Shown here: in pieces, positions 1-20,000 of the stretch | Position numbering within the stretch: position 1 is the first letter of the stretch | How the letters are laid out: each line of letters starts with the position of its first letter | Origin: an uncultured virus (IMG/VR IMGVR_UViG_3300036823_000386) | Taxonomy: Duplodnaviria > Heunggongvirae > Uroviricota > Caudoviricetes | DNA: 20,000 nt | Virus record (IMG/VR): IMGVR_UViG_3300036823_000386 | Strand: one strand, 5' to 3' | The notes under the pieces: model-generated | Databases searched by the model: none | What the model saw: only the letters and a program-made list of their open reading frames with translations | What the model was told of the DNA's origin: nothing | Position numbers and translations under genes: made by a program

Positions 1-672
1 GAAATAGCCTTGATGATAGGTTTCACCATGGCGCAGGAAGGACCAGAGGAGTTGCAAAGCCCACGTGGCCACGCTTTGGTTGATGAACAGGTCCTGGCGT
101 TCCAATGCTGCGGCGAGGCTGCAACTGGGCGTGGTGTTGTCCTCCTTGACTTTGCCGCGGTTGAGTTCGGGAAAGATTTCGAGGACGGTGCGCGGGCGCG
201 TGTGATCGCCTTTGTTGTGGTACCATTTGGGCGCGCCGAGGATGACCTGGCCGGTACGATCGCGATTGCCTAAATCGAGCCAGTAGTGAAAGTGGTTGCG
301 GCTGATCGCGCGGCGGCTGGTGATGGTATCCACGCAGCCGATGACGATGTGCGGCTGCAAAGTTCCGCCGTCCGACATCCTGGGCACGGCTGTCCAGCCG
401 AGACCATAGTAACAATTCAGCCGATGAATCAGGACGGAAGCTTTGTTTTGTCCGATGTCCGAAGGGCTGAAAAGCTGGCGGCCGACATTGGCTTCGGAAA
501 CAGAATCGCCATCAAACGCGATGACTTTGAGGCCGGGATGGCCGAGGGATTGAAGGGCGATGTGCATGCGGGCAAGGCCATTTAGCATTTGCGAGCCGTT
601 GCCTCCGCAACCGACCAAGTCAATGCTCACCTGCGCGCCGACCAAATCTTTGTGGAGTTTATGAGGAATCAT
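1..672 (-). CDS. PRTRC system ThiF-family (E1-like) protein, 3' end truncated by the window edge
   Basis: Not in the ORF track; translated by hand from ATG at 672, which overlaps the upstream TGA (ATGA). MIPHKLH...IDLVGCGGNGSQ...FDGDSVSEANVGRQLF...GCVD...YWLDLGN...GQVILG...TPSCSLAAALERQDLFINQ shows the GxGGxG nucleotide-binding loop, NxxRQ and the PSCS..AL..Q.LF.N signature. Confidence 0.93.
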   Translation of the reverse strand, partial: MIPHKLHKDLVGAQVSIDLVGCGGNGSQMLNGLARMHIALQSLGHPGLKVIAFDGDSVSEANVGRQLFSPSDIGQNKASVLIHRLNCYYGLGWTAVPRMSDGGTLQPHIVIGCVDTITSRRAISRNHFHYWLDLGNRDRTGQVILGAPKWYHNKGDHTRPRTVLEIFPELNRGKVKEDNTTPSCSLAAALERQDLFINQSVATWALQLLWSFLRHGETYHQGYF

Positions 673-1406
673 AGATTGGTTTGATGCTTGAGCCATGAAC
701 CGAGCTTGGTGCTGTTGTAGGGCTGGAGATATTTGCGCGGGAAAACTTTCGCGGTCTGCATTTCACGCCAAAGACCGAGGTGTGAATCAGGATGGCGGGT
801 GAGTTTGTGGCCGTAGTTGGAATGGGAAAAGGCGGAGTCGAAAAATCCGGCTTCGAATTTTTCGATGAGCGACGGTGTGGCAATGTCCGGAAAGTGGGCG
901 GACCCTTTGCAGAGCGAGCCGTTGGCATCGCAATTATAATAGGGAGCCACGTAAAGCGGAGTGTCAGCGACAGGACGTTTGTTTTCTGCGAGCGCAAAGA
1001 CGCGGAGGCCGCGGTTTGCCGCGAAAAAGAGTGGCGGATGCATGACGAATCGTCCGTTGAGTTTGCGCAATCCTTCGTTGACGTCCTTATCGCTCCCCGA
1101 TGGCTTGAACCAGATGCGGCGGCGGCGCGCCGGGCACCACCACGTCATCTGCGAAAGGCTAATGCTCAGGATGCGCTCGGGGAGAAGATGGTTCTCGAGC
1201 TTTCGACCGAGGGATTCGGCCAGTGCTTCCACACCGGCAACGGTGACCGGCTGGCCAGCTTTGAGAACGGGCCGCCCATGCACAAGATCCACTTCATGGA
1301 TAGAAGCGGCGGCGGCGCTGGAAGAACCCTGCTCCTCGTAAATGAGAACGGCGTGGGCAAGGTGAAAGTTGCGCTCGGCATTTCCGAATTTGGCTTCAAC
1401 GCGCAT
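669..1406 (-). CDS. PRTRC system protein B (prokaryotic E2 family D-like)
   Basis: Motifs WWCPARRRRIWF, PPLFF, VFAL..NKRP..TPLYVAPYYN...GSLCKGS, FFDSAFSH; lies between protein F and ThiF. Confidence 0.9.
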   Translation of the reverse strand: MRVEAKFGNAERNFHLAHAVLIYEEQGSSSAAAASIHEVDLVHGRPVLKAGQPVTVAGVEALAESLGRKLENHLLPERILSISLSQMTWWCPARRRRIWFKPSGSDKDVNEGLRKLNGRFVMHPPLFFAANRGLRVFALAENKRPVADTPLYVAPYYNCDANGSLCKGSAHFPDIATPSLIEKFEAGFFDSAFSHSNYGHKLTRHPDSHLGLWREMQTAKVFPRKYLQPYNSTKLGSWLKHQTNL

Positions 1407-2535
1407 AGTTGTCCTTTCCGATCAATTTGATGAGATTTTCAGTGAGTTGCATGATGTGGAGATAATTGCGGAGGCGAACGACGGCGCGTTCGATGGATGG
1501 TTTGTCCCACCAGGCGAATGCGGCGTTGATTTCCATGGACGATTCGCCGGCTTCAAACATTGGGTTTATGACGTCGTCCCAGATTTGACACATGGGATCG
1601 CCCCCGCCCTGATTGTCGTATTTGTTCCAGTTCAAAAGGAACGGGCAAACTTCCCATTCCAAATGTTCAAAGCGATCGAAGTCGGATGAAAGCTTCCATG
1701 ACTTGGAGCGGCGGCTTAGGGTTTCAAGTCCTTTCATCAGCGCGCGTGTGGCAATGACGATATTTTTGTGGCGCGGGTGCTTGATGCGCTGGGCGAGAAG
1801 CGCACGGTAGGAAAATGGTTTGATAGCACCGCTCCCAGCCCAGCCGGGAATGGCTTTATCAAACTCCGCCTTTGTGTAAATGTTATAGTCTTTACGTATG
1901 TCGGCATCGCTGGTTCCAGGCGGATAGTTACCACGGATCTCGTCCATAAAATCGGACTCGTCCATTTCTCCGCGCCAATAGGCAGATTGACACCAGCCAT
2001 AAGCGCTACGCGGTGTCATGCCCCGGCAGGAATTGTGGAGACCTTCGTCGAGGGTACTAAGAACCGTTTGACCGAGCCGGGGCAGCGCAGCTTCCAATTC
2101 GCGTAGTGTAGGGCCGATGAGTTTGATGTAGGTTGACTCCATGTCGAGAGTCAGAAAAATGACGCCGACATTCTCCGGTGCATTGTTTTTCCGATAATCG
2201 AAATCATGGAATGACCCGAGTTCAGAGGCATCGTCGGTAAAATGCAGTTTGAGTTTGACGAGCGGATCCGGACGCGCGGTATCGCAAAGTTCGGCGAGCG
2301 CGCGGGCGCAAGAATTCCCAATGTGGCCGGTCCAGTGGCGGTCCTGCAGGACGTTTGCATCCGCTAGCCCTTCGGCAAACTGGGCGAGGCTTTGTTTGCT
2401 GCCTTCAACTTTGAAGCTGGGCAAGCAGGCAGAAAGGTCCGGGAGGGCTAAAGCGGTGGCGCAAGGAGCGATGACGGCATGGCGAAACGGAATCCGTGAG
2501 TCGTCCGGGCGAGTTTGTGTAGAGCTTTGCTGCAT
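1396..2535 (-). CDS. PRTRC system protein F (alpha-helical component)
   Basis: LALPDL near the N-terminus, IGPTLRELEAALPRLGQTVL, TP...YWRGEMDE; lies between proteins C and B and overlaps the B start. Confidence 0.8.
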   Translation of the reverse strand: MQQSSTQTRPDDSRIPFRHAVIAPCATALALPDLSACLPSFKVEGSKQSLAQFAEGLADANVLQDRHWTGHIGNSCARALAELCDTARPDPLVKLKLHFTDDASELGSFHDFDYRKNNAPENVGVIFLTLDMESTYIKLIGPTLRELEAALPRLGQTVLSTLDEGLHNSCRGMTPRSAYGWCQSAYWRGEMDESDFMDEIRGNYPPGTSDADIRKDYNIYTKAEFDKAIPGWAGSGAIKPFSYRALLAQRIKHPRHKNIVIATRALMKGLETLSRRSKSWKLSSDFDRFEHLEWEVCPFLLNWNKYDNQGGGDPMCQIWDDVINPMFEAGESSMEINAAFAWWDKPSIERAVVRLRNYLHIMQLTENLIKLIGKDNYAR

Positions 2536-2699
2536 ACCGTGAATTTCGGATTGTTGATGGGAAGGGGAGGAATGGTTTCTCCGCCTTGCTCCTGGGCGGC
2601 GATGGCAATTTTCTCGTGAAGGGAAAGCGCGGGTGATTTGACTCGCGCGCGACCGGAGGTTTTCCGGCGCGCGCGCGGCGACGATTTACGGCGCGGCAT
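2448..2699 (-). CDS. small basic hypothetical protein between PRTRC C and F
   Basis: ATG 2 nt after the protein C stop; fills the intergenic gap but overlaps F by 88 nt. Confidence 0.4.
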   Translation of the reverse strand: MPRRKSSPRARRKTSGRARVKSPALSLHEKIAIAAQEQGGETIPPLPINNPKFTVCSKALHKLARTTHGFRFAMPSSLLAPPL

Positions 2700-2701
2700 G
2701 A

Positions 2702-2911
2702 TTATCCCTTGGTGCCGGCGGAGACGATGAAGGTGTAAGTCTGGACATTTCCTTTCATCACCGGTCCGTCAATCGCGGCGGTGGCGAGTTCGGGGTGGTC
2801 GGTGCTTAGGATGTCGCGGGCTTGCTCGACGCTGATGACCGGGTTGGGGTCCGCGAGTTCAGTTCCTTTATAAACGAATTTCCGAGCGATGTTGGAGGCT
2901 TCGAGGGGCAT
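2702..2911 (-). CDS. PRTRC system protein C (prokaryotic ubiquitin-like)
   Basis: 69 aa; RKFVY..L.DPNP..S.EQ.RD....HPELATA.I.GP and C-terminal GTKG ending in Gly. Confidence 0.92.
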   Translation of the reverse strand: MPLEASNIARKFVYKGTELADPNPVISVEQARDILSTDHPELATAAIDGPVMKGNVQTYTFIVSAGTKG

Positions 2912-2949
2912 AGATTATTTTTCTTATTGGGTTGTGGTTTGAAAATGGA

Positions 2950-3447
2950 TTAGATGCCGAGGTCGCTGGTGGCTGCTTCGGCTGATTTATCTTTGGGAGC
3001 AGGTTTTGGCTGTTCCTTTTTCTCTGCGGGTTCGTCCTCGCCTTCGCCTTCGCCTTCGCCTTCGCCTTCGCCTTCGCCTTCGCCTTCAGCGGATGCATCG
3101 GACGCGGCGGCGGTGGTCGCGGCGGCTTTAGGCTTGGATTTAGGGGCGAGCTTGGAGGTCTTGGCGTGCTGGTGCGCGGCCTCGACGTCGGCGATGGTGT
3201 TGCGCAGGCCGACGGTGGACACCTGGAAGCGTTCGAGCGTGGCGGCGAATTCCGGGGAATCCAATTCCTCGACCGTGCCGACCATGGTGAGCGGCTGGCT
3301 CAGGGCTTTGCGATCTTCACCGTGCTGGCCGTCCATGGTGAACAGCTTGGGGGTGACGTTCACGCGGAACTGGGTTTCGTTTTCGCGCGTGATGTGGAGG
3401 ACGAGGGTATCGCCCTTTTTCAATATTGGAGTGAGTTCTTTGAACAT
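2950..3447 (-). CDS. PRTRC system protein E
   Basis: MFKELTPIL...V.VTPK...ALSQPLTMVGTVEELD..F, then a low-complexity Ala/Lys/Glu tail; first gene of the cassette. Confidence 0.87.
   Translation of the reverse strand: MFKELTPILKKGDTLVLHITRENETQFRVNVTPKLFTMDGQHGEDRKALSQPLTMVGTVEELDSPEFAATLERFQVSTVGLRNTIADVEAAHQHAKTSKLAPKSKPKAAATTAAASDASAEGEGEGEGEGEGEGEGEDEPAEKKEQPKPAPKDKSAEAATSDLGI
3037..3087. repeat. hexanucleotide microsatellite (TTCGCC) x~8 encoding a Gly-Glu tract
   Basis: Read directly from the sequence; in frame within protein E. Confidence 0.95.
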
Positions 3448-3473
3448 GATTTATTGGCGGTTAGGGAATTGAG

Positions 3474-4634
3474 TTATTTGCTTTCAGATTTTTTTTCGGC
3501 GGGTTTCTCTTCCGACTTTTTGCTGGGCGGGGTGATGGCGGCGGTGAGGGAAAGCCATTGACGGCTGGCGACTTTGATGACGGCGGGCTTGAATTCTCCG
3601 ATGCAATAGAGGCGCACTTCATCGTCATCCACGGCCGATAGCGCCTCGATCAGAAAGGGGAGATTGAAATTGACGGTGAGCGATTTGGTTTCGGGAATGA
3701 GCAAGGATTCGACGGCTTCACCGGGAATGTCTTTCCCGCGCCCGCGGACGGTGAGATTTTGTTTTTCGAATTCGAGGGTGCAAAGGTCCGTCACGAAGTT
3801 GACGCGCTGGAGCGTGCTTAACAGCAGGTGGCGATTGATGGGGATGCCCTCGCCCAGTTCCTTGGGGATGATGTTTTCGTAAGGCGGATATTTGCCTTCC
3901 ATGAGTTTGCTGCTCAAGAGGGTTTCGCCGATTTGAAAGTGCGCGGCGTTTTTGCCGATGCCGGCGGTGACGGTAAGAGCGGTTTCATTTTCCCCCGGTT
4001 TTTTGGTGGAGAGCAGGCGAAGCAATTCCTTGACGGCCTTTTGCGGGAGAATGAAATCGGCTTTTGCGCCGGCGACCCCCTCGGGCAACGGAACGGACTC
4101 GACGGCGAGGCGTTTGCCATCGCACGCGGCGACGGTGAGGCTGCCGTTGAGCCGCACGAGAGAACCCTGGAGCATGGCGCGCGCTTCATCCGCGCCCTGG
4201 CAGTAAGCGGTGGCGAGCAAGAGGCTGTGGAAGATGTGCTGGGTGAGTTGGAATTCGCGCGAATCATCGAGCTTGGGTACCGGCGGCATGTCCTTGGCGG
4301 GCATGGAACCGAGTTTGTAGCGCGACTGGCCGCACTCGATTTTCAAATCGTGCGTGAGTTCAATCAGTTCGACGGGTTGATCGCCGCTGAAGCTGTTGAC
4401 GAGGTTGTAGAGCATGGCGGCGTTGACGGTGCAGGAGCCGGTTTCCTCAACGTCCACGGGGATGCGTGTGCTGATGGAGATGTCGTTATCCGTGGCGCGC
4501 AGTTCCAGGCTTTTGCCCTGGGCGCGCAAACAGACGTTGGCAAGGATGGGCAGCGAACCATTTTTGGTGGTGGCGCTGCGGACGATGTTCAGGGCTTTGG
4601 TCAGCTCCTGACGCGGGAGACTTATTTTCATCAT
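3474..4634 (-). CDS. dnaN: DNA polymerase III beta subunit (sliding clamp), element-borne copy
   Basis: LPILANV, LELRATDNDISI, MLQG, AACDGKRLA, ILPQKAVKEL, SKLMEGKYPPYENIIP, FNLPFLIEAL. Start probably 4634 or 4631. No dnaA/recF/gyrB neighbours. Confidence 0.93.
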   Translation of the reverse strand: MMKISLPRQELTKALNIVRSATTKNGSLPILANVCLRAQGKSLELRATDNDISISTRIPVDVEETGSCTVNAAMLYNLVNSFSGDQPVELIELTHDLKIECGQSRYKLGSMPAKDMPPVPKLDDSREFQLTQHIFHSLLLATAYCQGADEARAMLQGSLVRLNGSLTVAACDGKRLAVESVPLPEGVAGAKADFILPQKAVKELLRLLSTKKPGENETALTVTAGIGKNAAHFQIGETLLSSKLMEGKYPPYENIIPKELGEGIPINRHLLLSTLQRVNFVTDLCTLEFEKQNLTVRGRGKDIPGEAVESLLIPETKSLTVNFNLPFLIEALSAVDDDEVRLYCIGEFKPAVIKVASRQWLSLTAAITPPSKKSEEKPAEKKSESK

Positions 4635-4805
4635 ATGCGGATTGCGGTTGGGGTGGGAGATTTCCGCCACACGGCGAAAAGTTTTGGGCTAGACGGGTAC
4701 TGAAAAGAAAGAAAACGGGGTTAGCGCGGCGCGCTGGACGTGTGTCCATCGGGTGTCTATAAAACACACGACGAACACACAAGGCAAGCTTTATTTCTAG
4801 AAATC

Positions 4806-4835
4806 AAAAAGGCCCGCACGAACGGCGTGCGGGCC
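4806..4835 (-). terminator. intrinsic terminator
   Basis: Perfect 10-bp stem GGCCCGCACG/CGTGCGGGCC followed by T5 on the minus strand. Confidence 0.8.
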
Positions 4836-4861
4836 GGAGGCAGTTACTGGAAGAGTGTCAG

Positions 4862-4882
4862 TGCGGAATGCGGAGTGCGGAA
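4862..4882. repeat. TGCGGAR heptamer x3
   Basis: tgcggaa tgcggag tgcggaa; the same unit occurs at 6011-6024 and 10859-10886. Confidence 0.8.
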
Positions 4883-5158
4883 TTATGCGCGGGAAAACCA
4901 GATTACACCGTCGCCTTTAGTTTCGGCAATGAACCCAGGAACGTAATCAGGTTTTTGCATTTCGTGATCCGGGAACCGCTGTTCGAATTTTTTGATTGCT
5001 GCCTTGAGCAAGGAAATTTTTTGCCGTGGAGTTAGCAACCGTTTTTCATCCATCACGCGGATGTTAAAGGTATCGCCCTTAAATTGCCCCCAATCTTCCA
5101 GGAGATAATTTACTTTAATGTAGGCGGCTCCCGTGGTTATTGCTTTTGGTTTTGCCAT
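4883..5158 (-). CDS. hypothetical protein (91 aa)
   Basis: ATG 11 nt after the upstream stop, co-oriented with its neighbours, followed by a terminator. Confidence 0.65.
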   Translation of the reverse strand: MAKPKAITTGAAYIKVNYLLEDWGQFKGDTFNIRVMDEKRLLTPRQKISLLKAAIKKFEQRFPDHEMQKPDYVPGFIAETKGDGVIWFSRA

Positions 5159-5169
5159 AATCGTTTTTT

Positions 5170-5382
5170 TTAATTGCGGCCGTCGTGGGAGATGTGCCAA
5201 TCAGTCACGGACTGACGGGCTTCTTCGAGTTCGCGGCGGGTGCGTTGGAGGGATTCGTGATCGGGTTCACCGCTGCCTTCGCCACGTTTGATGATTTGTT
5301 CAAGCTGGCGTTCGAGTTGGACGACGTTCTGCCGCAGTTGGGCGATGGATGGCGCATCAGACATGCGGCAGAACATAATCAT
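5170..5382 (-). CDS. small coiled-coil hypothetical protein
   Basis: ATG abuts the ATPase stop (alternative start 5364); heptad-like IAQLRQNVVQLERQLEQII. Confidence 0.6.
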   Translation of the reverse strand: MIMFCRMSDAPSIAQLRQNVVQLERQLEQIIKRGEGSGEPDHESLQRTRRELEEARQSVTDWHISHDGRN

Positions 5383-6003
5383 TTAAGCGGCGGCCTGCAA
5401 GGCGCTTTCGGCATCAATGAGCGCGGCACGCACATTGCCGGCGGCGCCAAAGGCGATGTGGGTGATGGTGCGCTCGTCGGTTAAAAACTTGCGCAGCAGG
5501 CCTTGGACTTCGTGTTCCAGCGGGGGAGCCATTTCATAAATTTTGAAGCGGGTTTGAAAACGCTTTTTGAATTCGTCCACCTTGCAGTTGCTGGTGCAGA
5601 TGACGGCGGCGCCATCGGGCAGATCGTCGAGCAGGGTGAGGAACCGAACCTGGGCCACGGCGGGAATCATGTCGGCTTCCTCGATCCAAATGATGCGGTA
5701 TGCGCCGTAGATATCGCAATAGTGCAAGTCGCGGGCGATTTCTTCCACGGTCTCGAGTTTGATTTGAGTGCCGTTATATTTTTTGTAGGACCATTTATCG
5801 GAAGGGTTCGCGCCGAGCAGGGTGATCAAATAGCGCGACACGGCACTTTTGCCGATGCCGGGCTCGCCATTGAACAGGACTTTGATGGGCGCGTTGGCGT
5901 GGGCTTTGGCATCGGTGGCGACGCGGCCGAGTTGCAGGGAAACAGTTTTGGCATCGCCGATGAAATCGGCGGGCGACTTGGGGATATATCGGGTGGGAAG
6001 CAT
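5383..6003 (-). CDS. AAA+ ATPase of the clamp-loader clade (RFC small subunit/DnaX/RarA-like), short form
   Basis: RYIPKSPADFIG (RFC-box-like), Walker A GEPGIGKS, Walker B IIWIEEAD, CTSN sensor 1, QTRF (SRC-like arginine finger), GNVRAAL sensor 2. Confidence 0.82.
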   Translation of the reverse strand: MLPTRYIPKSPADFIGDAKTVSLQLGRVATDAKAHANAPIKVLFNGEPGIGKSAVSRYLITLLGANPSDKWSYKKYNGTQIKLETVEEIARDLHYCDIYGAYRIIWIEEADMIPAVAQVRFLTLLDDLPDGAAVICTSNCKVDEFKKRFQTRFKIYEMAPPLEHEVQGLLRKFLTDERTITHIAFGAAGNVRAALIDAESALQAAA

Positions 6004-6030
6004 AATTCAATGCGGAGTGTGGAATTAAAA

Positions 6031-6858
6031 TCAGGCGGCGACGGCTACGCGAGTGGCGAGCCAGTCTTTTACAGTTTTGGAGTTGATGATTTTGGCGACG
6101 TTGCCGGATTGCCATTTGCCGGTGTTGAAGCGGGTTTCGCCTTTGTATTTGATGATGTCGCCCCGGCCATGTTTGGTGGGGACGTTGTGGGCATTGAGGT
6201 TTTTCGCGATGCTGTGATAGCCCCAGCCGGCGTTGCGAAGCTGGACCATGTAGAGGATCCATTTTTGCTCTTCGAGATTGTCCACGAGCTTGCGGATGTT
6301 GACGGTGTGTTTGCCTTTGGGGCGAGCTTCGCCGGTTTCGACGGCGTCCCAGCCATACGGCACAGTGCCGCACAGTTCGCCTTTGGAGCGTTTTTCCTCG
6401 AAGCCGGCGGCGATGCGTTCGTGGATGCGGGCGAGTTCAAGCTGGGCAAAAATGGCGGCGATCTGAAGGAAGGCCATGCCCATGGGCGTGGTGGTATCGC
6501 AACCGATATCGAGGAACACCATGCGGACCTTGAGCGAGTGAAACAGCTTCACGGTTTGGGAAACGTCAATGGTATCGCGACCGAGCCGGTCCACCTTCGG
6601 GATGATCATGGTGACCGAACGATTGGCGGCGAGCGCTTCGTGAGCGACGGCGACGAGACGCTTGCCTTCCTTGCGTTCGGCAAAGACGGAAGCGCCGCTG
6701 GCGTTCGCTTCCGCGAAGATGATGGGTTCGGGCAACTGATACGCGGTGCTGTACCGGCGGATGGTTTCGCTTTGGGCGTCCACCGAAAGTTCCTGACGAT
6801 CGGTGGACACGCGGATATAGCCCAGGCAAATGGCGGCGGGCGGAGAATTAGTTGTCAT
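6031..6858 (-). CDS. serine recombinase (resolvase catalytic domain plus recombinase DNA-binding domain)
   Basis: GYIRVSTDRQ catalytic Ser motif, DRLGR, FAQLE..I.ER, PYGW, IAKNLN...PT...W...V.KI. Start probably ATG 6858. Confidence 0.92.
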   Translation of the reverse strand: MTTNSPPAAICLGYIRVSTDRQELSVDAQSETIRRYSTAYQLPEPIIFAEANASGASVFAERKEGKRLVAVAHEALAANRSVTMIIPKVDRLGRDTIDVSQTVKLFHSLKVRMVFLDIGCDTTTPMGMAFLQIAAIFAQLELARIHERIAAGFEEKRSKGELCGTVPYGWDAVETGEARPKGKHTVNIRKLVDNLEEQKWILYMVQLRNAGWGYHSIAKNLNAHNVPTKHGRGDIIKYKGETRFNTGKWQSGNVAKIINSKTVKDWLATRVAVAA

Positions 6859-6884
6859 ACAATGAAGGATTGAACTGCGCAGAG

Positions 6885-6916
6885 TCGTGAGGGCACGACG
6901 GCCCATTGGGGGACCG
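6885..6916. repeat. 32-bp direct repeat, copy 1
   Basis: TCGTGAGGGCACGACGGCCCATTGGGGGACCG; 31/32 identical to 7907-7938. Confidence 0.95.
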
Positions 6917-6921
6917 ATTGG

Positions 6922-7377
6922 CTATGCGTTGCGGAGGAAACGGGTGCGCCAGGCGGGTAGTTGGCCGGGTGCAGGCGGATTGATGGGAATGGATTTGGCG
7001 ACCTGGCTGGCGGGTTGTTCGTCGAAATTTACTTTCACGACGTTGGGCACTGGCGCTGGCCCGGGTGGATTGCCGGAGATGAGTTGTTCGGCGAATTTGC
7101 GGGTGACGTCGTTGCGGCGGGCATACCAATATTTTAATTTGCGATGCCAATGCCATTGGTGCGCGGCGGGAAGTTCGGCGGTGCGATGGAAGGCGGCGAG
7201 GGTGGGTTCATCGGGCCGCGTGGGGAAACGCAGTTCGAGGCCGTCCTTGGCGTTGTTCTCGGTGAGCGTAGGAGAGTGCGAGATGACGGGCGGCCGTGGA
7301 ATATCGCCCTTGGGCAATGGCTGAGGGCGTTGGGGTTTGACGGGCGCGTTGGGGCGCAGAGGATTGAAGCGTGGCAT
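6922..7377 (-). CDS. hypothetical protein with a GLELRF..RP...W.W....WYA motif
   Basis: Co-oriented, 8 nt after the radC stop. The aromatic core resembles a small domain I recall from plasmid/ICE proteins (DUF3560-like C-termini; tentative). Confidence 0.7.
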   Translation of the reverse strand: MPRFNPLRPNAPVKPQRPQPLPKGDIPRPPVISHSPTLTENNAKDGLELRFPTRPDEPTLAAFHRTAELPAAHQWHWHRKLKYWYARRNDVTRKFAEQLISGNPPGPAPVPNVVKVNFDEQPASQVAKSIPINPPAPGQLPAWRTRFLRNA

Positions 7378-7385
7378 GATTTTAT

Positions 7386-7904
7386 TTATTTGGTTGAGGG
7401 GGAAATGTAACCGAGTTCGCGAAGGGAACAGTGGCGGCCGGCGCCGATGATGATGTGGTCTTCGACTTCGATTTTAAGCAGTTGACCGGCGCGCACCATG
7501 TCCCGGGTGACTTTGATATCTCCTTCCGACGGACCTGGATCGCCACTGGGATGATTGTGGCAGAGAATAATGGCGGCAGCGCTGGTCATGATGGCGACGC
7601 GAAAGACTTCGCGCGCGTGGACGAGCAAGGTGTCCATGGTTCCCGTAGCGACGAGGTAATGGCCTTTGATGCGGCGGCGGGTATTCAAGATCAGGACGAC
7701 GAAACATTCGACTTCAGGATTGTAATTCGGAGCTTGGGTGACGTGCGTCCGCCAGTAGGTGGCGGCAGGCTTTGGATTCTCGCAAAGCAGCAAATCTTCC
7801 GGCGTTGGGCATTCACGCAGAGAGATGACTTTCCATTCGTGGGGTTGCGCGGGGAATTTGTGCGGTGCGACGGATGAAGATTCAAAGGCAAAGCAGGTTT
7901 GCAT
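7386..7904 (-). CDS. radC: RadC-like JAB/MPN domain protein
   Basis: ECFVVLILN, HAREVFR, HNHPSGDPGPSEGD (HxH-x7-S-x2-D), DHIIIG; JAB-only form of the kind carried by mobile elements. Confidence 0.93.
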   Translation of the reverse strand: MQTCFAFESSSVAPHKFPAQPHEWKVISLRECPTPEDLLLCENPKPAATYWRTHVTQAPNYNPEVECFVVLILNTRRRIKGHYLVATGTMDTLLVHAREVFRVAIMTSAAAIILCHNHPSGDPGPSEGDIKVTRDMVRAGQLLKIEVEDHIIIGAGRHCSLRELGYISPSTK

Positions 7905-7906
7905 AA

Positions 7907-7938
7907 TCGTGAGGGCACGACGGCCCATTGGTGGACCG
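7907..7938. repeat. 32-bp direct repeat, copy 2
   Basis: TCGTGAGGGCACGACGGCCCATTGGTGGACCG; ends 2 nt before the radC ATG. Confidence 0.95.
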
Positions 7939-7975
7939 TGCGGAGTTTTTGTTTATCGGCGAAGGAAAGCTGGAA

Positions 7976-8698
7976 TCAGACCGGTTTCCAGCAGTCGGGA
8001 GAATCGTTCTTCCAATGGTTCACGAGCTGGCCGACGCGGTAGGAGTGCATATTGGCGGCGGGAGACGGAACGAGCGCGCTTTGCAGGATGTCAACGAGGT
8101 CGGTGGTGGGGGCGATGTTGCCGAAGCCACGCGGCCATTGGCCGGGGGTGATGGAGGAAAATTGCTGGCCTTTAAGCCAGGTGGAATAATGGCTGGGACT
8201 GAGGATGACGGGCATGCGGTCGTGGACGCGCGCGACGAGCGGATTGGCGTTGCAGGTGATGATGCAGAATTGTTCGATGACGCAGCTTGCGGGTGGCGAG
8301 TCGGTAAGATCCATTTCCATTTCAGCGTGCGCGGGGGAAATGATTTTCTGATAAATGCCGGCGAGATAAAAAGTTTCGTCATCCCGCATCACAAAGCGCC
8401 AGGGCAATTTGTCTTTCCATTCGTAGAAACCGTTGGCGGGGATAAGGCAACGGGTTTCGAGACAAGGTTTGCGGAAAAACTTCAGCGCGGTTTCCGCCCG
8501 GGCATTGATGAGGAGCGGTTTGTTGGGGCGTTCCCAACCCCATTGCATCGGCTTGGACGTGACGGCATTATTTTCAAACAGGATGACGGGCAGGGAATTT
8601 TTGGGCGCGGCGTTATAGCGGGTTTCAAAGGTAAAATCATGATAAATACCAGCAATGGTGATTTCGCCCCGGTCTCCCACGCTATAACGTCCGCACAT
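7976..8698 (-). CDS. SOS response-associated peptidase (SRAP, YedK/HMCES family; abasic-site crosslinking)
   Basis: N-terminal MCGRY with Cys2, YNAAP, MQWG, INARAET, RCLIPANGFYEW, HDRMPVIL. Confidence 0.95.
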   Translation of the reverse strand: MCGRYSVGDRGEITIAGIYHDFTFETRYNAAPKNSLPVILFENNAVTSKPMQWGWERPNKPLLINARAETALKFFRKPCLETRCLIPANGFYEWKDKLPWRFVMRDDETFYLAGIYQKIISPAHAEMEMDLTDSPPASCVIEQFCIITCNANPLVARVHDRMPVILSPSHYSTWLKGQQFSSITPGQWPRGFGNIAPTTDLVDILQSALVPSPAANMHSYRVGQLVNHWKNDSPDCWKPV

Positions 8699-8746
8699 GC
8701 CCAGACTGTAGCACAGTTGGGAAGGTCAAAGGGTGTCCAAGGCAAC

Positions 8747-8778
8747 AAAAAGCCCCGTCCGATTTCCCGGACGGGGCT
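8747..8778 (-). terminator. intrinsic terminator
   Basis: 11-bp stem AGCCCCGTCCG/CGGACGGGGCT followed by a T-run on the minus strand. Confidence 0.8.
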
Positions 8779-8857
8779 AAGCTTTTAATCCTTGCGAGCG
8801 GCGGCGCTACGGCTCTTTCTCGCGGAATTGGGCGCGGCGTTTGGCGAACATGATCGG

Positions 8858-9016
8858 TTATACGTTGTAGGGCGGGGTCGGAGAAATGTTGCCGATGGAG
8901 TACTGATAGAGCACCCAGATGGTGTGGATGATCAATGCGAGGTGGACGGCAATGCAGATGACCATCGGCCAAAAGTGCGGGTGGCGAAAAACGGATAATT
9001 TTTTCGGACGGCTCAT
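8858..9016 (-). CDS. small membrane protein (52 aa)
   Basis: Hand-translated: MSRPKKLSVFRHPHFWPMVICIAVHLALIIHTIWVLYQYSIGNISPTPPYNV; ATGA overlap with the upstream ORF; one hydrophobic helix. Confidence 0.6.
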   Translation of the reverse strand: MSRPKKLSVFRHPHFWPMVICIAVHLALIIHTIWVLYQYSIGNISPTPPYNV

Positions 9017-9189
9017 ATACTGAAATCAAAACAATGGTCGGGTCGTGAGAGGCGGAGGCGGAATGCCGCCATGCGCTGCCGGCCGGTGATTTTTTGTTTT
9101 CCGCATTTCACGCACCGATCATTCAACGCCCAGCAATGGTTTTTCCCCCAAGAGCACGGTTCCTGAAGGCGTTGCGGGACGGGTTTCAT
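9013..9189 (-). CDS. small Cys/His-rich protein (58 aa), possible zinc finger
   Basis: Hand-translated: MKPVPQRLQEPCSWGKNHCWALNDRCVKCGKQK...; ATGA overlaps at both ends. Confidence 0.55.
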   Translation of the reverse strand: MKPVPQRLQEPCSWGKNHCWALNDRCVKCGKQKITGRQRMAAFRLRLSRPDHCFDFSI

Positions 9190-10082
9190 GCTTCGGTAGC
9201 TTCGCCGGCGGCGACGGGTTCAACGACTTCGATGCTCTCAAATTCGGCGACGCGGCGGACCAGGCTGCTGAGGGCGCAGTGGAATGCGATTTGATTGATC
9301 GGGGCGTTGTTCGCGGCGGTGGCATTGAACGCGCGGACTTTTTCGAGGAGGAGGTTGAGTTCGCGGGCGACGTCTATTTGCCAATCTTCGTTTTGGGTGG
9401 ATTCGTCAAAGGTGGCGGCGGGTTGTTTGACGCGGCGATAGAGGAACCATTTGAGCAGGAGATCCTCGAGTTCGGCGCCGGTCATTGTGATTTGGCTGAA
9501 TTCGTGTTCGTCCTGGAGCGTGAATAGATCGTTGGCGGCGTGACCGCAGGTTGGGCCGCGGAGCGAGAGGCGCTGGGCGTTGTGCGGGCTGGTGGTGAAG
9601 AGCGTGGCGGGTTTTTCCTCGTCGGTATCGCGATATTCAGCGATGGCTTTTTGAACGGCGAGGATGATTTCCTGATCGGAAAGCAGTCGTGCGGCGGCGG
9701 CATTGCGCAGGACGCAGCGGACGCGGGTAAAATCTTCGACGGGATAATCACTGGGAGACATGGGCGCGAGTTCGGGCGGCCGTTCGCCCAGCAGGATTTC
9801 GATTTCGTCGAGGGTTTTCGCGGGATATTGCGCGGCAATGTTTTGCCAGTAGGCGGCCTTGACCATGAGGCAGTCAATGAGGTCCACCACGACTTTGTGT
9901 TCGGTCTCGAACACGCGGATCTGCGCGCTGTTGAGCCGGACATCGGTATTCACGGCGGCGCCGAAGCCGGTGCGTTGCCCGTGGACCAGTTGTTCAAAGG
10001 CATCGAGCGTGGGCAGGAGGACACAGAGTTTGCCGGGCTCGGCCGGGGTGAGGTTATAGCGGAAACGGAGGTTTGCATTCAT
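9186..10082 (-). CDS. hypothetical protein (298 aa)
   Basis: Long ORF; ATG at 10082 is coupled (ATGA) to the upstream stop; no family recognised. Confidence 0.75.
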   Translation of the reverse strand: MNANLRFRYNLTPAEPGKLCVLLPTLDAFEQLVHGQRTGFGAAVNTDVRLNSAQIRVFETEHKVVVDLIDCLMVKAAYWQNIAAQYPAKTLDEIEILLGERPPELAPMSPSDYPVEDFTRVRCVLRNAAAARLLSDQEIILAVQKAIAEYRDTDEEKPATLFTTSPHNAQRLSLRGPTCGHAANDLFTLQDEHEFSQITMTGAELEDLLLKWFLYRRVKQPAATFDESTQNEDWQIDVARELNLLLEKVRAFNATAANNAPINQIAFHCALSSLVRRVAEFESIEVVEPVAAGEATEA

Positions 10083-10249
10083 GGATAAGCTCCTTGGTAT
10101 TTTTTGAGTCGGGGAAATTGTTTTTGCAGCAGACGCCAGGCGTAGTTGCAAGCGCGGTTCGAATCTTTGCGGACGTTGTTGTAATAAAATTCAAACGAGG
10201 CGCAGAAGTTCCGGTCTTCTTCGCGGTTGAGGCGGGCGAGGCGTTTCAT
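10079..10249 (-). CDS. small hypothetical protein (56 aa)
   Basis: Hand-translated: MKRLARLNREEDRNFCASFEFYYNNVRKDSNRACNYAWRLLQKQFPRLKKYQGAYP; starts 1 nt after the upstream stop; ATGA overlap downstream. Confidence 0.6.
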   Translation of the reverse strand: MKRLARLNREEDRNFCASFEFYYNNVRKDSNRACNYAWRLLQKQFPRLKKYQGAYP

Positions 10250-10250
10250 A

Positions 10251-10358
10251 TCAGCAAAGCCAGATGGTGATGAGCGCGGCCAGGGTGACGACCGCGATGG
10301 CCGCCAGTGCGCCGAGCACGAATCCTTTTTTGGAGAAATGGAATTGTTCGGTGCTCAT
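10251..10358 (-). CDS. small membrane peptide (35 aa)
   Basis: Hand-translated: MSTEQFHFSKKGFVLGALAAIAVVTLAALITIWLC; ATGA overlap with the upstream ORF. Confidence 0.55.
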   Translation of the reverse strand: MSTEQFHFSKKGFVLGALAAIAVVTLAALITIWLC

Positions 10359-10585
10359 GCGGCGCAAGCAGGAGTTATGATCGGAACCGCCAATTTGGTC
10401 TCACGGCTGATGAGGAAGCGTTCTCCCTTGGGAGTAATGACGATGCCGGTTGCTCCAACGGAAATATTGTCGCGAACCCTCATGCAGGCCACGGAGAATT
10501 CGCGCTTGCGATTTACGACGTAATCAATGACGACGGCTTTGCCATTATACTCTGCGATATGATGTTTCAGCATTTTAGCGTTCAT
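10355..10585 (-). CDS. hypothetical protein (76 aa)
   Basis: ATGA overlaps at both ends within the coupled chain. Confidence 0.6.
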   Translation of the reverse strand: MNAKMLKHHIAEYNGKAVVIDYVVNRKREFSVACMRVRDNISVGATGIVITPKGERFLISRETKLAVPIITPACAA

Positions 10586-10974
10586 TTCAAAATGGTGATG
10601 GTGAGTTTTTGGAGGCCGAAATGTTGGGCGGTTTGGTGGTCGGGCATGAAGATGTCAAACCGGTTGTCAAAGCGGTGGGCGAGGCGGTCGGTGACGACGC
10701 GCACGCCGAGGCCCTGGATGTAAACGCGGGTGCCGAGCGGGATGTTGCGCGGGCCGGCGATGGTGACGCCGGCTATGGGCATGTGGCCATCCGCCGCAGG
10801 TTGATTGGCGCGTCCGCAGCATTTGGCGCAATGGCAGTAGGCTGAGACTGGGAAGGAATGCGGAGTGCGGAGTGCGGAGTGCGGAATCAGGGATGGAACA
10901 TTTCTCGCGATGGAATTTGCTCGGGTGTTTTGCGCGGCTATTAGTGCCAGGCACAAAAGGAGGATGCGTTTCAT
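10582..10974 (-). CDS. secreted 3D-domain protein (peptidoglycan lytic transglycosylase-like)
   Basis: Signal peptide MKRILLLCLALIAA; VSAYC..CCG, TIAGPRNIPLGTRVYIQGLG..V.DR...RFDIFM....A.HFG. Confidence 0.82.
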   Translation of the reverse strand: MKRILLLCLALIAAQNTRANSIARNVPSLIPHSALRTPHSFPVSAYCHCAKCCGRANQPAADGHMPIAGVTIAGPRNIPLGTRVYIQGLGVRVVTDRLAHRFDNRFDIFMPDHQTAQHFGLQKLTITILK

Positions 10975-10983
10975 CGTTGCCTT

Positions 10984-11262
10984 TCAGGAGATTGATTCGC
11001 GGAGTTTATTGAAAAGGGTGTGGGCGCGTTCGGGGGCGAGGCGGCCGCCGGTACCGGCGGATTCAGATGGGGAAGGAGTACGCGGGGTTTCTGCGTTTCG
11101 CGGTTGGGTGGGTGGGTGGAACTCGACGAGGGGGCTGCTGCATTCAGCGCAGCAATTTTGCGGACGGTCCTGGTTTAACTCAACGGGCTTGCTGCACCGG
11201 AGGCAAAACCAATGGCCTAATGCCGTGTCCATAACAACACACGATAAACACACAATAGGCAT
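10984..11262 (-). CDS. zinc-ribbon-like hypothetical protein
   Basis: CLRC...CAEC pair; alternative start at 11232; first gene of the coupled chain. Confidence 0.55.
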   Translation of the reverse strand: MPIVCLSCVVMDTALGHWFCLRCSKPVELNQDRPQNCCAECSSPLVEFHPPTQPRNAETPRTPSPSESAGTGGRLAPERAHTLFNKLRESIS

Positions 11263-11543
11263 ACTTCAAGATGTTTGTTTGGCACTTGGTGGTGCAGCCA
11301 CTTTAGGAGAAAGGGGAAATTGAGTTACTCCGGGCCGGAGTGGTTTTACGCGGCGGCGGTTTTCGTGCGTGAGGGGTCAAGCATTATGGTTCAGTTTGAC
11401 AAAAAGAGAAAGTTGCCGATTTTCACGTTTCCCGGTGAAATTGAAATGGCCGGTATAGGGGAAAATGGACGCGGATAGATTGCGCCGATCATTTTTATGG
11501 AGAGTTTTCCGGCGTGTTTTTATACGGCCGGAAATGGGCAAAT

Positions 11544-11658
11544 AAAAAAGGCCGGGTCGCACGTGTGGCGACCCGGCCTTTAAGCAGAGGCAAGCGGTTG
11601 TCAAAGACCGCATGGGAAAACGAAAAAAGCCCGAACGCTTTTAGGCGTCCGGGCTTTT
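11544..11658 (-). terminator. two tandem intrinsic terminators
   Basis: Stems at 11547-11560/11568-11581 and 11625-11638/11645-11658, flanked by A/T runs; a G-U pair in the second favours the minus strand. Confidence 0.8.
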
Positions 11659-11671
11659 GATGAGGGGCGGT

Positions 11672-12556
11672 TTAGGCCGCTTGCTGCATGGGGACAGCGT
11701 CCGATTCGAGCTTGCTTGTCAGGTTGTGGATGACAACCGAAGCGGCGGCGCGTTCGGGGAGGGTGGATTCGGAGTTTTGCGAGGTTTGATAAGCGCGTGT
11801 CCAGGCATCGAGCTTGTCGTCGTCGAAACGGCGTTTGTCGCCATCCATGTTGACGGCGAACATGTCGTGCGCCGTAAGCATGCCGAAGTAGGCGTTGCGC
11901 CCTTCTTCTTCGTCCACCGTATGGGCGATTTGCGCGCCGACGGCGGAGATGACGGTGCTCAGGAGCCCGCTTTCCATGATTTTGTCGAGTTGCTTTTGGG
12001 CTTGTTCGACGGTCAGGGGTTTCGGGTCTTTCACGGAGTCCAGAATGTTCTGGAGTGCTTTGGCGCCGTCCTTGGGACGGTCGCGCAAGACTTCCGCGGC
12101 CTGCATCACCGCGGGGTGGTCAATGGCACCACCGAGTTCCGTGGAAATGCTGGCGGCCTTTTCCAGCCAGCTTGCGACGCACTTATCATAGTCCGGTTCC
12201 GTAATGAGTTCGGAGCGGACGTAGGTTCCGAATGCCACCGCACACGAAAGGGCATGGTTGTTGAGCTTGACGCTCTTGCCATTTACTTTCGTCACTGTCT
12301 CCCAGTATTTCGCGAGCGGGGTGTTGGAAGCGATAAGGCGTTTCTTGGGAGAGCCGTCTGGATTCCGATCTGATTTCAGTTCGTTCAGGCGTTCTTCAAT
12401 AACGCAAATCACTTTGCCGGCCATCGGGAAACCCTGCTTATGCGCGTCTGTAGCGCTTTTGGCGTGGGTTTCGAGTTTGCCGACTTCGCGTGCGAGTTTG
12501 TCTTGTTCTTCCACCAGCATTTTGCGGATGGAGTCAATCGGGAGTTTGCTTAACAT
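11672..12556 (-). CDS. hypothetical protein (294 aa, mostly helical)
   Basis: Clean ORF with protein-like composition, followed directly by terminators; no family recognised. Confidence 0.8.
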   Translation of the reverse strand: MLSKLPIDSIRKMLVEEQDKLAREVGKLETHAKSATDAHKQGFPMAGKVICVIEERLNELKSDRNPDGSPKKRLIASNTPLAKYWETVTKVNGKSVKLNNHALSCAVAFGTYVRSELITEPDYDKCVASWLEKAASISTELGGAIDHPAVMQAAEVLRDRPKDGAKALQNILDSVKDPKPLTVEQAQKQLDKIMESGLLSTVISAVGAQIAHTVDEEEGRNAYFGMLTAHDMFAVNMDGDKRRFDDDKLDAWTRAYQTSQNSESTLPERAAASVVIHNLTSKLESDAVPMQQAA

Positions 12557-12777
12557 ATGTTTCCAGTGTAACTGCGATGTTGGGCTTTGACCCGCGCCCG
12601 TGGGTTTCCCCGCGGCATTTCAACGGAGTTGAGATGTCCAGGGAAAGGGAATCCGGGGAAACATTTCCGGAAAGGTGTTTGCAACACCGGGCCACGGCGA
12701 CAGTCTGACTGTCGCGGGGAACGATGCTCTAAAAGTTCACGACAAAGAGGATTGCCGGGGATGCCGGCAATCGTGCT

Positions 12778-12975
12778 TTAGCGTGGTGGTTGGGCTTGGA
12801 CGAGCCATGACGGGCCGAAAGTATTGCGAATGCGTTGCAGGTCTCCCTGCCATTCTTCAAGACTGTCGGCACTGTAATTGCCCGTTTCCCATGCGCGCCG
12901 AATTTTTGCTTTGTAGTTTCTACCGAGCATGAATTTGACGCACGCGAGGGTTTCGAGTGCTTGGGTTTCTGTCAT
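12778..12975 (-). CDS. small hypothetical protein (65 aa)
   Basis: GRNYK..I..AW.TG.....LQRIRN.FGPSWL resembles a motif I recall from small plasmid/phage proteins of unknown function. Confidence 0.65.
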   Translation of the reverse strand: MTETQALETLACVKFMLGRNYKAKIRRAWETGNYSADSLEEWQGDLQRIRNTFGPSWLVQAQPPR

Positions 12976-13098
12976 AAATCACTTACCACGTCTGCGCGGA
13001 ACGACCCGCGCAGGAGTGGGGAGTGGGGTAGGACTGCGACCGCGCCGGGCGATGCAAACGGGCAACCGACGCCCGCTTGAACCGCGCGGAAATTCTTT

Positions 13099-13504
13099 AA
13101 CTTGCTTTCATTAATTAAGATTGACTCGCGCAGACTTGCCCGCGCCCGCAACCACTCCGGGCCGGAGTGACTGGGGACGCGAACATGGCGCGTGCGTTTC
13201 AGTCTCACGCGCTTCCAAAGCGCGGATGAGACAAACTGCCATAGGTTAAGATTGACGTGCGCAGGCTCGCGAGCGAGTCGCGCAAAACAACGGTGGCGTA
13301 TGGCTGGGTGGTTGTCTCCATGGGGGAGTCAACCGAACTGCATAGAGTGAGATTGACTCGCGCAGGCTCGCGGTCGCGATGCCGCGACGGGTGGCGATGG
13401 CTGGGAGGGGAGTTGCCGCGCCGCGCTGGGTGTTGCGCGGGCGCGAAAAAACCGCGCAGGGCGAGCCGTGCGCGGGCGTGAGGGAGGGATTGACAGACTC
13501 AGGC
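13099..13504. repeat. degenerate array with core GATTGAC-N2-GCGCAGRCTYGC
   Basis: GATTGAC cores at 13119, 13250 and 13351, and a weaker one at 13488; a second box RTGRCTGGG lies 46-50 nt downstream in the first three. Confidence 0.75.
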
Positions 13505-15334
13505 CGGGGCGTGACCGGACAGCCAGCCTGAGCGCAGACCGCGTGTGCCAGCATCCCAATCCGCGAGGCGGGCAGCGTGCGACTGGCGGAGAGCCGCGCG
13601 GGCGGCGCGAGCGACGGCAACGGCCTCGCCGCGTGCGGTGGTGGCGCGTGACCAGTCAGCGGCGAGGGGATGCACGGCCCCGCGCCCGGCGCGGCCACTG
13701 GTGACCACGGCCCGGCGACTGGCGGGCAACGTGAGTGTGACCTTTCCGGCGAGCGCGGCGGGGACATCACCGCGCAGGGCGGTTGAGTAGTGCGCGGAGA
13801 CCGCGCCGCTCACGAGTGACACGATGCGGGCGACGGAGGCTCGCTGAGCTGATTTGCCACATCCCGCCCGCGCGGCGCGTTGCGCGGCCATCGCGGCCAT
13901 TGCGGCCTTGACGGCCCGCGCCCGGGCCATCATCAGACTCTTGTCCCGGCGCGTTAGCCGGTCAGTAATCGCCGCGCGAAGGCGCGGCCACACTTGACCG
14001 GCGCGGAAGGATTCGAGCGCGGCGCGGCCCGACGCAAAGCCCGCGCCGCGAGCGGCGGTGGCGATGTCGCGACCGTGGACGAGCCTCGCGAGCACGGAGA
14101 ACCGCGCCCGCTCGGCTGCGCCGGTGCGGCCTTTGGCCGCAACCCGGAGAACGGAACGAATCCAGCGCAGGACATCGCGGCGGGATTGCGCGTCCCGCTC
14201 CTCCTCGGTGCGGGGAGGAGCGATAAAGACTGTCGCGCGGTCCCGCGCCCACGACTTAAGCGCGGCGACATCGGCGGCGGACAGTGCGTGACCGGCGCAG
14301 GTGAGGAGACCGGCCTCGTACCGGCGCAGGATGTCGCCACCGAACCGCGTGGCGATTGCCCGGCGACCGGCGAGGGTGGTGACATCAGCGGCGGCGATGG
14401 CTGTCCGGATGGCGCAGACGGGGCAGGTGGCGGCGGTGGCGTGTGGCAGCACGACGGGCGCGACCGCGGTCAGTGTCTCAGCCACGTCGCTGGCGTCGTC
14501 CAGGGCGAGCATTGTCCCGCCGCCCAGGGCGAGTGATTGACCGGCGCGGTCGCCAGTGCGCCCCGCCGCTTGATGCGAGGTCAGGCAGCGGAAGGCTGCC
14601 CGCCAGCCGAAGGTTGCTAGGTGGCGCATGGTGGTTTCGTTCCACACGTCGCCACAGAGAGCCGAGTAGCATCGCCATTCGTACCACATGACAGCGGCGG
14701 CGGCGGCGGCGGCATCGGCGAGCGATGTGTCCGACGGCGCAACGCCGCGCCGGGCCTTGATGTGACGGGCGGCGCGGGCGGCCATGCCGGAGCATTGTAG
14801 GGTTACCATGCGGCGACCGTCGCCCCACCCACGTCCGCCCGCGAGATTGAGGATGCGTTGACCCTCGTCATTGTCGCTCGCAATGCTCTCCATGATGGCC
14901 GCGCGGCGGGCGCGAGTCTCGCGTAGCTCCTCCTCGACATCGAGCAGCTCGCGCCATTGGTCGGCGGGCAAGAGCGCAACGTCCGTGCCCATGGGCGCAA
15001 TCGCTTGGGCGCGGCTCGCAAGGTCGGATGCGGCGAGCCATGATTCGCGGGCGGATGCCCGCCTTGACTCTGCATCCATGCCCGCGCCCACGGCACGAGA
15101 ACGCTTGAGACGCGCATTGCCGCGCCCTGTTATATCGCCGCCATCGGCGGCGCCAACTTGTAGATGGACGCGCCCGGCTAACAATTCTGGTGTCCATTTG
15201 GCGGTTGCGCCGGGTGCGAGTACCGGCCCCGCGCCCCGCTGTTGGGTGCGTTGAAGAATTCCGGTCATGTGGCCTGTCCAGTTCCAGCGGTCACCGGCGG
15301 TTGGGTATCCAATGAGGAGTGTTTGCTTTGACAT
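13499..15334 (-). CDS. large Ala/Arg-rich hypothetical protein (611 aa) with a CPVC motif and a possible HTH
   Basis: The only long ORF in any frame across a very GC-rich 1.8-kb block; its start context AAACATATG is shared with the 12556 start. Confidence 0.6.
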   Translation of the reverse strand: MSKQTLLIGYPTAGDRWNWTGHMTGILQRTQQRGAGPVLAPGATAKWTPELLAGRVHLQVGAADGGDITGRGNARLKRSRAVGAGMDAESRRASARESWLAASDLASRAQAIAPMGTDVALLPADQWRELLDVEEELRETRARRAAIMESIASDNDEGQRILNLAGGRGWGDGRRMVTLQCSGMAARAARHIKARRGVAPSDTSLADAAAAAAAVMWYEWRCYSALCGDVWNETTMRHLATFGWRAAFRCLTSHQAAGRTGDRAGQSLALGGGTMLALDDASDVAETLTAVAPVVLPHATAATCPVCAIRTAIAAADVTTLAGRRAIATRFGGDILRRYEAGLLTCAGHALSAADVAALKSWARDRATVFIAPPRTEEERDAQSRRDVLRWIRSVLRVAAKGRTGAAERARFSVLARLVHGRDIATAARGAGFASGRAALESFRAGQVWPRLRAAITDRLTRRDKSLMMARARAVKAAMAAMAAQRAARAGCGKSAQRASVARIVSLVSGAVSAHYSTALRGDVPAALAGKVTLTLPASRRAVVTSGRAGRGAVHPLAADWSRATTARGEAVAVARAARAALRQSHAARLADWDAGTRGLRSGWLSGHAPA

Positions 15335-15810
15335 ATGTTTGCTTGCGTTTGATTTCGTCGCTCGTGGTGCTGGTAAGATGCCAGCACAACAACACGAATG
15401 ACTCTGACTCGCCTAGTTTGCGACCTAAGCCGCAGACTAGGTAGTTTGCGTGCGCGTTTTTCTAGGTTTGCGGAGCGCGGAGAAAACCACGCCTGCTTGG
15501 CCAGATGGTGACCGGTCAAAATCTATATAAAACAAGCCATACCAGCCAAATGGGGGGTATGATTTTTAACTTTTATGAGGCTTTTTTATAAGTCTGTGCA
15601 GGTGCTAACCACGCGCGCGCAGCCGGCGATCTGGCGATGCGGGCGGGTGCTTCCAGGAAGGTGGACGCGGATGACGATGCCGGAACTTGGATGCACCACA
15701 TAACCGAAGGGGATGGCCGCGCGGACGGAGTGGGCGCGGGCGCGGGAAGGCTGCGCACGAAGCTACCACATTCCAAAAGGGATGATCCGGCGATGGCTGG
15801 GGCGCGGGGG

Positions 15811-16207
15811 CGTGTTACCCGGCTTTTTAAAAGGTAACACGCGGGTAACACGATTATGCCACCGCTAAACTATTTATTATTTATTTATAAGTACTTTAAA
15901 ATAAATAATATATATATAAAGCGGTTTGCTTTAATTGTAACCGCGTTACCTTGTTACCCTTGTTACCCAATAATATGCCTATACGTATGAAGATGGCCTC
16001 ACCTCACCTCACCTCACCCGCATCCAATTTCCTTTTTCGCCGGAACGTGATCAGGTGAGGTGAGGTGAGGTGAGGTTACGGATTCCAATAGGGTGTGGTT
16101 GTAACCGGGTAACGCGGGTAACAAGGTAACAAAAATAGACATCCTATTGATAATTAATAGCCTGCGTAGTTACATCAAAAGGTAACACCAAAACTGAAAG
16201 GTAACAA
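15811..16207. other. putative replication origin (iteron-like repeats plus AT-rich palindrome)
   Basis: About 15 GTTAC(C)/(G)GTAAC copies in both orientations, an AT-rich tract at 15866-15920, a 22-bp inverted repeat at 15997-16018/16054-16075, and no credible ORF. Confidence 0.65.
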
Positions 16208-16316
16208 TAGCGCGGCATTTAGCGCAAATGGCTTATCTTCAAGGAGCCAATTCACAAGTGAACGAGTGAGGCGGCTGGAAATAAACGATCGCCGGAGTGA
16301 GGTTGCGGCGATACCA

Positions 16317-16604
16317 TTATGCCCCAGGGAGAAAAACGTGACCGCATTTCAGACACGTAAGTTTTATTTTACCGCTCCCCACGAGCCCGCCAAGCAAGCC
16401 TAACGGACCGAGGAGGACCGCCCCGGCGACGGCCTTGCCTGCCCCAAATCCCTTTTGGCCGGCGGCGATTTGAGTCGAAAGGCATTGCGGGCACCGAACG
16501 GCAGGATCTTGAATCGCCTGATCGGGAAGTTTGGTGCCGCATCCGCACCACGTTTGCGCGGGAACATTGGCTGCGCCACATTTCGTGCAAGTTTTAATTC
16601 GCAT
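16317..16604 (-). CDS. zinc-ribbon protein with a Gly-rich hydrophobic insert
   Basis: CTKC..WCGCG, then CPQC-KGFGAGKAVAGAVLLGPLGLLGGLVG-CLKC. Confidence 0.8.
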   Translation of the reverse strand: MRIKTCTKCGAANVPAQTWCGCGTKLPDQAIQDPAVRCPQCLSTQIAAGQKGFGAGKAVAGAVLLGPLGLLGGLVGSGKIKLTCLKCGHVFLPGA

Positions 16605-16966
16605 AAATGGACTGAATTCAAAAAATGTTAAAAATCAGGAACATAACATGCTGAATCAGATTACAGCCCTTCGATTTTTTGGAGATTGTGTCTCATAACG
16701 GGGCTGTTAAATTGAAAATGTCTTTTAGCGTAACTGTTCGGCTCACCAAAACCGCGAATTTTGTGATCCCGAGACGAACTGGTAACGCGCTCGATTGGGC
16801 GCGGCCGGTTTCATTCTCGGGAAGGCGCTTCGCGGTGCCTGGTGGGAGTGTAATTGGTCCGCGCCTTTTGAGCGTTGACCGCAAAAGCAACCAATGAAGG
16901 ACGAGCTTTTCGAATACTTGATGAAGTTGCCCCCAAGAGACCAAGCCAAGATTGTAGATGACTTGC

Positions 16967-17395
16967 TCACTTCTCTGGCTCTGTATTTGGAGAAGGTTCG
17001 CCAGTTGAATGCTGCCTCCGCTTTATTATCTCCAAGGCTTTGCGATCAATGTCCTTTTCGGAACTGCGGCTAGGAGCGGGGATCGGTCGCCGATTTTTGT
17101 GAAATGATTTCGGCTTGCTCTTAGAACTACGATAAGAAACGGTTTCGTTGACCGGAGGCGTCAGCCTTTCAACCTTTTCTGAAAGCGACGAGGACTGATT
17201 GAGCAATAAAGTTTGAGATGAATATCCCTGTTCTTGCCTATCTAAAAATTCAATGACTGCAAGCCGGATGAGTGTTGCTTCGCTCATTCCCTTTTTACCG
17301 CAAAACAAAATAACCCGAGTCTTTAATTCGCTCGTGCAGCGCCCTCGCAGAATTTCCGTATAATTCCGGTCGGCTATTGAGTCATCAGGCGGCAT
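16967..17395 (-). CDS. ribbon-helix-helix (CopG/Arc-like) regulator with a C-terminal extension
   Basis: TEILRGRCTSELKTRV..FC...GMSEATLIRLAVIEFL. Confidence 0.7.
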   Translation of the reverse strand: MPPDDSIADRNYTEILRGRCTSELKTRVILFCGKKGMSEATLIRLAVIEFLDRQEQGYSSQTLLLNQSSSLSEKVERLTPPVNETVSYRSSKSKPKSFHKNRRPIPAPSRSSEKDIDRKALEIIKRRQHSTGEPSPNTEPEK

Positions 17396-17594
17396 TGGCT
17401 AGAGGTGCTGGGGATGACGGAAAAGGAACAGGCGGATTAAGGCGGTGCCGAAGCCGGAGCACATATTCGGCTGTGGCTTTGCGAACGATGTCGGCCTCGT
17501 CCAGGCTTTCAACTTGTGCTGCCCACGCAATATCACCTTTGAGCGTTGTTGTGCAACGTGCTCTTATCATTGCTGTTTTGTTCGCTTTAGACAT
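17385..17594 (-). CDS. ribbon-helix-helix regulator
   Basis: KTAMIRARCTTTLKGDIAWAA..ESLDEADIVRKATAEYV; start ATG at 17594. Confidence 0.7.
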   Translation of the reverse strand: MSKANKTAMIRARCTTTLKGDIAWAAQVESLDEADIVRKATAEYVLRLRHRLNPPVPFPSSPAPLANAA

Positions 17595-17702
17595 TTCGCC
17601 GCCACTTGTAGCACGGTGTAGCACAAAGGCAAGTAAAAGTTTTTAAAAATACCCGTTGACGACTGTAACCGAATGTGGCACAAAAGAGCCACAACAGACC
17701 AC
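17595..17702. promoter_or_regulatory. divergent promoter/operator region
   Basis: Rightward TTGACG-N17-CACAAA (from 17656); leftward TTGCCT-N16-TACAAG; TGTRGCAC at 17607, 17617 and 17674 overlaps both. Confidence 0.55.
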
Positions 17703-17936
17703 ATGAGCACAAATGAGAAAAAAACTGAGGTTATAAGGGGCCGAGTTGAACCAGCGCTGAGGAAGCGGGCGGACACTTATATTTTGAAAAGTGATCGGTC
17801 TGAATCGTATCTCGTGCGCACAGCCGTCAAAGAGTTTCTTGATAAGTTTGAAATAGAAATTCCACAACCCAAAGCAATGGCTGAAGTACCCGGGCAAACA
17901 AACGAGAACCTCTTAACAGCGCATGAAAGCAAATAG
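17703..17936 (+). CDS. ribbon-helix-helix regulator (in the Cro-like position)
   Basis: KTEVIRGRVEPALRKRAD......DRSESYLVRTAVKEFL; start ATG at 17703. Confidence 0.72.
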   Translation: MSTNEKKTEVIRGRVEPALRKRADTYILKSDRSESYLVRTAVKEFLDKFEIEIPQPKAMAEVPGQTNENLLTAHESK

Positions 17937-18165
17937 TTCGAATTGTTCAACTCACCGCGACAAACCGTCGCTTAAAAGTCGAGGAAGCGCTTTTCCTGAG
18001 CAAGTGGGGCTTTTAGCTTGCCTTGAGTATGCCTCATTGGCTCGCGGTCCTATTCACCTTTACGGTTCAGAGGCCATAGGCAAAACCAAAGCTTTAGCGT
18101 TGCTGAAAAACAGCGGCGCGGCAATTAAATCGAAAAAGAAACCTGCAATCAAACCCAAATCATGA
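17923..18165 (+). CDS. hypothetical protein (80 aa)
   Basis: Overlaps the upstream stop; ATGA overlap with the downstream ORF. Confidence 0.45.
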   Translation: MKANSSNCSTHRDKPSLKSRGSAFPEQVGLLACLEYASLARGPIHLYGSEAIGKTKALALLKNSGAAIKSKKKPAIKPKS

Positions 18166-18509
18166 TCTACCCTGATGATGAACCAGCAGTTAAAGTTCGT
18201 GGACGTGGAACAACGAAAATTTGTTTTAACGCCAGGCTGCACTTTGGCCGAGAGCACCCCGAGATGGGAAAGGTGGCGCGCTCTTTGATGAAGTGGCGCG
18301 TCATGGACAACCAACAACATTTCATCGCTCAACTGGTTCGAGAAGAATTCGACCGCCAGATTGCGCGGGGAATGCCGGACCCCTTCGCGAAGCCCGTGTT
18401 GAAAGTCAGCCCTCGGAAGGGCGGCCGCGGCGCTCCCAGTCCTCTCGGACGAGTTGTAAAAGATAGAAAGACCGATTGTCAACGCGCCGGTGCTTCATGC
18501 AAATGTTGA
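18162..18509 (+). CDS. hypothetical protein, RHH-like
   Basis: MKWRVMDNQQHFIAQLVREEFDR aligns with the convergent ORF 18406-18612. Confidence 0.55.
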   Translation: MIYPDDEPAVKVRGRGTTKICFNARLHFGREHPEMGKVARSLMKWRVMDNQQHFIAQLVREEFDRQIARGMPDPFAKPVLKVSPRKGGRGAPSPLGRVVKDRKTDCQRAGASCKC

Positions 18510-18612
18510 TCAGTTCGAGTCCTTCATCGCTGGCATAGACGTTAAAGCGGTGAGGCTTGGCCGGTGGCACTGGCTGTTTCTTGGAAATCTCTTTTGCGGT
18601 GGTCTTTTTCAT
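18406..18612 (-). CDS. RHH-like small regulator
   Basis: HRFNVYASDEGLELINICMKHRRVDNRSFYLLQLVREDWER has a beta-alpha-alpha pattern. Confidence 0.55.
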   Translation of the reverse strand: MKKTTAKEISKKQPVPPAKPHRFNVYASDEGLELINICMKHRRVDNRSFYLLQLVREDWERRGRPSEG

Positions 18613-18664
18613 GAGTTGTGAAGTGTGCGGTGCATTGTCCTGATTGTCAAAAATGTAAATAGTT

Positions 18665-18997
18665 ATGTCTCTTCTGAAAGAAAAAAAGAAAATGCCTGGT
18701 GATGGAACTCCAATGATAGTTGTTTATAACATGACGCAACTTGCCAAGCAGGTGCATTACGGTTACACGTATATTTTTGCGGCAAAAAAGGCTGGTTTTC
18801 AATTTTCCCATGGTTCGCGCACCACCGAAAAAGCATGGTGGGACTGGCTCAAGGCTAATCCTGATTTTCGTGCTTCGGATTTTTTGAAGCCGAAGTCTCG
18901 CCGGGTTTCTTCACATTCAGAGCATTCCAATATGGCGCCAGCTCTTTCGGATCAATCCGGCGGTAAACCCGGTGAACGGTTGGAGACGCATGAGTAA
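18665..18997 (+). CDS. putative excisionase/recombination directionality factor-like DNA-binding protein
   Basis: Small, basic and adjacent to the integrase; YNMTQLAKQVHYGYTYI..AKKAGF....TT....WDWL is winged-HTH-like. Confidence 0.5.
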   Translation: MSLLKEKKKMPGDGTPMIVVYNMTQLAKQVHYGYTYIFAAKKAGFQFSHGSRTTEKAWWDWLKANPDFRASDFLKPKSRRVSSHSEHSNMAPALSDQSGGKPGERLETHE

Positions 18998-20000
18998 CCG
19001 CTTTCATCATCACCGTCTCGGGAACTCCGGCGCGCTCCATCCGGGTAATGGCAGTCACGCGTGTCGAGTGGAAGCTGATGTTTTCAAATCCCAGATAATG
19101 TTTGCGCAACCGTTTGAAAACTTTAAACCACGGCTGGGCCGGGTGTTTCGGCATCTCATAAGTGTAAGTGCGGCCGTCTTTTTTAAGCTGGTGGAGAAAG
19201 GGAAGCAGGTTGGGATTGATTGGAACGTCTTCAAATTTATTACCTTTGGCTTTTATGGGCAGGCTGCCGTGAGCGAAGTTAATACGGTCGAGGCGAATGT
19301 GAGTTTCCTTCAGGCGGATGCCTTGAAGCCGGGCGATTTCCCAGGACACGAAAAGGTAATCGGCAACCAATTTTTGTTTTGGCGTGTCGGCGGTGCGCAG
19401 GCGGCGTTTAACTTCGTCCTCGATCAAGGCAAACTGTTCGTCAGAAATTTCGTCTTTCACGCGCGAGGGATCTTTTTTCAGTCCGAGCCGGCTCGCGGGA
19501 TTGGCGATAATAAACTCCCGGTTAACTGCCTCCTGCATGATTTTGTGGAGCACACGCAATTCGAGAATGATCGTGTTTCGGCCCACGTGCTTTCCCTTTT
19601 CGGTTTGGGAATTGTTCAAATGGCGAACGTCGGAACGCCACGTCACATACTCCAAACAATGCGACCGGCGAACCTGAGCCGGTGCGGTTATTTTCAGTGC
19701 GGAAAAATAAGCCGCCAGAAGGTTCCAAGTGCTCAAATAACGCTTGAGCGTTCCCGGCGAATTGGCGTGGGTGGTTTTGATATAATCAGGAGCCCATTTG
19801 GAAAACGGGTTGAGGGCATTGGCCTTGGCGGAGTTTGTTTCTTTAACGGCATACTCGTTCCGCATCTGGACGGCTTTAAGATATTGCCGCGCATCGCCGG
19901 TATTAAAGCCGGTAGAGATTTGTTCAATCGCATCCGTCTCCGGATTGCGGAATTTCAACCACCAAAATTTAGAATTGCTTCGTTTGTAAAGGCTAGCCAT
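18855..20000 (-). CDS. int: tyrosine recombinase (phage-type integrase)
   Basis: MASLYKR...WWLKF arm-binding N-terminus, NPA core-binding end, and catalytic R (GIRLKE), K (AKGNK), HxxR (FHSTR), H (VTHAS) and Y (HRVY). Confidence 0.93.
   Translation of the reverse strand: MASLYKRSNSKFWWLKFRNPETDAIEQISTGFNTGDARQYLKAVQMRNEYAVKETNSAKANALNPFSKWAPDYIKTTHANSPGTLKRYLSTWNLLAAYFSALKITAPAQVRRSHCLEYVTWRSDVRHLNNSQTEKGKHVGRNTIILELRVLHKIMQEAVNREFIIANPASRLGLKKDPSRVKDEISDEQFALIEDEVKRRLRTADTPKQKLVADYLFVSWEIARLQGIRLKETHIRLDRINFAHGSLPIKAKGNKFEDVPINPNLLPFLHQLKKDGRTYTYEMPKHPAQPWFKVFKRLRKHYLGFENISFHSTRVTAITRMERAGVPETVMMKAVTHASPTVHRVYRRIDPKELAPYWNALNVKKPGETSASKNPKHENQD

Follow-up and report, generated by a model that had tools for sequence, protein, structure and literature searches.

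A sliding-clamp gene joined to a reduced PRTRC ubiquitin-like cassette on a mobile element: the clamp as a candidate docking platform

The ParB- and ThiF-related cassette (PRTRC; NCBIfam TIGR03734-03742) is operon type 6d in the 2006 paper by Iyer, Burroughs and Aravind, as given in the available part of PMC1779556. PRTRC genes are present in Burkholderia prophages, according to the accessible text of PMC13366799. Bil, CBASS and Bub, which combine similar enzymes, are described as immune pathways or as having an open role, and in the accessible portion of PMC11601596 none of them is tied to a sliding clamp. Our search of the literature found no mention of PRTRC together with a sliding clamp or dnaN. 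We analysed a 20,000-nucleotide stretch of DNA from an uncultured virus (the window), where such a pairing occurs; it provides a first testable idea of a role for a cassette of unknown function. The integrated mobile element that carries the locus, probably a prophage, resides in a soil bacterium and has the locus in its replication or early region.

The genes named in an earlier note on positions 1..8698 of the window were all found where that note had placed them, and all are on the minus strand. In the order of transcription, the features are as follows.

8751..8778, minus strand: intrinsic-terminator-like hairpin before SRAP (12-bp stem, 9 G-C pairs, T-run)
7976..8698, minus strand: SRAP (SOS-response-associated peptidase), 240 aa (PF02586, 138.3 bits; phrog_1599)
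7386..7928, minus strand: RadC-like JAB protein, 180 aa (PF04002, 123.6 bits)
6922..7377, minus strand: ORF of 151 aa, no match in family or phrog searches
6031..6906, minus strand: small serine-recombinase-like protein, 291 aa (PF00239, 103.1 bits; phrog_95)
5383..6003, minus strand: clamp-loader-clade AAA+ ATPase, 206 aa (holB, phrog_5846 and PDB matches; motifs)
5170..5382, minus strand: coiled-coil-like ORF of 70 aa, no Pfam match
4883..5200, minus strand: ORF of 105 aa, no match in family or phrog searches
4811..4835, minus strand: intrinsic-terminator-like hairpin (10-bp stem, 9 G-C pairs, T-run tail) TTTTTGATTT
3474..4634, minus strand: sliding clamp DnaN paralogue, 386 aa (TIGR00663, 201.7 bits; cut-off 137.65)
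2950..3447, minus strand: PRTRC protein E, 165 aa (55.9 bits; cut-off 37.95)
2702..2911, minus strand: PRTRC protein C, ubiquitin-like, 69 aa (TIGR03738, 81.4 bits; cut-off 45.95; PF14454, 69.8 bits)
2448..2699, minus strand: 83-aa ORF whose N-terminus is basic, a putative gene, no family match
1396..2535, minus strand: PRTRC protein F (alpha-hel2), 379 aa (61.9 bits; cut-off 58.4)
669..1406, minus strand: PRTRC protein B, E2-like (Prok-E2_D), 245 aa (178.9 bits; cut-off 131.45)
1..696, minus strand: PRTRC ThiF, E1-like adenylyltransferase, running off the window with the 232 N-terminal of its 263 aa inside (TIGR03736, 256.6 bits; cut-off 144.75)

The serine-recombinase-like gene and the ORFs of 151, 70 and 105 aa had been left out of the earlier note; they lie between the RadC gene and the hairpin at 4835-4811. 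The recombinase-like protein consists of a resolvase domain and the beginning of a recombinase domain, and its gene is kept beside the ATPase gene in the related locus L011 (match 1e-92). L011 also has an ORF at the position of the 70-aa ORF, with no significant similarity to it (BLASTP E 1.7). The putative 83-aa ORF begins 2 nt past the stop of C, overlaps the frame of F and had no counterpart in related loci at 1e-4.

The arrangement fits a single dnaN-E-C-F-B-ThiF operon, as had been suggested earlier. The dnaN stop codon (3474-3476) precedes the E start (3447) by the expected 26 nt, and the spacing from dnaN to ThiF comprises gaps of 26 and 38 nt and overlaps of 11 and 28 nt. The proposed terminator between dnaN and its upstream genes (4806-4835) could be located as the hairpin at 4835-4811, which divides the ATPase block from the dnaN-PRTRC block and has a terminator-like equivalent at the matching place in L011. 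Terminator-like sites were not enriched in the window overall (22 observed, 16.1 +/- 4.8 in shuffles), and this hairpin is among the two strongest of the 22. No comparable site was found on the minus strand from 4670 to 696, and a second strong hairpin, at 8751..8778 and absent from the earlier note, marks the start of the block running from SRAP to the ATPase. Co-transcription of the six genes from dnaN to ThiF is predicted from their layout.

In profile searches E, C, F, B and ThiF all scored above their curated cut-offs, in agreement with the family identities given before, and the cassette is a reduced PRTRC of type 6d. Protein A, which is the cassette's own JAB protein, and ParB were looked for in the window cassette and were absent; with B and ThiF overlapping by 28 nt, a JAB gene could not fit between them. 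The ubiquitin-like protein C ends in ...GTKG followed by the stop codon, that is, with a free C-terminal glycine. Across the loci, C ends in glycine exactly where the JAB gene is missing and carries an extension of 2-10 aa where it is present. Because its ubiquitin-like protein already ends in glycine, the window cassette needs no processing peptidase. In the alignment of protein B, Cys166 and His195 are invariant. Protein F was modelled with a pLDDT of 83.6 and a pTM of 0.83, and no solved-structure counterpart was found for it (Foldseek best E 0.49; VIA best Z 4.3). In the model of protein E, a folded head (residues 1 to about 100) is followed by a disordered acidic and Lys-rich linker with (EG)n, and the chain ends in a short hydrophobic tip, ...SDLGI.

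The clamp gene of the window is a second, divergent dnaN copy; the chromosomal dnaN (336.8 bits) is on another contig. Compared with chromosomal DnaN, the encoded protein has a non-canonical C-terminal strand followed by a Lys/Glu/Pro-rich tail. Twelve relatives at 37-52% identity form its subfamily, in which the Lys-rich tail is conserved, whereas canonical clamps lack such a tail; six of the twelve share the exact size of their longest contig with a relative of protein B. The AAA+ ATPase is below family cut-offs (holB, 30.8 vs 180.6) and comprises domains I-II only, without the collar domain. It matches phrog_5846 'clamp loader' (1.2e-11), its best PDB match is an RFC small subunit (E 8e-4), and its invariant motifs are Walker A (GxPGxGKSA), Walker B (IWIxExD), CTSN, [ST]RF and GNVR. 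It is also found upstream of dnaN in L011 (2e-61) and L013 (3e-46), so that the association pointed out earlier holds: such an ATPase accompanies the dnaN link in 3/4 loci of the window's clade.

Adjacency of dnaN and PRTRC across genomes had been set as a test of the idea, and we found that it is not sporadic; the closest clade shows it throughout, and it turns up independently in other groups. The window's protein B clade (SH-aLRT 96) contains the window, L011, L012 and L013, and the order AAA..dnaN-E-C-F-B-ThiF is present in all three members that could be assessed, L012 being a contig of 1.7 kb. The gap between dnaN and E measures 4 nt (L011), 29 nt (L009) or 31 nt (L013), and one metagenome contig carries dnaN-E-C. 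In family f30, from the window's phylum, the order is B-ThiF-dnaN in 5/5 assessable loci, and these genomes keep a chromosomal dnaN too. The metagenome-assembled genome L033 has ThiF-x-dnaN-methylase. On three Nostocales plasmids a PRTRC-like cassette lies upstream of dnaN-dnaX: it is complete in two (Anabaena and Sphaerospermopsis, E2_D-JAB-ThiF-x-x-dnaN-dnaX) and in fragments in the Brasilonema plasmid, where a JAB gene and a split ThiF are about 5 kb upstream. In the DnaN tree, which like the protein B tree was built by a 'quick' method with no bootstrap and has long branches, 15 rows form the clade of the window subfamily (support 100), the f30 copies group with the chromosomal DnaN of their hosts in a clade of 12 rows (support 100), and L033 is elsewhere. 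As these three stand apart, dnaN was recruited at least three separate times.

The tip of protein E resembles a clamp-binding motif. Known motifs of this kind are QL[SD]LF and the ...LGL end of Pol IV. We found that x[SD]L[FIL] or LG[FIL] ends 41 of 127 PRTRC E representatives and a strict form 27 of 127, against 2.1 and 0.5 expected from shuffled E tails, for a motif that was defined after the data were seen. The other 86 representatives lack the tip at their end; some are fragments and others have different tail classes, such as the acidic ...DDAA or ...YPD. The window's own SDLGI is a weak version of the motif. The proteins at the E position end in QGELSLF in f30 and in NQLTLF on the Anabaena plasmid; for the f30 protein, hhalign gave only a weak link with PRTRC E (probability 40.6%, E 2.9e-4). 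It was also seen that the tip and the clamp C-terminus vary together: clamps ending in ...MPLR or MPMR pair with ...LSLF-type tips, and clamps of the window subfamily, ending in W-L-x-x-x-A and the Lys-rich tail, occur with tips DLGI, PLGL, PSLI and EEIL.

The earlier interpretation of the locus, in which the clamp is substrate or platform of the ubiquitin-like system, is partly supported; the sequences point to a docking platform reached through protein E, rather than to a demonstrated substrate. We propose, with a probability of about one half, that the reduced PRTRC is joined in one operon to the element's clamp, is recruited to it via E and conjugates there. The element would supply a clamp of its own, on which the small ATPase possibly acts, and E would dock on the DNA-loaded clamp by its hydrophobic tip on the long disordered linker; in this way ThiF, B and C would be recruited to DNA under replication. 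ThiF would then adenylate C, which would pass to Cys166 of B and finally be attached to some protein present at the clamp, either the clamp or E, or else a client bound to the clamp. Such conjugation could control replication or establishment of the element.

It may also be that the replication or establishment region of mobile elements carries dnaN, the ATPase and PRTRC as separate pieces of cargo with no biochemical coupling, the clamp serving replication of the element with the host polymerase and PRTRC having an unrelated role in partition, addiction or host takeover. PRTRC is indeed termed a putative partitioning cassette in the available part of PMC13366799, and most PRTRC loci have no dnaN: it was absent within 10 kb in 77/80 genome loci, in 3/3 loci of family f23 and in both phages inspected, and loci of the Burkholderiaceae type, about 70 in number, lack it. 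Conversely, mobile DNA can carry dnaN with no PRTRC (dnaN is found in 113 phage records and 298/72,556 plasmid records) and also travels with other replication genes; at four of seven plasmid dnaN loci inspected there was no PRTRC within 9 kb, and SSB, primase or helicase genes were beside dnaN instead. Against mere co-location stand at least three independent recruitments directly adjoining the cassette, at either end, gaps down to 4 nt, a plasmid base rate of dnaN of at most about 0.4%, and an E tip that resembles a clamp-docking peptide and changes along with the C-terminal strand of the clamp. We regard co-location without coupling as possible but doubtful.

It is unlikely that the full model of the earlier note applies, where the clamp is the covalent substrate of C, as a bacterial equivalent of PCNA ubiquitylation, the RadC-JAB protein deconjugates it and SRAP is a clamp-associated partner in damage tolerance. 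In eukaryotes HMCES binds PCNA, which speaks for this model, as do the recurring clamp link, the conserved Lys-rich tail of the window subfamily and the long basic tail of the Anabaena plasmid clamp. SRAP and RadC are present just upstream as described, but they do not belong to the system as conserved partners: each was found within 10 kb of protein B in only 1/80 other loci, on the opposite strand, L013 has neither upstream, and in the window they belong to another transcription unit, past the strong terminator. Moreover, a ubiquitin-like protein ending in glycine needs no processing JAB, and the 3'-linked clamps of f30 and L033 lack the Lys-rich tail. Least probable to us is that PRTRC serves in conflict, as a defence or counter-defence system similar to Bil or CBASS-Cap2, which would tag competitor or host proteins with the clamp as neighbour, sensor or decoy. 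In L013 and on the Anabaena plasmid the cassette is flanked by type III CRISPR genes. The E1-E2-Ubl operons of bacteria that have been characterised act in immunity according to the accessible text of PMC11601596, and the available part of a preprint (10.64898/2026.10.01.756045) reports protein B as a recurrently mutating hotspot beside a prophage diversity-generating retroelement. Yet elements carry the cassette in their early or replication regions and not in defence islands, the sole defence-family model among the NCBIfam matches is a weak ThiF match far under its cut-off (NF058523, 24.7 bits vs 320), and the E tip and the repeated clamp recruitment would be left unexplained.

Compared with PRTRC of type 6d, the window has the five components in the canonical order E-C-F-B-ThiF, the E2-like cysteine with a downstream histidine, the C-terminal glycine of the ubiquitin-like protein and a setting on mobile DNA. 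It differs in lacking protein A (JAB with JAB-N) and ParB, in making the ubiquitin-like protein in mature form, and in having a sliding-clamp gene at the head of the operon and a clamp-loader-clade ATPase upstream, neither of which is mentioned in the available part of PMC1779556. In Ralstonia phage Dina (NC_055026) and Burkholderia phage BgVeeders33 (OK665841), both temperate, PRTRC lies in the early region and has its genes in the same order as in the window. Unlike the window, these phages retain protein A, which is encoded between B and ThiF; their C proteins have 129 aa, their B proteins are about 30-32% identical to that of the window, and there is no dnaN in the stretch examined.

Eukaryotic PCNA is ubiquitylated by Rad6-Rad18. 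The window would be similar in that E1-E2-Ubl machinery would be brought to a sliding clamp, possibly by a clamp-docking adaptor, whereas its clamp is of the bacterial beta type, its E2-like family is unrelated and no E3 was recognised; the likeness is a functional analogy, not family membership. Bil, type II CBASS Cap2/Cap3 and Bub share the logic of E1, E2 and Ubl and a patchy distribution on mobile DNA (available text of PMC11601596), but they differ from the window in their E2 family, which is Prok-E2_D in the window, and in their accessory proteins, which are E and F here. The Nostocales plasmids pANACY.02 and pBOCT1 also carry an extra clamp beside clamp-loader genes on mobile DNA, with a PRTRC-like E2_D-JAB-ThiF near the clamp and an E-position protein ending in NQLTLF. 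In contrast to the window, they have full-length dnaX, holA and holB together with a polymerase and keep the JAB gene, and their cassette is just upstream of dnaN, while that of the window is downstream.

The window forms part of a 179,782-bp contig in a 5.1-Mb genome that is 96% complete. The gene content and order claimed for it by the earlier note were confirmed, coordinates included, with all of these genes on the minus strand; the serine-recombinase-like gene was absent from that note. The features are as follows.

8778-8751, minus: strong terminator-like hairpin
8698-7976, minus: SRAP
7928-7386, minus: RadC-like JAB
7377-6922, minus: ORF of 151 aa, no family
6906-6031, minus: serine-recombinase-like gene, 291 aa
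6003-5383, minus: AAA+ ATPase of the clamp-loader clade, 206 aa
5382-4883, minus: ORFs of 70 and 105 aa, no family
4835-4811, minus: second terminator-like hairpin (10-bp stem with 9 G-C pairs, T-run)
4634-3474, minus: dnaN
3447-2950, minus: PRTRC E
2911-2702, minus: PRTRC C
2535-1396, minus: PRTRC F
1406-669, minus: PRTRC B
from 696 and running beyond the window, minus: ThiF (full length 263 aa, 232 aa inside the window)

The genes from dnaN to ThiF are closely packed, with 38 nt between E and C and overlaps of 11 nt (F/B) and 28 nt (B/ThiF), and a terminator scan of the window found no strong minus-strand terminator within this block. The 26-nt gap between dnaN and E, said to be free of a terminator, and the terminator said to lie upstream of dnaN were both borne out, the latter by the hairpin at 4835-4811. 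From the spacing, we infer that dnaN-E-C-F-B-ThiF are co-transcribed. The only ORF of the operon without assignment is one of 83 aa between C and F, which has neither relatives nor a family and is a doubtful gene. The 70-aa ORF was not supported as a conserved gene by BLASTP against the ORF in the same position of L011, a locus of the window's PRTRC-B clade (E 1.7). Between E and C, a site resembling a promoter (2943-2914) was not credited, as two such sites were seen and 3.9 were expected by chance.

A tyrosine integrase lies at 18855-20000 of the window. Beyond ThiF, genes of unknown function are followed by those for an SNF2-type helicase, an N6 methylase and a sigma-like protein, and a tape-measure-like gene (1292 aa; PF10145, 4e-24) lies on the opposite strand; capsid, portal and terminase families were not recognised in the next 20 kb. 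The integrase, the tape-measure-like gene, the helicase and the methylase suggest that the carrier of the cassette is an integrated mobile element, probably a prophage. The serine recombinase (6031-6906, minus) has a resolvase domain and only the start of a recombinase domain; a copy also stands beside the AAA gene in L011 (L011:1-828, 1e-92), and it is possibly not the integrase but an invertase or resolvase internal to the element. Inside the element, between its integrase end and the SRAP block, an ORF of 611 aa (13499-15334, minus) without a PHROG match lies in an island of 69-74% G+C flanked by DNA of about 55%.

Searching with the PRTRC TIGRFAMs, as the earlier note had proposed, placed all five proteins above the NCBI curated cut-offs. 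ThiF scored 256.6 bits on the 232 aa in the window (TIGR03736, cut-off 144.75) and carries a GxGxxG-type loop and a PSCS cysteine segment. B (TIGR03737/PF14460, Pfam name Prok-E2_D) scored 178.9 against 131.45, and its C166 and H195 were invariant in an alignment of 19 sequences. C (TIGR03738/PF14454, Pfam name Prok_Ub), a beta-grasp Ubl, scored 81.4 against 45.95 and ends in ...GTKG-stop, thus with a C-terminal Gly. E scored 55.9 against 37.95 (TIGR03741) and F, with the Pfam name alpha-hel2, 61.9 against 58.4 (TIGR03742). A sulfur-carrier role of the ThiS/MoaD type is countered by the E2-like protein with its conserved Cys and by the lack of biosynthetic neighbours. The AlphaFold model of F was confident (pLDDT 83.6, pTM 0.83), with the first 38 residues disordered, so the true start of F is possibly further downstream. 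Comparison of F with solved structures gave no counterpart (Foldseek best E 0.49, VIA best Z 4.3); the many E1 enzymes listed by Foldseek had TM of about 0.1 and were not credited.

The cassette is reduced. Direct evidence for the absence of protein A (JAB/MPN peptidase with JAB-N, TIGR03735) is the 28-nt overlap of B and ThiF, which leaves no space for it; TIGR03735 had no match in the whole 96% complete genome, a search that is weak on its own, as control genomes gave none either. For the ParB-related gene (TIGR03734), three matches below the cut-off were found on contigs C34, C18 and C11 and none on the window's contig C27, and no ParB family was found among the ORFs scanned. We then compared the C termini of protein C in loci L014-L090 with those in the window, L009, L011, L013, L033, L036, L054, L060, L084 and L085, taking a B-ThiF gap of about 500-600 nt as the sign of a JAB gene. 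Among the 80 related loci, C ends at Gly where JAB is absent, whereas 2-10 residues are added after ...AKG where it is present; the exceptions, L074 and L090, have the gap, yet their C ends at Gly. The absence of JAB is thus accompanied by a Ubl made in its mature form. RadC as a substitute for the absent JAB was rejected, since RadC does not regularly occur near PRTRC and the Ubl is already mature. In f30 and f23, two families of the window's phylum, the C proteins (L096:8205-8546, L098:6149-6424, L091:8302-8550, L093:8099-8467) end in ...VGTFR, ...IGDFN or ...VGNFN rather than Gly, though the JAB gene is absent; these copies may either use a different chemistry or not conjugate through a C-terminal Gly.

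To see how regularly a clamp accompanies PRTRC, adjacency was tabulated, using 80 loci from a PRTRC-B alignment scan, with one genome per species. The link that the earlier note had seen in the window proved to recur. The DnaN profile detected a clamp gene no more than 10 kb away in three loci, L011, L013 and L033, the last from an Acidobacteriota MAG. L011 has the order of the window (serine recombinase, AAA, dnaN, E, C, F, B, ThiF), with a dnaN-E gap of only 4 nt and a terminator-like site between AAA and dnaN; L013 has AAA, dnaN, E, C, F, B, ThiF; and the metagenome contig L009 shows dnaN-E-C and then ends. A PRTRC-B tree was calculated by a quick method with SH-aLRT support only, its 80 rows being the window and, after removal of one fragment, 79 of the 80 loci. 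The window grouped with L011, L012 and L013 (support 96), and all three assessable members of this clade had an upstream clamp, L012 being a 1.7-kb contig. In the sister group of six, only L033 had a clamp, and the other 70 rows, 65 from Burkholderiaceae and five from Geobacter, Desulfuromonadaceae or Rubrivivax, were without one. The L033 clamp lies downstream (ThiF, one ORF, dnaN, methylase), and dnaA was not found near it.

Within the window's phylum, a sample of 400 other genomes gave a PRTRC-B-like match in 10; ten places with E of 1e-25 or lower were fetched and three weak ones left out. The order B-ThiF-dnaN was present in 5/5 assessable loci of f30 and in 0/3 of f23; two further loci were too short to judge. 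A chromosomal dnaN was also kept in all four f30 genomes checked. One f30 genome, G082, carries dnaN at full length four times (contigs C116, C6, C109 and C62), with only one copy of chromosomal type and one PRTRC-linked.

Plasmids and phages were surveyed as well. A DnaN match occurred in 298 of 72,556 plasmid records, many of which look like chromosomes or chromids. Seven plasmids were inspected. Anabaena pANACY.02 and a Sphaerospermopsis plasmid carry E2_D, JAB and ThiF upstream of dnaN-dnaX, and on a Brasilonema plasmid JAB and pieces of a split ThiF, without an E2_D match, precede dnaN-dnaX by about 5 kb. On the Rhodoferax, Peribacillus, Alicyclobacillus and Thermoanaerobacterium plasmids, annotation and phmmer revealed no PRTRC within 9 kb of dnaN. 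The temperate phages Dina and BgVeeders33 both have E-C-F-B-A-ThiF without dnaN in the stretch inspected. We also noticed, in two unrelated loci, type III CRISPR genes a short way upstream of the cassette: a Cas10/Cmr2-like gene in L013 (L013:62-1855, minus), and Csx11, a RAMP protein and Cmr1 on the Anabaena plasmid (L116:1-2623, minus). A gene of the DUF6094 methyltransferase family lies a few kb from a mobile dnaN in the Acidobacteriota MAG (L033:16791-18017) and in two Bacillales plasmids (L117:11244-12284; L120:15544-16602).

The clamp of the window matched PF00712, PF02767 and PF02768, and scored 201.7 with TIGR00663 (cut-off 137.65). A chromosomal dnaN is present on another contig of the same genome, with 336.8 bits compared with 201.5 for the window copy in the same search, which is thus an extra, element-borne clamp. 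The C-terminal strand of the clamp (...VVMPMR...) lines the peptide-binding pocket. This canonical strand is absent from the window DnaN, which has WLSLTAAITPP and a Lys/Glu-rich tail where the chromosomal protein has FLYVVMPMRLS, and the non-canonical strand is common to its whole subfamily. The 12 closest relatives, found in a search of 5.8 billion proteins, were 37-52% identical, and all have a Lys/Glu/Pro-rich C-terminal tail. For six of the 12, the longest contig had the same size as that of a close PRTRC-B relative (87484, 57936, 545465, 37649, 55917 and 109171), which points to both genes lying on the same contigs. Scans of viral contigs with B, DnaN and the DnaN alignment found no relative, nor did a first scan of genome contigs with the DnaN alignment; the metagenome scan gave two short contigs only. 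DNA methylases accompany mobile clamps (P0013; L013:5960-7603; L033:13705-14688; L004:9752-10528). An N6 methylase directly follows dnaN in L033, and the methylase of the window's element lies about 9 kb downstream. In P0013, a 686-aa member of the DnaN subfamily, about 300 aa containing an NPPF motif precede DnaN as a fused N-terminal extension, and the clamp ORF of L013 is extended N-terminally by 137 aa.

The AAA+ ATPase is found together with the clamp in three loci (window, L011 and L013), and not in L009. Its motifs GxPGxGKSA (Walker A), IWIxExD (Walker B), CTSN, [ST]RF (R152) and GNVR (R192) were invariant in the three copies; we take [ST]RF to be the SRC-type Arg motif and GNVR the sensor-2 GxxR. 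The best solved relative was the RFC small subunit (E 8e-4), and the protein fell below family cut-offs (holB, 30.8 against 180.6; PF13177, 21.9 against 27). It stops right after the sensor-2 helix and the collar domain (domain III, pentamer assembly) is missing. By its sequence, the 206-aa protein is a predicted ATPase of the clamp-loader clade without a collar domain: it shares the AAA+ core of the clamp-loader subunits gamma/tau, delta' and RFC, whereas their domain III is missing from it.

A possible contact between cassette and clamp was found in the tail of protein E. The AlphaFold model of E (131 sequences) has a head of residues 1-100 with block means of 85-98 and a tail with pLDDT of 53-70. 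The head had no solved match (Foldseek best E 0.19, VIA best Z 5.8, both within noise), and a search of the ESM Atlas returned PRTRC_E clusters only. Clamp-binding motifs include terminal peptides of the QL[SD]LF or QLxLxL type, short peptides that dock in the clamp pocket, and the C-terminal ...LGL of Pol IV. The tip pattern x[SD]L[FIL] or LG[FIL] was set after the tails had been viewed, which inflates the contrast, though the gap is large: it ends 41/127 E-family representatives (stricter form, 27/127), and shuffling of the last 30 residues gave a mean of 2.1 tips, with a maximum of 7 in 500 shuffles (strict form, 0.5). The same pattern ends none of 56 DnaN relatives and three of 39 B relatives. 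The tips of E, or of the protein in the position of E, are as follows.

Window, E: SDLGI
L011, E: TPLGL
L013, E: TPSLI
L009, E: EEIL
Burkholderiaceae, E: GTDLASLL and similar
f30, E position: QGELSLF
f23, E position: QPELDFGF, QMELDLAFNF
Anabaena plasmid, E position: NQLTLF

The clearest forms, QGELSLF and NQLTLF, come from clamp-linked loci; the link of the f30 protein to E is weak (hhalign probability 40.6%, E 2.9e-4). Clamps ending in ...MPMR or ...MPLR (chromosomal, f30 and L033) pair with tips of the ...LSLF type where E was seen, and the window subfamily, with W-L-[SC]-[LV]-[TI]-A at the clamp strand and a Lys-rich tail, pairs with the shorter tips SDLGI, TPLGL, TPSLI and EEIL. We propose that the tip of E may vary together with the C-terminal strand of the clamp. 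Among the E relatives surveyed (P0096-P0222), other tails are acidic, ...[DE][DE]AA, for example ...DDAA (P0138, P0144, P0216, P0218), or end in ...[LF]xYPD (P0127, P0166, P0171), which hints that tail classes might have different docking partners.

The reading best supported by these data is a reduced PRTRC cassette that would act at the DNA-loaded sliding clamp, with E as the tether and, where the element encodes a clamp, that clamp as the site of action; we put its probability at about 0.5. A DnaN tree of 50 rows (among them every second of the generic relatives P0014-P0054, quick method, midpoint root, Nostocales plasmid clamps left out) placed all four 5'-linked clamps in the window subfamily, a clade of 15 rows with support 100. 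The 3'-linked clamps of f30 formed a clade of seven rows (support 99) within a larger one of 12 rows (support 100) that also includes chromosomal clamps from f23 and f30, and the L033 clamp was placed elsewhere. These separate positions indicate at least three recruitments of a clamp next to the cassette, upstream in some cases and downstream in others, and inherited synteny alone can hardly explain this. The recurrence is nevertheless compatible with both genes simply favouring the same replication region; simple co-location of dnaN and PRTRC is the less likely reading.

A stronger model drawn from the earlier note, in which the Ubl would be joined covalently to the clamp and RadC and SRAP would act with it, we regard as quite unlikely. 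RadC and SRAP each stood at most 10 kb from PRTRC B in one of 80 other loci, both times on the opposite strand (L090 and L019, respectively), and in the window a terminator separates them from the cassette; nothing found here speaks for their membership of the system. L013 has neither, with a Cas10/Cmr2-like gene upstream instead. That the cassette serves in a conflict system with a role unrelated to the clamp seems highly improbable.

Two papers and a preprint already record PRTRC and its presence in phages (PMC1779556; PMC13366799; preprint 10.64898/2026.10.01.756045). Since 2006, the cassette has been listed from plasmids, integrative elements and phages, and we found no experimentally tested function for it in the literature. 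In the literature searched, 'PRTRC' did not occur together with 'sliding clamp' or 'dnaN', nor, among the papers listed, 'clamp-binding motif' with 'ubiquitin-like' and 'ThiF'; Burroughs et al. 2008, 2009 and 2011 lay outside the search and may bear on novelty.

The recurrent, independent link to a clamp, together with an E built like a tethered docking adaptor, provides a concrete hypothesis for PRTRC. In its strongest form, which we consider quite unlikely, PRTRC would be a clamp-directed Ubl conjugation system of mobile elements. Protein E would dock on the DNA-loaded beta clamp, ThiF and B would then attach the Ubl C either to a clamp-bound client or to the clamp, possibly on the subfamily's Lys-rich tail, and this attachment would switch the element's replication or damage-tolerance mode. 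Such a function would give the cassette the role that it has lacked since 2006. The window cassette offers a compact test case, as it lacks JAB and has a mature Ubl, its own clamp and a one-subunit clamp-loader-like ATPase. To our knowledge, Ubl control of a replication clamp is so far known only for PCNA in eukaryotes; if the hypothesis holds, it would extend to bacterial mobile elements, and clamp-directed conjugation by PRTRC would give PCNA ubiquitylation its first counterpart in bacteria.
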